NCBI GenBank assembly: GCA_964571825.1
Contig: CAZNDQ010000001.1
Coordinates: forward strand, 5,540 to 69,539
DNA: 64,000 nt
From: an uncultured Planctomycetales bacterium
Lineage (GTDB): Bacteria > Planctomycetota > Phycisphaerae > UBA1845 > G020352895
Direction of reading: 5' to 3'
Numbering within the stretch: the stretch's first letter is position 1; the number at the start of each line of letters is the position of its first letter. Position numbers and translations under genes: made by a program. Positions 1 to 64,000 of this stretch are shown here, piece by piece. The notes beneath the pieces were generated by a model, which had not been told where the DNA came from, searched no databases, and was given only the letters and a program-made list of their open reading frames with translations.

Positions 1-28
1 GACTCGCTCGGGTGGACCATCCGCCGAG

Positions 29-658
29 GTGGTGTTGCGTTGTGCCGAAGTGCTGCCCGAGCCGCGCGGCTGGGCGCTGGTGCTGGCCAGCGAGGCGGAT
101 GCGGAGCAGGTGGCCGGACTAAAGGCGTTCCTCACCATGCCGCCGGCTGATGAGAACGGGGCCATGTCGGCAATCGCCCGCGCCCGCCTCGTGCAGCTGG
201 ACGCGCCGGGTGATGCCGGCACCTGCGCGCGATGCGGCGCCGCGCTGGTAATGCGTCCGGTGTGCCCGTCGTCGACGCCGCAGACCGCGGACGACTGCGA
301 AGCGCCGGGTGACTCGGGTGGCGTGGCGGACGGCCAGCGGCTGCGGACGGCTCTTCAGCTAGCGATGGATGAACCGTCCGATGTTGCGGATATGGATCTG
401 GTGGCCTCGGTGGCGCGTCTCGTCGACGACTACCACGAACAAGTAACTGTCGCCAGCGACGCCATTGCTGCGCTGCGCTCAGCGCGTGACGACGCCGGCG
501 CCATCCGCCGCGAGGCCCGAGCCGAGGTGCTGATGGAGCTGATTGAGGAGCTGCGTGTCTATCCTGCACTGTGGGCATCGTGGGAGGACGTGATTCGACG
601 AGAGGTGCGCGCCATGCTCGCAGATGCCGAGAAGGAGCGACGCGATGGGACCGACTGA
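29..658 (+). CDS. hypothetical protein (frame stays open back to position 2, may be 5' truncated)
   Basis: 209-aa ORF co-oriented with the + strand block. No recognisable motif. Confidence 0.4.
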   Translation: MVLRCAEVLPEPRGWALVLASEADAEQVAGLKAFLTMPPADENGAMSAIARARLVQLDAPGDAGTCARCGAALVMRPVCPSSTPQTADDCEAPGDSGGVADGQRLRTALQLAMDEPSDVADMDLVASVARLVDDYHEQVTVASDAIAALRSARDDAGAIRREARAEVLMELIEELRVYPALWASWEDVIRREVRAMLADAEKERRDGTD

Positions 659-718
659 CGCAGACGATGCCGCACGGAACGCCGGGTCGACTGACTTTGA
701 GTCGCTGCGGGGTTTGCG

Positions 719-1150
719 ATGACGCTTACGGTCTACACGTCGCGCATCGACTACAGCGGCCCGGACCGTATCGATATCACGCGCAAGTCAGGATGCCGCG
801 TCGGCAAGTGCTTCGCGCCGTCGTGGAAGATCCTGAAACCGGCGCTGGACGACATGAAGCGCGCCGGCAAGATGCGCGCCGACGCGTCGTTGCTGCCATC
901 GCCGCGAGTGCGCGCCGTCGTGGTGAGCGGCGCCAACGATCTGCACGACGCAGCATGGCGCCGCTACGTTGACGCGTTCACTTCCGAGATGCGCGTATCT
1001 TATCGCGAAAACCGCGGCACGTGGGACGACGTCCTGTCCCGCGACGAGGTGACGCTGTGCTGTTACTGCACCGACGCGGCGCACTGTCACCGCCGGCTGG
1101 TGGCGGACATGCTGGTGAAACTCGGTGCGACGTATGGAGGTGAAAGGTGA
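719..1150 (+). CDS. DUF488-like protein
   Basis: N-terminal TSRIDYSG..DITRKSG and C-terminal LCCYCTDAAHCHRRLVADML resemble the DUF488 family signature as I recall it. Confidence 0.55.
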   Translation: MTLTVYTSRIDYSGPDRIDITRKSGCRVGKCFAPSWKILKPALDDMKRAGKMRADASLLPSPRVRAVVVSGANDLHDAAWRRYVDAFTSEMRVSYRENRGTWDDVLSRDEVTLCCYCTDAAHCHRRLVADMLVKLGATYGGER

Positions 1151-1830
1151 CTACCGCCCGCATCGTCGCGCTCTCAGACACGCACATGCACCACGAAAAG
1201 CTGCGCGTACCGGACGGCGACATCCTGATCCATGCCGGCGACGCGACCAACGAGGGCTTGCCGTGGGAGTTTCTTGCCTTCGCGAAGTGGTTCGCGGCGC
1301 TGCCGCACGCTGCGAAGATCTACGTGCCTGGAAATCATGACCGCGTCGTGCAGGTGTGCCACGAGCGCGGCGAAGACGGCGAGACGTGGCTGCGCGACGC
1401 GATGCCCGGCGTGAAGATCCTGATCGACCAGTACATCAACGTCGGCGTCGGCACTGGCCGCGACGTGGAGCTGCTGAAGATCTACGGCACGCCGTGGGTT
1501 CCAGCATGCGGCGTGTGGGCGTGGCAGTACGAGCGCGGCAGCGCGGAGCTTTCCGCACGGGCGCTCGCCATTCCGGATTGCGACATCCTGGTGAGCCACG
1601 GTCCGGCGTACGGCATCTGCGACGTGGATCGTGCGATGCGGACCGAGGCGCTGGGCTGCGCAGCGTTGCGACACAGGCTTGAGCTTGGCGGCGTGAAGCA
1701 TCACGTGCATGGGCATATCCACCACTGCGATCCGTGGCGGAACGAAGGCGCGTGGACGACGCACAACGTGGCGTGTCGGGTGGCAGCGTTTGATGTGACG
1801 ATCGAAGGCGGCGCTGTGGAGGTGACGTAA
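1147..1830 (+). CDS. metallophosphoesterase (calcineurin-like)
   Basis: Ordered motifs SDTH, HAGD, GNHD, SHGP and HGHIH. Start overlaps the upstream stop (GTGA). Confidence 0.75.
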   Translation: MTTARIVALSDTHMHHEKLRVPDGDILIHAGDATNEGLPWEFLAFAKWFAALPHAAKIYVPGNHDRVVQVCHERGEDGETWLRDAMPGVKILIDQYINVGVGTGRDVELLKIYGTPWVPACGVWAWQYERGSAELSARALAIPDCDILVSHGPAYGICDVDRAMRTEALGCAALRHRLELGGVKHHVHGHIHHCDPWRNEGAWTTHNVACRVAAFDVTIEGGAVEVT

Positions 1831-2078
1831 TGGCAAAGCGAAAATCCAAGTCGGCAGCAATCGGCGAGGCGGTCGACCGGCTGGCGGACGCCACGCCGTA
1901 CGGGCACGCCATGAAGTGCTTGGGTCCCACGATGCTGCTAGACGCTGCCGCGTCTCGGATTCGTGAGCTGGAGGAAACGGTCAAGTGGGTATCCGGGTGC
2001 TCCGACGCGTCCGCGCGGTCGTACGTGCGCTGCCGTCACCCCGAGCTGCTCACTGACGACGGGCGGTGCGCCACATGA
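1830..2078 (+). CDS. hypothetical protein
   Basis: 82-aa ORF with its start overlapping the upstream stop (TAATG). Confidence 0.4.
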   Translation: MAKRKSKSAAIGEAVDRLADATPYGHAMKCLGPTMLLDAAASRIRELEETVKWVSGCSDASARSYVRCRHPELLTDDGRCAT

Positions 2079-2365
2079 CCCGCTGGCGCTGGCAGTTCAC
2101 CATCGACACGAGCCGCGCCGCGTTGGCGCGATTCGGCGAGGCGATCATCGACACCGGGGCGCACGTCGTCGACACGCACACGTTCATCAAGGGACGGCTT
2201 GGCCGCGACGTGACGGCCGTTGTCATGGTGTCGCTGAACGAGGGCGACGAGGAGCGGTTCGCTGCGATCTGCAAGCCACACTTCGGCGAGATGAAGCCGC
2301 CGCCGCTGGTTCAGGTGGGCATGGTGAAGCAGCCCGACGATGGGCACCCAGGGAGGCGACGATGA
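2075..2365 (+). CDS. hypothetical protein
   Basis: ORF 2066..2365. The ATG at 2075 forms an ATGA overlap with the upstream stop. Confidence 0.4.
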   Translation: MTRWRWQFTIDTSRAALARFGEAIIDTGAHVVDTHTFIKGRLGRDVTAVVMVSLNEGDEERFAAICKPHFGEMKPPPLVQVGMVKQPDDGHPGRRR

Positions 2366-2700
2366 GCGACAACGATCCGCTAGACGATGACGGGCCGCTA
2401 ATCTGCGATGCGGATGGGTGCGCACGGTTCGCCACGACCTGGTGCGGAGGCGACGTCGCTGTGTTCTGCTGGGACCACGGCAGACCGTACCGCAAGAACC
2501 ACAACGGCCCGGACGAGAACGATCTGCTTGACTGCGCGGACGTGCTGGCCGCAGAGGCGCAGGTGCGCCGCGAGACGCTGCTTCGCGTCGCAAAGCGGTG
2601 CGTGCAGCTGGCCGAGTTGCAGGCCGCCAGCGTCGACGAGCAGTGCGACGGGCGGACAGCGTTGTTGCGTCTCGCTGACGAGTTGCGGGGTGGCACGTGA
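2362..2700 (+). CDS. hypothetical Cys-containing protein
   Basis: Internal ATG at 2362 of ORF 1963..2700, preceded by GGGAGG. ATGA overlap with the upstream stop. Confidence 0.45.
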   Translation: MSDNDPLDDDGPLICDADGCARFATTWCGGDVAVFCWDHGRPYRKNHNGPDENDLLDCADVLAAEAQVRRETLLRVAKRCVQLAELQAASVDEQCDGRTALLRLADELRGGT

Positions 2701-2879
2701 CGATCTGGCAGGCCGCGGCGTACGGCTCCGTGCTGCTGCTGATGATCGGCGGAGGCGCCGGGTGGGCTGGCTACGTAGTCGGCCGCTACGTCGAGCGGCG
2801 GCGCATCGCGACGCTTGCCGTTGCGCTGGTGCGGCGGCGTGCTGATGCGACTGTGGTCGTGTCGGAGGAGGTGCACTAA
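2697..2879 (+). CDS. small membrane protein
   Basis: 60 aa with one hydrophobic span (AAYGSVLLLMIGGGAGWAGYVV). GTGA overlap with the upstream gene. Confidence 0.4.
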   Translation: MTIWQAAAYGSVLLLMIGGGAGWAGYVVGRYVERRRIATLAVALVRRRADATVVVSEEVH

Positions 2880-2880
2880 C

Positions 2881-3249
2881 GTGACGTGGCTGCGCGCCAG
2901 CGACGTGGCGGCAGAGTTGCGCTGCAGCCTGCGCCAAGCGTACTCGCTCATGGCGGACATGAACCCGATGCGCGCCGGGCGCATGCTTCGCGTGTCGCGG
3001 TTCGAGTTTGACCAATGGTGCGCCGCGCGGCAGCATCGGCGAACATGGCAGCGAGGCTCTACAAGCGCGGGCGGATCTGGTGGACGTGGTTCTACGACGC
3101 AGATGGCAGGCGCCGCGTCAAGTCGACAAGATGCCGCGACCACCGCGCCGCAAGCATCGTCGCGCGACAACTCGAGCGCGAGAGCGCCGCTCCGGGAAAC
3201 GCAGCCTCGGCGGAAACGATCCGCGGCGCCTGCGAGCGCCTCAGAGTAG
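2881..3249 (+). CDS. excisionase-like HTH DNA-binding protein (C-terminal extent doubtful)
   Basis: GTG at 2881 gives VTWLRASDVAAELRCSLRQAYSLMADM..LRVSRFEFDQW, typical of Xis/AlpA-type HTH. The frame only stops at 3249, about 200 nt inside int. Confidence 0.45.
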   Translation: MTWLRASDVAAELRCSLRQAYSLMADMNPMRAGRMLRVSRFEFDQWCAARQHRRTWQRGSTSAGGSGGRGSTTQMAGAASSRQDAATTAPQASSRDNSSARAPLRETQPRRKRSAAPASASE

Positions 3250-4046
3250 ATCGCGAAAACCGCGGACGGAGCGACGCGACGATCTCGTACTACGAGACCA
3301 AGCTCGGCCACATTCTCCGCGTGTTCGGTGCAGACACGTTGCTGTCCGAGGTAGACCCGGTCAGCGTCGATGCGTACATCGCGACGCGGCGCAGCGAGGA
3401 CGCGTCGATCGCGACGATCGCCAAGGAGTTAGGCGCACTGCGCGGCGCGCTACGGCTCGCGGCGCGGCGCGGTGAGTACGATCGCGACCCGTCGTCGGTG
3501 TTACCGGAGGGATGGAGCGGCGGCTACAGGCCGCGCACGCGGAGCCTGACCGAGGACCAGGCACGTGAGCTGATCGCCGAGCTGCGGCACGACAGGGCGG
3601 CACACGTGGCGTTCATGCTGGCCACTGGAGCGCGGCTCGGCGAGTCGATCCGTGCGCGGCGCAGCGACATCGACCTAGACCGCCACGTGGTGGCACTGAG
3701 AGGCACCAAGACGCCAGGGGCGCGCCGCATCGTCCCCGTGCTGGCCCATGTGGCGGACCTCGCTGCACGCGCCGTATCAGGCGCAGCAAAGGCTGGCCCA
3801 GCGTACGCCCCGTGGCCCAACGTGAGGCGTGACATCGCAGCAGCATGCCGCCGCGCGCAGGTGCCGGTGGTGTCGCCGAACGATCTGCGACGGTCAGCGG
3901 CTACGTGGTTGATCGAACGCGGCGCGCCGGCCCACCTTGTGGCGTACTACCTCGGCCACGTCGGCAGCCGCATGGTGGAGCGGGTCTATGGCAGGGTCGA
4001 CGGCGAAGCGCTTGCTAGGGCCTTCGCCGCTGCAGCAGATTTGTAG
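3045..4046 (+). CDS. int: tyrosine recombinase / phage integrase
   Basis: N-terminal LYKRGRIWWTWFYD. Catalytic-region motifs ATGARLGE, LRRSAATW and YLGHVGSRMVERVYG. Lies next to a partial tRNA. Confidence 0.9.
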   Translation: MAARLYKRGRIWWTWFYDADGRRRVKSTRCRDHRAASIVARQLERESAAPGNAASAETIRGACERLRVDRENRGRSDATISYYETKLGHILRVFGADTLLSEVDPVSVDAYIATRRSEDASIATIAKELGALRGALRLAARRGEYDRDPSSVLPEGWSGGYRPRTRSLTEDQARELIAELRHDRAAHVAFMLATGARLGESIRARRSDIDLDRHVVALRGTKTPGARRIVPVLAHVADLAARAVSGAAKAGPAYAPWPNVRRDIAAACRRAQVPVVSPNDLRRSAATWLIERGAPAHLVAYYLGHVGSRMVERVYGRVDGEALARAFAAAADL

Positions 4047-4129
4047 CACGCACCCGTCGTCACGGTGCGCACTGTGCGCGCCATGCACGGCCGGCGATGG
4101 CAGGATCGCGAGATAACACAGCGATATTC

Positions 4130-4176
4130 GGTGCCGAGGGTCAGAATTGAACTGACGACACGCGGATTTTCAGTCC
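4130..4176 (-). other. attP-like core: 3' portion of tRNA-Phe(GAA), from anticodon loop to acceptor end, with no 5' half
   Basis: Minus strand reads CTGAAAA-TCCGC-GTGTC-GTCAG-TTCAATT-CTGAC-CCTCGGC-A-CC. Upstream sequence has no D arm or acceptor partner. Confidence 0.7.
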
Positions 4177-4196
4177 TGGGGCACAGGCCCTAAGCA

Positions 4197-4222
4197 TCGT
4201 GAATATTTATAAATATTCACGA
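4197..4222. repeat. 26-bp perfect AT-rich palindrome TCGTGAATATTTATAAATATTCACGA
   Basis: Exact self-complementarity read directly from the sequence. Lies between the att fragment and the first early promoter. Confidence 0.9.
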
Positions 4223-4271
4223 AGTGAAGCACAATCGTAGCAGCGACCTGCAGAAAATCGACCGCCACCCC

Positions 4272-4300
4272 TTGCGCCTCGTACTACGGATGCGTATTGT
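4272..4300 (+). promoter_or_regulatory. class I sigma70-like promoter P1 (TTGCGC-N17-TATTGT)
   Basis: Hexamers with a 17-nt spacer. AAATCGAC box (4255..4262) 9 nt upstream of -35, as in P2 and P3. Confidence 0.5.
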
Positions 4301-4340
4301 AGAGGTGTCGCCGGGACGGACCCGGCAGAGGGAGACTGAC

Positions 4341-4712
4341 ATGAGCACCTACGCGATCATCGACTCGAGCAGCACCATCATCGCCCAGGCAGACCGCGAG
4401 ACCGACGAGCAGGCGCAGTCGTGGTTCGCGGCCTTCGCTGGTCGCGGAAACAGCCTCGTGGTGCTGGACCTCGCCGATGGCGAGGTGGCGGAGACCGGTG
4501 ACGTCGTATCGGTAGACGATGACGGCGTCGCGACGGTGTGCCGCCTGACCGTCCACGACTACCAGACCGGCGAAGAGCTGGGCGAGCTGAGCGCTGAGCA
4601 GGCTGCTGCGTACGCCGCCGAGCTGGCCTCCATGACCGAGTCGGAGCGCGCCGTGGGCGCCGTCGATGGCGAGCGCTACGGCCACCCGGGCAGGACCATT
4701 TACGCCTGCTGA
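4341..4712 (+). CDS. hypothetical acidic protein
   Basis: ATG at 4341 preceded by AGAGGGAGA. 123 aa. Confidence 0.55.
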   Translation: MSTYAIIDSSSTIIAQADRETDEQAQSWFAAFAGRGNSLVVLDLADGEVAETGDVVSVDDDGVATVCRLTVHDYQTGEELGELSAEQAAAYAAELASMTESERAVGAVDGERYGHPGRTIYAC

Positions 4713-4787
4713 CGTCCTGCGACGCGACGCCGCTCTCCGGAGCGACGTCGACCGCAGCACGTGAGCTGCCACAGAGGGAGACGCGAC

Positions 4788-5003
4788 ATGACCGACTATG
4801 ACAGCTACCGGACAATGCCCTGGACCTCAGACCACGACGAGTGTGAGGCCGGGTGCGGCGTGGTCATGGCCGAGGGGCGCTACGTCGAGGGCGACCATGG
4901 CCACTATTGCTCGCGGCGCTGCCTGTACGAGCAGGAGGGCGACAGCGGCCCCTCCGACGCTTGGCTCCGCCAGCAGGAGCGCAGGCAGATGGGAATCGGC
5001 TGA
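4788..5003 (+). CDS. hypothetical Cys/His-containing small protein
   Basis: ATG at 4788 preceded by AGAGGGAGA and the repeated structured leader. Confidence 0.5.
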   Translation: MTDYDSYRTMPWTSDHDECEAGCGVVMAEGRYVEGDHGHYCSRRCLYEQEGDSGPSDAWLRQQERRQMGIG

Positions 5004-5079
5004 TGTCCTGCGACGCGCCCCGTCTCACCCGAGGCGAGGCGACCGCAGCACGTGAGCTGCAGAGGGAGAGACTGAGACC

Positions 5080-5379
5080 ATGACGAATCAAGCAGAGGTC
5101 TACGAGCTACACCTGATCGCCAGCGGGTCCGGGCCCCACGATGGCCCCGACAGCACGGCTCGCCTGTTGTCAACGCACGACACGCTCGCGGCCGCGGCGC
5201 GTGCGGGCGCGGCCTACCTCGTCGAGCACGGGGCCGCGTGGCTCCAGATCGACGATGGCCATGGCGGCATCACCGACGTGGAGGAGTGCCTCCGCGACGG
5301 CGCCGACCGCGGGGCGCCAGATGCCGCGCGCCGTGGCGAAGCGATCCGCCCTGCGGCCCTCGGACCACGGCGCTACTAG
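5080..5379 (+). CDS. hypothetical protein
   Basis: ATG at 5080 preceded by AGAGGGAGAGA and the repeated structured leader. Confidence 0.5.
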   Translation: MTNQAEVYELHLIASGSGPHDGPDSTARLLSTHDTLAAAARAGAAYLVEHGAAWLQIDDGHGGITDVEECLRDGADRGAPDAARRGEAIRPAALGPRRY

Positions 5380-5472
5380 ACGAGATTCTCCGCGCGAGCG
5401 GAGGTGACCCCGAGTTGGTTGTTGCGAGAAAAAGTCCCCACGCATGTGGGGGGAGTGAAACCGAGGAGACCG

Positions 5473-5664
5473 ATGATGCACAGGGCGTTTCAGGGAGCGA
5501 ATGGCTGGTACGTGGCGGAGGAGGACGAGAGCGGGTTTCATCGCCAGCCGTCGGTTGGTCCGTGGCTGTCGAGATCCGAGGCCGTCCGCGTAGCGCGCGA
5601 GCGCAACGAACACAGCGACGATGACGAGGCCGCAGAGTATTGGGGCGGCACCGAGGAGCCATGA
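5473..5664 (+). CDS. hypothetical protein
   Basis: Internal ATG of ORF 5404..5664, preceded by GAGGAG. Confidence 0.4.
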   Translation: MMHRAFQGANGWYVAEEDESGFHRQPSVGPWLSRSEAVRVARERNEHSDDDEAAEYWGGTEEP

Positions 5665-5705
5665 ACCGCGGCACGTGAGCTGCACGAGAAGAGAAAGGAA
5701 GAGCC

Positions 5706-6650
5706 ATGAGCAAAGTAAGATTGTGGGTGCTGGGGGCACCGGATCCAGAAATGGCAGCCATCGAAGCGCTCCTCGCGCAATGCGGTGAGCAGGTGGCCCA
5801 TGCCACCGTCGGCGGTACGCGCGTGCGGCCCGATCAGGCGTACGCCGATGCGTGCACCTGGCACGACCCGGACCCGGATTCGTGGGACGAGATCATCACG
5901 ATCGAATGCGGGCCTACCACGCGCGTCACGCAGCGCATCGACCATCACCGCTCCGGAGACCCGGGCCATGGCCGACCACCCGTCGAGTTCCTGGCCGCCA
6001 GCTCGATCGGTCAGGTGATCGCAGCGCTTGCGCGGTTGGGGCGGCTCCCGACGGCGTGGGAGCGCTCCGATCTCGCCACCATGCGCCACCCACCAGGGCA
6101 CATTGGCCTTGGCGCGCGCCCCGGATCGCGGACGCGATCGACGTGGGTCGTGACCACGTCCGCGTTCGACGGGCGAGGCGCCACACTCATCCCCGACGAT
6201 CTCGTCCTCGTTGCGGCCGCCGATCACTGCCTCGCCGCCGCGTACCGCGGCGAGTGCCCAGGTGTCGACCCTGACGCGCTCATGCGCTGGCGCGTAGAAT
6301 CGCGCGCCGCGTTCCAGCGCCGCGACCCGGCGCGCTTGCTCGCCGATGTCGAGGCCACACGCGCGGCGCTGCAGAAGGCCCCTACGATCACGCTCGCCTC
6401 GGAGCCTCCCCAACCGGTCATCGTCGCCGACATGCGCCGCGACACACCGTGGCCGGAGCTGCCGGAGGCCGCCGCGCGCGAGGGGATCGGTTACGTCTCG
6501 GGGCCGCTCGTCGGCCCTGACGGCCGGCGCAAGTTCACGTGCGCCGGAACCCGCGAGCAAGTGCGCGCTTGGCTGGATTGGGCCAAGGCGCCTCTCATCG
6601 ACGTCTACGGCGATCCCGAGCGGGGCTTCGCGGGCGGCTACGAGCCATGA
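5706..6650 (+). CDS. hypothetical protein (IDHH..GDPG motif, function unknown)
   Basis: 314-aa ORF with an AAGGAAGAG Shine-Dalgarno (SD) sequence, preceded by the hairpin GCGGCACGTGAGCTGC. Confidence 0.55.
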   Translation: MSKVRLWVLGAPDPEMAAIEALLAQCGEQVAHATVGGTRVRPDQAYADACTWHDPDPDSWDEIITIECGPTTRVTQRIDHHRSGDPGHGRPPVEFLAASSIGQVIAALARLGRLPTAWERSDLATMRHPPGHIGLGARPGSRTRSTWVVTTSAFDGRGATLIPDDLVLVAAADHCLAAAYRGECPGVDPDALMRWRVESRAAFQRRDPARLLADVEATRAALQKAPTITLASEPPQPVIVADMRRDTPWPELPEAAAREGIGYVSGPLVGPDGRRKFTCAGTREQVRAWLDWAKAPLIDVYGDPERGFAGGYEP

Positions 6651-7015
6651 CCCGCACCACCATCACACGCCTCGCCCACGAGACGGGCGCCGCACCGTGG
6701 CTCGTGTGGACCGACTTCGGGCCGGTGCTCCGCGACGAGCACGGCGACGAGCCGCTGCGCCTCGGCTCGCTGGCAGAGCTGGAGACGCAGCTACGCGGGT
6801 GGGTCGACAGCTGCCGCGTGCACCGACTCGTCAGCGGCATTCACGACCGCCGCAAGCAGCTGGGGCTGACGCAGGCCGAGGCGGCCGAACGCGCCGGCAT
6901 CACCCAGGGCGCCTGGAGCCACGCCGAGCGCGGCTACCGTGAGCCGCGCCTCGACCTGCTCGAGCGCATGGCGGCGGCGGTGGGGCTGCGCGTGGAGCTG
7001 GTCGACGACACGTGA
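6647..7015 (+). CDS. XRE-family HTH protein
   Basis: C-terminal RRKQLGLTQAEAAERAGITQGAWSHAERG is a classic XRE HTH. ATGA overlap with the upstream gene. Confidence 0.6.
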   Translation: MTRTTITRLAHETGAAPWLVWTDFGPVLRDEHGDEPLRLGSLAELETQLRGWVDSCRVHRLVSGIHDRRKQLGLTQAEAAERAGITQGAWSHAERGYREPRLDLLERMAAAVGLRVELVDDT

Positions 7016-7236
7016 TCCTCCGCGGCCTCACCCTCACCCAGGCGCTGCGCTGGCACCTCGAGCGCGCCGGCGATCCCCCCGCTGCTCGTGTGCCGCGCCC
7101 TCAACCTGCGAGTCGAAGCGCTGCGGCTGTCGGGGGCGCGGAAGGCGCGGAGCTGCTGGGCCCGGGCGGAAACGCGGCACATGTCGGGCGCTTGCGGAGT
7201 CCGGACCGACGATGATCACAAATCGACACCAACCCC

Positions 7237-7265
7237 TTGACACGGACCCCGCGAAGCCTCATACT
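7237..7265 (+). promoter_or_regulatory. class I promoter P2 (TTGACA-N17-CATACT), leaderless
   Basis: Consensus -35, 17-nt spacer, and the ATG 7 nt after the -10 with no SD. AAATCGAC box at 7220..7227. Confidence 0.6.
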
Positions 7266-7271
7266 CTGGAC

Positions 7272-7631
7272 ATGTCGAAGCGACACACCGCGGGACGCAG
7301 CAAGCACGACAGCCGCCCCCGGCGCGAGTCGCTCAGCAAGCGCCTGGGCCGCGTGGCCCGCCGCATCAAGGCGCGCGACGACAACCGCTGCGTGTACTGC
7401 GGCTCGGACGGCGACGGTGCGCACCTGCACCTGGACCACCTCACGCCACGCAGCGCTGGCGGCGCGGACGTGGCGAGCAACCTCGTCACCGCATGCCGGC
7501 GCTGCAATACGGCGCGACAGAATATGTCCGTCGCGCAGTGGTCGGCGTATGCTCGTACCGTGTACGGCCTGACTTTCTCGGCGCGGCAGATTCGCGCCCT
7601 GGCGCGCCGACGCCTTCCGGAGGCAGCATGA
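7272..7631 (+). CDS. HNH endonuclease
   Basis: CVYCG..HLDHLTPRSAGG..NLVTACRRCN matches the HNH ββα-metal (beta-beta-alpha-metal) motif with flanking Cys pairs. Confidence 0.8.
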   Translation: MSKRHTAGRSKHDSRPRRESLSKRLGRVARRIKARDDNRCVYCGSDGDGAHLHLDHLTPRSAGGADVASNLVTACRRCNTARQNMSVAQWSAYARTVYGLTFSARQIRALARRRLPEAA

Positions 7632-7846
7632 TCCACTACTACGCACAACCCTGCAGTGACCGCCTCCTGGCGATCCTCCGCACCCGCAACGACGACGGTC
7701 AGCCCGAGCTGGTCGTCGCGTGGCAGTACGACGACGCAGACGGCGCCGACCTGACCATCACCCGAGCGGATGGCAGCGAGCCGTCGCCGAGCGAGGAGGC
7801 GCACATCATGGCGACCCTCGCGGCGAACCGGGTGGAGCCGATCTGA
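7628..7846 (+). CDS. hypothetical protein
   Basis: ATGA overlap with the HNH gene stop. Confidence 0.45.
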   Translation: MIHYYAQPCSDRLLAILRTRNDDGQPELVVAWQYDDADGADLTITRADGSEPSPSEEAHIMATLAANRVEPI

Positions 7847-7892
7847 CAGTCACCCGCGACTAGTCGCCCTTGATTGGTACGACGATACAGCC

Positions 7893-8123
7893 ATGACCAG
7901 CATCATCATAACGACCGCGCCGCACGAAGACGGCCAGCGGATAACGGCTGCGCGCGACGGCGTCGCGCTGGCGTGGCTCCAGGTGGGGCTGCATGCGCGG
8001 TGGTCGCAGTGGGGCGAGCCGATGGGCTCCCCGGATCCACTCGCTGGGCGCAACGCGATCCGTGAGCACCTGCTGAGGACCGGCAGCGCGATCCGGCCCG
8101 CCCGCGAGCGCGCGCCATGCTGA
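7893..8123 (+). CDS. hypothetical protein
   Basis: Internal ATG of ORF 7770..8123. Weak start context. Confidence 0.3.
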   Translation: MTSIIITTAPHEDGQRITAARDGVALAWLQVGLHARWSQWGEPMGSPDPLAGRNAIREHLLRTGSAIRPARERAPC

Positions 8124-8187
8124 CCTCCGCCGCCATCCGCCGCATCGTGCGCGAGGAGCGCTGCGCCGCCCCGGTGCTGGAGTAGCA

Positions 8188-8520
8188 GTGCCCTACGCTG
8201 ACGGAACGTGCCGCTCGTGTGGAGACGAGCCCGAGCCGGGGCGCACCCGCTGTGCCCGCTGTGCCGCGCGCCGTCGCCGCGATGCCGCTGCGCTCCGTGC
8301 CGCAAGGCGCCGCGCCGGGCTGTGCCTGACGTGTGGCGCCAAGGCGGTGCGTGACCGCGCCTACTGCGCCGCGCATCTCGAGGCGTACCGCGCCCGCGCC
8401 CGTGGCGAGCCGGGGCTGTGCGTGACGTGTGGCGCCGCCACGGAGGGCGATGCGGTGCGGTGTGCGTATCACCAGGAGCTACGTCGCGAGGCCCAGCGGA
8501 GGCGGCGGGCGGCGGAGTGA
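8188..8520 (+). CDS. hypothetical protein with three CxxC..C..C repeats (zinc-ribbon-like)
   Basis: Repeated C(R/L/V)(S/T)CG...RCA(R/Y)(C/H) units. Confidence 0.45.
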   Translation: MPYADGTCRSCGDEPEPGRTRCARCAARRRRDAAALRAARRRAGLCLTCGAKAVRDRAYCAAHLEAYRARARGEPGLCVTCGAATEGDAVRCAYHQELRREAQRRRRAAE

Positions 8521-8551
8521 TGGGAATCGTCAGAAATCGACACGGCAGGGC

Positions 8552-8580
8552 TTGGCCTGGACCCATAGAAGCCTCATACT
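8552..8580 (+). promoter_or_regulatory. class I promoter P3 (TTGGCC-N17-CATACT), leaderless
   Basis: Same -10 and discriminator AGGGAC-ATG as P4. AAATCGAC box at 8534..8541. Confidence 0.5.
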
Positions 8581-8586
8581 AGGGAC

Positions 8587-8907
8587 ATGAACGAGACACG
8601 CACCACCATCCGCTGCAACGCCCACAAGCTCATCGACGCCATCTTCGCGAGCGCCACCGCGTGTCGCGCCTACGATCTGCAGAGCGGCTTCGTGGGCGTC
8701 GACTGCGATGCCTCGGTGGCTCGCTCCACGTACGAGAGCATGCGCCGGTCCGGCTGCAAGCCCGGGTTCCGCTACGAGCACGAGGCCAAGCCGTTGCGCG
8801 ACGGTGGTAGCCGCCCGCCGCGCTACGTCGTGCGGATCCACATGAGCCTGTGGTACGAAATCGAAGCTCCCGCGCCCGCAATGCTGCGCCAGCGAAGGGC
8901 GGCGTGA
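8587..8907 (+). CDS. hypothetical protein
   Basis: ATG 7 nt after the P3 -10. Starts MNET like the gene at 9172. Confidence 0.5.
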   Translation: MNETRTTIRCNAHKLIDAIFASATACRAYDLQSGFVGVDCDASVARSTYESMRRSGCKPGFRYEHEAKPLRDGGSRPPRYVVRIHMSLWYEIEAPAPAMLRQRRAA

Positions 8908-8910
8908 GCC

Positions 8911-9117
8911 GTGACCAGCGACACCACGGGCACACGCATCCGCGCCGCCAGGGAAGCCGCGGGGCTGACCCAGGCGGAGCTTGCGCGGCGTGCGGGCATG
9001 TCACGGGCGCAGCTGCACCAGCTGGAAACGGACTGGCGCGGACGGGTGCCCGATGTGCGGACTGTGCGCAAGTTGGCGGATGAATTGGGCGTTGCGTGGG
9101 CGGACCTGTATCCGTAG
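8911..9117 (+). CDS. XRE/Cro-like HTH protein
   Basis: RIRAAREAAGLTQAELARRAGMSRAQLHQLE is a classic HTH. GTG start. Confidence 0.65.
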   Translation: MTSDTTGTRIRAAREAAGLTQAELARRAGMSRAQLHQLETDWRGRVPDVRTVRKLADELGVAWADLYP

Positions 9118-9137
9118 AAAAATATGAGCGTGACCCC

Positions 9138-9165
9138 TTGCGTCGTGTATAGCCGTGGCTATACT
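9138..9165 (+). promoter_or_regulatory. class I promoter P4 (TTGCGT-N16-TATACT), leaderless
   Basis: -10 followed by AGGGAC-ATG, as in P3. Confidence 0.5.
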
Positions 9166-9171
9166 AGGGAC

Positions 9172-9678
9172 ATGAACGAGACGATGACCACCGCGTCGAC
9201 CTGGACCCACCCCTTCGAAGCCGCCGGCCTCGGCAAGGCGCCGTTCCGCTGCGTTGGTCGCGAGTCGTTCGCGGCAGGCGGCGGCGCTGGCCCCGGCGTG
9301 CGCGTCCTCGGCGAGACCAGCGATGGTGTACGCATCGAAACGTCGCCAGGCACCAGCTGCGACTACTGCGGCACGTACATCATCAACGCGTTCTGGATCC
9401 TCTCGTCCGACGCGCGCCGCTTCAAGGTCGGCTGTGACTGCGTCGCGAAGACCAAGGACGCCGCGCTGACGAAGCAGGTCAAGCGCCTCGTGTCGGAGGC
9501 TGCCGCGGCGAAGCGCAAGGCTCGCAACGCGGCACGGCGCGACGCGCGCCGCAACGGGCCGGCGAGTGCGGCGCAGATCGCGTACGCGCAGGAGCTTGGC
9601 GCGACGGCTGAGCAGGTGAGCGGCATCACGTTGGCGGACTGCTCGGCGCTGATCGACTCGCTGCGGAGGGTGTCGTGA
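9172..9678 (+). CDS. hypothetical protein
   Basis: ATG 7 nt after the P4 -10. 168 aa. Confidence 0.5.
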   Translation: MNETMTTASTWTHPFEAAGLGKAPFRCVGRESFAAGGGAGPGVRVLGETSDGVRIETSPGTSCDYCGTYIINAFWILSSDARRFKVGCDCVAKTKDAALTKQVKRLVSEAAAAKRKARNAARRDARRNGPASAAQIAYAQELGATAEQVSGITLADCSALIDSLRRVS

Positions 9679-10007
9679 CCCTGCGCGACGCAGCGGCGCG
9701 GCTCGTCAAGGCGATTGCCCGCGCCACCGAGGAGCATGGCTCGCCAAACCGGTTCTGGTTTCGCGAGTTGGAGCAATACGGTGGCCCGCCAGCGATGATC
9801 GCTGGTCGCGCGGCGCGACTCTACCGGGATCGCCTGTCTACCGAGGCGGACGCCTGGCTAGTGAACGGGGCGATTGAGGTTGGCGCCGTGATCTGCGGCG
9901 TGTGTGAGCATGAGTGGTGCGGCCCAGCCGACATGCCCAGCGGAGAACCGGCACCGTGCCCGAGGTGTGGCAACAAGTACGAGGATCATGTTGTCCGCGG
10001 CTCGTGA
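9675..10007 (+). CDS. hypothetical protein (C-terminal CxxC..CxxC)
   Basis: GTGA overlap with the upstream gene. Confidence 0.45.
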   Translation: MTLRDAAARLVKAIARATEEHGSPNRFWFRELEQYGGPPAMIAGRAARLYRDRLSTEADAWLVNGAIEVGAVICGVCEHEWCGPADMPSGEPAPCPRCGNKYEDHVVRGS

Positions 10008-10066
10008 CCACAAAAGCGAAAACGCCCCCGACCCGCAAGGGCCAGGGGCGTCGGGGTGATGTGATG

Positions 10067-10082
10067 GTGTCGTGCTACCTGC
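10067..10082 (+). promoter_or_regulatory. class II motif variant on + strand (GTGTCGTGCTACCTGC)
   Basis: First 11 nt are identical to the 17-mer. Co-oriented with the gene at 10097, which has a GAGG SD. Confidence 0.4.
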
Positions 10083-10096
10083 AGCAACGAGGCAAC

Positions 10097-10660
10097 ATGA
10101 TCTGTACCTGCGGCAACGAGACGGACCATGAGATCGCGCGCCGCGAGACGGCGGATGGCGTCACCGTCTACCTGTGGAGCGACGGTGCGGTCACGGGGCG
10201 CATGGGCTTCGCGCTGCGCGGCGTGACCCTGGTTCGCCCGAAGACCGCCGAGGCGATCCGTCGCGAGCGCGCTGCTGGTTGGATGCTAATGGGCGACGTG
10301 TGCCTGTACGACCTTGACGAGGTCGGCGCGCTCTACGACGCGTGCCGCTGGGCAGCGCGCCGCGGGCTCGGAGTCGCCGGGGCGCGGGAGCGATTGGTCA
10401 ACAGCAAGGGTCCACGCGTCACGCCTCACTGGGAGGTGTACCAGACGGACCGTGACGGCAACCCGCGTGTCCGCGTGTGGCGGCTGCCGCGCATTGCCTG
10501 GCATGGCCTTGCCGTGTGGGATGAGGTTGCGCCCGGGCACTCGCGCGGGCGCTACCTGGTGTGCACCGTGGACCGCGACGGCGTCGCGGAGTCCACCGGC
10601 ATGTACTTCTCCAACCTGCGCGACCTCGCGGCGTACCTGGACGAGGTTCGCGCGTCGTGA
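10097..10660 (+). CDS. hypothetical protein
   Basis: ATG at 10097 in ORF 9914..10660, downstream of the motif variant and a GAGG SD. Confidence 0.5.
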   Translation: MICTCGNETDHEIARRETADGVTVYLWSDGAVTGRMGFALRGVTLVRPKTAEAIRRERAAGWMLMGDVCLYDLDEVGALYDACRWAARRGLGVAGARERLVNSKGPRVTPHWEVYQTDRDGNPRVRVWRLPRIAWHGLAVWDEVAPGHSRGRYLVCTVDRDGVAESTGMYFSNLRDLAAYLDEVRAS

Positions 10661-10929
10661 CAACGGTCCGCCTACGCCTCGGTGCTCAGCAAGCCAGCGC
10701 GTTGCAGATCAACCTGACCGACCCGGCGCACGACGTCGACCGCGAGCCGTGGTGGCCCGTGGTGGAGCGCGACGCGCTGGTATTCGCCGACACGGACCGC
10801 GACCGCGTCGCATCGCTGCTCACCGACATGGCAAACAGCGAGGACGCGCAGCACGAGGCGACAGGTTGCCGATATGCCGCCGCGGCGCGGGATGCGCTGA
10901 CGCGGTTGGTGGCGCGATGTCGCGCCTAG
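10657..10929 (+). CDS. hypothetical protein
   Basis: GTG at 10657 overlaps the upstream stop. Last gene of the + block. Confidence 0.4.
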   Translation: MTTVRLRLGAQQASALQINLTDPAHDVDREPWWPVVERDALVFADTDRDRVASLLTDMANSEDAQHEATGCRYAAAARDALTRLVARCRA

Positions 10930-11438
10930 CAGCTCACGAAGCTGAACGGCGCGGCCACCGTCGTGCAGTGCCGCGCCGCGGCCTCCAGCGCCTTCTTGAC
11001 GCGCGTTCGCGCTCCCATGGTGGCAGGCAGCGCCGACAGCGCGCCGAGCGCGTAATCGCAGCCTGAGCCGCCTGCGTGGTAGCCACAGCCGACGCCGTGT
11101 ACGCCGAGCTTGCAGTCGACGTTGAAGATCTGCCCGCCCACGCCGATGAGCAGGTCCATGCCCGCTGGCTCGAGCCCCACGTCGCCGAACGCCGTGTCGA
11201 TCATCGGCACCACTTCGCCGAGCAGCCAGCGCCACGGGTCGCCTCCGCCGTAGCGCGCAACGTTGACGTGGCGGATCAGATTGTCGGCGCGGCACTCGCC
11301 AGCGTAGCCCCACACCGCGCCGCGCCGCGACCACACCTTGCGCTCGCTGCAGATCGTCGTGCTGACGCCCCACGACACGGCGGAGTCGGCACCGATGGTC
11401 ACGGTGCCGTTGTGTTCGACGGCTGCGATGCAAGTCAC
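10926..11438 (-). CDS. proteasome-β / HslV-like Ntn hydrolase
   Basis: GTG start then TCIAAVEHNGTVTIGADSA (Thr at position 2). Later AGGSGCDYALGAL and ALEAAARHC, co-linear with HslV as I recall it. Confidence 0.6.
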   Translation of the reverse strand: MTCIAAVEHNGTVTIGADSAVSWGVSTTICSERKVWSRRGAVWGYAGECRADNLIRHVNVARYGGGDPWRWLLGEVVPMIDTAFGDVGLEPAGMDLLIGVGGQIFNVDCKLGVHGVGCGYHAGGSGCDYALGALSALPATMGARTRVKKALEAAARHCTTVAAPFSFVSC

Positions 11439-11641
11439 GCGTTGCCCCCGGCGCCGCTGTACATGCTTCGCGTGTCGACGTAGCAGCGCAGGCAGACGAG
11501 CCACCAGTCGCCGCGTGGCGACGATGCGGTGTGCCACGCGTGGCCGCGTGCATCGGTGCACGGACCGACGCACCGGGCCGACTCGCTGTGCAGCAATCCG
11601 CAGGCGACGCAATCGGTTCCAGAATCGGCAGACTTGCTCAT
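11435..11641 (-). CDS. hypothetical Cys-rich protein
   Basis: Overlaps the downstream start by 4 nt. 68 aa. Confidence 0.4.
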   Translation of the reverse strand: MSKSADSGTDCVACGLLHSESARCVGPCTDARGHAWHTASSPRGDWWLVCLRCYVDTRSMYSGAGGNA

Positions 11642-11838
11642 GCGCACCTCGGCTGGTTACCTGCCCACCCGTACTTCGGAGATTCGATCGTTTCGCCACT
11701 GGCGTCGTAGTACTTGTACGACCCGGGCCATCCGGGCGCCCACGAATAGCAGCGCTTCTGACCGCACCGCTCGCACTTGTCGAAGCGTGCGTAGCCGTAC
11801 GTGTGCGTGGTCTGCCAGTTGTGCTCGGTCGTGATCAT
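11638..11838 (-). CDS. hypothetical protein (CxxC)
   Basis: 66-aa ORF tightly packed in the operon. Confidence 0.4.
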   Translation of the reverse strand: MITTEHNWQTTHTYGYARFDKCERCGQKRCYSWAPGWPGSYKYYDASGETIESPKYGWAGNQPRCA

Positions 11839-11841
11839 GGC

Positions 11842-12159
11842 TCACACCATCGACTGGTAGAGCCAGCCGAAGCCGGCGCAGAACAGGCTCAGCAGGATCG
11901 AGGTGACCAGCGGCGAAAGCGCCTTGGTCACCGCGTCATCGGCGTCGTCGTCCTTGGGCGGCTTCTGGAAAACCAGCATCGTCACCAGCGCGGAGATGCC
12001 GCACGCGTGCCAGAACCCGATCGCAGCCACACCAAGCGGCACGACGAACCAGCCCCACAGCAGCGAAAGCGACCAGCCGCGTGCAACCAGTGCCAACACC
12101 GTGCCCACGAACCACGCGGCCACGAGGCCGCATCCGACGACTTCACTCTTCTTCGCCAT
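11842..12159 (-). CDS. membrane protein (3-4 TM)
   Basis: ATG at 12159 preceded by GGAGGG. Several hydrophobic spans. Confidence 0.5.
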   Translation of the reverse strand: MAKKSEVVGCGLVAAWFVGTVLALVARGWSLSLLWGWFVVPLGVAAIGFWHACGISALVTMLVFQKPPKDDDADDAVTKALSPLVTSILLSLFCAGFGWLYQSMV

Positions 12160-12209
12160 GTTGTTCCCTCCGTCGCAGTATTCGCAGGCCCTGCGCGGCC
12201 GTTGTTCCG

Positions 12210-13298
12210 CTACGCCGCACCCCGCTGCGCTTCGACGACGACGCCCTCCACAACGCATCGCCTGTTGACGATCGGCACGCCGTGGAGATGTACGTCACCG
12301 CTCGGCGTCATGTAGCCCAAGCCGAAGCCGTGCTGATACTCACGCTGCGCCACCAGCTTGTTGCGGTAGTCGTGCGCCACGTCGTCGCGCGCCAGCCACC
12401 CGAAGCACGACGCCACGTGCTTGTCGCCGGTCGACGTGCCGAGGTACACCGTCTGCATGCGGTGAAGGTGGCCGATCACAACGTTGCAGCCGCCGTCGAC
12501 CAGAGCTTGCTGCGCCGCGTATTTGCCGTGCTTGCCGAGGTCGTGCGTGCAGTACAGCTTGCCGAGCCACACGCCATCGCCGTAGTCGCACCATTCCCAG
12601 CCGCGCTCGTCCAGCTGCAGAAGCGACGGGATGCTGACCATGCCGAACAGCTCCGGAGCGCGGTCCCACAGGTAGCGGCGCAGCCGGTCCTCGTGGTTGC
12701 CGAGCGTGATGATCTTTCGCTGCACGCCTGGGATCGCGTCTAGCTGGTCCAGCAGCTCACGACACACCGCGATCTCGCCCTCGAGCTGCCCGCGGCGTTG
12801 CGGGTGACGGCTGTGCGTAGACACTGTGTAGCAGTCCGCGAAGTCGCCGTTGTGCACGATGATGCTCGGCCGAAACACCTGTGCCGCGAGCAGCATCGTG
12901 TTCCACGCCGCCACGTCGTGATACGGCGCGTGCGTGTCCGGAATGAATAGGATGCGATGCAGCCACTCTGGCTGCGGCGCGTAGTTCTGCGGCAGATGCG
13001 CAACGCGCGGACGCGGCCCACTGGCAGCGAGCATGTCGCACCGCGGCGAGGCGGGCTCCGTGTCGTGACGAGTCCAGTCAACGTTGCCGTTTCGCACCGC
13101 GCTCGTTTCGTAACGTACGCTGCGCAACGTCGGCGGGTCACTCGTCGCACCGCGACTCGACAAGCCGCCACTTGGCGAACCGCAATGCCGCGCCCGCGCC
13201 CGCCGCGCCGTCGACTCGTTGACTCCGTACGCAACGGCAAGCTCGGCGTTGGACCGCGACCAGTCGGCGCGCGACCAGTCGATGCCGACGTTCCTCAC
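12210..13298 (-). CDS. metallophosphoesterase with N-terminal HTH-like region
   Basis: Motifs DTHAPYHD, GDFAD, GNHE and GHLH. GTG at 13298 overlaps the upstream stop (GTGA). Confidence 0.7.
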   Translation of the reverse strand: MRNVGIDWSRADWSRSNAELAVAYGVNESTARRARARHCGSPSGGLSSRGATSDPPTLRSVRYETSAVRNGNVDWTRHDTEPASPRCDMLAASGPRPRVAHLPQNYAPQPEWLHRILFIPDTHAPYHDVAAWNTMLLAAQVFRPSIIVHNGDFADCYTVSTHSRHPQRRGQLEGEIAVCRELLDQLDAIPGVQRKIITLGNHEDRLRRYLWDRAPELFGMVSIPSLLQLDERGWEWCDYGDGVWLGKLYCTHDLGKHGKYAAQQALVDGGCNVVIGHLHRMQTVYLGTSTGDKHVASCFGWLARDDVAHDYRNKLVAQREYQHGFGLGYMTPSGDVHLHGVPIVNRRCVVEGVVVEAQRGAA

Positions 13299-13672
13299 TG
13301 CGACACCCCGCGCGACATGAGCCGTTCTCGCAGGTCGCAGATGCGCATCCACACCGCGAAGCCCATTGCGGCGGTGCGTAGCGCATCGTCGGCAAGATCC
13401 GGGTCGATGTGGCGCACCTTGGTCCATTCCACGAAGCCCCATCCCGCAACGTCCAGCGCCTCCTCTGCCCACTCGTTGCAGATGTAGCCAGCCGGTAGCC
13501 GGAACGACTTGTCGCCGTAGTCGCGCTGCCCCTGCGCCATACGCGCCTCCAGCTGCGACATGAACGCGCCCCACTTGCCGCGCTTGTAGTAGCCGAGTTC
13601 GCCGACCTCGCCAGCAAGCGCCGTTGCGTAGGTGGGCCACGCCGCCAATGGTTCGCTGCTATCGCCGTCCAT
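13295..13672 (-). CDS. hypothetical protein
   Basis: ATG at 13672 preceded by GAGGAGGAG. Class II motif about 48 nt upstream. Confidence 0.5.
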   Translation of the reverse strand: MDGDSSEPLAAWPTYATALAGEVGELGYYKRGKWGAFMSQLEARMAQGQRDYGDKSFRLPAGYICNEWAEEALDVAGWGFVEWTKVRHIDPDLADDALRTAAMGFAVWMRICDLRERLMSRGVSQ

Positions 13673-13720
13673 CTGCTCCTCCTCGCTTGAGATGCGCCAG
13701 CAATCCAGCCATCTCGTCAC

Positions 13721-13737
13721 GCCGCATAGCACGACAC
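13721..13737 (-). promoter_or_regulatory. class II 17-mer GTGTCGTGCTATGCGGC
   Basis: 17/17 match. Upstream of the gene starting at 13672. Confidence 0.55.
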
Positions 13738-13849
13738 ATCGCGGCGATTAGTTCGCGCATGAACGGGTCGCGCAGGATCGTTCGCAGTTCATCGTCGCTC
13801 ATGTCCTCGCGTCGTGCTATGTTGTGGCCTGCAAAGGCCGCGCAGGGCC

Positions 13850-14173
13850 TCAAATGCTGCGACAATTGCCCAGCCTCTCCAGCTCGGCCGCCCGCACTCG
13901 CATCTCGTTCACGATCCACTGTCTCTCGCCGGCAAGTGCCGCGTCGCTGCGTTTCGGCCACTGCCGAATGCGCTCCTCGATCTGCGCGAACCGGTGCGCC
14001 ATGTCCATGCACCGCTTCGCCTTCGCCACGTCGAAGCACGGCAGCCGTGGCTCACTGAACCGGCGCGCCTGCACCGTGGCGCGCTCGGCAAGCTGCCGCG
14101 CGCTCATTGCGATCTGGCGCCAACCGAGCACGGATGGCGTCGGGCTGCTGTCGGGTGCGGCGGTCATAGGCAT
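13850..14173 (-). CDS. hypothetical protein
   Basis: High GC3 frame. The second ATG (14167) forms an ATGA overlap with a 33-aa upstream ORF. Confidence 0.45.
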   Translation of the reverse strand: MPMTAAPDSSPTPSVLGWRQIAMSARQLAERATVQARRFSEPRLPCFDVAKAKRCMDMAHRFAQIEERIRQWPKRSDAALAGERQWIVNEMRVRAAELERLGNCRSI

Positions 14174-14265
14174 GCCTCGGATCCGCTGCCGCTGCAGTCA
14201 CCGGTATGCGACAGGTGCGCCGGCACGAGCAGGTGGAGCGTCACGGTGTCGTTGTGGTCACACAT
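14164..14265 (-). CDS. possible 33-aa ORF (MCDHNDTVTLHLLVPAHLSHTGDCSGSGSEACL)
   Basis: GGTGAGG SD 5 nt upstream and a stop overlapping the next start. Below the ORF-track size cut-off. Confidence 0.3.
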   Translation of the reverse strand: MCDHNDTVTLHLLVPAHLSHTGDCSGSGSEACL

Positions 14266-14267
14266 CG

Positions 14268-15200
14268 CTACCTCACCAGCGGCAACCGCCGCGCCCAGTT
14301 CAGATCCAGATAGGCACCCTCGGCGCCATCACGAAACCCGACATGCCGATGCGACCCGCTCCGCTGCCACACCGCCCACGCTGGCCAGTACGCGGGCCAC
14401 GACGGCTCGTCCGCCGCGGTGTAGTGCGCCACCCATGGCGAGAACCGCTCCAGCCATTGCGGCCTGCCAAGCGTCACGTAGTGCGACGGCGACATGTACA
14501 CGAGGCAGTCGCCGTACTCGGTGGCGAGCACGTCGGCGATGCGCTCGCCCTTCGCGTTGTGCGCCGCGGCGTCAACGGGACCATCGGCGCCGCTGTCGTT
14601 GTACTCAAGATCCAGCGCCGGTACGATGTCGCCGGCTGCGATGTGCGCAAGGTCCATCTGCGCCTGGAACGACGCGAGTTGCGCATCGACGCTCTGTTGC
14701 TGCCGAAAGAACATGTACGCACCGACACGCAGCCCAGCGGCGCGCGCGTCGGCGATGTGTCGGGCGAAGTGGCGATCTGCCGACGTCCCGTAACACGCCC
14801 GCGCGATGCAGAACGCGTAGTCGCGCGCGAGCAGATCCCAGCGCAACAGCGACGGCGGCTGATGGTGCGAGATGTCGATGCCGGCAACGTCGTTCAATTC
14901 GGCTGAACTTTCGTGCGCGGCGGGCCCCGATATTCCAGATGGAATATTTTCATTCCGTTCGGAATAATTCACGTCAGCATCGTTGCCGTCAGGCGCGAAC
15001 CCTCGCTCAAAGTGCCATGCGATGACGGCGCGGTCTGTACCCTCGCCGTGGATGCCGTCAGCGCCGCCGCTCCCTGCGACCATGCGCGCCGGCTCGCCGC
15101 CCCACCGCAGCAGGTAGCGTTGCAGCACGGCGACGTCGGTGCCACGGTCGCCGCGCCTCGTGATACGCGGTGGTGTTTCGGCGTGGGCAGGGTTGGTCAT
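14268..15200 (-). CDS. endolysin: peptidoglycan-binding domain plus GH25 muramidase
   Basis: GDRGTDVAVLQRYL matches PG_binding_1-type repeats. GIDISHHQ...DLEYN matches GH25. ATGA overlap with the upstream gene. Confidence 0.8.
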   Translation of the reverse strand: MTNPAHAETPPRITRRGDRGTDVAVLQRYLLRWGGEPARMVAGSGGADGIHGEGTDRAVIAWHFERGFAPDGNDADVNYSERNENIPSGISGPAAHESSAELNDVAGIDISHHQPPSLLRWDLLARDYAFCIARACYGTSADRHFARHIADARAAGLRVGAYMFFRQQQSVDAQLASFQAQMDLAHIAAGDIVPALDLEYNDSGADGPVDAAAHNAKGERIADVLATEYGDCLVYMSPSHYVTLGRPQWLERFSPWVAHYTAADEPSWPAYWPAWAVWQRSGSHRHVGFRDGAEGAYLDLNWARRLPLVR

Positions 15201-16504
15201 GCTGCGTCTCCTGGGAAGAGCGACGCCTGCGCTTCGGGCTCCCACGCTACAATGCGTGCCTGTGCGATGGCGGCATAGTCCTCGTCTTGCTCAATGCCGA
15301 TGAACGAGAAGCCCTCCAGCTTCGCGGCTATGCCCGTGGTACCGCTGCCGCAGAATGGATCGAGGATCGTGCCGCCCGGTGGCGTGATGAGGCGGGCGAG
15401 CCAGGACATAAGAGACAACGGCTTGACGGTGCTGTGTTTGTTGGCGCGCCCGCTGCGCTCGTCGCGCGGTAGCTCTGCACAGCCACGCTCCCGTTCGCGC
15501 GTGGACGCTTTGGCGCAGTAGTAGAAGCGTGAGGCGCCACCGGTGTCACGGAAGCCGGGAAGCACAACCGACGACGACGACGACGACGACGACGACGCAT
15601 ATCCCATGCCGCGACCAGTGGTAGCGCCACGATTTAGTGTGCCGCCGGCAAATCCTGGACGCTCCCCACTCTGCTCGTCCAGCTCAGCGGCGGCGACCTC
15701 ATCCAACACCACATTCGCCGGCCATCGCCCGCCGGGGTGACACGTGATGCCCTCGCCCGGTGGCGCCGCGATCTTCTCCGTATCGGGCTGCGCAGTGTTG
15801 CCGCTGCGCTTCCACGATTCGGGTCGGTCCGGCTCGTTCCAGTCCGTCGCAATGCGGCACGCGTCGATGTTGATCGCGCCGGTGCCATGGGCGAGGACGT
15901 TGGCGGCAATGGTCTTCTCGGCGAGCGGCTTGCGACACAGCCACCAATCCTCTGCCGCGGGCTTCAGTGCAGTTCCCCACCCGGACCATTGTTGCGCCTC
16001 GGCACTGGATGGCGCAGTGACAGCTACGGCGATCGGTGGCGCAGTGCCCACGCCCACGCCGTAGCTGCCGCCCTTGTCCTTGCACGACACCGCGGCATTG
16101 CCGCCGAGTTTGCGCGACCCTACGACGCGCGGCTTTTCGCCGAGGTGCTTGTCAATCGCCTTAGGCACTGACAGGCTCTTCGGAAATCCTGAACCGAACA
16201 AATGCGTCACGCGATCTCTCACCTCAAAGCCGGAGTTCTCCAACGCCATGCCGGTCCAGTGCGAAGTGCGCGGCAGTGCCCACACCAGCGCGTGACCTCC
16301 CGGTTTCAGCACGCGCAGCGCCTCGCGCATCACCTCGGTGAGCCATGCAATCCACCGGTCGCGACCCCCCTTGTCGCTGTCCCACGACTCACACATGAAC
16401 GAGATGCCTGCCGGCGGATCTGTCACCACAGCATCAACGCTGCAGTCCGGCATGCCGCGCATCACCTCGATGCAGTCTCCAACGATGACGCGTTGCTCAC
16501 TCAT
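15197..16504 (-). CDS. DNA methyltransferase (β-class N4/N6, motif IV before motif I)
   Basis: VVTDPPAG near the N-terminus and ILDPFCGSGTTG near the C-terminus. Contains a 9-Ser run. Confidence 0.85.
   Translation of the reverse strand: MSEQRVIVGDCIEVMRGMPDCSVDAVVTDPPAGISFMCESWDSDKGGRDRWIAWLTEVMREALRVLKPGGHALVWALPRTSHWTGMALENSGFEVRDRVTHLFGSGFPKSLSVPKAIDKHLGEKPRVVGSRKLGGNAAVSCKDKGGSYGVGVGTAPPIAVAVTAPSSAEAQQWSGWGTALKPAAEDWWLCRKPLAEKTIAANVLAHGTGAINIDACRIATDWNEPDRPESWKRSGNTAQPDTEKIAAPPGEGITCHPGGRWPANVVLDEVAAAELDEQSGERPGFAGGTLNRGATTGRGMGYASSSSSSSSSVVLPGFRDTGGASRFYYCAKASTRERERGCAELPRDERSGRANKHSTVKPLSLMSWLARLITPPGGTILDPFCGSGTTGIAAKLEGFSFIGIEQDEDYAAIAQARIVAWEPEAQASLFPGDAA
15569..15597 (-). repeat. 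(TCG)9 trinucleotide repeat encoding Ser9 inside the methyltransferase
   Basis: Nine perfect CGA units on the + strand, read directly. Confidence 0.95.
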
Positions 16505-16511
16505 ACGCCGC

Positions 16512-16528
16512 GCCGCATAGCACGACAC
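16512..16528 (-). promoter_or_regulatory. class II 17-mer GTGTCGTGCTATGCGGC
   Basis: 17/17 match. ATG of the methyltransferase (16504) lies 9 nt after TATGCG. Confidence 0.6.
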
Positions 16529-16529
16529 A

Positions 16530-17486
16530 TCACCCAGCCAAGCCCCGGAACAGCGACGGCTGCGCCGGCTCATTGTTGCATGCTGGCGAGAACCAGATCA
16601 CCTCCAGCTCAGTCGTCTTGCTGCCCGAGTACGTGTGCCGGCCGCGAGACCAGCGATACTCGGACCACCCCGGCATGTCGTGCTCGCCTTGGTGCCCACA
16701 CAGCGCAACGCGCAGGTTCTCGTTTGCGCGACACCACTCCGCGACGGCCCCGGCGACGCTGCCGGAGCCGTAGACGCCTTCGAAGCCGTCATAGGGCGGG
16801 TCCATGAAGCACGCGGTGTCGTCGCCGCCGTAGTGGTGATTCAGGCAGCGCGACCAGTCGCCGTGAATGACGCGGACGCGCTCTAGCCGGTCGGCGAGTT
16901 GTCGCAACCAGCGCAGCGCAACACGCCCCGACGATGTGAGCATCTCCGGATCGCCCCTCCCGGCGTTGCCGCTGTGGGGGACTTGGCCGATGGCTTGGAC
17001 GCCCCTCCCGGCGTCGCTGCTGTGGGGGACTTGGCCGATGGCTTGGACGCCCCTGCCGGCGTCGCTGCTGTGGGGGACTTGGCCGAACCAATCGCACCAC
17101 CCCGATCCGATCCACGCGCACTGCCCCCATAGCCACCAGCCAGCGACCTTGGCGTCACCTGGCCAGTCCGGGTCCTGCAGCTCAGCGCCGAGTCGTTCGC
17201 GCTGTTGCATGAGCCAGCCATGGCGCGCGCCCATGTCGATGTGACTCACAGGGTAGTCGGCCCACTCTGCGACCGCGTCGGGCTGGTGCTTCGTGCACCG
17301 CCAAAAATTGGCGACCATGCCGTTGAGATCGCCGATAACTTCCAGCGACGCGGGCCGCGGCGCACCGAGCAGGACGGCTGCGCTGCCGCAGAACGGTTCG
17401 ATGTATTGCTTTGGCGAACCGAAGCGCCGCCACACCTCGTCGACGACTGCGCTTTTTCCGCCGAAGTACGGCCAGGGAGCCTTCAT
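16530..17486 (-). CDS. D12-class (Dam-like) N6-adenine DNA methyltransferase with internal 16-aa repeats
   Basis: PYFGGK near the N-terminus and DPPY later. GQVPHSSDAGRGVQAI repeated about 2.8 times. Confidence 0.8.
   Translation of the reverse strand: MKAPWPYFGGKSAVVDEVWRRFGSPKQYIEPFCGSAAVLLGAPRPASLEVIGDLNGMVANFWRCTKHQPDAVAEWADYPVSHIDMGARHGWLMQQRERLGAELQDPDWPGDAKVAGWWLWGQCAWIGSGWCDWFGQVPHSSDAGRGVQAIGQVPHSSDAGRGVQAIGQVPHSGNAGRGDPEMLTSSGRVALRWLRQLADRLERVRVIHGDWSRCLNHHYGGDDTACFMDPPYDGFEGVYGSGSVAGAVAEWCRANENLRVALCGHQGEHDMPGWSEYRWSRGRHTYSGSKTTELEVIWFSPACNNEPAQPSLFRGLAG
16953..17089 (-). repeat. 48-nt tandem repeat, about 2.85 copies, in frame
   Basis: Copies at 16953..17000, 17001..17048 and 17049..17089, with 2-3 substitutions. 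Confidence 0.9.
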
Positions 17487-17490
17487 GCGC

Positions 17491-17507
17491 GCCGCATAGC
17501 ACGACAC
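17491..17507 (-). promoter_or_regulatory. class II 17-mer GTGTCGTGCTATGCGGC
   Basis: 17/17 match. ATG at 17486 lies 6 nt after TATGCG, with no SD. Confidence 0.6.
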
Positions 17508-17508
17508 A

Positions 17509-18810
17509 CTAGCCCACCAGCTCCACACCATCCGCAGCGAGCCGCGCGATCAGCTCCGCCACCTCGTCCATCCCACCGTCGCCAAGCGCACCGGGTTTAC
17601 CCTCGGGCCACATGATGTACCCGGGCACACGTGGCGCACCGCTATCAGGCGGCTCGTCCGCGGCGACAGGCGGCGCAACAGCGCGGTCGTGACACCACGG
17701 CGGGAGCGACACGTAGCCCAGCAGCGCTGGGTCGCTCGCCGGTCGCTCCGTGATGCGCCACGACGTGCCCTCGTTGGCCCCGATGGTCCGCTCGCCCGAC
17801 GTGTCGGCATCGATGACGCGGCACCCGTGACGCTGCCACGCCTCGGTGCCGCGCTTGCTGATGCGCCAGTCGCCTGGGCGCGGGATGTACCCGTGCGCGC
17901 GTGTACGCCACAGACCGAGGCGCTGCGCGTCCTGCTGCATCTCCAGCCCGCTAACACGGTACGCGTGCGGCAACGTCTCGCCCGGCAGCAACGCCATACG
18001 CCCCGCGAAGCACCCGCCAGCAACGCACCAGTCACCCGACGTGAGGCCGAGCTTCGTCTCGCGACCTCCGATGACGCGCGTGGCCGGCGCGAAGTACTCC
18101 GCGATGCGCGGTCCAGTGTTGTGGCCGCGCGTCTCGAGGTTCCCGCGTGCCAGCTCAGCGTACGACGCTTCGATGCACCGCTCCGCGTAGCTGCGCGCCG
18201 GGTCCTGCCATGGGTCTGTGGGCGGCATGTCGGTCGCGTCGTCAGCGGGTCGCATCAGCACCAGCGTCATGCTGTAATCCACATGATTCTCACCGTGCGA
18301 CGTGTCGGTGCTGCGCTGGACGATCTGTGCCGTCGTCTCGTTGGACTCGGCCGGATGCGTAGGGAGACCCCAGTCGACGCCACGCGGAACGTGCCACCCG
18401 TACAGGTAGCGCACCGCGAGCCCCGCAGGCGTGGCGCACCAGTGCTTGCCCACGTTGCCGACGACACCCGGAGCGGCGACGCCGCGATCGGTGAGCGCCG
18501 CTGCGATGTCGGCGTCGATGGCAGCGCTGTGCTTGGCGCCGTCATCGTTGGCTCGCGCCGCCGGTTTGCCTGATGACGCAGCAAGCCACAGCTGTTGTGT
18601 GTGCGGCCGGTTCTTCAGCCACGCCGATTCCCACCGCGCATCAAGCACGTTCGGCACCGGCAGCAGCGCGCCTAGCCTGTGCGCCCACTCCTCAGCGTCG
18701 GCATACGACACGTTGATGCGCTTACCGTCGATGCGCAGGGCATCGCGTGACACGTCCCAGCGCGAGCCGTTGCGCAGCGTGATGGTCGCCCAGTCGTGTT
18801 GCGCGGTCAC
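17509..18810 (-). CDS. putative cell-wall hydrolase (NlpC/P60- or CHAP-like central domain)
   Basis: GHNTGPRIAEYF...WCVAGGCF...PRPGDW...HGCRV pattern. GTG at 18810 after GGAGGA, with a GTGA overlap. Confidence 0.5.
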   Translation of the reverse strand: MTAQHDWATITLRNGSRWDVSRDALRIDGKRINVSYADAEEWAHRLGALLPVPNVLDARWESAWLKNRPHTQQLWLAASSGKPAARANDDGAKHSAAIDADIAAALTDRGVAAPGVVGNVGKHWCATPAGLAVRYLYGWHVPRGVDWGLPTHPAESNETTAQIVQRSTDTSHGENHVDYSMTLVLMRPADDATDMPPTDPWQDPARSYAERCIEASYAELARGNLETRGHNTGPRIAEYFAPATRVIGGRETKLGLTSGDWCVAGGCFAGRMALLPGETLPHAYRVSGLEMQQDAQRLGLWRTRAHGYIPRPGDWRISKRGTEAWQRHGCRVIDADTSGERTIGANEGTSWRITERPASDPALLGYVSLPPWCHDRAVAPPVAADEPPDSGAPRVPGYIMWPEGKPGALGDGGMDEVAELIARLAADGVELVG

Positions 18811-19037
18811 TTCTCGGCGTCCTCCACGCACTTGCCCCACTGGCCGAGACAGAAATTAAGGCACTTGTCGAGATCGGGCTGACGCTTCTCATGCGCCTCG
18901 TGGCACTTCTGGGCGCAATACACCAGTCTATGGTGACACCGGTGTCGCGCCTCGTTGTCGTCGGGCCGGTGCCCGTCGCCATGCATCGGCGCCGCATTAG
19001 CGAGCAGCGCAGCGAACAGGATCGCGGCGAGCTTCAC
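18807..19037 (-). CDS. secreted Cys/His-rich small protein
   Basis: Signal peptide MKLAAILFAALLANA, then 6 Cys in 55 aa. Confidence 0.5.
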   Translation of the reverse strand: MKLAAILFAALLANAAPMHGDGHRPDDNEARHRCHHRLVYCAQKCHEAHEKRQPDLDKCLNFCLGQWGKCVEDAEK

Positions 19038-19384
19038 AGCTCCTCCGCAATCTCATCGACGCACACCGCAACGCATCGCATCGCGTCCGGCATGCACGCC
19101 ACACCGCCGTCCACCGCCTCCAGCGCGGCGCGCATGCAGTCGTTCAGCGCGTAGCCGCACTCGCGGTTACACTCCGCATCGTCGCCGCACGCGTCGATGC
19201 ACAGGTCCACCGTGTCGACGCAAGCCTCGGCGTCGTCCAGCGCGTCGCCGAGCTGCCGCGCGCACGAATCCGCACCGCTGACACAATCGCCGAAACAGTC
19301 CACGGCGCCGTCGACCGCTGGGATGCAGGTCAGTCCGAGCAGCGCCAATGTCAGCGCGGCTACACTTCGCCTCACGATACTCAT
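19034..19384 (-). CDS. secreted Cys-rich acidic protein
   Basis: ATG at 19384 gives MSIVRRSVAALTLALLGLTC, then 12 Cys. Preceded by an AGGTGGA SD inside a 5-codon uORF. Confidence 0.55.
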   Translation of the reverse strand: MSIVRRSVAALTLALLGLTCIPAVDGAVDCFGDCVSGADSCARQLGDALDDAEACVDTVDLCIDACGDDAECNRECGYALNDCMRAALEAVDGGVACMPDAMRCVAVCVDEIAEEL

Positions 19385-19402
19385 CGCATCCACCTCATGC
19401 GT

Positions 19403-19419
19403 GCCGCATAGCACGACAC
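19403..19419 (-). promoter_or_regulatory. class II 17-mer GTGTCGTGCTATGCGGC
   Basis: 17/17 match. ATG of uORF MRWMR (19398) lies 6 nt after TATGCG. Confidence 0.6.
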
Positions 19420-19462
19420 GTTTTGCCCACCGCGGCGCTCCAGGTAGACAACTTTGTCCCGC

Positions 19463-19515
19463 AGAAATAGAAAACGCCGCCACCCGGCCCGGGAGGGACA
19501 AGCCAGGTGGCGGCG
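19463..19515 (-). terminator. Rho-independent terminator
   Basis: 10-bp stem CGCCGCCACC/GGTGGCGGCG followed by TTTTCTATTTCT on the minus strand. Confidence 0.65.
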
Positions 19516-19576
19516 CAAGTTGCAGCCGCGACGATGCGCGGCGAAGGCCCAGGCGCGGCCCGGACTCCAGTGTAAT

Positions 19577-20143
19577 CTATGGTGACGGCGCGCAGGAGTC
19601 GTAGCCGCGCTGTGCCGCTTCGATGCGCTCAGGTGGCGCCGGGTGCGTCGTCGCGGTCCCGCCACCGGTGCTGCGCAGAAACGCGGTGAACCCGCTCAGA
19701 TGGCAGCTGACTAGCGCCAATGCGCAGCCAGCCACCGAGTCGGCGTACAGCTCGCGCTCGTGGTCGGACATGTCGACGCGTCGCGACAGGGCGTGATCGG
19801 CGTGTGCCAACTCATGCGCGAAGATGCCGATCGGCGCGCCCGGTCCGAGGTTGTCGCCGAGCATCTCCATCGCGCCGCGGTCGAACTCGATCTCAGCGGT
19901 GCGCGCGTCCGGGTCAATCTCGATCGTCGCGATCGGCGGGTAGTCATACGTCGGCTTCAGCACGACGTGATCCGGCACGGCGAGGCTCGGCGAGCGACGC
20001 TCCCTCACGAGCCGCAGCCCCTGTACCGCGATGGCGTAGGCCATCTCTGCGCTCAGCTCGCCGCACGGGCAGTAGCGGGCGACGCGTGCTTGCTGGCACC
20101 CGCTCAGAATTGTCAGAACGAGGACCAACAGCAACGCGCGCAC
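19577..20143 (-). CDS. lipoprotein, putative zinc metallopeptidase
   Basis: Lipobox LTILSGC, HELAH (HEXXH) motif, GTG start after AAGGAG. Confidence 0.6.
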   Translation of the reverse strand: MRALLLVLVLTILSGCQQARVARYCPCGELSAEMAYAIAVQGLRLVRERRSPSLAVPDHVVLKPTYDYPPIATIEIDPDARTAEIEFDRGAMEMLGDNLGPGAPIGIFAHELAHADHALSRRVDMSDHERELYADSVAGCALALVSCHLSGFTAFLRSTGGGTATTHPAPPERIEAAQRGYDSCAPSP

Positions 20144-20146
20144 GGC

Positions 20147-20284
20147 TTACTCCTTTGGGCGACGACGGCGACGCAGCTCGGCGTCAATGTCCTTGTCGAC
20201 TGCGTCCCGCTGCTCTTTGCTGTCACCCGCGGCGCGCTTGTACAGCGCGGCGATGACGTCCAGCAGCCTGTCGATCCACTTCAC
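20147..20284 (-). CDS. possible 45-aa basic protein
   Basis: GTG overlapping the upstream stop. High GC3. Below the track cut-off. Confidence 0.3.
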   Translation of the reverse strand: MKWIDRLLDVIAALYKRAAGDSKEQRDAVDKDIDAELRRRRRPKE

Positions 20285-20490
20285 TTGCGCAACTCCCGCT
20301 CGTACAGCCGCACGCCGCGCACGCACGCAACGTCACGGTCGGCGACCACGTCGGCGTCGGTCTGGTAATCCTCGAGGCACCGTTCCTGAGCCGCCTCGTA
20401 TGGCCCGACGACGAAAGGGCAGCACCCCGACAGCGCGTTCGCGATCACGATGACCAGCCCGAACAGCAGGATCTTCAACTCCACACTCAT
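20281..20490 (-). CDS. small lipoprotein (o-spanin-like size)
   Basis: MSVELKILLFGLVIVIANALSGC has a lipobox. ATGA overlap with the upstream gene. Confidence 0.5.
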   Translation of the reverse strand: MSVELKILLFGLVIVIANALSGCCPFVVGPYEAAQERCLEDYQTDADVVADRDVACVRGVRLYERELRK

Positions 20491-20693
20491 GTCAGCCTCG
20501 CCTCGTTCCGTGCGCGACGTCGCGCCGAGCACCCGGCGTCGTAGCCGTCGTCAAACGCGTCGCGCTCCCTCTCGTTCCACACGTCGTCGGCCTGCGCCGG
20601 GATGCGATCCAGCAGGCCAATGGCACCGCGGCGCCAGCCCATCATGTAGGCGCGCATCGCGGACGAGTCGTCCAACTGCTCTACGTTCTCCAT
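20487..20693 (-). CDS. hypothetical protein
   Basis: 68-aa ORF packed in the operon. Confidence 0.4.
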   Translation of the reverse strand: MENVEQLDDSSAMRAYMMGWRRGAIGLLDRIPAQADDVWNERERDAFDDGYDAGCSARRRARNEARLT

Positions 20694-20902
20694 GTGGCCC
20701 TCTCGTATGCCGCCGCGGCGAGCGCCAACTTTTCCAGCAGCAGCTTCGCAAGCCGGTCCACGGTGAACTGTCGCGGACTACCGGACCAGCTCATGTGGTG
20801 CGGCCCAGCGTCGCCGTCCAGTTCGATACGGATCGACATGCGAGATGCGCCACAGCCCTTCACGAGCCGCATCGCCTGCCTGAACGTCAACGGCCGATCC
20901 AT
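20681..20902 (-). CDS. hypothetical protein
   Basis: 73-aa ORF packed in the operon. Confidence 0.4.
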   Translation of the reverse strand: MDRPLTFRQAMRLVKGCGASRMSIRIELDGDAGPHHMSWSGSPRQFTVDRLAKLLLEKLALAAAAYERATWRT

Positions 20903-20958
20903 GTCACCAGCGCAACAGCAACACGCTCACGATCGCGAGCAGCGTTGAGAAGAGTCGC

Positions 20959-21312
20959 TCAACCCAGTGCACGGCGCCGCTCCTGTCGACTCTCGTGGCA
21001 CCCGTCACACAGCGTCAGTATCCAACCGCCGCCACGCCGGCTGCCAGCCGCCCCGCAGTTCTCACAGGTTCGCGCACACTCCTCCTCAGCGGTGCGAATC
21101 AGCGCCTCGGCGGTGTCATAATCGCTGCTTTCGTGATACACTCGCAGTCCGCCGAACTTTTCCTTGACCTGCGTCACCGTGACACCACCGAGATCAGCGA
21201 GCTGTTCACCGAGTCGCTCCACGATCGGAACCCATCCGTCACCGACGTCGACGCCGCAGCGTACGTTTTGGTAAATCGGCATGCGCGCAATCATGTCTGC
21301 CAGTTTGCTCAT
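20959..21312 (-). CDS. hypothetical protein (KEKFGGLR motif, C-terminal CxxC..CxxC)
   Basis: ATG at 21312 lies 6 nt after the TATGCG of a class II motif. Confidence 0.5.
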   Translation of the reverse strand: MSKLADMIARMPIYQNVRCGVDVGDGWVPIVERLGEQLADLGGVTVTQVKEKFGGLRVYHESSDYDTAEALIRTAEEECARTCENCGAAGSRRGGGWILTLCDGCHESRQERRRALG

Positions 21313-21316
21313 GCGG

Positions 21317-21333
21317 GCCGCATAGCACGACAC
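21317..21333 (-). promoter_or_regulatory. class II 17-mer GTGTCGTGCTATGCGGC
   Basis: 17/17 match with leaderless spacing to the ATG at 21312. Confidence 0.6.
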
Positions 21334-21340
21334 ACCACGG

Positions 21341-21640
21341 CTACTGCGCTGGCGGAACGGCGGGCTTCGTAGCGCGCAGGTTCAGCAGCGCGAACGCCAC
21401 GGTCAGCCCAGCGACCAGCGACTCCATCCACGGCCGACCAGCAATTAGCAGCGGTGCAGCGGTACCGGCCGCGCCGATGAGCGCGCCGCGCAACGTGGGC
21501 AGCATGGCCCGCCACTGCTCGGCGAGCGGCACGCCGTCCTGGTACTTCGCGGCGATCCACGTGACCAGCACGAGGACCGAGCCGACCATTGGGCCGAGCA
21601 TGCCAGAGGTGAGTGCGTTTGCGATTGTCTGCTCGTCCAT
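21341..21640 (-). CDS. membrane protein, holin candidate
   Basis: Three hydrophobic spans. Follows the XhlA-like gene after the fibre genes. Confidence 0.4.
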   Translation of the reverse strand: MDEQTIANALTSGMLGPMVGSVLVLVTWIAAKYQDGVPLAEQWRAMLPTLRGALIGAAGTAAPLLIAGRPWMESLVAGLTVAFALLNLRATKPAVPPAQ

Positions 21641-21644
21641 GGTT

Positions 21645-21851
21645 CTATCCGATCGCGAATTGCGCGCCGACGTAGGCGCTGAGAAAGATCGTACCGACGA
21701 GGAACAGTGAGCCTACGACCCACCGTCCCCAGTGTCGCCGCGACTCCTTGACGTCGCACACCGCGGCCTCAACCACCGCGAGGCGCTTGTCGATGTCGTG
21801 GACCTTCTCTTCGATCCGGTCCAGCTGCGTCTGTCCAGGGCCTCGCATCAT
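21645..21851 (-). CDS. XhlA-like tail-anchored membrane protein
   Basis: N-terminal coiled region (LDRIEEKVHDIDKRLAVVE) plus a single C-terminal TM, as in XhlA lysis-associated proteins. Confidence 0.45.
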   Translation of the reverse strand: MMRGPGQTQLDRIEEKVHDIDKRLAVVEAAVCDVKESRRHWGRWVVGSLFLVGTIFLSAYVGAQFAIG

Positions 21852-21855
21852 GTGG

Positions 21856-22656
21856 CTATCCGAAGTTGTGCGTCATGAGCTTGTAGACGTGGAACACGTA
21901 TGACGTCTCGTTGGCTGAGTCGGGCGTGAACGTAGCCAGCACGTTGCCGCCGCTTGCCTCGAGGGTGCGCGCCCATGCCTCGTCGTCCTCACCATCTTGC
22001 CCGCCGCTTGAGCCGATCGCCGACGCTGTTCCAGAGATGCACTTGAATCCGAGGATCACGTTGTACCAGGCGCCGTGTGGCGTCGTTGCGTCGAACGCCA
22101 GCAGCCGCAACGCGTACACAGACACCTCGTCGTCCGCCATTGCGATCGTGGCGAGCGTCGTCTTGCCCGCTCCGCCCGCGAGTGCCCCGGAGCCGCTCGC
22201 GACCAGTTCGCCCCAGGAGCCACGGATCGATGGGTTGATCGCAGCCACGCCGCCGAACGTGGCGTCGCTGACGTTGTCCTCGTCGTCCAGTTCGCCAGCG
22301 CACAGGACCTCGCGCCCAGATACGGTAGGGACGTACCACTTTACCTCGGCGCTCATCGCGGCGGATGGCCGCGACGTGCTCGGGTCGATGCCGCCCGCAA
22401 CCGTGGCCTTCAGCACGCCAGCGGTGCCTGCCTCGCCAGCGGTGAACGACACGGTCTGATTCACGCTGCCCGATGGCGTCAACGTGTAGTCGCTGTCGTC
22501 GGTGGTCTCGTCGGTGCGCGATACCGCCCACGTCACCGGAGCAACGCCAGCGATGTCGTCTAGCGTCGCGACGATCGCGCCACCGGCGGCGACAGCGACC
22601 TTGGCACCGACCGCGGCGCCGTTGATCGAAAATGCGGGACTCGGTGTCGTCGGCAT
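21856..22656 (-). CDS. putative tail fibre or fibre-associated protein
   Basis: Position after the baseplate genes. Gly/Ala/Thr-rich. Confidence 0.4.
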   Translation of the reverse strand: MPTTPSPAFSINGAAVGAKVAVAAGGAIVATLDDIAGVAPVTWAVSRTDETTDDSDYTLTPSGSVNQTVSFTAGEAGTAGVLKATVAGGIDPSTSRPSAAMSAEVKWYVPTVSGREVLCAGELDDEDNVSDATFGGVAAINPSIRGSWGELVASGSGALAGGAGKTTLATIAMADDEVSVYALRLLAFDATTPHGAWYNVILGFKCISGTASAIGSSGGQDGEDDEAWARTLEASGGNVLATFTPDSANETSYVFHVYKLMTHNFG

Positions 22657-23747
22657 CAGGAGAATCCGTATCGGTGCCGCGCGTCCTGGATGCCCTCGGG
22701 CTCACCGGTCGGCGCGGTTGGGTTCGTGGCAACGATCGCGTCCAGGTACGCCACGATCAGGTCGTCGAGTTTGCTAGGCGCCGCGAGCGTGTTGGTGCTG
22801 TCCGCTGCGCCGTGCGTGTCAGGCGATGCGATCTGCACGCGGTGCCGCTCGTAGCAGCGCTCACGCAGGTCAGCGCTCAGCACCGTGGCTTGCGCCAACG
22901 TCTGCGCGGCTGGCGCAACGGGCACGTTCGTGCCGTCGTCGTGGTCCTCGGTGTGCCACGGGTTGCTGCTGCCGCCCACCGGCGCGTTGCCGCCGAGGTT
23001 GTACTCTGTAGTGCTGGTCAGCAGGTGACCGAGCAGCGCCTCGTGGAGCAGGTTCAACGTGGCGATGGCGGCTGCCTGCGAGCCGGTGCCGTGCGCGTGG
23101 ACGCCGTTGGTGATGTCCGCCGACACGTGCACGCTGCCGCTCGTTAGTTCGCGGTGCGCCTCGTAGTTGGTGAGCAGGTCCGCGACGCCCGTCTGCAGGT
23201 CGGTTCCTGCCGAAGCGACAGTGACGCCAACGAGCGCGGCGAGAGGCGACGTGACGCTGCTCTGTAGCGCTGCGATGCGCGCCGTTTCGGTGGTCGGCTC
23301 CACAAGCGTAGCGGCGCGGATCGTTTCGTCGACAATCGTGAGCCGCAGCGTTGCGCCGTCGCCTGCCTCGGTGCCGATGTACAGATCCGACGTGGCGCCG
23401 ACGTGTGCCGTGCCCTCCTCTGTGCCGAGGATGTGCACGCCGCGCACGCCGGCCGGATCGCCATCGAACGACGGCGCGCCTGGATCGCGGCGGATGTCGA
23501 CGACCGTTACGCCGTACTCACCGGCCACGTCTGGCGTGAACGTTTCGACGTTGGTCCCCGCGAGCAGCGCCGCGACAACGCCGGTCTGGTCCTCGTCGGT
23601 CGGCGTGACAAGCAGACCAGTGGTAAGCGCGGACTCGGCCGGCACGGACGACAAGATCCAGACGCGGTCTGTTCCGCTGAGCGCGTCGGACGACAGCGTG
23701 ATGGTTTCGCCGACGACGGGATAGGTCGGCGAGGTGGAGATCGTCAT
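22656..23747 (-). CDS. putative tail fibre protein
   Basis: Position. 363 aa, Thr/Gly/Ala-rich. Confidence 0.4.
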   Translation of the reverse strand: MTISTSPTYPVVGETITLSSDALSGTDRVWILSSVPAESALTTGLLVTPTDEDQTGVVAALLAGTNVETFTPDVAGEYGVTVVDIRRDPGAPSFDGDPAGVRGVHILGTEEGTAHVGATSDLYIGTEAGDGATLRLTIVDETIRAATLVEPTTETARIAALQSSVTSPLAALVGVTVASAGTDLQTGVADLLTNYEAHRELTSGSVHVSADITNGVHAHGTGSQAAAIATLNLLHEALLGHLLTSTTEYNLGGNAPVGGSSNPWHTEDHDDGTNVPVAPAAQTLAQATVLSADLRERCYERHRVQIASPDTHGAADSTNTLAAPSKLDDLIVAYLDAIVATNPTAPTGEPEGIQDARHRYGFS

Positions 23748-23750
23748 GTG

Positions 23751-24341
23751 CTATGGCGTGCCGATGCCGTACGCCACCGGGGTCCACTCACCCTGCGGGT
23801 TGGACGCGGTGAGCGACGTGTCGAACATGAGGTCCACGAAATCGGTGGCGGTGTTGTTGCTGGTGTAGATCGGATTGCTGTTCCCGCCCTCGCTCGCGAC
23901 GGCGATGTCGTGCGTGGCGCTCGGGATGTTGAACGAGATCCGAATCACTTCACCGTTGACGCACGGTTCGGCCATCGACGCCTTCACCGTGATCGTGTGG
24001 GTCGACGTGGCCGCGGAGCTGTCCACGAGGTACAGTGTTCCGGCGCTGCCTGCGTCAAGATCGCGGATAGTCACGTTGGCATTCGTGATGGTCACGCGGG
24101 TTGGCGGGCATGCCTGCCTGCCGCTTGTGCCGAACGTGTACGTGCCGGACAGCGACGTGTCTGTCTGCACGCCACCGAAGCCGCTGCCGTTGAAGTTGAC
24201 CGCGGCGGACGGCGTGTAGTTGCCGCCTGAGGTTCCGTCGACTGCGCGCGACTGGTTAATGTCGAGCTGATTCAACGCAGCGGCGAGCAGTCGCGAGACG
24301 CCATCAGTGAGGCCGAGCGGCCAGACGCGAGAGAATGCCAT
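23751..24341 (-). CDS. putative tail fibre or baseplate-distal protein
   Basis: Position only. Confidence 0.35.
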   Translation of the reverse strand: MAFSRVWPLGLTDGVSRLLAAALNQLDINQSRAVDGTSGGNYTPSAAVNFNGSGFGGVQTDTSLSGTYTFGTSGRQACPPTRVTITNANVTIRDLDAGSAGTLYLVDSSAATSTHTITVKASMAEPCVNGEVIRISFNIPSATHDIAVASEGGNSNPIYTSNNTATDFVDLMFDTSLTASNPQGEWTPVAYGIGTP

Positions 24342-24377
24342 GTCAGATGTCGCGGTATTTGAGGCACCGCGCTGCCA

Positions 24378-25025
24378 TTAGATCAGTGCGTGTCCGATGA
24401 TCGTTTCCCCGACGATGAACTCAGTACCGGTTCCGATCTCGTACGTGAGCCACGCGGGGCGCATGTGGTCCAGCGTGTTGGCGAGGTTCTCCACCTTGCG
24501 CAGGAACGTCGGCTCGTTGAGGCCATTCTTGTTCATCCGGATCGCGATGTGCGCCGTGTTGCTGCTGAACTCGTAGCCAGGCGGACCGGGATTGACGCCG
24601 GGCCAGTAAGCGACGCGGTCCGCGTCAGGCACCGGGACGAGCGCTTCGAAGTTGTCGCCGAGTGCGGTGCGCGCCGCTTCCTCGAGATCTGACAGCGCGT
24701 TACGTGTCACGCCGCGCAGGCGCGATGCGATGCGGCGTCGTCGGTCAACGAGCGTGTCGTTGCGGCCGACGCGGATCCGCATGATCGTCTCCCAGTCCGC
24801 CAAGGCATCCTGCATCTTGAGCGGGAACGCCTGGTTGCCGGCGCGACGATTGATCGCCCACAGCATCGTGATGGCGAGCGCGTCCGTCTTCGCTTCGATG
24901 TTCGCTTCGGACTCGCTGCCAACGTCCCAGCCCGGCGCGAGGTAGTCCAGGATCGCCTGGTGCTCCTGCTCCAGCGTGGGATCGTGCGCTCCGAAGCGCC
25001 ACGGGAAGCGCGCGGGGAATCGCAT
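24378..25025 (-). CDS. Mu gp48-like (DUF2313) baseplate protein
   Basis: Size, position near baseplate J, and the DYLAPGW.. / RRRIASRL pattern recalled from DUF2313. Confidence 0.5.
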   Translation of the reverse strand: MRFPARFPWRFGAHDPTLEQEHQAILDYLAPGWDVGSESEANIEAKTDALAITMLWAINRRAGNQAFPLKMQDALADWETIMRIRVGRNDTLVDRRRRIASRLRGVTRNALSDLEEAARTALGDNFEALVPVPDADRVAYWPGVNPGPPGYEFSSNTAHIAIRMNKNGLNEPTFLRKVENLANTLDHMRPAWLTYEIGTGTEFIVGETIIGHALI

Positions 25026-25071
25026 CAGCTAGCCGTCGCAGCTTTGAGGCGCCGCGCTGCCTTTGTGTGAA

Positions 25072-25087
25072 TCGTGTAGCACGACGA
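25072..25087 (-). promoter_or_regulatory. weak class II variant (GTCGTCGTGCTACACG)
   Basis: Shares TCGTGCTA. About 45 nt upstream of the ATG at 25025. Confidence 0.25.
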
Positions 25088-25090
25088 CCA

Positions 25091-25621
25091 TTAGCCGAAC
25101 AGCGGAACGGTGACGGCGATGGACGCGGCGCTTTGATCGCCAGCGTCAGCGAGCACGCCGCGCGGCGACTCAACCTTGATCGTGACGGTGTTGCCGCTGA
25201 TGGTAAGCACCTCGGCATACAGATCGTCGCTCTCGTCGCCGCTCATCACGCCAGGGAGCGGCGCGGACCAGAACGAAACGGTTTCCACGCCGCCGCTCCC
25301 GGCCTCGCTGTACGTCGCGGCAAAGGTCGACGAGTACGCGATCGTGTAGCGCCCGGTGGCGGTCTTCGTGACGGTGGGCTTCTGTCCGTCGCCGCTGCCC
25401 CAGTGCGAGCGGTGCGACACCATCGTGGTACCGAGCGCGCCGGCTGCACCCGTGTGCGTGGCGAGCCGCACGATCGCTTTGGGCGAGGTGTTGCTCATGT
25501 GCGCCACGGTCTCCAGCAGCGCGTTGCCCTCGTCGGAGTCCATCTCCGTTTCGGGATCGGTGCGCGGGACTGCGTCGGTGAACGGTCCACCGAAGTTGCC
25601 GATGGTCTTTGGTGTAGCCAT
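25091..25621 (-). CDS. hypothetical structural protein
   Basis: Position in the baseplate module. Confidence 0.4.
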   Translation of the reverse strand: MATPKTIGNFGGPFTDAVPRTDPETEMDSDEGNALLETVAHMSNTSPKAIVRLATHTGAAGALGTTMVSHRSHWGSGDGQKPTVTKTATGRYTIAYSSTFAATYSEAGSGGVETVSFWSAPLPGVMSGDESDDLYAEVLTISGNTVTIKVESPRGVLADAGDQSAASIAVTVPLFG

Positions 25622-25627
25622 GTGCTC

Positions 25628-27142
25628 TTACAAGGTGGCGCGGAACGAGAGGCGCTTGAGGGAGAGGATGCGCGGCGAAAGCGCCGTGGTCGCCGGAACG
25701 GACGGCGTGGTCTTCGTCGTCTTGGTTCCCTCTGAGAACCGTCCTGCGAACGAGACGTCGCTGACCTCTGCGCGGTCGCTGATCCCCTTGAGTTGCAGCG
25801 ACGTCAGCGCGTACGGTCGTTCGATGTCGGGACCCGGCTTGCGCCGCGCGTAGAACAGAATGTCCGTGTTGCTGCTCTTCTCTCCGCACCCAAGCAGCTT
25901 GGTGGAAGCGAGGAACGCCGCGGCGTACTCGTCCAGGTACTCAGCGTCAGGACTTACGTAGAGACCGGACTCAAGGAAGCTGTCGGCCGCCGATCCGAAC
26001 AGGTCCAGAACGCACGTGTACGCCCCAGACGATCCGCCGACAGAGACGATGCTGAAGTGCTTCATCGTCTCCTCGGTATAGTCCCACACCGCGATGCGGT
26101 TTCCAGCCAGCGGCGGATCTGCGCTGGTGCTGTTGACCGTGATCTGGATGAGCCCGCTTGACGTGTCCGTCACGGCGCTGATCTCACCGAACACGTTCGG
26201 GCCGCTCTCGTTGTCAGATGGCCACGGAACGGCATCCAGCCAGCCGCCGCCTGCGCCGCCTGCGCTCTTCGGCAGCGCGAGACCGAGCCCGATGATGGCG
26301 TCGATCTCCTCCTCGGTGACGCTCGTCACGTTGAGCGACACGTTGCCCGGCATCTCAGCGGCAATGGCCGATGCCACCTGGTCCTGCACCGTGGTGTTGA
26401 GCGACAGATCGTCGCCGCCTCCCATGATCGCAACGTCGTAGCTCGACGGTCCGCGTGCTGTTGGGTACACGGCCGCGAACGCTACGCTTGCGTTGGCGCC
26501 CTCGGCCCACTCCTGCACCTGCGACCAGTTTCCGCCGACACCGGGAAAGCCGAGGCGTCGCAGCAGGCGCGCGCGAAGGTCCTCGTCGTCGTCAGCGTCA
26601 GCGGCACCGTCAATGCCGCCTGGTGCAACGGTTGCCTTGGTGCCGAGGTACGTGATGGACGAACTGTCCCACGTGATGATCTCGCCCTCGTCAAGGTTCG
26701 CCGAGTCGCCGGTGTCGATCGACTCAAGCTTGACGGCGCCGCCATTCGCAACCCCGACGTTGATCGCGGTGGTCTGGTATTTTTTGCCGCTGGCCGACGT
26801 GCCTTTGAACGATGCCGGCACGGTGAGCGACGTGGCCGGCGAGAGGACAACGATGGTGACGAAGCCGCTGGACTTGGTGGCGGGCCGCTTCGTGACACCG
26901 AAGATCCCGGCCCACTCCTGCAGGTCGTCGCCGGTCGCCGTCAGCGGGTTGATCCGCTTGTTGATGAGCCGGCCGTTCTGGGTCGCGACCGCGAGGCGCT
27001 TGGCGACTGCGAGCGTGCGGTGCCACAGCTCACTGTCCTTCGCGACGTTGGCCGTGACGCCGATCGTCGCGTAGCCGTAGCGCAGATCACTGAGCAGCTG
27101 TGAGTGCAGCTCGGCTACGGTGGGGTAGACAGGATCAGCCAT
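25628..27142 (-). CDS. baseplate J / Mu gp47-like protein
   Basis: 504 aa. The N-terminal region resembles the baseplate J family. Gene order fits. Confidence 0.7.
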   Translation of the reverse strand: MADPVYPTVAELHSQLLSDLRYGYATIGVTANVAKDSELWHRTLAVAKRLAVATQNGRLINKRINPLTATGDDLQEWAGIFGVTKRPATKSSGFVTIVVLSPATSLTVPASFKGTSASGKKYQTTAINVGVANGGAVKLESIDTGDSANLDEGEIITWDSSSITYLGTKATVAPGGIDGAADADDDEDLRARLLRRLGFPGVGGNWSQVQEWAEGANASVAFAAVYPTARGPSSYDVAIMGGGDDLSLNTTVQDQVASAIAAEMPGNVSLNVTSVTEEEIDAIIGLGLALPKSAGGAGGGWLDAVPWPSDNESGPNVFGEISAVTDTSSGLIQITVNSTSADPPLAGNRIAVWDYTEETMKHFSIVSVGGSSGAYTCVLDLFGSAADSFLESGLYVSPDAEYLDEYAAAFLASTKLLGCGEKSSNTDILFYARRKPGPDIERPYALTSLQLKGISDRAEVSDVSFAGRFSEGTKTTKTTPSVPATTALSPRILSLKRLSFRATL

Positions 27143-27560
27143 GGGTGACGGTCACGGTCGACTCGCGCTGCGTGCGCTGGTTGACGTAGGAAACGGTTTC
27201 GCGGAACACTCCCGCCGCGGTACGACCGACGAACACTGCCGACTCGCGTCGTCCGTTGCGGACCACAGCGGGCAACGTGATCGCGCCCTCGCGGACCATG
27301 GACTCGAGCGCCGCGAGGATGCGCTGCTTGCGCGCCGTCAGCTCGCGGTCGTCGTCAAGGTTGCGTGGCGGTCCGCCGCCTGCGTACGACACTGCGAGGA
27401 TCACGCGCTGCGCGATCGGGTCCATGCCGGCCGCGTTGCCGTTGTCGTCGATCTCGTAGCTCTGCGCGACGAAGTCGATCTTCCGCGAGCCGGTGACGAC
27501 TGTCTCGTCAGGCGACGGGAGCGACGTGAAGCGCGCGTATGGTCCGGCGTGGTAGCCCAT
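27135..27560 (-). CDS. putative baseplate protein (gp46/W position)
   Basis: Position immediately upstream of J. Overlaps the J start. Confidence 0.4.
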   Translation of the reverse strand: MGYHAGPYARFTSLPSPDETVVTGSRKIDFVAQSYEIDDNGNAAGMDPIAQRVILAVSYAGGGPPRNLDDDRELTARKQRILAALESMVREGAITLPAVVRNGRRESAVFVGRTAAGVFRETVSYVNQRTQRESTVTVTHG

Positions 27561-27563
27561 GGA

Positions 27564-27869
27564 TCAATCGAGCGGACAAGGTATTGACGGCAGCGATGGG
27601 AGCTGCGGGAATGGCGGGAGCCCAGGAATCGTCGGCAGCGCAGGGAACGGGATCGCGGGCAGTCCAGGCAGCGACGGCAACGCTGGGAGTGAAGGCAGCT
27701 GCGGAAATGGCGGCAGTCCCGGAATCGATGGCAGCGCAGGCAGCGCGATCGTTGGGATGCCCGGGAGCGCCGGCAGCGGCGGAAGTGAAGGCAACTGCGG
27801 GAATGGCGGCAGTCCCGGAATCGACGGCAGTACCGGGAACGGGATCGGCGGAAAGGCGCAGAGGGTCAC
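27564..27869 (-). CDS. proline-rich repeat protein (xPx triplets, 32-aa period)
   Basis: GTG start after a GAGGTG SD. Stop is 3 nt before the next start. The opposite strand is also open (see findings). Confidence 0.4.
   Translation of the reverse strand: MTLCAFPPIPFPVLPSIPGLPPFPQLPSLPPLPALPGIPTIALPALPSIPGLPPFPQLPSLPALPSLPGLPAIPFPALPTIPGLPPFPQLPSLPSIPCPLD
27601..27851. repeat. 96-nt tandem repeat, about 2.6 copies
   Basis: Copies at 27601..27696, 27697..27792 and 27793..27851. Confidence 0.85.
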
Positions 27870-27885
27870 GCCGCACCTCGCGATG

Positions 27886-27900
27886 TGATATGGCTACGTC
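27886..27900 (+). promoter_or_regulatory. extended -10-like element (TGA-TATGGC) with leaderless spacing
   Basis: TATGGC, then 6 nt, then the ATG at 27901. Same geometry as the class II motif. Confidence 0.35.
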
Positions 27901-28509
27901 ATGCGACACGTAGCGAAATTGGGATTGCTCGCGCTGTGCGGGCTTGTGGCGTGCGGCAACGACGAGGCGGGTGTCACGCCGCAGAAGGACACGACAGCCT
28001 CGTCAGGCGGCTCTGGTGGCGACGGCGGGGCAACCAGCGGCGGCGGTGGATCTGGCGCCGACGATGGCGGACCCGCGGCGTTCACCGGCGGGTCTCGGCT
28101 CAAGGTGCGACGGCTAGTGGCTGACGACGGTTCGGTGCAGCTGCTTGGGTTCCATGACTCGGAGCTTGGCGTGAATTGCGGCTTCACGCGCGCTTCCGAT
28201 GGCGCGATGCGGTGCCTACCGTCGAACGTGGCGGCAGCCGGGTCTTACTTCGCTGACGCGGCGTGTTCAGAGCCAGCGGTAATCGGTCTCAAGAATTGCG
28301 ACCAGCCGGACTTCGCCATCTCTCTTGAGGGCGTGTGTGGCGATCACAGGCGCGTCCACCAGCTCGGCGCAGAGCTGACGTCGCTCTACACGGGGACGCC
28401 ATCTAGTTGCCTAAGCCAGGTTGCGTTGCTGGCCACATACCGCGCGTGGGCACTTGGTGGATCCGTGTCGCCCGGAGAGTTCGTCTTAGCCGAGGAGTCT
28501 GTGGACTAA
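27901..28509 (+). CDS. lipoprotein (opposite-strand moron inside the baseplate operon)
   Basis: MRHVAKLGLLALCGLVAC lipobox, Gly/Ser linker, 8 further Cys. Its stop overlaps the stop of the convergent gene. Confidence 0.65.
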   Translation: MRHVAKLGLLALCGLVACGNDEAGVTPQKDTTASSGGSGGDGGATSGGGGSGADDGGPAAFTGGSRLKVRRLVADDGSVQLLGFHDSELGVNCGFTRASDGAMRCLPSNVAAAGSYFADAACSEPAVIGLKNCDQPDFAISLEGVCGDHRRVHQLGAELTSLYTGTPSSCLSQVALLATYRAWALGGSVSPGEFVLAEESVD

Positions 28510-29351
28510 AACGACGCCTTGACCTTGCTGGATGCCAGCGGGGTCGCGCTCGGCGCCGCTGGCGTAGATGTCGCCTTTGCGGTTCCTCCGCCGCCTCCGG
28601 TAACGGGCAACCCCGTGGTCTTCAGAAGCGTGTCAATGGAGCCGATCCATGTGGTGACTTGCGCGTACCAGGCAAGGAACTGCGTAGCTAGCACGACGAA
28701 GTCAGTCGTCGCCGGATCTGCCGCGCCCATGTTGACGCCGCCACACAAATTCAGCGATGCTGCGCTGAGCGTCATCTTGTCTTCGACGATGTCGATGAAC
28801 GCCGCGCCCGTGTGCGATCCGAGGTAGACGTTACCGTCGTTTGTCAGCACGAAGCTGTGTCCCTTTTCGTGCACCAGCGAGATCGACGCCTCGTCAGCCT
28901 TGCTGTTCATCGCGAACACGTGAGCCTTCTGCGGCGTCCCCGGCGTGCCGGTGAACGGGTCGGCTCCGCTGTTGCGCACGGTGTACAGCGTCAGCGCCGT
29001 TGCGTCGCGCGAGTCGTGCTCGGCAAAGGTCATCTGCACGAACCCGCCTGAAGGGTGCATGATCATGACGTCGCCGTCCTTCCTTGCGCCGACCTTCGCG
29101 TTGTAGCGATTGTCGTGAACGCCGAGGACGTAGAAGTCCTCGCCGTCGCGGAAGTACTGCGCCTGACACGACTCACCGCTAAGCGCCGCCGGCATCGGGC
29201 GCGAGTAGAAGCCCCATGGGGTTAGCAGTACCGCCTCGCCGCAGTGCGCCTTCTTCAGGTCTGCCCAGCCGAGTTGCGCACGCACCTCGCCGTCCGTCGC
29301 GTCGGTGGCGATGATGTCGCCCTCGTAGAAGTCAACGTCGTCACGCTGCAT
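28506..29351 (-). CDS. baseplate central spike (gpV / Mu gp45-like)
   Basis: Position after the hub protein. Gly/Ala/Thr C-terminal tail. Confidence 0.5.
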   Translation of the reverse strand: MQRDDVDFYEGDIIATDATDGEVRAQLGWADLKKAHCGEAVLLTPWGFYSRPMPAALSGESCQAQYFRDGEDFYVLGVHDNRYNAKVGARKDGDVMIMHPSGGFVQMTFAEHDSRDATALTLYTVRNSGADPFTGTPGTPQKAHVFAMNSKADEASISLVHEKGHSFVLTNDGNVYLGSHTGAAFIDIVEDKMTLSAASLNLCGGVNMGAADPATTDFVVLATQFLAWYAQVTTWIGSIDTLLKTTGLPVTGGGGGTAKATSTPAAPSATPLASSKVKASF

Positions 29352-29354
29352 TGT

Positions 29355-30113
29355 CTACGCTACGCCCTTGGACCACCGGTCCAGGCTGAGCCACTGAATC
29401 GCGCCATCGCTACGACGTCGCACATACAGATCGCAGAACGCGTACAGTCCGCGTCTCTGGTCTGGCGTCATCGGGCTGGACAAACTCCACGAGCCCAGTT
29501 CCGTGTTAGCGAGCGCGGTCTTGTTGATCTGGACCGTGCCGCTGTACCCGTCGCCAGACGTGGACTCGATACCGTAGCGCGAGATCTCAAGATACTGCTT
29601 CGTGGGATCGTCTGTCCGCTGCGACAGGTACCAGTCGTACTCGTCTGCGCCAGGGATCGCATCTGTCGCGAAGTTGTTTACGGTTGCAACAAGCTCGCCT
29701 GTTCCAGCGGTCTCTGTCACGGATATGCCGCCACTGAACCCACCGCTGCGCACCTTGTCCGTGGTCTGCGAGAACGGGCCCGGCCACTCCTCGAGCGCGT
29801 CGATGCCGACGTAGAAGCTCCGCAGCTGTTGGCCTGGCGTAGCGCCCTCGGCCGTCAGCGTCGCGCCGCTCGCGTCCCACGTCATCAGCGTCGCGGTGAG
29901 CGCCGAGATGTACCCGCGCTTGCCGTCGTTGTTCGCTGTGTTCTTCGGCTCGCAGTACATGCCGGTCGCGGCACCGTCGGCGATGAACGATCCGCCCGCC
30001 CGCTCGATCGTGCTCGGCGGGCCGGCGGTGAACGTCATGCCAGCGTCCGGCGCGCTCAGGATGCGGTCCGCGAAGATGTAGCGGAACGTGGTGTAGTTGG
30101 CGAGGATGGTCAT
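29355..30113 (-). CDS. hypothetical baseplate-module protein
   Basis: Position only. Confidence 0.4.
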   Translation of the reverse strand: MTILANYTTFRYIFADRILSAPDAGMTFTAGPPSTIERAGGSFIADGAATGMYCEPKNTANNDGKRGYISALTATLMTWDASGATLTAEGATPGQQLRSFYVGIDALEEWPGPFSQTTDKVRSGGFSGGISVTETAGTGELVATVNNFATDAIPGADEYDWYLSQRTDDPTKQYLEISRYGIESTSGDGYSGTVQINKTALANTELGSWSLSSPMTPDQRRGLYAFCDLYVRRRSDGAIQWLSLDRWSKGVA

Positions 30114-30114
30114 A

Positions 30115-31323
30115 CTACTCGCCGCCGAGCTGGAGGGCGTGCTTCGGGATCCAGGTCAGCATGGTGATCTGCCCCTTGTCCTTGGTGCCCGTCATGGTCC
30201 GCTCCAGCAGCCACATGTCCTCGTCGATGTTGAACGCAGTCGCGACGACGCGACCCACTGTGTTGACGGCCCACACCGCGTTTGCGCTGACCGACTTGAA
30301 GCCGTCGACCGCGTGCCGCACTGTGAATGCGCTGACGCTTTGCGCGCAGTGCAGCAACGTGGCGTGCGCCTCGCAGCGCTCCTTGTCGCGGCTCTTTTTG
30401 TCGATCTTGTAGCGCGGCTTCCACGGACCGGCGTACAGGTATCGCCCGTCAGCAAGGTCCACGAGCTGGTCATCGACGAACGGCGCGTCACTCGGGCGCG
30501 TCACACCGGCGACCCTTACGCCGCCGCGTGGCGAGCCGGCGGTCACCTTGCTGCGCTTCGCCGCGTCCTTGCCGACGATGAGCGTCTCGGAGAACTGCCG
30601 ATCGATCGTGTCCTTCACGACGATGCTCGGCTCCATCAGCATGCGGTCGCCCTTGTTGGACAGGTCGCTGTCCTGCGCCACGACGTAGCGCGCTTTCTGC
30701 TCGTAGTCGGGCGAGCCGACCAGCAGCTTGCCGTCGTAGTCGCTGCGCATCACAAGTCCGACGCGTGACAGGAGGCGATTGCAGAACCCGAACGCGCTGT
30801 CACTCTGCGCGGTGGCGAGGTCCTTGTGCGTAAGCTCGTCTAGCGCCGGAGGGTTTGCCCCGCCGCTGAGCGCCTTGCCGCTGATCGCGGTGATGTCGGC
30901 GGACTGGTCCGACACCAGCGTGGTGAAGCCGAACGGGGCGAGGATCGACAGGATCGCATCGGCCATCGGTGTGTCGGCGCCGAACGACTGCGCCACGAAC
31001 GGGTCGACGCTGGCCTCGTAGATCGTGCACAGCGGCGACTTGCACTCGGCGCGCATGAGGTAGCCGTCGCGGCCAAGCTCCTGCTCCACCGTGGTGATGA
31101 GCATCCGCGCTTGCTGGCGGCCGTCGATGTGCAGCGTCACCTCGCCGCCCTTGACGATGCGGTCGCGGTATTCCTCGCGGTCCAGCAGCGGAACGGCAAG
31201 GTCGAACGTCAGCGAGCCGAGCGGGTCGGTGTAGTTCTCGCGATACGTGAACTCGCGCGCGACGGTGATCGGATCGCCCTCGGCGAACTTGATCGCCCAG
31301 TCGGCGCGGGTACGCTTCGACAC
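30115..31323 (-). CDS. late control D / Mu gp44-like baseplate hub
   Basis: 402 aa, positioned after the DNA-circulation-like gene. Confidence 0.55.
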   Translation of the reverse strand: MSKRTRADWAIKFAEGDPITVAREFTYRENYTDPLGSLTFDLAVPLLDREEYRDRIVKGGEVTLHIDGRQQARMLITTVEQELGRDGYLMRAECKSPLCTIYEASVDPFVAQSFGADTPMADAILSILAPFGFTTLVSDQSADITAISGKALSGGANPPALDELTHKDLATAQSDSAFGFCNRLLSRVGLVMRSDYDGKLLVGSPDYEQKARYVVAQDSDLSNKGDRMLMEPSIVVKDTIDRQFSETLIVGKDAAKRSKVTAGSPRGGVRVAGVTRPSDAPFVDDQLVDLADGRYLYAGPWKPRYKIDKKSRDKERCEAHATLLHCAQSVSAFTVRHAVDGFKSVSANAVWAVNTVGRVVATAFNIDEDMWLLERTMTGTKDKGQITMLTWIPKHALQLGGE

Positions 31324-31332
31324 GGTTCGTCG

Positions 31333-32226
31333 TCAGAGGTAGAATTGCAGCTCGGTGCCGCGCGGAACAGTCGGCGTCGCGAGCGCAAAAAGGTTCAGCG
31401 AGATCACATCCTCCAGCGTGTTGCCGACAGAGTCAGCGAACGCGCTTAGCGGCGTGTCTGTCTCGAGGACTGCGGTGCCCTTCTGTCGCGCGCGGTCTCG
31501 CGTCGGTGGGTCCTCGCCGAGGTCTTTGTACGCGCCCCACAGCGCAACGAGATCGTCGTGCGCCTGCGTGACCCCGGTCTCGCCGGCAAGCATGCGCCGC
31601 TCTGCGATCTCCACCATGCCGGCCACTGCGCTGGTCATGCCGTTGATCGCGCCAACCACGTCCGCTTCGGCGCTGGCAACGAGGCCGTCGATCATCGCGG
31701 GCCCGTCCGTGATGTCGGTGACTGGCGCCTCGTCTGGCAGGAAGATCCCCGCCTCTGACGACGACTGGCCAGCCTTGACGCTGAGCGCGGTCAGGTTCGC
31801 CTTGATCGGCTGAAGCTCGTTGGCCTCCTCCGGATCTTTGATGTCGGTCGACCAGACGATGTCGGCCACGACGCCCGCGGTGCTCTGCGCGTTGAGCGTG
31901 ACCTTGACGCTCTGGATGACCGCGTTGACCTTGCCGAGCAGCGGGTGGACGAGGTCGCCGGGCTCCGGATCGCGCAGCTCCTTGAGCCACTCGTTCCACA
32001 CGTCTGGGAACAGCCCCGTCTCTAGCGAGTTGAGAAAGTAAAGCCTGACCGGCAGCGTGTCTTCGCTGAGGCCAGTGCTCTCATGGTGCGCGCCGTTGAC
32101 GTACGGGAACTGCCGCTTCGCCTGGCCGAGCGACCACTCGGCCGACGCGTCGTCGTACCACTGGTGCTCCAGTCCGCGCCACGACAGGATGGGCAGCGCT
32201 TGAATGGCGCGTAGTTCGTCGGCCAT
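31333..32226 (-). CDS. Mu gp43-like (DNA circulation N-terminal domain) tail protein
   Basis: Immediately follows the tape measure gene. N-terminal ILSWRG..FPYVNG pattern. Confidence 0.55.
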   Translation of the reverse strand: MADELRAIQALPILSWRGLEHQWYDDASAEWSLGQAKRQFPYVNGAHHESTGLSEDTLPVRLYFLNSLETGLFPDVWNEWLKELRDPEPGDLVHPLLGKVNAVIQSVKVTLNAQSTAGVVADIVWSTDIKDPEEANELQPIKANLTALSVKAGQSSSEAGIFLPDEAPVTDITDGPAMIDGLVASAEADVVGAINGMTSAVAGMVEIAERRMLAGETGVTQAHDDLVALWGAYKDLGEDPPTRDRARQKGTAVLETDTPLSAFADSVGNTLEDVISLNLFALATPTVPRGTELQFYL

Positions 32227-32229
32227 GGG

Positions 32230-34410
32230 TTAGCCAGGGAGGTTCGACGCGACAGCGGCGCCCTTGATCGCCCCAGCTGCTTCCTTCAGCGCACCAGCGG
32301 CGTCGCGCAGTTCCTTTCCGCCCAGCAGCGCGTCCTTCATTTCGTTGCGGACGCCCTGGTCGGTGGTGTTCTGCATCTGCGTGATCTGGTCGCGCAGCTG
32401 TTGGATGATCGCCAGCTGTTCGTCGCTGTGCCGGATGTCCGGCCCGACGTTCGCCATTGGATCGGCGATGATACTCTCGGCGATCCCTTTCGCGCGGTTC
32501 TCGCGGTGCGTATCGCTTGCAAAGTCAAACGTGGCGCGGTCCGCCGAGAGGTAGCGCTTCACAAACTCTTCGGCGCTCACCGTCTCGTTGGCGCGGTCGC
32601 TCATCGACTGCCACTGCGTTTCAGCGCTGCGTTTGATGTTGTGCTGGCGCTCGATCTCGCTGTTCAGCGAGTTGAGCTGCGTCATCTCAACGTCGCTTAG
32701 GGTTCCTCCGCTGCGTACCTTGGCGAACAGCGACTCACGCGTCACCGAAGCCTTCGCAATAGCTGCATCGGCATCGCGGATGTGCTCCTCGGGAGACCTG
32801 TCGCCGACGATGCCAAACTCCTTGAGCTTGTCCACCGCGAGCTGTCCAGCCTCGGCAAGCGCGTGCATGGTCGTAACCAGCGGCGAGAACACGCCCGCAT
32901 CGGCGAGCGACGACACTGCACCGAGCAGCGCGGCAAACGCTGGCGTGACCTCTTGCCCGACCTGCGCTTTCAGCGACTCCCACACCGAGGTCAACGCCGC
33001 GCTGCTCTGCTGCTGTGCGCTCGCAAGGTCTCGCTGCACCTCGGCGTAGGCGCCGCTCGTCTCAGTGGCGCGCGCGATGCGCCGCCGCAGTGCGTCGACT
33101 CCGTCCGCTCCCTTCGCGGTCGCCTCGGCGTACTCCATGATCAGCGGACGCAGCGCGCGGATGCCTTCCTCGCCGAAGATCTTTTGCAGGCCAACCTTCT
33201 TCTTCTCCATGTCGGTTCCGCCAACCTTGGCGATCGACTCCACGAGGATGTCGGTGATGTTGCGCGCGTTGCCCTGCTTGTCGAAGACGTTGACGCCTGC
33301 CGTCTTGAGCTTCGTGCTCTGGGCCGTCAGCTGACGGAACGTCGCCTCAAGCGCAGACGCGGCCTGCTCTGGTGAGCCGGTCGCGGTGCGCGCGATCTGC
33401 GTCAGGCCGCCGAGCGTCGCCACGGCACCGGCGCCCTTGCCGATGCCAAACGAACCCGCCGCCGCTGCCAACTTGGGGAACTGCTTCGCAGCGTCCTCAA
33501 GCTCGAAGCTGCCCTGTTTGCCCTGGACCGTGAGGATCGCCATCGCATCCGCCATCTCCTCAACCGTCTTGACGTCGAACTTCTCAAACAGGTCTGCCAT
33601 CGCGCCCGCAAGCGCCGAGGTGTCGGTACCCGTCGCGACCGAGAACTCCGCCATGGTGCGCTGCAGATCGATCCCGAGCTGCATGTTGCCCGTCTTGCCG
33701 ACGAACTCATCTACACCAGCGGCAATGTCGGCCGCCTTTGCGCCACGCACGCCGACCGCAGTAGCCTCGAATCCGCGGCGGAGCCTGTTTGCGTCGAAGC
33801 CCTCGCCGCCCTTGATGGCGAGGCGCTTGCTGAAGTCGTCCAGCGCCAGCGATTCACGCAGCGCCCTGCCGCCAACGAGCGCACCGGCGCCCATGACAGC
33901 GCCGGCACCAGTGATCGCGGCGCCGCCAATTGCTGCGATGGCGCCACGAATGCGTGAGCCACGCGCCTCGCGTCGTTGCTCGGTCCTGCGTGCAAGATCG
34001 CGCTCGTGACGCTCTTGCAGCTTGGTGCGGCGATCGAGGTGGCTGCGCACGTCGCGCTCACGCTGCCGGTCCAGCCCTTGCTGCACACGCGCGGCGCGGC
34101 GTGCTTCACGGATCTGCGCGTCAGCCGCCTTCTTTGCGGCGCGCTCCTGATCGCGCGCCACCTTGAGGCCGAGCTTCTCCGTCTCGCTCATCGGCCGCTT
34201 CGCCGATGACCACGCCTCCGACACCTGTTTCGCTGCGCCACGGGACGCGCCAGCGGCGCCGCGGCCTGCCTTGGCCGCCGCCTTCGGGAACGATCCGAGC
34301 GCCTTGTTGGCCTGCGCCTCGAGGTCGCCGTACGCGTCGCCGATCGAGCGGATGACGCTCTTCAGCTTGTCGTGACCGTCCGAGACCCAGACGAAGCGCG
34401 TATCGGGCAT
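32230..34410 (-). CDS. tail tape measure protein
   Basis: 726 aa, Ala/Gly-rich helical, with a TP901-type core-like segment. Position fits. Confidence 0.85.
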   Translation of the reverse strand: MPDTRFVWVSDGHDKLKSVIRSIGDAYGDLEAQANKALGSFPKAAAKAGRGAAGASRGAAKQVSEAWSSAKRPMSETEKLGLKVARDQERAAKKAADAQIREARRAARVQQGLDRQRERDVRSHLDRRTKLQERHERDLARRTEQRREARGSRIRGAIAAIGGAAITGAGAVMGAGALVGGRALRESLALDDFSKRLAIKGGEGFDANRLRRGFEATAVGVRGAKAADIAAGVDEFVGKTGNMQLGIDLQRTMAEFSVATGTDTSALAGAMADLFEKFDVKTVEEMADAMAILTVQGKQGSFELEDAAKQFPKLAAAAGSFGIGKGAGAVATLGGLTQIARTATGSPEQAASALEATFRQLTAQSTKLKTAGVNVFDKQGNARNITDILVESIAKVGGTDMEKKKVGLQKIFGEEGIRALRPLIMEYAEATAKGADGVDALRRRIARATETSGAYAEVQRDLASAQQQSSAALTSVWESLKAQVGQEVTPAFAALLGAVSSLADAGVFSPLVTTMHALAEAGQLAVDKLKEFGIVGDRSPEEHIRDADAAIAKASVTRESLFAKVRSGGTLSDVEMTQLNSLNSEIERQHNIKRSAETQWQSMSDRANETVSAEEFVKRYLSADRATFDFASDTHRENRAKGIAESIIADPMANVGPDIRHSDEQLAIIQQLRDQITQMQNTTDQGVRNEMKDALLGGKELRDAAGALKEAAGAIKGAAVASNLPG

Positions 34411-34763
34411 TAGCGTCCAGCGATCTTCCTAGCGAGCCGGTCCACACCCTTGCGCATCAGATCGTCGGCGCGCTCGGCTACGGCTTCGAAGTCGCTCCAC
34501 CCGCTAGCAGCGAGGTACTTGCCGTAATGCATGCCCATCTCCAGCACGACTTCGATGCTGTCGCCGGCCTCGTTGACGTCGGCGACGGTACTGTCGCGCA
34601 GGTCGCCGGTGCGGTCCGTGTATGGGTCCGTTGCACGCAGGTGTGCCGCCGCCTGCTCGGCCACGTCGAACATGTTGGTTGCGACGTCATCCAACTCGCG
34701 CTCTGCGCGCCGGACCCAAGCGGGGATGGTGCTACGTACCGGCATGCTCTGGTTGGATCTCAC
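34410..34763 (-). CDS. hypothetical tail-module protein
   Basis: 117-aa ORF abutting the tape measure start. Confidence 0.45.
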   Translation of the reverse strand: MRSNQSMPVRSTIPAWVRRAERELDDVATNMFDVAEQAAAHLRATDPYTDRTGDLRDSTVADVNEAGDSIEVVLEMGMHYGKYLAASGWSDFEAVAERADDLMRKGVDRLARKIAGR

Positions 34764-35595
34764 TCAGCGCGTCGATGATGTCGGATGCGGTTGGCTCGCT
34801 CATTCCCTGGGCAATCTCCACCGCGCGCCGCCCAATGCTTTCCGGGTCGAGCCCGGTGCGGACCGCAACGGCGCCGATCGCCGAGGCGATCTGGTTGCCG
34901 ACAATGGCGTGGTTCGTGTCGTCGATGAACGCGTTGGCGCCAGCGGCACCGATGTACCGCAGCAGCTCCTCGCGCTCGTCATGCCACATCGTCGCCATCA
35001 ACACGAACGCTGACGCGGCGTCGGTGGGGTCAAGCATCGCAACGGACAGCTCCGGGATGTTGGTGTCACGGTGCGAAACGCACGAGTCACGCAGCGCTTC
35101 GATGAACTCGTGGTCGATGCGCTCAGGGATGGGACCACGCGCGCGGCGGACCTGCACATAGGTGCGCAGCAGACAGCCAATCTGATCGCTATCGAGATTC
35201 TTCAGCATCCACTCCGGCGTACCGAAGCAGGGGCAGTTGTCGTCGGGCGACAGGCATGCGCGGTACAGCGCCTCCACCGTCTTCACGTCGACGAGCTGGT
35301 CCGCGTCGTTGCTCGCGCGCTGCGCAGCGTCGCCGGTGAGACCAGCCGCAGCGACACGTGCCGCAACGAACGCGTGAGCCGCGTTGACGGCAGCGATGTC
35401 GTCCCACTTGCTGTTGACCACGAATCGGATCTTCGGCAGCGGTGCGCCGTCGTGCCCGAAGAACCCCGTGACGTCAACGTCCTGGTAGTACTGCGGGCGC
35501 GCCTCGTAGGCAGCCTGCCACGGCGTCTTCGGCTCTGCCGGCTTGTTGCCGGGCATGTGAGACTTCGCCGGCTGCGTCTGTCCGGGTCGTTTCAT
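34732..35595 (-). CDS. hypothetical protein
   Basis: ATG at 35595 preceded by GGAGGAGGG. The longer ORF upstream of it is only the translated tRNA. Confidence 0.5.
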   Translation of the reverse strand: MKRPGQTQPAKSHMPGNKPAEPKTPWQAAYEARPQYYQDVDVTGFFGHDGAPLPKIRFVVNSKWDDIAAVNAAHAFVAARVAAAGLTGDAAQRASNDADQLVDVKTVEALYRACLSPDDNCPCFGTPEWMLKNLDSDQIGCLLRTYVQVRRARGPIPERIDHEFIEALRDSCVSHRDTNIPELSVAMLDPTDAASAFVLMATMWHDEREELLRYIGAAGANAFIDDTNHAIVGNQIASAIGAVAVRTGLDPESIGRRAVEIAQGMSEPTASDIIDALSEIQPEHAGT

Positions 35596-35647
35596 TGCTT
35601 CCCTCCTCCGGTCTGTCGCGGTATTCGTGGCCCCGCGCGGCCGAAGG

Positions 35648-35720
35648 TCTGAGCGGCACGATTCGAACGTGCGACCCCGAGCACCCAAGGCTCGTGCGCT
35701 ACCAACTGCGCTACGCTCAG
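35648..35720 (-). tRNA. tRNA-Pro (anticodon UGG)
   Basis: Full cloverleaf read by hand: CTGAGCG-TA-GCGC-AGTTGGTA-GCGC-A-CGAGC-CTTGGGT-GCTCG-GGGTC-GCACG-TTCGAAT-CGTGC-CGCTCAG-A. Has C1:G72, G37 and A73. Confidence 0.9.
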
Positions 35721-36340
35721 TCTTTCGTCGTCGCAGCACGCGCCGCGCGATACGCGAGCCACTGCCCGTCGGTCATGTCGCCAATCGGCACACCGAAGAA
35801 CCGGTCAGGCCGCTGAATGACGCGACTGCCGACTGGCTTGCCGCGCGCGTCGACAATCTCCTCGCGGCCGTCGGTGCAGCCCGCAAGCGCCGCGGCGCGT
35901 GCGTAGTTGCTCGGATGCGCGGCGCCGAGCGTAAGGTAAGCAAGCCAAGCGTCGTGGTTGCAACGCAGCAGCGACGGCGACACGGTGCGCAGCGCCCTCA
36001 CCGTTGCGGCGATGACCGCGTCCGCGTCGCGCTCGTCCATGTCGAGCACAGCGCGCGCCGTGGCGAACATGCGCCGTCCGCCTGCGTCGTGCAACGACAG
36101 CGCGGTCAGTTCCGCGCCGAGCATGTACGCGCGCACCTCTTCGCTGTGCTCTGCGACGGCGTCTACCGCTGCCGCGTCGTCCAGCGGGTGCAGTGCGCGC
36201 ACCTCGGCGTCAAAACAAAAAGCCCCGCCCTCCGCCCCTGCGATCGGCAGTCGTACAGGAAGCGAAGCGCGGGGCGCGCGAAGAAGGAGCCGAAAGAGAC
36301 GTTCTGCCGGTACGTCACTCGGCGGACCGCTCGGATCCAT
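35717..36340 (-). CDS. hypothetical protein (tail assembly chaperone position)
   Basis: Lies between the tube and tape measure genes. Stop codon overlaps the first 4 nt of the tRNA. Confidence 0.45.
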   Translation of the reverse strand: MDPSGPPSDVPAERLFRLLLRAPRASLPVRLPIAGAEGGAFCFDAEVRALHPLDDAAAVDAVAEHSEEVRAYMLGAELTALSLHDAGGRRMFATARAVLDMDERDADAVIAATVRALRTVSPSLLRCNHDAWLAYLTLGAAHPSNYARAAALAGCTDGREEIVDARGKPVGSRVIQRPDRFFGVPIGDMTDGQWLAYRAARAATTKD

Positions 36341-36381
36341 CGTCTATGTCGCGGCTCGCGCCGCCCCTCCGTTGAACGCGC

Positions 36382-36762
36382 CTACTTGAAGCGCGGTGCC
36401 GGCGAGCCGACGCTGGACATCTCGATCGATTCCGTGGTCGGTGCGCCACTGGCCGCCGAGCGCTTGTAGCTCTCGACGATGAACTTGCCGACCAGCTTGT
36501 CTGGTGCGGCGATGCCCTGGACCTTGATCTCCACCTCGGTGCGCGCCTCTTTCGCGGCGGCCCAGTCGTACTCGGTGCCCGCCTTGGGGACAGCGTTCGT
36601 GATGGAGATCATCGTCACGTCGGGTCCAGGTGCGGGACCCGCGCGACCGAGCGGAATGGTATCCACTGGCGCGTTGGTGTTGGGCTGGTCGACGTCGATG
36701 GTTTGGTTCTGGTAGATCAGAATGCCATCGGCCCAAAGCGTCATGCCGAGGTAAAGCGACAA
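36382..36762 (-). CDS. tail tube protein
   Basis: 126 aa, directly after the sheath gene. TTG start after GGAG. Confidence 0.55.
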   Translation of the reverse strand: MSLYLGMTLWADGILIYQNQTIDVDQPNTNAPVDTIPLGRAGPAPGPDVTMISITNAVPKAGTEYDWAAAKEARTEVEIKVQGIAAPDKLVGKFIVESYKRSAASGAPTTESIEMSSVGSPAPRFK

Positions 36763-36780
36763 GGCGTGCTCCGTTCAGTT

Positions 36781-36810
36781 GCGCGCCGACGCGAAGGGGC
36801 GTCAGCGCGC
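36781..36810 (-). other. 12-bp GC-rich hairpin between the sheath and tube genes
   Basis: GCGCGCTGACGC-CCCTTC-GCGTCGGCGCGC on the minus strand, with no U tract. Confidence 0.5.
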
Positions 36811-36829
36811 TAAGGATGTTGACGTGGCG

Positions 36830-38407
36830 CTAGTACGCCTGACCGGACTCCGCGATCACGGTGCCGGTCTTGATGAGGTGCTCGATCGTCTTCTTGTCCT
36901 GGAAGATGCTGAACGAGCCGCCGCCGTTGTAGACGCAGCTGAACTTCTCCAGCATCTCCTGCTTCGCACTCGGCTTCATGATCGGACCCGGATAAAGACC
37001 GTACGGCGAGTTGCTGCACATCTCATTGAGATGGTTCTCGTAGATCGCCACGATGTCGGCCGGCGTGGTCGTCAGCGCGGGCGGCAGCTGCCCTTCCGGC
37101 GGATCGTCGTCCGCGTTCGGCTGGAGCTTCGCAGTCATCGAACCGAAGAACAGCTCCCAGTTGCTGTGCAGACAGCGCGGGATGTGGCCCTCGCGGACCT
37201 TGTAGTCGTTGCTTCCGGCACTGTTCAGCGACTGGTTCGTGATGAAGCGCTTGATGCGCATCGCGCCCCTCTCGTACGTGATCGGGATAATCCCGTTGTC
37301 GAGCGCGGTTCGGATCTCCGTGTCCGTCGGCACGTCGGCCTCGAGACGCGGGCGCGGGATGTTGACCGCCAGTCCGTTGATGTTCGCCGCGGGGTAGGCG
37401 ATCTGGTGCTTGCGCGCCTGAGCCGCCATGTACGCGGCGATCCAGCCGCCGGGCCAGTCGTTGTTTTCCGCCCACGTGCAGTGCGCGGTCCACAGGTTCA
37501 TCTGGGCATCGGTCGACACCGTCACGGCTTCCGTGTTGGTGCCGGTGAGGCCGACAAACAGCAGCGTGTCGACGCCGTTGATCGGAAGCGCCAGGGTGCG
37601 CAGCGCTTCGGTCAACTCGCCAAGTCCGTTGTCGGTCGCAGTTGGGGCGCTCGTCGGGCTCTTCGGCGTGACGACGTAGTAGAAGAGATTCTCCTTGGCG
37701 CGCGCCGTCAGCGCAGCGATCGCCGCGGTGTGGTCGTCCTCGGTCGCACCGGCTACAGCGTCGGCGGTCTGCTTCTGCGCGACCTGCGTGTTGGTCGGCC
37801 CGATGAGCCGCACGCGCAAGCCGAGCGTCGCCGACGCGCCCTGGATGAGCGCGGTGCCGCGCGGACCGATGTTCGCCGCGGTCACCACCACGTCGAGCCC
37901 GGTCGTTGCCGCGGTCGGCGCAGCTGCGGTGAACGGACAGCGCCCGCCCTCGGCTGCGTTGATGGCCGACTGCACGCGCGCCGCGACGGTCGCCTCGCTC
38001 TCGTTGGCCTTGCGCGGCACTTCGATGGTTCCGTCTGCCCAGTCGATCGCGATGGTGCCCGGCTGATCCGACGTTCCCTGAATGTTGAGGACCGTGGCCG
38101 CAGCGGTGCCGCCCGACTCGGTGGGACAGAGCACGTAGATCGTGCCACTGGGATCCACTTTCCGAATCTGCCGGTACATCCACGCGGCTTCGCTGCGCGG
38201 ACCGAGGCGCGACTCAGCGTCGGCGTCGTCGGCGATCGGCGTGAGACTGATCGCGTCGACCGTCTCGGTACCGCCGCTCGTCTTGTTGCCGATGACGAGG
38301 TACGGCAAGGAGCTGACAGCGCCGGGTCCTCCGCCGCTGCCGGGACGGTACTCTCTCCGGTGTGCTGGAGACGGATCGGTGGGGTCTACCCCAAGCAGGC
38401 CAGCCAT
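36830..38407 (-). CDS. contractile tail sheath protein
   Basis: 525 aa, upstream of the tube gene in a Mu/P2-like order. Confidence 0.7.
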   Translation of the reverse strand: MAGLLGVDPTDPSPAHRREYRPGSGGGPGAVSSLPYLVIGNKTSGGTETVDAISLTPIADDADAESRLGPRSEAAWMYRQIRKVDPSGTIYVLCPTESGGTAAATVLNIQGTSDQPGTIAIDWADGTIEVPRKANESEATVAARVQSAINAAEGGRCPFTAAAPTAATTGLDVVVTAANIGPRGTALIQGASATLGLRVRLIGPTNTQVAQKQTADAVAGATEDDHTAAIAALTARAKENLFYYVVTPKSPTSAPTATDNGLGELTEALRTLALPINGVDTLLFVGLTGTNTEAVTVSTDAQMNLWTAHCTWAENNDWPGGWIAAYMAAQARKHQIAYPAANINGLAVNIPRPRLEADVPTDTEIRTALDNGIIPITYERGAMRIKRFITNQSLNSAGSNDYKVREGHIPRCLHSNWELFFGSMTAKLQPNADDDPPEGQLPPALTTTPADIVAIYENHLNEMCSNSPYGLYPGPIMKPSAKQEMLEKFSCVYNGGGSFSIFQDKKTIEHLIKTGTVIAESGQAY

Positions 38408-38719
38408 TTACTTGTCACCCTTCTTCTTCACGGCAGCCGACGCAGGCATCAGCATTGCGCCCGCCTCGGCAATCGACTTGCAGCACACGACCTTGCCGTC
38501 GCCGATCAGATCGCCTCGCGACAGCGCCTTGCGGATCGCTCCGTCCAGCGCCACCACCTCGGTGCACGGCGCGTATCGGTCGACGAGGCTCACGGGCTTG
38601 TCGAGCTTCTCCAGCTCGTCCCAGCCCTTCTCGCGCTGGCCGGCAAAGCGCTTTCCCGTCGTATCGGGATGCGGGACAAGCACGCCAGGCTTGCCCGTGA
38701 CGCAGACGAATCGCTGCAT
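38408..38719 (-). CDS. hypothetical protein
   Basis: Abuts the sheath start with a 0-nt gap. Confidence 0.45.
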   Translation of the reverse strand: MQRFVCVTGKPGVLVPHPDTTGKRFAGQREKGWDELEKLDKPVSLVDRYAPCTEVVALDGAIRKALSRGDLIGDGKVVCCKSIAEAGAMLMPASAAVKKKGDK

Positions 38720-38802
38720 GGGTGTATCTCCGTTGCGGCGCGTGTCGCGCTGCGGTGAATCGGCGCGGAGCGCGAAGCATCCGCGGTAGTTGGTGTGCGT
38801 CG

Positions 38803-39324
38803 CTACGGGTCGATGCAGATCCGAAGCCGCGAGAAGTTCGTTCCGTCGAAGCGGAAGTCAGCGCTGCCCGTGTTGCCGGCAGGGAACGTGAAGATCGTCC
38901 CGCCACCAGCGCCGCCATTGACAACAGCGATCGTGTAGATGCTCAGGTCATTGCGGACGATGGTCACGACGGCGCCAACCGGCACGCCCGTAGGCGACAG
39001 CGTCAGTGTGCGATCGTCGCTCAGCGTCGACGCGGGCATCGTGAAGATCGTCCCGCTGCCGATGCTCAGCGTGGCGTCGGCGTTGCCGAGTGCAGCGCTC
39101 GCCGCGGTGTCGCCGAAGATGGCATGCCACCGGCCAGCGTCGCCGCCGGTGTGGCCGATGACGGTGAGCCCGTTCGTAGCGGTCGTATCGTCCGCGACCC
39201 AGCGGTACATCAGGCCGTTGTCGACCACGTACGCCCAGTGGCGCGACCTCGCGTAGCCACGCTGTGCCGCAAGCGTCGACACGTCGTCGTAGATTGCTGC
39301 GCTGCGCGGTACAGTGGGTGCCAT
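38803..39324 (-). CDS. hypothetical head-tail joining module protein
   Basis: Position only. Confidence 0.4.
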   Translation of the reverse strand: MAPTVPRSAAIYDDVSTLAAQRGYARSRHWAYVVDNGLMYRWVADDTTATNGLTVIGHTGGDAGRWHAIFGDTAASAALGNADATLSIGSGTIFTMPASTLSDDRTLTLSPTGVPVGAVVTIVRNDLSIYTIAVVNGGAGGGTIFTFPAGNTGSADFRFDGTNFSRLRICIDP

Positions 39325-40085
39325 CAGTCTGCTCCGCCGTCAGGCGTTGGGCTCGGCGCATCGACGACGCGGTCAGTCCACAGCGCGTCGCTGCCGTCGT
39401 GCTTCACTGTCGCCCTGATGTCGCGCGTCAGCGCGTCCGCGCCGGCTTGTCCGATCAGCTCACGCACTGTCCAGCGCGCTTGCACAGCGGGGTATCCTCG
39501 CTGCACCGCACCGTCGCCGCCGCTGTTACGCGACGCGCTCAGCGGTCGCTGCCCCGGCTCGAGCTGCACGTGGCCGAACGACGAGCCGTCGTACTGCCAC
39601 CCCTCGATGCCGAGGCGGTTCGCGATCGTCTCGCCAACCGGCATCGTGCCGTAGCTGAACGTCTCGTGAAAGCCTAGCTTCGTTGCGCGCCCGAGCGTCG
39701 CGTCGACCAGGCTGTACAGCCCGTTCATCGTCTCGCTCGGGATGAGCTGCTCGGCGAAGATGTACAACGCGCGCAGCTGCGTCACGCGCTCGTCAACCAG
39801 CTGCGTGTACGGCCGCGTCACGATCGACTCGCGCCACATGTACAGCGCTGGCGGGTTGCGTCGCGCATGACCACGACCCGGATCGCACGCCACCGCGTTG
39901 CCTGACGGGACCGCCGCGTTGGGCTGTCCAGCGATGTTGGCCAGCCGCGTGTTGAGGTCGGCGTTGAGCCAGTGCGCGAAGTAGCTGAGCAGTCCGATGA
40001 CGAGCGGGTCATTGACCTGCGTGTCGGCATCGCCAGCAACCAGCGGCAGATCATGTGCGCCGACCGTGCTCGCAGTGGTCGGCAT
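39324..40085 (-). CDS. hypothetical protein
   Basis: Position only. Confidence 0.4.
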   Translation of the reverse strand: MPTTASTVGAHDLPLVAGDADTQVNDPLVIGLLSYFAHWLNADLNTRLANIAGQPNAAVPSGNAVACDPGRGHARRNPPALYMWRESIVTRPYTQLVDERVTQLRALYIFAEQLIPSETMNGLYSLVDATLGRATKLGFHETFSYGTMPVGETIANRLGIEGWQYDGSSFGHVQLEPGQRPLSASRNSGGDGAVQRGYPAVQARWTVRELIGQAGADALTRDIRATVKHDGSDALWTDRVVDAPSPTPDGGAD

Positions 40086-40088
40086 GGC

Positions 40089-40493
40089 TCAGCCCTCGGG
40101 GTTCGGTTGGCGACGGTTCAGCGCGCGCAGGACCAGCGTGCGACGGAACGGCCGCGACGTGTCGATCGCCTCGCCTGTGTAGTCGCCTTCGTTCGGTCCT
40201 TCGACCTGGTAGAACACCTCGGTCAGCGACGACTCGCTCGGGTTCAACTCGGCCGGCGTCATCATGATGTTCACCGGCGTGCACACCAGCGTACGCCCAC
40301 CGTCGCGCTCCTGCACGCGCGGGCGCGGCAAGATCTCAGTCCGCTCGTCGGTGTACGATCCAGTCCGGACCGCGCCTCCGTCATGGGTGCGCACCACAGC
40401 GAAGATGCGGTTCGTGCGCACGTCGAGCCCCGTGGGACCGGCGATCTGTTGGATCACCTGGTAGACGGGGCGGAACGATTCGCGGAACGTCAC
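40089..40493 (-). CDS. hypothetical protein
   Basis: GTG start, packed in the operon. Confidence 0.4.
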   Translation of the reverse strand: MTFRESFRPVYQVIQQIAGPTGLDVRTNRIFAVVRTHDGGAVRTGSYTDERTEILPRPRVQERDGGRTLVCTPVNIMMTPAELNPSESSLTEVFYQVEGPNEGDYTGEAIDTSRPFRRTLVLRALNRRQPNPEG

Positions 40494-40494
40494 G

Positions 40495-40671
40495 TCAGTT
40501 CGGCGCGTCGCATGGCGAGAGCATCGCCTTGAGGATCGCTTCGATCTGCGGCTCGTTGAGATCGCAGTCGCGGATCATGTCCACCACGGTGGCGCGCACC
40601 TCGTCAACGGTGCTGTCGGCGATGAGTGCCACGATGGGCAGGAGCGCTTCGATGCGTGCGGAGAGGGTCAT
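40495..40671 (-). CDS. possible 58-aa protein
   Basis: ATG after a GGAGA SD. High GC3. Fills the gap between flanking genes. Confidence 0.35.
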   Translation of the reverse strand: MTLSARIEALLPIVALIADSTVDEVRATVVDMIRDCDLNEPQIEAILKAMLSPCDAPN

Positions 40672-40675
40672 GGCG

Positions 40676-41830
40676 CTATCTCCTCAACTCCCACCTAACA
40701 GTGGCCGTGCTGCTCGCATTGGAGCTATTCAGTGTGAACCCGCTGGTTGCCTTGCTGGTAACCCAGAAGTTCTCATCGGCCTCGCCACCGAGCAGGACGC
40801 CATAGTTGGCATCGGGTTCCGTCGCCGCAAAGCTCACCGCCTTCGTGCTCGCGCCCGTGAACGTGGCGAGGCCACCAGGATTGAGCACGTTCACGATGGC
40901 TGGAGATGGTCCCGCAACGACGTTCACCGGAAGCGCCTGGTAGCCACCAGAATCGATGATGCAGGCGCCTACGGTGTTGTTGACTTCCAGCGCGATGTTC
41001 GGTGACGAGAGTGCCTGCCGGTTGTTGAGCCAGCAGAACCCAACGCACAGCTCCGCGTTGACGAGGCGTCTCGGGTCGCCCGACGCTTGCGTGATCCGGC
41101 AGCCTTGAACGGTGGTGTTGGTGCAGCGGTAGAACTTCAGCGACGGATCGGCAGCGGTATGTTCGACGTGGATCGCCTGAAGCGACAGCGCCTCGCACCA
41201 CTCGAACCGCGCTACGCCCTCGCCGGCAAGCCCGGTGCCACCGGTCCCCTGAATGAGCCCGCCTGCCCAGTTGAACGTCTGGGCGTAATACAGCAGGCAA
41301 TCGTTTTGCGTGTTCTGGTTCACGCGCAGGTTCGACGCGCGCGTCTGCTTTGCGCCGTCGTTGCTGTCGCCCTCGGTGCCAACCTGCAGCCCAATTAGGC
41401 AATTCTGAATGTGGACGTTGTTGATCGACGTGTCCTGCGCGTCGCCGTGCAGCCACAAGCCGGCACCGTCGGCGTCATTGACGATCCACAGGTTGCTCAG
41501 GTCACAGAAGTGCGCACCGTCCACCTCGATTCCGCCACCGTCGAGCTTGAAGTTGCGCAGGTAGTGCTGAATCCAATACGCGGCGCCGTCGTAGGATGGC
41601 TCGACGATGATCGCCGGACCGCTGCCGGTGTAGCGCAGCGTAGTCAGCGCGGGCCCCGACCCCTCGATGCCTCCAAGTGTTCCTGTCGAGATCGTCAACG
41701 GAGTGTCGAACTCGTGTGTCCCAGGCGGGAACACCAGCGGAGCACCGATAGCGAGGGCCGGTGACAGTGACAGTGCCGGATCGCCGGATCGAAAGATCAC
41801 GGCCGCCCTGTTGTCCGCCCGCCAACTCAT
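40676..41830 (-). CDS. right-handed β-helix (pectate-lyase-fold) protein, possible depolymerase
   Basis: Repeated N/C-containing turns (NNVHIQNC, GCRITQ, NNTVGACIID) typical of parallel β-helix repeats. Confidence 0.5.
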   Translation of the reverse strand: MSWRADNRAAVIFRSGDPALSLSPALAIGAPLVFPPGTHEFDTPLTISTGTLGGIEGSGPALTTLRYTGSGPAIIVEPSYDGAAYWIQHYLRNFKLDGGGIEVDGAHFCDLSNLWIVNDADGAGLWLHGDAQDTSINNVHIQNCLIGLQVGTEGDSNDGAKQTRASNLRVNQNTQNDCLLYYAQTFNWAGGLIQGTGGTGLAGEGVARFEWCEALSLQAIHVEHTAADPSLKFYRCTNTTVQGCRITQASGDPRRLVNAELCVGFCWLNNRQALSSPNIALEVNNTVGACIIDSGGYQALPVNVVAGPSPAIVNVLNPGGLATFTGASTKAVSFAATEPDANYGVLLGGEADENFWVTSKATSGFTLNSSNASSTATVRWELRR

Positions 41831-42618
41831 AAGCCGTATCGCTCAGTGGCGTACGACTCAAGCTGCTCGCACTGCGCGTCGCTTAGTCGTGAACTCCACA
41901 CCCCGCCCTCGGCGTATCCGATTGACGGTGGGTCTCCGCCGAGCGTCAGATTGCCCACGGTGAGCGACCCTAGGCTATCAGATGTAGTTGGCGTGTCGAG
42001 GTACGAATCCGCTGCCACCTCGGTGCCGTTGAGCCGCAGGCTGTAGCCCGTTGCGTCGGTGCGCGTGATGATGACGTGCTGCCCAACGCCCATGGCAGGT
42101 GCGCCGCCGCCAGACAGGTTGACGACGAATGATGTCCCGCTGCCGTTTCCGATCTGCCAGAGGAGAGCGCCCGACGTTCCCACACCAAGGTCGAACCCGA
42201 TGCGCGAGTTGAGTGAGCGCAGCGTGGAGAAGAACGCGCCGGCATCTGCTGCGTCCACATCAATCACATGAAACGTCGTGCAGTCGGTACCGTTGTGCAG
42301 CCGGTTGAACACACTCTTGGCGCCACCGAAAACGAGCGCGTGCGATGTGTCGGCGTTGGCGTAGGTGATGCTCGGCCGGTTGTTCAGGTCGGCGTTTTCT
42401 GCGTCGTACAGCGGCTGAGCGGACGCCGTCCCCTGCGCAACGTTGTTGCCGTTGCCACTCTGGTCGGCCCACGCGCTGACGTCCGTGCCGTTCAGCGTCA
42501 CCCCCATGTCGGCCCGCAGCCACAGCACCGCGCCGGCGATGTCCGTCGGCAGGAACGGCGCAATCGCACCCCGCCGCCTCCGCCCGCGGCGCAGAACCCA
42601 CTCAATGGCGCTGGACAT
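41827..42618 (-). CDS. LamG / concanavalin-A-like lectin-fold protein
   Basis: The WLRAD..DQSGNGNN..G....P pattern is typical of Laminin_G_3-type domains. Confidence 0.45.
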   Translation of the reverse strand: MSSAIEWVLRRGRRRRGAIAPFLPTDIAGAVLWLRADMGVTLNGTDVSAWADQSGNGNNVAQGTASAQPLYDAENADLNNRPSITYANADTSHALVFGGAKSVFNRLHNGTDCTTFHVIDVDAADAGAFFSTLRSLNSRIGFDLGVGTSGALLWQIGNGSGTSFVVNLSGGGAPAMGVGQHVIITRTDATGYSLRLNGTEVAADSYLDTPTTSDSLGSLTVGNLTLGGDPPSIGYAEGGVWSSRLSDAQCEQLESYATERYGL

Positions 42619-42627
42619 GTCGTTGCG

Positions 42628-43653
42628 TCAGCTTCGCGCCGGCATACCCAGCGCCGCGCACAACTCCGCCGTGACGGGGTCGTACACGCGCCGCATGCGC
42701 AGCGAGATGGCGATATCAGCGGCAAGCATGGGCAGGATGAGCAGCGGTTCGATGGCGGCGACACCGGCGGCAGCAATGCACCTCACGGCGAGGTCCGCGG
42801 CGACGATGAAACGAGCGTTGCGTACCGGGGCGAGGGCATGTGCTCCGATGAGGAGGGCCACGACCACAGCCTCGGCGCCCGTGGCAATGCCGGTGGGCAA
42901 CAGGAGGAACGGGAGAGGAGAGAGGAGCAGAAGGTCCGTCAAGAGACGGTGCGGAGCGCCGCGCTGGTGAGCGCGCGCGTAGGGATTGTCGTGGCCGCGC
43001 GACGATGCGCGCAGCACCCGCCACGCGAGGCGCGGACCGTACAGCAGCGCCAGGGACGCGACCCACACTGCGATGCCGATTGCGACGCCCAGGAGAGCCA
43101 CAGGCGCGCCGTAGAGACACGCGGCGGCAACGGCGGGCAGGGAGAACGCGGCGCCCTCCTTGAGGCTCAGCAGCGCGAAGACGAGGACCGCGACGCCGAG
43201 CAGCGAGCCGTGGAGCCCGGCACCAATGGCGAGCAGCGTCACGGCAGCGACGGGTCCGTCCTGCAGCGCGCGGCGCCCCACGATGTGGAGCAGCGGCGAG
43301 ACGAGACAGAGCGCCACGGCCGCGTATGCGATCGTGTACTCGGTGAGGATGTCAGCGAACGCATACGCGGCGGCGAGCGGCGCCATGAGCAGCGACAGCA
43401 GCGGCAAGGCGCGGTGCGATACGCGGCGGAACAGCGCGACCAGCAGCAGCCAGAGCCACCGCGTCGGTGCGGGGAAGCAGTGCAGGTCGGGGCGATCGAC
43501 GAACCGCTGCGCGAGGCGGCGGAGCGCGCCGATGCCCTCGGTGCGGGTCGCGTCGGCCTGTGCCGTGTAGACGATCTCGTCGTAGCCCGCGACGGGCGGC
43601 GGGTCGGCTGGGATGCGGCCGGAGACGGCGGCGTAGAGCTGGGCGGCGGTCAT
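42628..43653 (-). CDS. polytopic membrane protein (about 9-10 TM)
   Basis: Hydrophobicity pattern. Sits in the GT/methyltransferase cluster. Confidence 0.55.
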   Translation of the reverse strand: MTAAQLYAAVSGRIPADPPPVAGYDEIVYTAQADATRTEGIGALRRLAQRFVDRPDLHCFPAPTRWLWLLLVALFRRVSHRALPLLSLLMAPLAAAYAFADILTEYTIAYAAVALCLVSPLLHIVGRRALQDGPVAAVTLLAIGAGLHGSLLGVAVLVFALLSLKEGAAFSLPAVAAACLYGAPVALLGVAIGIAVWVASLALLYGPRLAWRVLRASSRGHDNPYARAHQRGAPHRLLTDLLLLSPLPFLLLPTGIATGAEAVVVALLIGAHALAPVRNARFIVAADLAVRCIAAAGVAAIEPLLILPMLAADIAISLRMRRVYDPVTAELCAALGMPARS

Positions 43654-43826
43654 TCGCCCACCGTGTCCGCAGCAAGCCGTGCGTCAAGCGCAGCAACGCG
43701 GCACCATGACGACAGGCTGGAATGCACCAGGTCGGATCGCAGGTGCGCGTCCGCGATTGCCATGGTTCCGATCGTGCTCAGCGCAAGCACAATCGAACCG
43801 AAGAACCACGAGTCGTTGAGTTCCAT
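43650..43826 (-). CDS. small single-TM protein
   Basis: ATG at 43826 lies 7 nt after the TATGCG of a class II motif. ATGA overlap downstream. Confidence 0.4.
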   Translation of the reverse strand: MELNDSWFFGSIVLALSTIGTMAIADAHLRSDLVHSSLSSWCRVAALDARLAADTVGE

Positions 43827-43831
43827 GCCGC

Positions 43832-43848
43832 GCCGCATAGCACGACAC
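43832..43848 (-). promoter_or_regulatory. class II 17-mer GTGTCGTGCTATGCGGC
   Basis: 17/17 match. Confidence 0.6.
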
Positions 43849-43861
43849 GGCAGCGCTGCAC

Positions 43862-44491
43862 CTAGCGCCGAAACACACCCAGCGTCATCGTCGCAGCGTT
43901 GGTCTTGTCGCCCTTGAGCCGACGTAGCGGTGGCGATTCGTCACGCCACCCTGCGTCACGCAGCAGTTTGCAGCACTCGCGCGGCACGTCGAAGTCGCGA
44001 TCGTCGAACACGAACAGCGATACGCGCGGCGACGCAATGACCTGCTCGGTGAAGCGGCGCTGCTCGTCGGCGTGGTCGCCGTCGTAGAACACCACGTCGT
44101 AGTCCAGCGGCGCGGCGAGCGTCTCACTGCGGTCGAACGCGACGGAAAGCTCCGGCGCGTCGAAGTACTTGAGGCGGTTGCGGTCGAAGTCGACCGGCTT
44201 CGCTGGGCGCCCTACCCACTGGTCCGCCACGTGGGCGTCGACCGTGTGGAGCCGCCAATTCTCCGGCGACTCACGCAGCGAATGCACGATGCCGCACGTC
44301 GACAAGCCGCGGTAGTGGCCCACCTCCAGGATGCGGTACTCGCTGCCGTAGCAGTCGCCGCCGCGGACCAGCGCCATCAGCAGGTCCAGCTCCGCGACGC
44401 TGAGTAGGCCACCCTGCGCGCCCCACACCTCTGCGCCGAGCGCTTTGATTTGCGCGGCGTTCATGGCCTGGGTGGCGTTGTGTCGCGGCAC
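43862..44491 (-). CDS. class I SAM-dependent methyltransferase
   Basis: ILEVGHYRGLST (motif I-like) and VFYDGDH (post-I acidic loop). Confidence 0.55.
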   Translation of the reverse strand: MPRHNATQAMNAAQIKALGAEVWGAQGGLLSVAELDLLMALVRGGDCYGSEYRILEVGHYRGLSTCGIVHSLRESPENWRLHTVDAHVADQWVGRPAKPVDFDRNRLKYFDAPELSVAFDRSETLAAPLDYDVVFYDGDHADEQRRFTEQVIASPRVSLFVFDDRDFDVPRECCKLLRDAGWRDESPPLRRLKGDKTNAATMTLGVFRR

Positions 44492-44525
44492 TCGTCAGCC
44501 CCGCGCGGCTGTATCGTCTGCGCAG

Positions 44526-44702
44526 TCAAAGTACGACCCACACCAGCAGCGCCGCGGTCAGCGCGTGCAGCACCGACCACGCCGCGAAGGGCCACGCGCC
44601 GTACACCGACGCGATGACGAGCCACACCAGCGATGCCGTCGCGTTGGCGAACAGGCCGGCAATGAGGATGGGTCGCGCGTCGGGTGGCGGGAGTGCGGTC
44701 AT
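44526..44702 (-). CDS. small 2-TM membrane protein
   Basis: ATG at 44702 lies 9 nt after the hexamer of a class II variant. Confidence 0.4.
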   Translation of the reverse strand: MTALPPPDARPILIAGLFANATASLVWLVIASVYGAWPFAAWSVLHALTAALLVWVVL

Positions 44703-44709
44703 TGTGTCA

Positions 44710-44726
44710 GCCACATAGCACGACGC
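44710..44726 (-). promoter_or_regulatory. class II variant GCGTCGTGCTATGTGGC (15/17)
   Basis: Two substitutions, same orientation and context. Confidence 0.5.
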
Positions 44727-44760
44727 ATATGGCCACCATTCCGCTGCAACCGTGGCCGAA

Positions 44761-46194
44761 TCACGCCGCAAGCGCATCCGCCTGCTCGCGCTGCGCTTTC
44801 GCCTCGGCGATGTCCTCGCGCAGCCGCTTGGCGTTTTCGTCGAACCGCGCCCACTCGCTCCGCGGCAGCCGCGGCGTCGCGCGCAGCTGCTCGATGTAGT
44901 GCAGCGCTTCCTCTTGGCGACCGAGCCGCGCGAGCGCCCCGATCAGCTCATCGAAGGCACGCCACTGATACACCGGCTCGTGCACCATCAGTGCGTCTTG
45001 CGGCATCTGCATCTGTGCCGCGCGGCGCGCGAACAACTCGGCCAGCGCATAGTCGCCCGAGTCGTTGCAGATGACCGCGCATGCCCACAGCGGCTCGGCG
45101 CGTCGCGGGCGCATCTGGTACGCCTCGAGGTAGTTGCACAGCGCAGCGCGCCGGTCCGCGTCGGTCCGATTCGCGCGCTTGCCGTCCTTCTCGCCGGTCT
45201 CGCCGCCGCTCGCCTTGTAGTCGAACAGCGCGGCGCGCATCCACGCGGCGTAGTACCGCTCTTCTGGCCAGCCACCGAGCGACACGCGCTTGTCGAACGC
45301 GTCGATCGCCTCGTCGATGCACAACGCACCGGCGAGCGCCTGGCCGAGGTAGTACCAATGACGCGGGTTGTTCGGCTCGCGCTCCACCATGCCGCGCAGC
45401 ACCTCGGCGTCGCGGAGGTACTTGTCGCGGCCCTGGTCGTTGCGGTGCGAGTCGTTGTGGCTCAGCACCTCCAGCGGCAGACACGGCGGGGGCAGCAGTG
45501 GCATGCCCTTGGGTAGCGTCAATACCTCGTGTAGCTCGTACACGTAGTGCCAAGGCAACGCGGCGCGCACCAGCACGCGGCGTACCCAGACGCCGTCGTG
45601 GTCCGTCATGCGCAGGCGGATCGAGTACGCGTCCGCGGTGAGCGGTTGCGGGTCGCCTGGATTGGCCACGTCTTCGCAACCGACGTGGCCAAAAGTGACG
45701 CCGTCCGGTCCGGTCAGTTCCTCGTCAGCGTCGATGACGAACAGGTAGCCGGTGGCGTCACCTCCGTCGCGGGCCAGAACCTCGCGACCCAGATCGAGCG
45801 ACTGGTTTCGGTTGGTGGAGAAGTCGACCCACTCCCGTTCGATCAACTCGCCGGGCATGTCAGCCATCATCTCGCGGACGATGTCCTGCGTGCCGTCGGT
45901 GCTGCCCGTGTCCACGATCGCCCAGTGCGTCACGTGCGGGCGCACGGTGCGGAGGCATCGTTCGATGACCTTCGCCTCGTTGCGGACGATCATGCAGAGG
46001 CATACCGGCGTGCGTGGCGAGTCCGCGTGCGGTTGCTGACCGTTGCTGTCAGCTGGTGAGCGCGAAACGTTACCGTTGGTGTAACTTTGCGCGCGTCGGG
46101 CAACCGCGTGCTCGGGCAGGATGTACCCGTGCGCGATGAGCCAGAAGCGCAGCCACGCGACGAGGCGCGACCAGGCGCGGATGATTCGGTCCAT
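44761..46194 (-). CDS. GT2-family glycosyltransferase with C-terminal TPR-like repeats (paralogue A)
   Basis: CLCMIVRNEAKVIERCL..IVDTGSTDGT..DADE motifs. C-terminal WYYLGQALAG-type helical repeats. ATG after GGGAGGG. Confidence 0.75.
   Translation of the reverse strand: MDRIIRAWSRLVAWLRFWLIAHGYILPEHAVARRAQSYTNGNVSRSPADSNGQQPHADSPRTPVCLCMIVRNEAKVIERCLRTVRPHVTHWAIVDTGSTDGTQDIVREMMADMPGELIEREWVDFSTNRNQSLDLGREVLARDGGDATGYLFVIDADEELTGPDGVTFGHVGCEDVANPGDPQPLTADAYSIRLRMTDHDGVWVRRVLVRAALPWHYVYELHEVLTLPKGMPLLPPPCLPLEVLSHNDSHRNDQGRDKYLRDAEVLRGMVEREPNNPRHWYYLGQALAGALCIDEAIDAFDKRVSLGGWPEERYYAAWMRAALFDYKASGGETGEKDGKRANRTDADRRAALCNYLEAYQMRPRRAEPLWACAVICNDSGDYALAELFARRAAQMQMPQDALMVHEPVYQWRAFDELIGALARLGRQEEALHYIEQLRATPRLPRSEWARFDENAKRLREDIAEAKAQREQADALAA
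45847..45936. repeat. 90-bp segment identical to 51112..51201
   Basis: Base-by-base identity read directly. Encodes VTHWAIVDTGSTDGTQDIVREMMADMPGEL. Confidence 0.9.
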
Positions 46195-46321
46195 CACTGC
46201 CCTCCCAGGCGATGGTGAGATGTGTCCCGCCGCGCTAGCTAGGCGCATTGGCTTTCGGCGACCCGTGGCTACCCATTGAGTCGCTCATGCGGGCCGGACC
46301 AGCCCGGGTAGTTGTGTTGCG

Positions 46322-46642
46322 CTACGTCGCCGGGTTTCCGCCGCCGACCTGCCAGCCGCGCAGCGTGGCGATCACTTCCATGCCGGTCGCGCTCGCCTCC
46401 AGCCGGATGTGGCTGATCGCTTCGGGGATCTCGACGCACGTCGCAGCGGCAAGGCTGATCGCCGTGCCGTGGTCGATGTACGTCGTACCGTCTGCGCTGA
46501 TCTCGACGTCGAGCGTGCCGCTGTTGAATGTGCCGGTCAGCGTGAGCCACTTGTCGGCCATGTCGCCGCAGAACATTGCGGTACCGTCAGCCGGCGTCGC
46601 CGGGCACGCCAAGCGGCGGAAGATGTAGCCTCGATCGCTCAT
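46322..46642 (-). CDS. hypothetical head-module protein
   Basis: Position only. Confidence 0.4.
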   Translation of the reverse strand: MSDRGYIFRRLACPATPADGTAMFCGDMADKWLTLTGTFNSGTLDVEISADGTTYIDHGTAISLAAATCVEIPEAISHIRLEASATGMEVIATLRGWQVGGGNPAT

Positions 46643-46654
46643 TGTGCCTCGCTG

Positions 46655-47290
46655 TCAATACAGCGCGATTGCGCCGCCGCCCATTCCGCCGCCGGCCTGT
46701 CGGCCGAGCCACCATTCGTAGATCCCGCAGAGCTTTGCGAGTTCACCGCGCCAGTACTGCCGCGCGTCGACCAGCTGCGCGAAACGCGTCTGCGACGATG
46801 CGCTGCTGCCGGCCGGGTAGAACTCGATCTCATCGACGCGCTTCAGCCCGGCGCCCTGTACACCGCTGCCGCCCCCGCCAAGCTCGTCGGCGATGAGTTG
46901 CAGTTGGCGGAGCGCATTGCGCACGTGCGACTCGCCAGCTTCGACCACAACGGGGTACGTGCCGCTGTGCGCCTTCTGCAGCAACACGGTCAGCGACGTG
47001 CCGCTGATGCTCTGCACGCTGCAAAGCTCCTGGCGTGCATCGACGTCTACAACGACGCGGTCAAACGCCGCGAAGCCCGTACCTGACGCGAGCGTCAGCG
47101 TGACGGGCGTCGGTGCCGACGCTGCGGTGACAGCGGTGCTCGACGTGGTCGATGCGCCCGCCGTCATGTACTGCTGAATCACCGACGTGAAAACGGAATG
47201 CACGCCAATGAATGGCTCGGCACCCACCTCCAGCAGATTCACGCCAAGCTCGGCGCGGATGCGAAGAACCTCGCTATCAGTGAGACTCAT
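46655..47290 (-). CDS. hypothetical head-module protein
   Basis: Position only. Confidence 0.4.
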   Translation of the reverse strand: MSLTDSEVLRIRAELGVNLLEVGAEPFIGVHSVFTSVIQQYMTAGASTTSSTAVTAASAPTPVTLTLASGTGFAAFDRVVVDVDARQELCSVQSISGTSLTVLLQKAHSGTYPVVVEAGESHVRNALRQLQLIADELGGGGSGVQGAGLKRVDEIEFYPAGSSASSQTRFAQLVDARQYWRGELAKLCGIYEWWLGRQAGGGMGGGAIALY

Positions 47291-47316
47291 GGCCGGCTAC
47301 CTCGCAGGCAACCGGC

Positions 47317-47730
47317 TCAGTGCTGGCGGTACTGATAGCCGATGGAGAACGTATCCGACGCCGTTCCGGTCACGACGCCGACCTCGATCGCCAGGCGCGC
47401 GTACTTGAAGCCCTCGATGCAACTTGGCGCAGGAATCACCTTGGTGACCGACGCGTCAGCGCCGTCCGTGCCAGTGGCGAGCACGACGGCCGCTGCGTTC
47501 TGCGACCCGTTGGCCACGTCGACCCAGGTCGTGGTGTCGTTGCTGGCCTGCCACTTCGCGGCGAGGGTGATCGTGTCGGTCTCGGCGTCGACCGTGACGA
47601 GTGCGCTGAGCGACTCGGCGCGCTGCTTGGAGCCACCGATCGTCACGTGGTTTCCGGTGACCGTTCCACCTGGCGCTACGCCAGTCGCGGTGCCGGTCTT
47701 GAGGTGTGCGTTATAGCGAAGAAAGCCCAT
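47317..47730 (-). CDS. hypothetical protein (decoration or head-associated position)
   Basis: Directly follows the capsid gene. Confidence 0.4.
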   Translation of the reverse strand: MGFLRYNAHLKTGTATGVAPGGTVTGNHVTIGGSKQRAESLSALVTVDAETDTITLAAKWQASNDTTTWVDVANGSQNAAAVVLATGTDGADASVTKVIPAPSCIEGFKYARLAIEVGVVTGTASDTFSIGYQYRQH

Positions 47731-47846
47731 CTTGTATCGGTGCCTCTGTCAGTGCGCGACTCGCGCGGTGTGGCGCACCAGGCGCCGAGAGATTGGGTGC
47801 CGACCGCCCGCGCCGTGACGCAACGGGCGGTCAGCTGCGCTCAGCA

Positions 47847-48932
47847 CTAGGCCGAGCTGCGAACGCTCAGCACGAAGCTGTTGTCGGCGAGGCCGAACGC
47901 GTGATCGGCGAGCCAGATCACCTTCGCGGTTTCGCCGTAGTTGTCGTCGGTCGACGCGGCGACGCGCGGCGCGCGACCCATGCCGGCGAGCAGCGCTCCG
48001 GGGGCGATCAGGTGACCGCGGTGCACGTTCACCGAGGAGCTGTTCGCCGGAGCGTTCAGCGTGGTCGCCTTGAACACGTGCATCTTGCTGATGCTGCCCA
48101 CGTAGGACGGGAACACGGCGTTGTACTGCGGATGCGCCTTGCCCCACTCGATGCCGTCCGAGTCGCCCTTGAGCTGACGCAGCTGCGTCGGGCTGAGCAC
48201 GAGCATGCGGAAGCCGTCGCCGAGCGTCGGCAGGTTCGCGTCGTCGGCCTGTTGCTCCGCTCTGAAGATCTGCTCCAGCGTCAGCGGGAACGATCCGACC
48301 GTGGTCGCATCGTTGTCAGCGCTCATGCCATCGGGGTAGACGGTGGTCGACGCGAGGTCGAGCAGCGCCACGTTCACGATGTCGAGGAACCGATCGTAGT
48401 CACGCCGCAGCTGGCTGCCGACGATCTTGCTTGCCTTGTGCACACCCATGTTGGCGTCGAACGCCTCGATTCCCATCGGGGCGACGCGGCTGTTCGCGCT
48501 GTCGTACGGGCCACCGTAGCGGAACAGCGTGAGGCTGGTCTGCTGCGCGGTCGGCTCGATCGCCGTGGTGCTGATCGAGGTGCCCGTCGCAATGCGGCGC
48601 GCGCTCTCGGTCGCCGTGGTGTTCTCGTATACCGGGCGATTGATGCGCACCGTGTTGCCGGGCGCCGCGTTGAAGTCGACCGTCGCGGCGATGATCTCGC
48701 TCGACAGCGGGCCGCTCAGCATCAGGCGATCCTGCTCGGCCGCGGCGTAGTCAGCGCCGACGCCGCCGACGCTGCGACCGGGGAGGCCCAGCTCCTCGGG
48801 GGTGTCGAGCGACGCCATCAGTGCCGACTTGAACAGCTGCGCGTAGAGGTACTGCGGCTCGGGCGCCGCAAGCAGCATGTCGCTGGTCTTGTCGTAGAAG
48901 CCCTCGGGCATCGAAACGCGGGAGTAAGACAT
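47847..48932 (-). CDS. major capsid protein
   Basis: 361 aa, after the scaffold-like gene. AAGGA SD. Size and position typical of HK97-fold MCPs. Confidence 0.65.
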   Translation of the reverse strand: MSYSRVSMPEGFYDKTSDMLLAAPEPQYLYAQLFKSALMASLDTPEELGLPGRSVGGVGADYAAAEQDRLMLSGPLSSEIIAATVDFNAAPGNTVRINRPVYENTTATESARRIATGTSISTTAIEPTAQQTSLTLFRYGGPYDSANSRVAPMGIEAFDANMGVHKASKIVGSQLRRDYDRFLDIVNVALLDLASTTVYPDGMSADNDATTVGSFPLTLEQIFRAEQQADDANLPTLGDGFRMLVLSPTQLRQLKGDSDGIEWGKAHPQYNAVFPSYVGSISKMHVFKATTLNAPANSSSVNVHRGHLIAPGALLAGMGRAPRVAASTDDNYGETAKVIWLADHAFGLADNSFVLSVRSSA

Positions 48933-49029
48933 GTGTCATCCTTCGCCGCGCGTATCGCTGCGGCGTAATCTGTCCGTTGACTTCCCGGGGCGCGCCAACA
49001 CCGCTATGCGGGAGGCGCAATGAAAGGCT

Positions 49030-49830
49030 CTACGCGGACTTCTCGTAGACCTTGGGGTTCGCCGCGGCATAAGCAGCAGCGGCAAACGGATTGGCCGACC
49101 TGGCGCGCTCGTACACCTCGCGGTGATTCGGCTCGCTGGTCGTGACAGCGCCGGCGGGTGCGCCGGGGCTGAGAGTCGTGTTGGCGGGTGCAGCGGGCGT
49201 CTGCGCCGCGGCCTGCTGTTGCGCGGTCACCGCAGCAGCTGCGACAGCAGCGGCCTGCGCCGCTTCCTTCGCCTTCTGCCACGTGGGCGCCAATGCGCCG
49301 ATCGTGCGGAGCTGCGCAGCGACATCGTCACCCGCAATCGCCTTGACCGCGGCCTGCTCGTCTTCGCTGAGCACGCCCATCATACGCGCGGCCTGCTCCG
49401 TCGCGACAGCCTCGAGCGCAGCAGCGCGGTCCTGTGCGGCTTTTGCTGCGGCGGCTTGCTCAGCGGCGCGCTGCTCGGCGGTCTTGCTCGCCTCGGCTGC
49501 CGCTTGTGCTGCGGCAATGGCCTGCTTTGCCGCTTCGACGTCGGTGATCCCAAGCTGCGAGAGCAGCTCGGCCTGCGCGGACTTCTTCGCCGTCTCCAGG
49601 CGCGGAGCAAGCCAGCGGGGGTCGCCTGGCTGCGGCTCTGCAGGCGGTTGCTGCTGAGCAGGTGCCGGCGGTGTCGGAGCGGTGGGCGGTGTGGCGGGCG
49701 CAGGTGGCGCGGACTGCGCCGGCTGAGCGGGCGCAGCCGTCTGCGCTGGTGCCACGGCTGGCGCGGTCGGGGTCGTGGGCGGTGCGGTGGGCGCAGGATT
49801 GCCCTGCGCAGCGGTCTCAGTACCAGACAT
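49030..49830 (-). CDS. scaffolding protein with Pro/Thr/Ala-rich N-terminus
   Basis: Ala/Gln/Glu-rich helical body directly upstream of the capsid gene. Confidence 0.55.
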   Translation of the reverse strand: MSGTETAAQGNPAPTAPPTTPTAPAVAPAQTAAPAQPAQSAPPAPATPPTAPTPPAPAQQQPPAEPQPGDPRWLAPRLETAKKSAQAELLSQLGITDVEAAKQAIAAAQAAAEASKTAEQRAAEQAAAAKAAQDRAAALEAVATEQAARMMGVLSEDEQAAVKAIAGDDVAAQLRTIGALAPTWQKAKEAAQAAAVAAAAVTAQQQAAAQTPAAPANTTLSPGAPAGAVTTSEPNHREVYERARSANPFAAAAYAAANPKVYEKSA

Positions 49831-49838
49831 TGCGTTCT

Positions 49839-49865
49839 CCGTTCGACCGATTAACGGGCGTCGTC
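49839..49865 (-). promoter_or_regulatory. conserved leader element (copy S), shared with 56590..56615
   Basis: GACGACGCCCGTTAATCGGTCGAAC, with hairpin CCGTT/AACGG, just before the scaffold ATG. Confidence 0.5.
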
Positions 49866-49896
49866 CCCTGGGGAGATGTTGTGTTGGTTCGACGCG

Positions 49897-50154
49897 CTAC
49901 GCGTCGGTCACGATCGCCATCACGCTCCACTTGTCGACGAACGTGCGGTATGGCTGAAAGCTCATCTCTGCCTTGGCCCGCTCCTCCTCGGGAAGGCACC
50001 ACTCACTGACAAGCACGGCGTCGCCGCGCTTTACGCCCTTTGCTTCTGGCCCAACGGCGAGCACCTCAGCAAGCAGCCCACCCGGCGAGTCTTCGCGGAT
50101 CTTGTTCTCCACGATCTCGACATCGACGTGGCTGCCCATTGGCTTCGTCTTCAT
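49897..50154 (-). CDS. GroES/Cpn10-like protein
   Basis: KPMGSHVDVEIVE..GGLL..AEVLAVGPEAKGVKRGDAVLV..VMAIVTDA is co-linear with the GroES pattern, with a short mobile loop. Confidence 0.5.
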   Translation of the reverse strand: MKTKPMGSHVDVEIVENKIREDSPGGLLAEVLAVGPEAKGVKRGDAVLVSEWCLPEEERAKAEMSFQPYRTFVDKWSVMAIVTDA

Positions 50155-50160
50155 TGGTCC

Positions 50161-51297
50161 CTATGCAGCGGCTCGCGCCGCGTCGTTCTGTGCCGCCAGC
50201 CCACGCATGTATGCGAGGTTGTCCGCCATGCGCTGGCGATGCTCTGCGGGAATGCTTGGGTGCGTGGCGAGCGGTGCGTAGATACGCAGCGCCTCGTCAA
50301 TGCGCCCGAGGTTCGTCAGCGCGCCGCACAGTTCCTCGGCGGCGCGGTAGTGGTAGACGCTGCCGTACACAGGCAACGAGTCGGTGGGTCGCCTCAGTCG
50401 ACACGCAGCGCGTGCCCACACCTCGGCGAGGGCGTGTCGCCCTGCGTTGGCGTGCAGCACCGCAATGGCCCAGCACGGCTCGGCTCGCGTCGGGCGGGCC
50501 TCATAGGCGCGCTCGTAGGCGGCAATGACCTCGGCGTCGTCGCGGCCGAGAAACTCCAACAGGCGCGCCGTCTCGTAGTGCGAGTGGAAGACCTCTTCGT
50601 CGAAGCCGCCCTCCATCTGCACGCGCCGCGCAAACGCATGCAGCGCCGCGTCGTACTGCTGCGCGCCGGCAAGCGCCTGCGCGAGGTAGTACCAGTGTCG
50701 CGGGTTGTGCGGGTCGTCGGCGATCTCAGCACGCAACAACTCGGCGTAGCGCGCACACTTCGCCTTATCGTCCTCCGACGAGTGACCGTCGGCGTGGTTG
50801 CGCAGCCGGAAGCCCTCGACGATGCGGTGCGGACCGTCCTGTCCCGGGCACGCCACGACCTCGTGGATGCGACCGACGTAGCGCCACGGAAGGTCCAGCC
50901 TGATCAGCGTCAGCCGATACCAGCGTTGATCTTCCATCTCCAGCGGGATGGCGTACGCCGCCTCGGTCAGCTCAGGCAGCGTTGCGCCGTCGTCTGCCTC
51001 CAGCACCTCGTCGGCGTCGATGCACAGCGCGTAGTCGGCGCCCATGTCGCGCGCCATCGTCAGCGCGCGGTTGCGTGCCGAGCTGAAGTCGCGAAACTCC
51101 ACCTCGGCAAGCTCGCCGGGCATGTCAGCCATCATCTCGCGGACGATGTCCTGCGTGCCGTCGGTGCTGCCCGTGTCCACGATCGCCCAGTGCGTCACGT
51201 GTGGCAGCACCGAATCGAGACAGCGCGCAATGACACGCGCCTCGTTGCGCACGATGAGACACGCGCAGACGCGCGGTGACGTGTTCCCTCCCGTCAC
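50161..51297 (-). CDS. GT2-family glycosyltransferase with C-terminal TPR-like repeats (paralogue B)
   Basis: CACLIVRNEARVIARCL..IVDTGSTDGT..DADE. WYYLAQALAG repeats. Confidence 0.75.
   Translation of the reverse strand: MTGGNTSPRVCACLIVRNEARVIARCLDSVLPHVTHWAIVDTGSTDGTQDIVREMMADMPGELAEVEFRDFSSARNRALTMARDMGADYALCIDADEVLEADDGATLPELTEAAYAIPLEMEDQRWYRLTLIRLDLPWRYVGRIHEVVACPGQDGPHRIVEGFRLRNHADGHSSEDDKAKCARYAELLRAEIADDPHNPRHWYYLAQALAGAQQYDAALHAFARRVQMEGGFDEEVFHSHYETARLLEFLGRDDAEVIAAYERAYEARPTRAEPCWAIAVLHANAGRHALAEVWARAACRLRRPTDSLPVYGSVYHYRAAEELCGALTNLGRIDEALRIYAPLATHPSIPAEHRQRMADNLAYMRGLAAQNDAARAAA
51112..51201. repeat. 90-bp segment identical to 45847..45936
   Basis: Direct repeat, same orientation, 5.26 kb apart. 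Confidence 0.9.
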
Positions 51298-51304
51298 GCG
51301 CTCT

Positions 51305-51682
51305 CTACGCCTCGTCGCAGCTGACGATCAGCTGGACGTCCTCGCTGGTCGACGCGAGGTTCAGGTCAGCGCCGGTCGACGTGACCAGGTCGAACGTGAG
51401 GTCGTCCGAGGACACGGCGAGGGACCCGCCGGCATAGACGTCGGCGCCCGCGTCGGTGAGACCAGGCTGGCCACCGCAACAGCTGCGGAGCGTCACGGTC
51501 TTGCCGTTCTTGGTTGCCGCGGCAATGGACGCGCCAACGGCCTCCAGCGCGACGGTGTCCGCCGAGCCGGTGAACGCATCGGACCAGCTCGCGCCGATCG
51601 CGTAGGTCTTGCGGTTGCCGCGGCCCGATGGCGACGCAGCGATGAGATTGATTGAGGTAACAGTGCCAGTGACAACGGCCAT
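51305..51682 (-). CDS. hypothetical protein
   Basis: 125-aa ORF in the head module. Confidence 0.4.
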   Translation of the reverse strand: MAVVTGTVTSINLIAASPSGRGNRKTYAIGASWSDAFTGSADTVALEAVGASIAAATKNGKTVTLRSCCGGQPGLTDAGADVYAGGSLAVSSDDLTFDLVTSTGADLNLASTSEDVQLIVSCDEA

Positions 51683-51712
51683 GTGATGCTCCGGTGGTGG
51701 CGCTCAGCGCGC

Positions 51713-52102
51713 CTATGCGATGCGCCGCACTGGCGCGGTAGTGGTCTTGTTCTCTGCGGCAGCGATGAGCCGATCTAGCTCGGCAAGCTCCGCCTTGAGT
51801 TGCTCGTGGCGCTTCAGCTCGCGCCGGATCGCTTTGCGCCGCGCCCTGGCGGCCTTGAGCACGCCGCGCGGGCCGAGACCGTCAAGCGGCGCCTCGGCGG
51901 TGGCGGGCTTCGCCGCTGACCGCACAGCGGCCGCCGGGGGCGCCACACTCGGCAGCTGCAGCTGAGGCGAGCCGCCCTGCGCTCCGCTCATGGCGTGCAA
52001 TTGCGCAATGAGCGCCCCGCCCGGGACGACGTCGTCCGGTGCGGGCGCTGGGTCACTGAGCGGCACGATGCCGCCAGTGGTCATCTGGAACGCCTGGCCC
52101 AC
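51713..52102 (-). CDS. hypothetical protein
   Basis: 129-aa ORF with a C-terminal basic coiled segment. Confidence 0.4.
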   Translation of the reverse strand: MGQAFQMTTGGIVPLSDPAPAPDDVVPGGALIAQLHAMSGAQGGSPQLQLPSVAPPAAAVRSAAKPATAEAPLDGLGPRGVLKAARARRKAIRRELKRHEQLKAELAELDRLIAAAENKTTTAPVRRIA

Positions 52103-52105
52103 GCG

Positions 52106-52375
52106 CTACTTGCGACCGCGCTTGTTGCGCTTCGGTGCGTCAGCCGCACTCGCCGTATGCGCGTCGGGTGACGCAGACGCGTCGCCATCCGCAGGGCTGT
52201 TCGCAGAAGCGGCATCGTCCGCTGCAGATGGCGAGGACATGTCCAGGGCCGTCACCGGCGCGGCGTCGCGCTTCGGTGCGCTGCCGACACATGCGCCCCA
52301 CGACGCCTCGCCGCAGCGCGGACAGGTGGGCGCCGCGTCGTCGTTTTCGTGATGGCAGATGAGGCAGGGTTTCAT
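52106..52375 (-). CDS. zinc-ribbon protein with acidic/Ala-rich tail
   Basis: MKPCLICHHEN..CPRCG. ATGA overlap with the upstream gene. Confidence 0.4.
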   Translation of the reverse strand: MKPCLICHHENDDAAPTCPRCGEASWGACVGSAPKRDAAPVTALDMSSPSAADDAASANSPADGDASASPDAHTASAADAPKRNKRGRK

Positions 52376-53079
52376 AGCTCCGACTTTCGGACGATGACCA
52401 GTGTGTCCATGCAGCGACAGTTGGGATGCACGGCACCGGGCTCGCCATCTGGCCACGTGTCGTCTGCCGCGATGATCTCGTCGTCGTAACCTCTGCAGAC
52501 CTTGCAGGAGTCCAGCGCGGCGAACCACTTGCGGGCAACAACCAGCGCATCTGCGCGGTCCGGGTTGGCCTTGGCGACTGCGTCGGCCACCTTCGCCGCG
52601 GCCTGCGAGCGCACAGCGGAGAACGACAGCGCGTTCTCGGTGGCGACGGTAGACGCTAGACCGCGACGGATGGCGCGCGACGCCACGATCCGCGGTGACG
52701 AAGTCCCCGTCGCCTTGGCTGCGACGCGCTGCGCCTCCCAGCGCTTGGCGACGCGCTTACCGATGCGCTCGGCGTGGCGGCGATCTGCGGCGCGCTCCTT
52801 GGTGAACGCGTCGAATGCCGGAAGCGTCGGCTGTACGAGCTTGGCAGCAATGAGCGCCGCGGTCAGCTCGCGCTTCATCGCCCGCAGCGATACGCGTCTG
52901 GCGCGTCGTCGTGCGAGCAAGATCGCAGCGGCTACGGCAGCGGCGACTTTTGCCTCGTTGCCGTTGCGCGCGGCGCTATTCGTCGTCCGCTGCGCCTCGG
53001 TCTGACTCGTCCGCTCCGCCGCGAGCAGATCCGCCGCGCTTTGCAGGTGCGCCCTCGTCACCGTCCTCGGCGTCGGCAT
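52372..53079 (-). CDS. head morphogenesis protein (Mu F / SPP1 gp7-like)
   Basis: C-terminal VHPNCRC motif. Follows the portal gene. The start may lie downstream of 53079 because of a 104-nt overlap. Confidence 0.6.
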   Translation of the reverse strand: MPTPRTVTRAHLQSAADLLAAERTSQTEAQRTTNSAARNGNEAKVAAAVAAAILLARRRARRVSLRAMKRELTAALIAAKLVQPTLPAFDAFTKERAADRRHAERIGKRVAKRWEAQRVAAKATGTSSPRIVASRAIRRGLASTVATENALSFSAVRSQAAAKVADAVAKANPDRADALVVARKWFAALDSCKVCRGYDDEIIAADDTWPDGEPGAVHPNCRCMDTLVIVRKSEL

Positions 53080-54736
53080 TTAGCTTCTCCACGGCGTCGT
53101 GCAGTGCCTTGTCGGCGGCGCCCTTCTCCGTCTCCAGCTCCTTCAGGTAGCCTTCGACGTCGTCAATGCCGTAGCGCTGTGCGCGGCGCTCAACGGCGCT
53201 ACGTAGCGTGATGATGCCGGCCTCCAGATCGTCGCGGACCGTGGCGGCTTCCTTCTGCTCGTCCTCGAGGTCCGGCGTGAAGTAACTCGGCCACGCCAGC
53301 GTGATGTCGCTCTCGTCAAGCTCCGCCGCACGCTGCACCGCAGCCATGAGGCGCCGCGGGAACCTGAGCGCGCCCTCGCCGACCTTCGCGATGATCCGCA
53401 GCAGCATCAGTGAAGCCGGGATCAGGAAGTTGTCGCCGAAGTCGTCGCGGTACTGGTCGCAGCGGTTGATCTGCCGCGCGCGGAGCAGCTGCAGGGCTTT
53501 GCCCGACAGCGCCGATGCGAACTTGAACGCGTCGGCGTCCAGGAACACGACGGCCAGCGACTCGGCGAGCTTGATCCGCTGGTCGCGCGCGTTGTCGTCG
53601 ATCGCCTTGAGCGCGTCGCCCGGCAGCGTGTGGAGCTGGACCTTGGCGTTGGGATTGTCGTACTGCCAGACCTCGCCGGGGCCTTTGCGGCGGCCCATCT
53701 TCTCGGTCGAGCCGCTGATCCATCGGCTATTGGCAGGGTTGTCGCCCTTGTAGCCGACAATCTGGTTCGTCGTCTGATCGTAGATTGGCTCGCTCGGACT
53801 GCCGCCCCGTGGCGTGCCGTCCATCTCGACGACGTATCCGGGCGCCGTTGGGCCGGTGCCGCGACGAACGCCGATCTCGGTCCATTGAGGATCGCCGGCC
53901 ATCAGCGCTGCGCGGTGCCGCTGCGACACGCTGAAGTCGTGCGCGCGCACCTCGTCAAGCAGCAGCTCGTGGATGGCCCTGCCGTCGAAGCTACCCTCGA
54001 TTGAGCAGCCGCGCATGTGCGCGTACCAGACAACCGGGCAGAACCCGAAGCCGTGCACAGCCTTGCGCTTTTCGCGCCAGCCAGATTCGTCTAGTGGCGA
54101 GCCGTGCTTGTCGGCTACGCGCGGCTCGTACTCGACATCGACCTTACCGTCGATGACGCGGCGGTAGAGCTTCGTGACGCGATGCCACTTGCCATCAGCG
54201 CCAAGTGCGTCCTCAAAAAACGGGTACTGCACGACTAGGCGCGACACCTTGCCGTCCTCGTCGAACTCCGGCTCGCACTTGGCCGGATCGATCGTGGTCG
54301 CGCTGAGGCGCCCGTTGACTACGCCAAACGTGACGCAGCCGGATCGGCAAGACTGCCCGGTCCCGAACACCTCTTTCGCGACGGTGCGAAACCGAACGCG
54401 ACGGTGCGCCTCGGCGATGGCGTCTGTGACGTCGTTGCTCTCGGTGGCCCGCTCTTCGCCCTGCTCGTCCTCGACCGTGACGTTGAACGCCGGCCAGCGC
54501 GCGTTCCCGAGCAGCAGGTCAAGGTTGCTATCGATCGCGTTGCGAACGATTGGATAAACGAAGCACGGCGCGCGCTTGAACAGCGGCACGTCCGCTGCGA
54601 ACCAGTCGGCGAGGTGTTCGTACTGTCGTCCGTCGACCCAGCGCTGCAGGTCCTCGAGATAGTGCGCGCGGGGTGACTTGTTGCACCTCGCGGTTTCGCG
54701 CGCAGCTTCGGCGCCTACAAGCTGCACGTCGGCCAT
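52976..54736 (-). CDS. portal protein
   Basis: 586 aa, immediately after the large terminase. Acidic C-terminus. Confidence 0.7.
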   Translation of the reverse strand: MADVQLVGAEAARETARCNKSPRAHYLEDLQRWVDGRQYEHLADWFAADVPLFKRAPCFVYPIVRNAIDSNLDLLLGNARWPAFNVTVEDEQGEERATESNDVTDAIAEAHRRVRFRTVAKEVFGTGQSCRSGCVTFGVVNGRLSATTIDPAKCEPEFDEDGKVSRLVVQYPFFEDALGADGKWHRVTKLYRRVIDGKVDVEYEPRVADKHGSPLDESGWREKRKAVHGFGFCPVVWYAHMRGCSIEGSFDGRAIHELLLDEVRAHDFSVSQRHRAALMAGDPQWTEIGVRRGTGPTAPGYVVEMDGTPRGGSPSEPIYDQTTNQIVGYKGDNPANSRWISGSTEKMGRRKGPGEVWQYDNPNAKVQLHTLPGDALKAIDDNARDQRIKLAESLAVVFLDADAFKFASALSGKALQLLRARQINRCDQYRDDFGDNFLIPASLMLLRIIAKVGEGALRFPRRLMAAVQRAAELDESDITLAWPSYFTPDLEDEQKEAATVRDDLEAGIITLRSAVERRAQRYGIDDVEGYLKELETEKGAADKALHDAVEKLNADAEDGDEGAPAKRGGSARGGADESDRGAADDE

Positions 54737-54780
54737 GTGGTGTCGCTTCGCTTGGGTTGTCGCTTCCGGGTGCCGTGCCG

Positions 54781-56121
54781 CTACATGTCGGCGATGACGG
54801 TCTTGGTTGCGATGGGTGCGTTGGCGGCGCGTAACGCCATGGCCAGCGCCCAGAATGAATCAGCGTGTCCCTCGCTGGTCCGCGGCGCCTCATACGAGAC
54901 GTTGCCGGCCTGCGTGACGACGCGCTTGATGGAGCACACGTCGCGGAACAGCTGCTCGTTGTCGCGAGGCATTCGGATCATGTCCGACGCGAACAGCGAG
55001 TGCGCGCGCGTCGCCATGTCCTCTTTGCTCTGCAGGGTGAAGCTCACGGGCTCGACGCTCATCTCGCCGTACGCCGCTTGCGCCTCGGAGGCAGGGAACG
55101 CACCCAACCCGGTCGCGTCGATGCACATGCGCTCCACACCGAACGGCGGCGCGAAGGCGCGCGCCACGAGCATCTGAATGTCGCCGAGCTGCGTGCGCTT
55201 GCAGGTGGCAGTGTGGACCACGTGGTAGCGCCCGTCGTGGTTGCGTCGCACGATGGCCAGCTCTGTCCGATCAACCTCTTTGCCGATGTCGAGCCCAGCC
55301 CAGCACGGTCCGTGCGGGATGTACGTCGAATCGATGCGGGCCGCTTCGACCAGGTGCGTCGGGATGTACTGCTGCTCGTTGTCTAGGAATGAGCAGCAGA
55401 ACAGCTGGTTGAAGACGCGCTCGTCGCCGCGCGCCAGCCTCCAGCAGTCGGCGATGTCGACTGGCATGCCATCGGCGATGGCGTCGTCCAGCGTTACGGC
55501 GTGGCGCGAGTACCCTTCGTTCTGCTTCGGGTCACTCCACAGCTCGTAGAACAGACCCGCCGCGCCGTTGGGCGTCGACAACCCGCGGATGCGGTAGCCG
55601 TGCAGCGCGGTGCCCGCCGCGCCGTCCCACACCTCGTAGGGCCGGTCGTAGTACGCCAGCTCGTCCAGGATGACGTTGCCGCTAAACGAGCGGCCCGCCG
55701 ACGTGTTGGGCAGCGACAGAATGCGCCCGCCATCGCCGCGGCCGTTGCCGCGCATGATGAGCTTGGTCGCACTGTTGTGCAGCGGGACGGCCCATCGCGA
55801 GCCAAGCTCGGCGAGCGCCGATGCGTGCAGCTTCGACTTGGCGAGGACCTCGTCGGCCTCGCGCTGCCCCAGCGAGATGACGGTCGTCGTCTCGCCGAAC
55901 AGCCCCCACAGCACCGCGGCACCCGCGATGGTGTGGCTGATCCCGATCTGTCGCGACTTGAGCGCGAGCATGAACCGCGACCAATCGAGTATCCACTCGA
56001 GCTGGAAGCGGTAGAACGTGTGCAGCCACGCGTCTACCGCGGCGAACTCACGCGACGGTAGCGCCTCGCGCAATCCGTCGTAGGTCCGCTGGGCGTCAGC
56101 GCTGAGAGTCGGCAGCGCCAT
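54781..56121 (-). CDS. terL: terminase large subunit
   Basis: Walker A-like KSRQIGIS and Walker B-like VILDELA, followed by a nuclease-half pattern. Position fits. Confidence 0.8.
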   Translation of the reverse strand: MALPTLSADAQRTYDGLREALPSREFAAVDAWLHTFYRFQLEWILDWSRFMLALKSRQIGISHTIAGAAVLWGLFGETTTVISLGQREADEVLAKSKLHASALAELGSRWAVPLHNSATKLIMRGNGRGDGGRILSLPNTSAGRSFSGNVILDELAYYDRPYEVWDGAAGTALHGYRIRGLSTPNGAAGLFYELWSDPKQNEGYSRHAVTLDDAIADGMPVDIADCWRLARGDERVFNQLFCCSFLDNEQQYIPTHLVEAARIDSTYIPHGPCWAGLDIGKEVDRTELAIVRRNHDGRYHVVHTATCKRTQLGDIQMLVARAFAPPFGVERMCIDATGLGAFPASEAQAAYGEMSVEPVSFTLQSKEDMATRAHSLFASDMIRMPRDNEQLFRDVCSIKRVVTQAGNVSYEAPRTSEGHADSFWALAMALRAANAPIATKTVIADM

Positions 56122-56581
56122 CGCGCGCCTCGTCGCTCTGCGGCGTCAGCTTGCCGAAGCGCTCCGCCATGATGCGGCGTGCCTGCTCCGGCGTCGCCTC
56201 GGTGGTGGTCACCTCGTGGCGCTCCGCTGCCTTGACGCCGCTGATCTCAGCCCACGTCTTGGCAACGAGTGCCACAGCGCGCGGGTCACGGTCGACCTTC
56301 GCAACGGCGCTTGCCAGTGCGGCATTGAGCGCCTGATTGACATCGATCTCGATGCCCTCGCGATCGGTCACCTCGGCGCGCACGATGCGGCTCGCCTCCG
56401 CGCAGTACTTCTTCGCCGTGTCGCGATGGACCTGCCACGCCTCGGCGAGCGCCTTGTAGGTGCGGCCACGCTCGAAACGGAGCGCGCGCATCAGGTCCGC
56501 GATGTAGTCGACGCGCTGGTCCGGTGTGGACAGCGCCGCAACCTCGGGCGAGGTCGGCCCTGGGATGTCGTGGTGTGCCAC
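56096..56581 (-). CDS. putative terminase small subunit
   Basis: 161 aa, overlapping the terL start, with an HTH-like segment. Called by position. Confidence 0.45.
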   Translation of the reverse strand: MAHHDIPGPTSPEVAALSTPDQRVDYIADLMRALRFERGRTYKALAEAWQVHRDTAKKYCAEASRIVRAEVTDREGIEIDVNQALNAALASAVAKVDRDPRAVALVAKTWAEISGVKAAERHEVTTTEATPEQARRIMAERFGKLTPQSDEARDGAADSQR

Positions 56582-56589
56582 TGTGCCCC

Positions 56590-56615
56590 CGGTTCGACCG
56601 TTAACCGCCGTCGTC
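56590..56615 (-). promoter_or_regulatory. conserved leader element (copy T), shared with 49839..49865
   Basis: GACGACGGCGGTTAACGGTCGAAC, with hairpin CGGTT/AACCG, 10-11 nt before the GTG start. Confidence 0.5.
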
Positions 56616-56672
56616 GCGTGGTGGGGTGGGTGGTGATAAGCGGCGGTGTTGGACCGCGCGTGAGAGATCTGG

Positions 56673-57044
56673 CTACGCGAGCATCACCGCAACGCCGCGG
56701 GCCGACGGCTCGCCAGCTATCTCGTCCCACACCGTCGCGACGCCCTTCGCCATCGTCGCCTGGCCGCGTGTCAGCGCCATACGCGGCGACATCATCAGGT
56801 AGACGACGTCGCACGGCTTGCCGTCGTGGTTGCGCGCCAGCCACTTGCGCAGCGCCCGTGCCGACTGGACGCCCTCCACGACCCACGGGCCCGGCTCGTC
56901 GAAGTAGCGTGACGCAGCCTCGCTTGCCTCGCTCCACGCGTGCGTTGCGATTAGGTCGTCCAGGTGCCGAACCGTGTCGACACCGAGCCGCGTGGACAGC
57001 GTCGTCTTGCCGGTCCGTGGCACGCCCGCGATTACGATGCGCAT
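56673..57044 (-). CDS. P-loop NTPase (small kinase/ATPase-like)
   Basis: MRIVIAGVPRTGKTTL is a Walker A motif at the extreme N-terminus. Confidence 0.55.
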   Translation of the reverse strand: MRIVIAGVPRTGKTTLSTRLGVDTVRHLDDLIATHAWSEASEAASRYFDEPGPWVVEGVQSARALRKWLARNHDGKPCDVVYLMMSPRMALTRGQATMAKGVATVWDEIAGEPSARGVAVMLA

Positions 57045-57843
57045 CGCGTTGTCCCAGTACTCCACGTCACGTACCGCGCGAGCCGCTGCGCCCTGCGCTG
57101 TAGCTCGGCGTACGTCACCTCTTGCGACGCGTCCTGCTCGGCCGGCGCCATGTTGCGCCAGATGCTCAGCATGTGGGCCCACTTCTCGTCGCCTCGCTCG
57201 CCCCGTTGGTGCGGTCCGCGAGCTGGTAGACGATGACTCTGTGGTAGAGGGCGATCATGAAAAGCCCAGCGTGGCACAGGCGCTCGCGTCTGCGCGACCC
57301 TGGGCGGGTTAGTCGTTGTGGTTTGCTGAGTTGTCGCAGTACTTGAACCGCTGCGCCGGTGTTGGTGGACCAGCTGGGTAACGCTCCCAGTAACATCGCC
57401 GCTTGGTCGTAGTATTCGTAGCGCTACGCCGCTTCGTGGACCAGAGCGGAATCGGACCGCTTCGGCTCAGCTTGCAAGGCTGGCCACCAGCCCACTGGAC
57501 CGGCCCAGGCAGCCCGCATCGCTACGGGCCAGGCCACATCGGCACGAGGCGCTCGCGTCTCATGCCGCCCCTCGCCGACGTGTGTCGGCGCGTGGCTTCG
57601 GGGTTGCGTCACTCGGGGCTTGTGAGGCCCCTCGGGGTGTGATCCCACGCGACGCAGTGGACCGTGTCGGTACTGCCCCGACCGTCCGCGGCGGTCCGCG
57701 TTGCGGTGTTCCGCCACGTCGAAGCTGTTTCGGCCCGTGAGGCGCTGGACCCTGCGCCGACGTCGTGCCGCAGCGTTGGCGTCGTGGCGAGCAGGATCCG
57801 AAGCCCTCATATATATAGGGCAAAACATGTCCGCTGGTGTCCC

Positions 57844-58257
57844 TTACTTCACCAAAAGATGCTTAACGGCGCGGGCCAGGGCGCGCTGTCTTGCGTCGAT
57901 TGTGTCAATGAGTTCGTATATCTCCTCAACGCAGTCTCGCACCTCGCCGACAATATTCGCCGCTTCGTCTAGAAGAGACGCACGGCGAAGAGCATCTCGT
58001 GTTGTCCAGCACCTGCCGCCACCGGCGACCCCGCTCCGGCGAAGCCCGCCTCCGAAAACCAAACGCTGCCCCGTTTGCTGCTCAGCGCGGCGCAGTCGGC
58101 GCTTGGCTCTGCGCATCGTGGTCGGCGTCGGTTCGCCATCTGCCCCGAGCCATTTGCCGCCCGGGTCAACGTCGGCTAACAGCCGGCACACGTCGGCCAT
58201 GGTCAGCTGTTGGGCCAACTGCGCCCTGGCGCGCTGCGGCACCGGGCGCGGCTTCAT
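57844..58257 (-). CDS. hypothetical DNA-binding protein
   Basis: LTMADVCRLL HTH-like start and a C-terminal coiled segment. Last gene before the 660-bp non-coding region. Confidence 0.4.
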   Translation of the reverse strand: MKPRPVPQRARAQLAQQLTMADVCRLLADVDPGGKWLGADGEPTPTTMRRAKRRLRRAEQQTGQRLVFGGGLRRSGVAGGGRCWTTRDALRRASLLDEAANIVGEVRDCVEEIYELIDTIDARQRALARAVKHLLVK

Positions 58258-58958
58258 TCGTCACCACCCGTAGCTCGCTCAGCATGCTCGCGCAGCGACG
58301 ACAGCGGCGTGACGGCATCGTCGCTCAGTCCCAGTGCCTCCATCCACGCCTCTGCTCTCAGGTCAGCGTCGACCGGATCGCCAAGCAGCTCGCTCAGCAG
58401 CAGCTCGCTCCGTCGCCGCCCCTGCGCCCTGGCGCGGTCCCTCTCGGCACGGGCCGCAGCGCGATCGTCTCGGCGAATGTCCTGCCACGACAAGTGCGCC
58501 TCGGTCAGGATCCGCACGGCGCGCGCAACCTCACCGGCGCCCTCGCGCTCGGCCCACCGCAATGTCTTGCCGTTGTCGCGGAGAATGCGCCGCACAATGT
58601 TGGCCGCGATCCCGTAGTTGCTCGCCAGCGCTGGGCCGTCGTCTTCGGTGTTCGGGTGTCGCAACTCGTAGCTGATGCACAGCGCCGACTGGTGACGCTT
58701 CTGCAGCTTGCGAAACGATGCGAGCAGCCACCGCTGCCGAGACGCCGCGTTGACTTGGCGCGGCGTGAGCGTTGCCGCGCTGATCCAACCGGGCTCCAGC
58801 CACGCCGCGAGCGGATCGGTTGCCGGAATGCCCACCGCGCCGCCTCCGCCCGACATGGCCACGTCGAGTTGATGTCCCATCGCCGACGAGTAGCCAAGCT
58901 CGGCCGCGGAGTCCCAGAACAGCCACGCCAGGTCAAGGTCAGGATTGATCGCGCTCAT
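58254..58958 (-). CDS. hypothetical protein with sigma region-4-like HTH
   Basis: ATG at 58958 (ATGA overlap). The ALASNYGIAANIVRRILRDNG segment is HTH-like. Confidence 0.4.
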   Translation of the reverse strand: MSAINPDLDLAWLFWDSAAELGYSSAMGHQLDVAMSGGGGAVGIPATDPLAAWLEPGWISAATLTPRQVNAASRQRWLLASFRKLQKRHQSALCISYELRHPNTEDDGPALASNYGIAANIVRRILRDNGKTLRWAEREGAGEVARAVRILTEAHLSWQDIRRDDRAAARAERDRARAQGRRRSELLLSELLGDPVDADLRAEAWMEALGLSDDAVTPLSSLREHAERATGGDE

Positions 58959-59569
58959 ACGTCCACCGTCCACCTGATAGGCTCCGGACTGATGCCCGTG
59001 TCGGCGATGAACGCCGCGAGCCACGCTCTGGCGCCATCCTCGCCGAGCGACGCATGGCGGTTGTTGCGGACCCACTGCGACGCGTGCAAGGCCGCAAGGC
59101 GTCGCTCCAGCGCGTGCGCGGCGAGACCCGGTGGCGCGCATCTGTGCGCTACCAGTCGCGCCACGACCCGGCGCAGCTTCGACTCGTACAGCGCCTCGTC
59201 CGCGTCCTGAACGCCCTCCGGTGAGCTGCCAAGCGGCTCGCCTACTGCGAGGAACTCCAGGTCGCTGCAGATCTCAGCGAGCACGTCGACGCGCCCCTCC
59301 TCGTCCTCGAAGAATCCCTCCGCATGGTAGTAGCGGTCTGTCTTCGGGATCTGGCGGACCAACGTGTCGTCCATTGGCTTGGCCGCGCAATGCCACCCGG
59401 CCGGGCACTCCGCGTGCACGACACCAACGTCGGTGTACGCGGCGGATTGGCCAGGCAGGATGTGGCGCCCACACTTGCGGCACGGGAGACGCGGCTCGCG
59501 CTCGCCGAGCAGCTTCGTGCCAGCGATGAACGGGCGCGTCGTCCTCGGCCTCGTTACGATTGCAGTCAT
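58955..59569 (-). CDS. hypothetical protein
   Basis: ATG at 59569 lies 6 nt after the TATGCG of a class II motif. Confidence 0.45.
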   Translation of the reverse strand: MTAIVTRPRTTRPFIAGTKLLGEREPRLPCRKCGRHILPGQSAAYTDVGVVHAECPAGWHCAAKPMDDTLVRQIPKTDRYYHAEGFFEDEEGRVDVLAEICSDLEFLAVGEPLGSSPEGVQDADEALYESKLRRVVARLVAHRCAPPGLAAHALERRLAALHASQWVRNNRHASLGEDGARAWLAAFIADTGISPEPIRWTVDV

Positions 59570-59573
59570 GCAT

Positions 59574-59590
59574 GCCGCATAGCACGACAC
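59574..59590 (-). promoter_or_regulatory. class II 17-mer GTGTCGTGCTATGCGGC
   Basis: 17/17 match with leaderless spacing. Confidence 0.6.
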
Positions 59591-59617
59591 ACCCGGTCAC
59601 CACGACGCGGGCACTCC

Positions 59618-59653
59618 AAAAGAAAAAGCCCGACCGCCTCGCGACGATCGGGC
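59618..59653 (-). terminator. Rho-independent terminator closing the Y-RNA cluster
   Basis: GCCCGATCG-TCGCGAGG-CGGTCGGGC followed by TTTTTCTTTT. Confidence 0.7.
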
Positions 59654-59672
59654 CGAACTACCATGGTGTCAG

Positions 59673-59796
59673 GGTCAACGGCGGGATTCGAACCCGCGAC
59701 CTCCCTCGTGCAAAGAGATAACCGTTCCGCTGCGGCCCGAATCGGGCAAAGAGGTGCGAGACGGAATAGGCGCTCTACCAGCTGAGCTACGTTGAC
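59673..59796 (-). ncRNA. tRNA-like RNA with a Y-RNA-type hairpin in place of the anticodon arm (module 3)
   Basis: Perfect acceptor (GTCAACG/CGTTGAC), D arm (GCTC-AGCTGGTA-GAGC) and T arm (GCGGG-TTCGAAT-CCCGC). A 68-nt insert carries CTTTGCCCG-ATT-CGGGCCGCAG..GGTTATC. Confidence 0.65.
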
Positions 59797-59843
59797 CGGT
59801 GTTCCCGGCTTGAATTGCACCAGCGTTACCGGCGTGAAAGGCG

Positions 59844-59894
59844 ATAACCCTCATGCTTCGGCCCGCGGACGGGCAAAGTGTTGCCGAGGGGTAT
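59844..59894 (-). ncRNA. Y-RNA-like module 2 (Ro-helix motif closed by a tetraloop)
   Basis: ATACCCCTC..CTTT-GCCCG-TCCG-CGGGC-C-GAAG..GAGGGTTAT folds as one long hairpin with a bulged C. Confidence 0.5.
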
Positions 59895-59929
59895 TGAACG
59901 GTGTCCTGCTCACTAGACGACGGGAACAG

Positions 59930-59992
59930 ATGTCGGGCAAGTTGGTGCGGCAGGGGAACATACCAGATAACCCTACCACTTCGGCCCGACAT
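59930..59992 (-). ncRNA. Y-RNA-like module 1 (compact, canonical topology)
   Basis: Termini pair as ATGTCGGGC/GCCCGACAT, with bulged C/G, AAGT/ACTT, GGTAGGG/CCCTGCC and loop TTATCTGGTATGTTC. The 5' end coincides with the predicted TSS. Confidence 0.65.
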
Positions 59993-59997
59993 GGAAA

Positions 59998-60015
59998 CTC
60001 TATAGCACACCACAC
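59998..60015 (-). promoter_or_regulatory. class II-related promoter of the Y-RNA cluster (GTGTGGTGTGCTATAGAG)
   Basis: TGC-TATAGA extended -10. 6 nt to the A that starts the Y-RNA terminal helix. Confidence 0.55.
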
Positions 60016-60035
60016 GCGTCGCAGTATTGGCAGCC

Positions 60036-61787
60036 CTACGCGGCTGACGAATCTTCTGTGAGGCCACACGCGAACTCAGACAGGAGCTGCGGCGTGGCCG
60101 TGTCGAACCCGGCGACGTCGATCATGCCGGCGTCGCTCGGGTCTGCGATCGTGAACTCGGTCGCTTCCATTGCGACCACCGCGAGCTTAGCGTCGATGCC
60201 CATCTGCTGGCGGTACTGCTTCAGCGCGACGTGGGCATGCAAGTCGCCCTGCCACGTCTCGTTGTCAGTGTAGATGTGAAACACATCGACCGGCACCTTG
60301 TGCTCCATGGCCCACATCATCGGCAGGGCGCAGTCCGTGCCACCCATCGGGATCTGAGCGATCCGCTGCATCGCGTCGCCGATCCTCATGCGCGGCGAAA
60401 TGTCGACCGTGCTGATACCCGACCGCAGCGAGCTGTTGTGACCGTAGGCGCGGTACCCGGCGCTCGCCCACTGCCCGGTGCAACGCGGATGCGACCAACC
60501 CGCGTCAGCGCTGGAGAACGCCACCACGCCGCAGTTCGGCTCCACGGCCAGCGCAACCATCGCCATCGCGGTCGCAGCCTCGCGACACGAGACGAAGTCG
60601 ATCCCGGCGACCGGCGCGCCCATCGATCCTGACACGTCCAGCGCCAGCAGGTGCCGCTTGCCGGTCTTCGGCACGGCACCGAACGCCGCGTAGAACGCCG
60701 CGTCCAACGCGTCGGTGACCTGCGACACGGGCCCCCACGTCAGCGAGCCCTTCACGCCACAGCCGCGCGCGTACACCTTCTGCGCCGCCATCAGCGCGAT
60801 CGGGTGCATCCGGGCGCGGCGCAGTCGCTCGACATCGCCGAGCCGCTCCGCAACGGTGCGCGACGCATCGGACAGCGGCGCGATCAGCCCGACGCTCGTC
60901 ATCTTGCCGAGGTTGCGGATCATAGCCGTCATGGGCATGCCGACGAGTAGCGCCTCCCACACCTCACGGTGCGCAAGCAGCTCAGTCGGCACCATCTCGC
61001 GCGCGAGTCCGCGCTCCACAATGAGCTTCGCCGCTGCTTTGGGATCGGTCGCCAGCGTCTTGCACTCCTCGTACGCGGCGATCAGGTCGGGCAGGTGCCG
61101 CTTCAGTGCGCCCTGTTCCTCCACCGCGTCGCGGCGCTTCACGATGCGCTTGCCCATGCCGTCGCTGCCAGCCACGGCCCACCGAAGCGCGGCCTCGGCC
61201 GGTAGCTCCAGGTTGTCCGCGAGATGGCACAGGCGCAGCACGTCGCGATGCGACCAGCCGTTGCGCTGTTGGTACTTCACGAGCTGCAGCGCCAGCTGGT
61301 CGCCCGTCTTCGCCGCGTACCACTTGCCGACACCACGCCGCAGGCCGCGACCCCACCCGCGCAGCTCGTTGACGATCGCGACAAACTCGAACAGGTGCGT
61401 CCCGATGCGGCACACGTCGGGTAAGGCATCCAGCGCAGCACGGCGCGCCTCGGGCGACTCCGACGCTGCGCAGATGGCCAACGCGAAGATCGCCGGGCTG
61501 TTCTTTGGCGCGTTGCCGGCTTGACTCACCTCGGCGATCGTCCGCACGGTGCGCAGTGGATCGGCGACTACGCAGCGACGGACGGCGGCGGCGTTGTCCA
61601 GCGTGAGGGCGCGCTCCTTGACGTAGTAGGTGCCGCCCTCGCTGCCGAGGATCAGGAAGCGCTGCAACCGCGCCCAGTCGTCCACGACGAAGCTGTAGCC
61701 GCCCGCGTTGTTCTCCTGCTGCAACGGGGACACCGCCTCGGACTGCGGCGTGTGGATCGGGTTGAGTGCCGTGGTGTAGATGCTCAT
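60036..61787 (-). CDS. rsr: Ro60 / Rsr orthologue (TROVE plus vWA domains)
   Basis: NNAGGYSFVVDDWARLQRFLILGSEGGTYY (TROVE N-terminus) and C-terminal MIDAS LALDVSGSM. ATG at 61787 after the motif. The longer ORF upstream is not supported. Confidence 0.88.
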   Translation of the reverse strand: MSIYTTALNPIHTPQSEAVSPLQQENNAGGYSFVVDDWARLQRFLILGSEGGTYYVKERALTLDNAAAVRRCVVADPLRTVRTIAEVSQAGNAPKNSPAIFALAICAASESPEARRAALDALPDVCRIGTHLFEFVAIVNELRGWGRGLRRGVGKWYAAKTGDQLALQLVKYQQRNGWSHRDVLRLCHLADNLELPAEAALRWAVAGSDGMGKRIVKRRDAVEEQGALKRHLPDLIAAYEECKTLATDPKAAAKLIVERGLAREMVPTELLAHREVWEALLVGMPMTAMIRNLGKMTSVGLIAPLSDASRTVAERLGDVERLRRARMHPIALMAAQKVYARGCGVKGSLTWGPVSQVTDALDAAFYAAFGAVPKTGKRHLLALDVSGSMGAPVAGIDFVSCREAATAMAMVALAVEPNCGVVAFSSADAGWSHPRCTGQWASAGYRAYGHNSSLRSGISTVDISPRMRIGDAMQRIAQIPMGGTDCALPMMWAMEHKVPVDVFHIYTDNETWQGDLHAHVALKQYRQQMGIDAKLAVVAMEATEFTIADPSDAGMIDVAGFDTATPQLLSEFACGLTEDSSAA

Positions 61788-61794
61788 GACTTGG

Positions 61795-61811
61795 TCCTCA
61801 TAGCACGACAC
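61795..61811 (-). promoter_or_regulatory. class II variant GTGTCGTGCTATGAGGA (13/17)
   Basis: First 13 nt identical. The 3' end reads GAGGA (SD-like). ATG at 61787. Confidence 0.55.
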
Positions 61812-61812
61812 A

Positions 61813-62115
61813 TCACGGATACTCGCTGGCCAACTCGGACGCGCACTGGCGACAGACCACGCGCTGCGGTGGAGTTGGCTGCGGCAGGATGGCCCGCAGC
61901 GCAGCGGCGACGCCGGCTGCAAATGCTTCGCACTCCTCGTTGGTCGGACGAGCACTGAGTGCCTCGCTCGCGATGCGTCGCTTGACGATGTCGACCACCA
62001 CACACCACTCGCTTTCATCTGTGAAGTCCAGGCGGGATCGCTTTCCTTCAAGTCGTTTCCACCAGCCGCGAAGCAGATCGTGATCGCCAATCGGTTGCCA
62101 GTTAACCTTGCTCAT
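61813..62115 (-). CDS. hypothetical protein
   Basis: ATG at 62115 (MSKVNWQPIG), overlapping the upstream stop by 14 nt. Confidence 0.4.
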   Translation of the reverse strand: MSKVNWQPIGDHDLLRGWWKRLEGKRSRLDFTDESEWCVVVDIVKRRIASEALSARPTNEECEAFAAGVAAALRAILPQPTPPQRVVCRQCASELASEYP

Positions 62116-62701
62116 TGCTCGCAGCCTCCAGTTGTTCCAACCAATCCTTGCCGAGGTGCCGCCGCGCAGCCTTGGCAAACCCATCCGCAGTCGCGCGCAC
62201 CGTCACCGTCTTCGGTCGAAAGCCAGCCTCTACCATCGCAGCATGCGGCGACATCTCCCCCGCTACGACACGCTCGTGCAGCGTCGGCGCGTCCTTGCGC
62301 AGGCGGCGGAGGGCCTTCGCCGCAGTATTGCCCTCTGGTCTTCCAACTGAATCGGTAACATTGTTACCAGTTTCACGCCCACCATCAGCGGGCCTTCCCG
62401 GCTCACGCCTCACCGCCTCATCGAACAACGACAGCGCTTCGGGGTCGCCGCGGAGCATGTTGCGGACGATGTCGATCGTTGCGCCCAGCCCCTCCAGCGG
62501 CTTGGTCGCTACGAACTCCTCAAACCGGTCGAAGCGCACGGTCTCGCCAGTCTGGATGACGCGCTCGCGCCACAATTCGCGACGAAGAATCTTCTTCAGA
62601 AGCCCCGGCACAAGTGCAAGCGTCGACGAGACCGACATCGCCTGTCGCAGCGACACGACCAGCTCGTCACCAAGACGCTTCTCGTCAAATGGCGACGGCA
62701 T
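62102..62701 (-). CDS. hypothetical DNA-binding-like protein
   Basis: 199 aa. The C-terminal AAKALRRLRKDAPTLHERVVAGEMSPHAAMVEAGFR segment is common in phage replication-module proteins. Confidence 0.45.
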   Translation of the reverse strand: MPSPFDEKRLGDELVVSLRQAMSVSSTLALVPGLLKKILRRELWRERVIQTGETVRFDRFEEFVATKPLEGLGATIDIVRNMLRGDPEALSLFDEAVRREPGRPADGGRETGNNVTDSVGRPEGNTAAKALRRLRKDAPTLHERVVAGEMSPHAAMVEAGFRPKTVTVRATADGFAKAARRHLGKDWLEQLEAASNEQG

Positions 62702-64000
62702 CGCCTCTCAGCCATGAACTCACGACGCGCATCCTGTTCTCCAGTTCATCGATCGATGGGTTGTTGTTGTACTCACCGCCGATCTTGTTCACGCGCGCCC
62801 ACGCTGCGCGGTAGTCCACGACCCCACCGCTCTTGTGGAACCGGACAGCGTAGCGCTTTACTAGCTTGTTCAAAGCCCGATTGCTGGCGTCGCGACGCTC
62901 TGCCATGGTCGGCGTACGCTCAGGCTGAGCGTCGGTGCGATCCACGAAGGCTCCGTGTAGACGAATCGCAAGAGCCATGTCCACGGGAGATCGGATCTCC
63001 CCTACGCGCGCCATGAGCGCCTCGGCAGCTGCGATCTCGTCCGACGTGAATCGCTGCCCGTCAAAGATCGTTCCAGCGTGTTCCGCCTCGGTGGCGCCAA
63101 CTGGAACGAAGTCCCCGCCAGTGGCCGCCCGCGGCGTCTCTCCGCGGAGCGCGCGCCTCGCAACTTCGTCGGCGCCGATGGCGCGCGCCACCTCGTCTTT
63201 GACGCGGTCAGCAAATCGAACCAGTGTGCTGTCCGATGGCATGTAGAAGTGGGCCACGCCGTCTCCGCCGCGCACGGCGCGTCCCATGAACTGGCGAAAG
63301 AACATCTCCGTGAGGATGTTCGTCGCGTACACAAGGACGCGCGTCCGCTTGATGTCGGTCCCCTCGCTCACCATGCGCACTGACACGCACCACGGTTCGT
63401 TCCCCCGGCGCAGTCGATCGATCTTGGCGCCGGCCTCCGCATCGTCCGACACAACAACAACCGGCGTCACACCCAGGTGGCGCCTCATGGCCCCGGCAAT
63501 CGCGCGCGCATGCTGCTGATCGACCGCGGTCACCAGCCCCATGGCATCCGGTGTGTCGCCGGCCCGAATCTTCATCAGCTGCTCGTGCGCCTCGCGAAGA
63601 AGGTTAGGCAGGAACGCAAACTCCACATCAACTTGCAACGCGGTCAGCAGCGTCTTGCGAGACAGGTCTGCATCACCATCGGCGAGTCGGCTGGTATGGC
63701 TCTCGCCGTGCTGTCGCCACGTCATCTCGCCGTCGAAGTGGTGAAACAACACCGGGCGACATGTTCCAGCAGACAACGCTTCATCGTAGCCGAACGCGTA
63801 GTCGGCCTTACACTTGCGCCCAGCCCCGCCGTCATCGGTGACCGCGTCCTCGTACTCAACGAATGGGATGTCCCCGGCGTCCTCGCGCCAGGGTGTGCCC
63901 GAGAGACACAGTCGCATTGTGGCGGAGTTGAACGCCGTGACCAGGCTGCGCCCCCAATCACGCCCCTCGGCGGCGTGATGGATCTCGTCGGCGATGAACA
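62685..64000 (-). CDS. DEAH-box superfamily-2 helicase (5' end outside the window)
   Basis: The frame is open to the window edge and reads FIADEIHHAA (motif II) and LSGTPWR (motif III). A helicase C-terminal domain follows. Confidence 0.75.
   Translation of the reverse strand, partial: FIADEIHHAAEGRDWGRSLVTAFNSATMRLCLSGTPWREDAGDIPFVEYEDAVTDDGGAGRKCKADYAFGYDEALSAGTCRPVLFHHFDGEMTWRQHGESHTSRLADGDADLSRKTLLTALQVDVEFAFLPNLLREAHEQLMKIRAGDTPDAMGLVTAVDQQHARAIAGAMRRHLGVTPVVVVSDDAEAGAKIDRLRRGNEPWCVSVRMVSEGTDIKRTRVLVYATNILTEMFFRQFMGRAVRGGDGVAHFYMPSDSTLVRFADRVKDEVARAIGADEVARRALRGETPRAATGGDFVPVGATEAEHAGTIFDGQRFTSDEIAAAEALMARVGEIRSPVDMALAIRLHGAFVDRTDAQPERTPTMAERRDASNRALNKLVKRYAVRFHKSGGVVDYRAAWARVNKIGGEYNNNPSIDELENRMRVVSSWLRGDAVAI

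What the first reader, a model, noticed from the sequence alone, without database searches (positions are those of the whole stretch)
59673..59796. tRNA-shaped RNA whose anticodon arm is replaced by a Ro-helix-like hairpin (topology inverted relative to described YrlA-type Y RNAs)
**The tRNA-like frame.** The minus strand reads GTCAACG-TA-GCTC-AGCTGGTA-GAGC-G...AGGTC-GCGGG-TTCGAAT-CCCGC-CGTTGAC-C. That gives a flawless 7-bp acceptor stem, D arm and T arm. About 68 nt occupy the place of a 17-nt anticodon arm.

**The insert.** It pairs CCGTCTCGC with GCGGAACGG. It is capped by GCCCG-ATT-CGGGC flanked by CTTT and C-GCAG. This is a degenerate third copy of the Y-RNA helix, closed by a loop exactly where canonical Y RNAs have free ends. 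Module 2 (59844..59894) has the same closed topology.

**Comparison.** As I recall the published YrlA class, the Ro helix there carries the termini and the acceptor-like stem is loop-closed. Here the acceptor ends are free and the Ro-like helix is closed.

**Possible roles (inference).**
- Each CTTTGCCCG strand could pair with either the upstream or the downstream CGGGCCGAAG strand, so alternative conformers are possible.
- The tRNA-like frame could recruit RNase P/Z to cut the polycistronic Y transcript.
- It could act as a decoy for tRNA-targeting nucleases.
Basis: partly seen in the sequence, partly recalled or inferred. Interest (0 to 1): 0.8.

Follow-up and report, generated by a model that had tools for sequence, protein, structure and literature searches.

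The report
Ro60 Y RNA built as tRNA
A phage carries, just after its Ro60 gene, small RNAs shaped like ordinary tRNAs whose anticodon arm is replaced by a loop-closed Ro60-binding helix; this wiring of the known tRNA-like bacterial Y RNAs recurs in at least 14 Ro60 loci, was not found described in the papers that could be read, and may be the link between tRNAs and those Y RNAs.

Summary
On the minus strand, 59796..59673 has a perfect 7-bp acceptor stem, a D arm and a T arm. Rfam's tRNA model scores it 48.2 bits with a 64-nt insertion; ARAGORN does not call it. About 68 nt replace the anticodon arm. They form a 9-bp stem, an internal loop, G•U, a bulged C and a 5-bp GCCCG/CGGGC helix capped by AUU, which is a Y-RNA Ro60-binding helix closed where canonical Y RNAs have their ends.

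It is not a one-off. I found 25 such elements in 17 loci, from uncultivated phage contigs and from Planctomycetota and Myxococcota assemblies. All 14 loci with enough flanking sequence carry a Ro60 gene on the same strand. Of the 20 core base pairs, 98% of cells pair and 18 show compensatory changes. 14 of 25 closing loops are GNRA, UNCG or CUUG tetraloops.

The window holds a second element at 59927..59800, an open-ended Y RNA at 59993..59930, and a terminator.

Best reading: a YrlA-type Y RNA in native tRNA connectivity, released by RNase P and 3' processing and bound by phage Ro60. Binding and processing are inferred.

I rate it a new variant of a known kind. One possibly relevant paper (b7a-tRNA) could not be read.

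The parts
60036..61787 (-). Ro60 (Rsr) ortholog gene, 583 aa counted from the ATG at 61787. The exact start is not verified.
   Evidence: Pfam TROVE (E 5e-48) and vWA_Ro60 (E 1.6e-60). ORF coordinates. Best relatives are 53% identical, in Planctomycetota and Polyangiaceae assemblies.
59930..59993 (-). Y RNA module 1: an ordinary open-ended Y-RNA hairpin. The Ro helix is formed by its two ends (GUCGGGC-C-GAAG ... CUUGCCCGAC). Its 3' end lies 2 nt before the next element.
   Evidence: Rfam nematode stem-bulge (Y RNA homolog) model at 48.7 bits against a gathering score of 38. Weak Deinococcus Y RNA hit. Fold.
59800..59927 (-). Second tRNA-framed Y RNA ('t2'). Acceptor GTTCCCG/CGGGAAC, D arm GTCT-AGTGAGCA-GGAC. 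Closed Ro helix GCCCG-UCCG-CGGGC-C-GAAG at 59874..59861. Diverged T arm GCTGG-TGCAATT-CAAGC. Discriminator A followed by CC.
   Evidence: Orthologous elements with a GTCT/GGAC D stem hold the same position between the Ro60 gene and a GCTC-type element in L087 and L119; in L121 that position is held by a GTGT/GCAC-type element. Rfam's tRNA model does not reach it.
59673..59796 (-). The finding ('t3'): a 124-nt tRNA-framed Y RNA.
   Evidence: Rfam tRNA 48.2 bits with a 64-nt insertion. Cloverleaf minimum-free-energy fold. Member of a 25-sequence family with strong covariation.
59790..59796 (-). t3 acceptor stem, 5' strand GUCAACG. It pairs with 59674..59680.
   Evidence: 7/7 pairs. All seven columns show compensatory changes across the family.
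59772..59787 (-). t3 D arm GCUC-AGCUGGUA-GAGC.
   Evidence: D-stem pairs are 100% paired in the family, with GCUC/GAGC, GUCU/GGAC, GUGU/GCAC, GUUC/GAAC and GUUU/AAAC variants.
59722..59764 (-). t3 Ro60-binding-type module. It reads: 3'-type strand CCGUCUCGC, internal loop ACCUCU, UU, GCCCG, loop AUU, CGGGC, bulged C, GC, A, 5'-type strand GCGGAACGG. UUAUC follows directly at 59717..59721.
   Evidence: Sequence. The same layout is present in all 25 members. 9-nt stem: 8/9 pairs here, and at least 8/9 in 19 of 25 members. In 21 of 25 it lies 6-8 nt from the apical helix.
59735..59747 (-). Apical helix GCCCG/CGGGC closed by AUU. This is the place where canonical Y RNAs have their 5' and 3' ends.
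   Evidence: Apical pairs are 88-98% paired in the family. 14 of 25 closing loops are GNRA, UNCG or CUUG tetraloops.
59681..59697 (-). t3 T arm GCGGG-UUCGAAU-CCCGC.
   Evidence: T-stem pairs are 98% paired, and 4 of 5 show compensatory change. Together with the preceding ~26 nt of the small-hairpin region it forms a 43-nt stretch 87-91% identical to the YrlA T-arm region of 189 cluster-C mycobacteriophages.
59673..59680 (-). t3 acceptor 3' strand CGUUGAC plus discriminator C (59673). The next base is C.
   Evidence: 22 of 25 family members have C directly after the discriminator and 2 encode a full CCA.
59617..59654 (-). Intrinsic terminator: 12-bp GC-rich stem followed by UUUUCUUUU. It closes the Ro60 / Y RNA transcription unit.
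   Evidence: Terminator scan. Fold.

Best explanation
The element is a Ro60-associated Y RNA of the YrlA (tRNA-mimic) kind, wired like a real tRNA rather than like a circularly permuted one. Free acceptor ends, the D arm, the T arm and all elbow contacts are kept. The anticodon arm is replaced by a Y-RNA-type Ro60-binding helix capped by a short loop.

**Proposed working.**
1. The phage transcribes rsr (Ro60), Y RNA 1, tRNA-framed RNA t2 and tRNA-framed RNA t3 as one unit, ended by the terminator at 59654..59617. This is inferred from strand, spacing and the absence of internal terminators.
2. The host tRNA maturation machinery cuts the modules apart. RNase P cuts at the 5' side of each 7-bp acceptor stem. 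3' trimming and the CCA-adding enzyme finish the encoded N73-C end. The RNase P cut before t2 would also create the 3' end of Y RNA 1, 2 nt upstream. This is inferred, by analogy with M. smegmatis YrlA, which RNase P cleaves and which receives CA in vivo (PMC4201824).
3. Phage Ro60 binds the bulged helix at the 'anticodon' end. The tRNA-like elbow and acceptor domain is the effector or protective module, as proposed for YrlA. It would tether Ro60 to a tRNA-recognising partner or to PNPase, and would make the RNA as nuclease-resistant as a tRNA. This is inferred.

**Shown here:** the anatomy, its conservation and covariation, and its strict linkage to Ro60 genes.
For: **tRNA frame**
- Rfam tRNA model 48.2 bits, E = 3e-7.
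- Minimum-free-energy cloverleaf.
- 25 homologs in 17 loci. The 20 core pairs are 98% paired, 18 show a change on both sides, 0/500 shuffles reach this, and slid controls pair 37-49%.
- The Levitt-type 15/48 columns pair in 83% of cells.

**Ro-type module**
- The layout matches the window's own canonical Y RNA 1 and the YrlA 5' strand: CGGGC-C-G..., GGUUAYC, and the same small hairpin before the T arm.
- The 9-bp stem is supported in 19 of 25 members.
- With the extended 37-pair structure, 84% of cells pair against 65% in shuffles.
- Two pairs at the top of the anticodon stem covary, with 6 and 4 pair types.

**Closure is selected.** Loops are 3-7 nt, and 14 of 25 are GNRA, UNCG or CUUG tetraloops.

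**Linkage to Ro60.** All 14 loci with enough flank have a Ro60 gene on the same strand, 83 nt to 1.8 kb away. The order Ro60, then a GUCU- or GUGU-type element, then a GCUC-type element is conserved in the window, L087, L119 and L121.

**Processing.**
- 22 of 25 members have C after the discriminator.
- The elements abut other Y RNAs or true tRNAs. In the window Y RNA 1 ends 2 nt before t2, and t2 ends 3 nt before t3. In L121 the element heads an array of 14 true tRNAs.

**Precedent.** M. smegmatis YrlA is cleaved by RNase P in vitro and in vivo, and CA is added.
Against: - No expression, end-mapping or Ro60-binding data exist for any member.
- The published YrlA motif GNCGAA(N0-1)G is only partly met in t3 (GCCGCAG).
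- Only the 5-bp apical helix lies beyond the bulge, against about 9 bp in Y RNA 1. Whether Ro60 tolerates a capped 5-bp helix is not known.
- Fixed-column pairing of the 9-bp stem is only 65%. Two central positions are mostly unpaired, and for t3 itself a second register scores equally.
- The fold z-score is weak, at -1.5.
- The family alignment was made with a model trained on 9 of its 25 members.
- t2 has a diverged T arm and is not seen by Rfam's tRNA model.
- None of the 11 cultured-phage Ro60 loci I inspected has this form. All members come from uncultivated sequence.
Confidence: 0.7

Rival explanations
1. The tRNA frame is an accident of tandem canonical YrlA genes. The D arm and 3' Ro strand would belong to one YrlA, and the 5' Ro strand and T arm to the next. 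The functional RNAs would have the usual closed-acceptor topology: the t2 5'-type strand pairing with the t3 3'-type strand.
For: - A tandem of canonical YrlAs would automatically place D, 3' Ro strand, 5' Ro strand and T in this order.
- Rfam's YrlA model gives a weak hit read that way: 59740..59851, 16.6 bits, E = 1.3.
- True tandem canonical YrlAs exist (Cashline, L010, L030, L034) and score 45-56 bits with my model.
Against: - Only 3 nt separate t2 from t3, and CGGGAAC and GTCAACG are not complementary, so no closed acceptor hairpin can form.
- The forced trans pairing is 5.8 kcal/mol worse than two closed tRNA-like domains.
- Acceptor strands within each element are perfectly complementary and covary in 25 members.
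- The Ro strands are joined by 3-7-nt, mostly tetraloop, caps.
- Single-copy members exist in L018, L038, L050 and L104.
- Scores fall into two groups: 62-117 bits for 22 of the 25 members, 48-56 bits for the other three (L119 9125, L002, L064), which overlap the 45-56 bits of tandem junctions and were assigned by anatomy and acceptor pairing.
Confidence: 0.04
2. It is a real (or decayed) tRNA gene interrupted by an intron or insertion. After splicing it would be an ordinary tRNA.
For: - Rfam's tRNA model scores it, and 13 of the 21 relatives in the scanned loci, above the gathering score.
- The phage carries a true tRNA-Pro.
- In L121 the elements sit at the head of a tRNA array.
Against: - No anticodon stem-loop is left. 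Only two or three pairs at the top of the stem remain.
- The 68 nt have a conserved architecture of their own, with Y-RNA motifs.
- At 68 nt it is far smaller than bacterial group I tRNA introns (established knowledge). It replaces the arm rather than interrupting the loop.
- ARAGORN, which allows introns, calls none of the 25.
- The elements are strictly linked to Ro60 genes.
Confidence: 0.02
3. It is a tRNA-framed RNA whose partner is not Ro60 but another protein. That would place it in the wider group that includes the Band-7-associated 'b7a-tRNA' of Burroughs and Aravind 2016, or the DUF2828-associated class seen here. On this view the Ro-like motifs are convergent or vestigial.
For: - A second class of tRNA-framed RNAs with a different insert (hairpin plus ACAGCAA) lies next to DUF2828/vWA proteins and sometimes Band_7 proteins in phage contigs.
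- Wang et al. 2018 report that b7a-tRNA is occasionally encoded next to Rsr.
- An AT-rich Ro-like variant (L138, L177, L183, L194) has no Ro60 gene in the held flanks.
Against: - The insert carries the Y-RNA signature shared with the adjacent canonical Y RNA 1 and with YrlA 5' strands.
- 14 of 14 informative loci have Ro60 proper (TROVE + vWA_Ro60) on the same strand.
- No Band_7 or DUF2828 hit was found among the nine ORFs scanned between 52976 and 63917.
Confidence: 0.1
4. Same molecule, different main job. The RNA would act chiefly as a competitive inhibitor or decoy for host tRNA-directed defence enzymes, or as punctuation for RNase P/Z processing of the operon, rather than as a Ro60 tether.
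For: - It is phage-encoded.
- Hughes et al. 2020 raise the idea that the YrlA tRNA-like domain could inhibit an anticodon nuclease (PMC7790460).
- Element ends abut the ends of neighbouring Y RNAs in the window and in L002, L050, L064 and L113.
Against: - There is no anticodon loop to be cut or bound by anticodon-specific nucleases.
- The conserved Ro-type helix would not be needed for punctuation or decoy roles.
- Nothing here tests it.
Confidence: 0.12

Closest known systems
[quoted passage not shown] 2014, PMC4201824; structure in Wang et al. 2018, bioRxiv 10.1101/312249; Rfam RF02553)
   Same: - Encoded next to a Ro60 ortholog.
- Same D-arm and T-arm sequences (GUAGCUCAnnnGGUAGAGC, GCGGGUUCGAAUCCCGC) and the same tertiary-contact bases.
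- Same 5' Ro strand CGGGCCG...GGUUAYC, followed by a small hairpin and then the T arm. A 43-nt stretch is 87-91% identical to cluster-C mycobacteriophage YrlA.
- The Ro-binding helix occupies the anticodon-arm position of the L shape.
   Different: - Connectivity differs. In YrlA the RNA ends are in the Ro helix and the acceptor stem is a closed hairpin, in the order T, acceptor stem, D. Here the ends are in a 7-bp acceptor stem and the Ro helix is closed by a 3-7-nt loop, in the order D, Ro helix, T.
- The 'AA' of the GNCGAA motif is not conserved.
- Rfam's YrlA model gives 16.6 bits against a gathering score of 69. Canonical actinophage YrlAs also miss that threshold.
Processed Mycobacterium smegmatis YrlA (RNase P-cleaved, CA-added two-piece RNA; Chen et al. 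2014)
   Same: - A 7-bp acceptor stem with free ends.
- An encoded C after the discriminator, completed to CCA.
- A tRNA-like domain attached to a Ro helix.
   Different: - There the open acceptor end arises by cleaving a closed loop, giving two RNA pieces held by base pairing, with the Ro helix also open.
- Here a single continuous chain has the open acceptor end encoded in the gene order, and the Ro helix is closed.
Deinococcus radiodurans Yrn1
   Same: - A Ro60-bound Y RNA with a T arm and some D-loop features.
- The D-like element precedes the T arm, as in a tRNA.
   Different: In Yrn1 the Ro helix with the RNA termini sits where the acceptor stem would be, and a closed 'anticodon arm' lies between D and T. 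Here the acceptor stem is real and the Ro helix is the anticodon arm.
b7a-tRNA (Band-7-associated tRNA-like RNA; Burroughs and Aravind 2016, known to me only through its citation in bioRxiv 10.1101/312249)
   Same: [quoted passage not shown]
- Linked to RNA-repair-type loci.
- Said to lie occasionally next to Rsr.
   Different: - The defining neighbour is an SPFH/Band-7 protein, which is absent here.
- Its published structure could not be consulted.
- The tRNA-framed class that I found next to Band_7 and DUF2828 genes has a different insert (hairpin plus ACAGCAA) without the Ro helix.
Circularly permuted tRNA genes (red alga Cyanidioschyzon merolae and others; cited in Wang et al. 2018)
   Same: They show that tRNA-shaped RNAs exist in both gene orders, and that RNase P/Z open or define acceptor ends.
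   Different: Those are true tRNAs that are re-joined into normal tRNAs. Here the permutation relation is between two kinds of Y RNA, and no ligation step is implied.

Membership tests
YrlA-type Y RNA | Encoded adjacent to a Ro60/Rsr ortholog | tested here: met
   A Ro60 gene (TROVE + vWA_Ro60) ends 240 nt upstream on the same strand. The same linkage holds in 14 of 14 informative loci.
YrlA-type Y RNA | tRNA-like domain with conserved D and T arms and the tRNA tertiary-contact nucleotides | tested here: met
   [quoted passage not shown] The 15/48 columns pair in 83% of cells.
YrlA-type Y RNA | Ro60-binding helix with a bulged, conserved 5' strand (GNCGAA N0-1 G motif) | tested here: inconclusive
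   The bulged C and CGGGC-C-G are present. t3 reads GCCGCAG, one deviation from the motif. t2 and Y RNA 1 read GCCGAAG, an exact match. In the class the base after CCG varies.
YrlA-type Y RNA | RNA termini in the Ro helix, acceptor-like stem closed by a loop, T arm 5' of D arm | tested here: not met
   The order is D arm, closed Ro helix, T arm, with a free 7-bp acceptor stem. Compare Issimir and Cashline.
YrlA-type Y RNA | Reaches the Rfam RF02553 gathering score | tested here: not met
   16.6 bits against 69, and only when read across two elements. This is not diagnostic, because canonical YrlAs of Issimir and Cashline also fail.
YrlA-type Y RNA | Physically bound by Ro60 | not testable with these tools
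   Needs immunoprecipitation or a gel-shift assay.
Canonical tRNA | Acceptor, D and T arms in cloverleaf order | tested here: met
   Rfam tRNA 48.2 bits over model positions 1-71.
Canonical tRNA | 5-bp anticodon stem with a 7-nt loop carrying an anticodon | tested here: not met
   A 64-nt insertion replaces model positions 29-41. Only 2-3 top pairs of the stem remain. ARAGORN makes no call for any of the 25 members.
Intron-containing bacterial tRNA gene | Group I intron inserted in an otherwise intact anticodon loop | tested here: not met
   The insert is 68 nt. No Rfam intron family matched, even at E up to 10. No anticodon stem-loop halves flank the insert.
b7a-tRNA (Band-7-associated tRNA-like RNA) | Encoded next to an SPFH/Band-7 protein, often with RtcB | tested here: not met
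   Nine ORFs between 52976 and 63917 were scanned against Pfam. None matched Band_7 or RtcB.
b7a-tRNA (Band-7-associated tRNA-like RNA) | Published consensus sequence and structure | not testable with these tools
   The defining paper (Burroughs and Aravind 2016) is not held in the library.

The most novel reading that the evidence does not exclude
These RNAs may be the ancestral, unpermuted form of YrlA: a tRNA whose anticodon arm became a Ro60 site. Canonical YrlA would then arise when tandem copies fused, taking the T arm of copy n, the spacer-closed acceptor stem, and the D arm of copy n+1. Because they keep a native 7-bp acceptor stem with an N73-C(CA) end, the mature RNAs could also be genuine substrates of the CCA enzyme and possibly of an aminoacyl-tRNA synthetase or EF-Tu. 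That would give a Ro60 particle physically coupled to the translation or tRNA-surveillance machinery. Together with the DUF2828-associated class, this would define a general phage strategy of tRNA-scaffolded guide RNAs for Ro-like ring proteins.
Probability: 0.2. Interest if true: 0.85.

Novelty: new variant of a known kind. Interest (0 to 1): 0.62.

Why it matters
**Open question on origin.** Bacterial Y RNAs of the YrlA type are known as circularly permuted tRNA mimics. How they arose is open; the published model is descent from dimeric tRNA transcripts. What the tRNA-like domain does is also open.

**What this class adds.**
- A conserved, Ro60-linked class with native tRNA connectivity is a concrete candidate intermediate. 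In a tandem array of such elements, the stretch from one 5'-type Ro strand to the next 3'-type strand has exactly the canonical YrlA order, including the small hairpin before the T arm. Arrays with 3-10-nt spacers exist in the window and in L075.
- These Y RNAs should mature through RNase P, 3' trimming and CCA addition. Their ends would therefore be predictable, and they would be easy to express, to purify with Ro60 and to test.
- The class supplies a natural test of whether Ro60 needs free helix ends.

**Practical point.** These genes are scored as 'tRNA' by Rfam's model and ignored by ARAGORN. They are therefore mis-annotated or missed in phage and metagenome annotation.

Tried and rejected
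**Detectors and folding**
- ARAGORN on the window and on 14 member loci made no call for any element.
- The Rfam YrlA model gave only 16.6 bits in a cross-element register. It proved uninformative, because canonical actinophage YrlAs also fail the threshold.
- The single-sequence fold z-score (-1.5) is too weak to use as evidence.

**Searches for relatives**
- BLASTN of the locus against 50,697 phage genomes found only a 43-nt T-arm match to cluster-C mycobacteriophages. BLASTN with the L119 pair of elements found nothing.
- I surveyed 11 cultured-phage Ro60 loci: Issimir, Cashline, Sixama, SM23, Blueeyedbeauty, Jay2Jay, Phosso, Sparky and FuzzBuster, plus L116 and L190 from IMG/VR. These had canonical YrlAs or nothing. 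One doubtful element in Blueeyedbeauty (L257 390-530) has a wobble-rich acceptor stem, and I did not count it.
- The pattern GCCCG-N3-7-CGGGCCG-N9-14-GTTAYC gave 58 IMG/VR hits, about the number expected by chance. Only the ~13 that lie in a tRNA frame were kept.

**Alignment**
- The MAFFT alignment of the insert region was off by one column for some rows. I therefore used a covariance-model alignment and a separate per-sequence register test with shuffles.
- A small hairpin between UUAYC and the T arm is visible in most sequences. It does not hold up in fixed columns (53% paired), so I make no claim about its exact pairs.

**Hypotheses set aside**
- Alternative cross-module pairing is 5.8 kcal/mol worse.
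- The intron hypothesis was rejected (see rival explanations).

**Literature**
- Seven full-text searches found no description of this topology.
- Four possibly relevant items could not be opened: the 2020 Annual Review on bacterial Ro60, the 2018 Microbiology Spectrum chapter, Burroughs and Aravind 2016, and the supplements of Chen et al. 2014.
- I did not use the metagenome scan or the protein-database searches, because the viral and genome collections gave enough.
Full report
**1. What is in the window**

The window is 67% G+C and encodes terminase, tail sheath, baseplate and tape-measure proteins. It is therefore a myovirus-like phage or prophage genome. It has no close relative among 50,697 deposited phage genomes.

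The minus strand carries, in order:
- **61787..60036:** a Ro60 ortholog (Pfam TROVE E 5e-48, vWA_Ro60 E 1.6e-60).
- **59993..59930:** a small hairpin RNA that Rfam matches to the nematode stem-bulge (Y RNA homolog) family, at 48.7 bits against a gathering score of 38.
- **59927..59800:** a first tRNA-framed element, 't2'.
- **59796..59673:** the finding, 't3'.
- **59654..59617:** a 12-bp G+C-rich hairpin followed by a U run, an intrinsic terminator.

**2.

- The acceptor stem GUCAACG/CGUUGAC is 7/7 paired.
- The D arm is GCUC-AGCUGGUA-GAGC and the T arm is GCGGG-UUCGAAU-CCCGC.
- The bases that build the tRNA elbow are all present: U8, A14, G18G19, G15 with C48, and T54-Psi55-C56, A58 and the G53:C61 pair of the T arm.

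Rfam's tRNA model aligns positions 1-71 end to end at 48.2 bits (E = 3.2e-7 for the window). It places a 64-nt insertion instead of the anticodon stem-loop. ARAGORN does not call it.

Folded alone, the RNA adopts the cloverleaf frame with one long arm tipped by GCCCG-AUU-CGGGC. The energy is not unusual for its composition (z = -1.5), so the case has to rest on comparison.

**3. Anatomy of the insert**

From the D stem onward the RNA reads:
- G26.
- Two or three pairs that correspond to the top of the anticodon stem (C27-G94, C28-G93).
- A linker.
- A 9-nt strand, CCGUCUCGC.
- An internal loop, ACCUCU.
- UU.
- GCCCG, loop AUU, CGGGC.
- A bulged C.
- GC, then A.
- The 9-nt partner strand, GCGGAACGG.
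- UUAUC.
- A small hairpin region.
- AGGUC.
- The T arm.

Strand for strand, this is the helix of the canonical Y RNA 1 next door (GUCGGGC-C-GAAG-UGGUAGGG-UUAUC ... CCCUGCCGC-ACCAAC-UU-GCCCGAC). It is joined at the end where Y RNA 1 has its termini, and open at the end where Y RNA 1 has its loop.

**4. Comparison with described YrlA**

I read a canonical YrlA in mycobacteriophage Issimir upstream of its annotated Ro-like gene. I read two more in Gordonia phage Cashline.

- Their order is 5' Ro strand, GGUUACC, small hairpin, T arm, closed acceptor-like hairpin, D arm, 3' Ro strand.
- That is the arrangement published by Chen et al. 2014 (PMC4201824) and crystallised by Wang et al. 2018. [quoted passage not shown]

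The window element uses the same parts. Its T-arm region is 87-91% identical over 43 nt to 189 cluster-C mycobacteriophages. The connectivity, however, is that of a normal tRNA.

**5. It is a conserved class, always with Ro60**

*How the members were found.*
- I collected 74 Ro60 loci by protein similarity from species-representative genomes and from IMG/VR.
- A simple scan showed D-arm then T-arm pairs 93-108 nt apart in nine of them, besides the common canonical T-then-D pairs.
- A covariance model built from nine sequences found further copies that were not in the training set.
- Two pattern scans of IMG/VR found more.

*What resulted.*
- In all there are 25 distinct elements in 17 loci.
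- Every locus with enough flanking DNA (14 of 14) has a Ro60 gene on the same strand, 83 nt to 1.8 kb away, upstream or downstream.
- Hosts include Gemmataceae, other Planctomycetota and Polyangiaceae assemblies, and many uncultivated viral contigs.

*Covariation.* On the model-based alignment, the 20 pairs of the acceptor, D, apical and T helices behave as follows:

| Measure | Value |
|---|---|
| Cells forming a standard pair | 98.0% |
| Pairs with a change on both sides | 18 of 20 |
| Cells with such a change | 135 |
| Shuffles reaching these values | 0 of 500 |
| Pairing when the 3' partner is slid 1-3 columns | 37-49% |

All seven acceptor pairs covary; for example, column 2/155 is GC 8, AU 7, CG 5, UA 5. 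Adding the rest of the proposed structure (37 pairs) still gives 84% pairing against 65% in shuffles.

*The 9-bp stem.* It is weaker in fixed columns, at 65% paired, with two central positions usually unpaired. A per-sequence test finds at least 8 of 9 pairs in 19 of 25 members. In 21 of 25 the stem lies at a constant 6-8 nt from the apical helix, in sequences that differ widely.

*Other detectors.* ARAGORN calls none of the 25. Rfam of the 21 members in the 13 scanned loci 'tRNA', plus t3 in the window. No other Rfam 15 family matches.

**6. The closed end is selected, not accidental**

- The loops that cap the Ro helix are 3-7 nt long.
- 14 of 25 belong to the extra-stable tetraloop classes: GCAA x4, GAAA x2, GUGA, UUCG x4, UCCG, CUUG x2.
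- Single-copy elements exist (L018, L038, L050, L104), so the frame does not depend on a neighbouring copy.
- In the window only 3 nt separate t2 from t3, and their facing acceptor strands are not complementary. A canonical closed acceptor hairpin therefore cannot form between them.
- The minimum-free-energy structure of the 255-nt t2+t3 dimer is two separate acceptor-closed domains with closed apical hairpins, at -94.9 kcal/mol. Forcing the t2 5'-type strand onto the t3 3'-type strand gives -89.1 kcal/mol.

Thermodynamics alone would not exclude a minor population.

**7. The second element and the locus plan**

t2 (59927..59800) has:
- a 7/7 acceptor stem, GUUCCCG/CGGGAAC;
- a D arm, GUCU-AGUGAGCA-GGAC;
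- the closed helix GCCCG-UCCG-CGGGC-C-GAAG, an exact match to the published GNCGAA-G motif;
- a diverged T arm (one G.A mismatch, loop UGCAAUU).

Elements with this GUCU/GGAC D stem stand between the Ro60 gene and a GCUC/GAGC-type element in L087 and L119, and next to GCUC types in L075. In L121 a GUGU/GCAC-type element stands in that position. The window therefore carries two conserved, distinct tRNA-framed species. t2 is not simply a decayed copy of t3.

**8. How it most likely works**

*Shown:* the structure, its conservation, and its linkage to Ro60.

*Inferred:* the steps below.

The flanks speak for maturation by the tRNA machinery.
- The acceptor stem has 7 bp. Chen et al. name this length as the determinant that makes M. 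smegmatis YrlA an RNase P substrate.
- 22 of 25 members have a C directly after the discriminator, and two encode a full CCA. In M. smegmatis YrlA, 'CA' is added post-transcriptionally to give CCA.
- Element ends coincide with the ends of neighbours. Y RNA 1 ends 2 nt before t2.
- In L002, L050, L064 and L113 a GGGCCGA strand of another Y RNA begins 4-7 nt after the discriminator.
- In L121 the pair heads an array of 14 true tRNAs.

I therefore propose three steps:
1. One transcript runs from the Ro60 gene to the terminator.
2. RNase P, 3' processing and CCA addition release the modules.
3. Phage Ro60 binds the bulged helix. The tRNA-like body acts as the stable effector module, as proposed for YrlA.

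A decoy role against anticodon nucleases is unlikely in the literal sense, because no anticodon loop exists. Competition for elbow- or acceptor-binding enzymes is not excluded.

**9. Is it known?**

Seven full-text searches found only the closed-acceptor YrlA, the RNase P-cleaved M. smegmatis case, and Deinococcus Yrn1. In Yrn1 the Ro helix with the termini takes the acceptor position.

Wang et al. [quoted passage not shown] I could not open that paper, two reviews, or the supplements of Chen et al. 2014. Prior mention of tRNA-like genes beside Rsr therefore cannot be excluded.

I found no description of a Ro-binding helix closed in the anticodon position.

I rate it a new variant of a known kind. 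The parts and the partner are those of YrlA. The connectivity is new, and so are its consequences: free acceptor end, single chain, capped Ro helix.

**10. Evolutionary reading (inference)**

In a tandem array of the elements described here, the stretch from one 5'-type Ro strand to the next 3'-type strand has exactly the canonical order: 5' Ro strand, small hairpin, T arm, acceptor 3' strand, spacer, acceptor 5' strand, D arm, 3' Ro strand.
- In L075 two adjacent copies have near-identical acceptor stems (GUUGUGG and GUUGUAG) separated by 8 nt.
- L064 holds both a tRNA-wired element and a T-arm then D-arm pair 44 nt apart, the spacing of a canonical YrlA, which I did not inspect further.

This makes the class a plausible intermediate between tRNA and YrlA. 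The direction could equally be the reverse, and it needs a phylogeny.

**11. Seen on the way**

The same IMG/VR scan returned more than 120 tRNA-framed RNAs with 55-85 nt in place of the anticodon arm.

A second coherent class replaces the Ro helix by a short hairpin plus a conserved ACAGCAA.
- In 14 of 26 loci it lies next to a 480-570-aa protein that matches Pfam DUF2828 + DUF7788 + vWA.
- That protein family aligns to Ro60 at 74% hhalign probability, E = 2.9e-5.
- Four of the loci also have a Band_7 protein.
- This may be the published b7a-tRNA.

Together the two classes suggest that Ro60-like proteins of phages generally come with tRNA-scaffolded RNAs.

**12. Limits**

- No experimental data exist for any member.
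- The family alignment was produced by a model trained on nine of the members.
- The register of the 9-bp stem in t3 itself is ambiguous between two 8/9 solutions. I chose the one shared by the family.
- The start of the Ro60 gene and the 5' end of Y RNA 1 are not defined.
- Only 11 cultured-phage Ro60 loci were inspected, so absence from cultured phages is not established.

Noticed in passing
L159 6304-6877; L160 9482-9825(-); L179 11133-11246(-); L235 3717-4287; L236 ~2421; L163; L209; L214; L201 1483-1597; and others: A second class of tRNA-framed RNAs in IMG/VR phage contigs, 105-127 nt long, with a perfect acceptor stem and D and T arms. The anticodon arm is replaced by a short hairpin, a conserved ACAGCAA and a small hairpin with a CUGUUAA-like loop. 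They often occur in tandem arrays of 2-4. In 14 of 26 loci they lie 170-1060 nt from a DUF2828 + DUF7788 + vWA protein (10/10 members match, best E 1.7e-42). That protein aligns to Ro60 at 74% hhalign probability. Four loci also have a Band_7/SPFH protein. Rfam 15 knows them only as 'tRNA'. This is possibly the 'b7a-tRNA' of Burroughs and Aravind 2016.
   Followed up: partly
L177 147-270(-); L194 72-197(-) and 303-433(-); L138 4110-4237(-); L183 7089-7217(-): An AT-rich variant of the Ro-type tRNA-framed RNA (CUCCC-GCAA-GGGUUGUGA ... GGGUUACUU). No Ro60 gene lies in the held flanks, which reach up to about 4 kb on either side. The partner may be encoded elsewhere or may be the host's.
   Followed up: no
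L116 ~560-650; L040 6700-6820: Loop-closed Ro-type helices without a recognisable tRNA frame (for example GACUUGCCCG-GAAA-CGGGCCGUGG...GGUUACC), beside Ro60 genes and beside canonical or tRNA-framed Y RNAs. Capping the Ro helix is therefore not confined to the tRNA-framed class.
   Followed up: no
L087 6525-6658(-); L119 9328-9462; L121 6810-6944(-): Three members carry an extra GNRA-capped mini-hairpin between the D arm and the Ro module (CCC-GCAA-GGG, CGC-GAAA-GCG, GGGC-GAAA-GCCC). This is a lineage-specific expansion.
   Followed up: no
L121 1483-6944(-): The two tRNA-framed Y RNAs lie about 1 kb downstream of the Ro60 gene and head an array of 14 true tRNA genes on the same strand. The first true tRNA (Arg-CCU) begins 4 nt after the element, which suggests shared processing.
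   Followed up: partly
L168 8968-9094: A member whose 3' end encodes a full CCA (…CCGGCCC-A-CCA). The next copy, at 9104-9229, has a broken acceptor stem (3/7 pairs) and may be decaying. No Ro60 gene lies in the held 10 kb, and the elements sit near the end of the locus.
   Followed up: no
L002 ~2511; L050 ~2320; L064 ~1944; L113 ~3678(-): Four to seven bases after the discriminator of the tRNA-framed element, a GGGCCGA strand begins, the 5' strand of another Y-RNA Ro helix. One cleavage could therefore define both RNAs, as with Y RNA 1 and t2 in the window.
   Followed up: no
L257 390-530 (Streptomyces phage Blueeyedbeauty, 65993-66133 of MH536814.1): A possible tRNA-framed Y-like RNA in a cultured phage. 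It has a D arm, CCUAAAAA, CGGGUCGGAG...GGUUAUC and a T arm, and lies among tRNA genes 2 kb upstream of the Ro-like gene in an unannotated gap. Its acceptor stem pairs only 6/7 with three wobbles, and the apical helix is unclear. I did not count it.
   Followed up: partly
window 35646-35720(-): A true tRNA-Pro (UGG), the only conventional tRNA of the window. It lies within the tail-gene region.
   Followed up: no
L001 (Issimir) and L254 (Cashline): Rfam's YrlA model (RF02553) does not reach its gathering score on clear canonical YrlAs of actinophages. The family as curated is narrower than the published class.
   Followed up: partly
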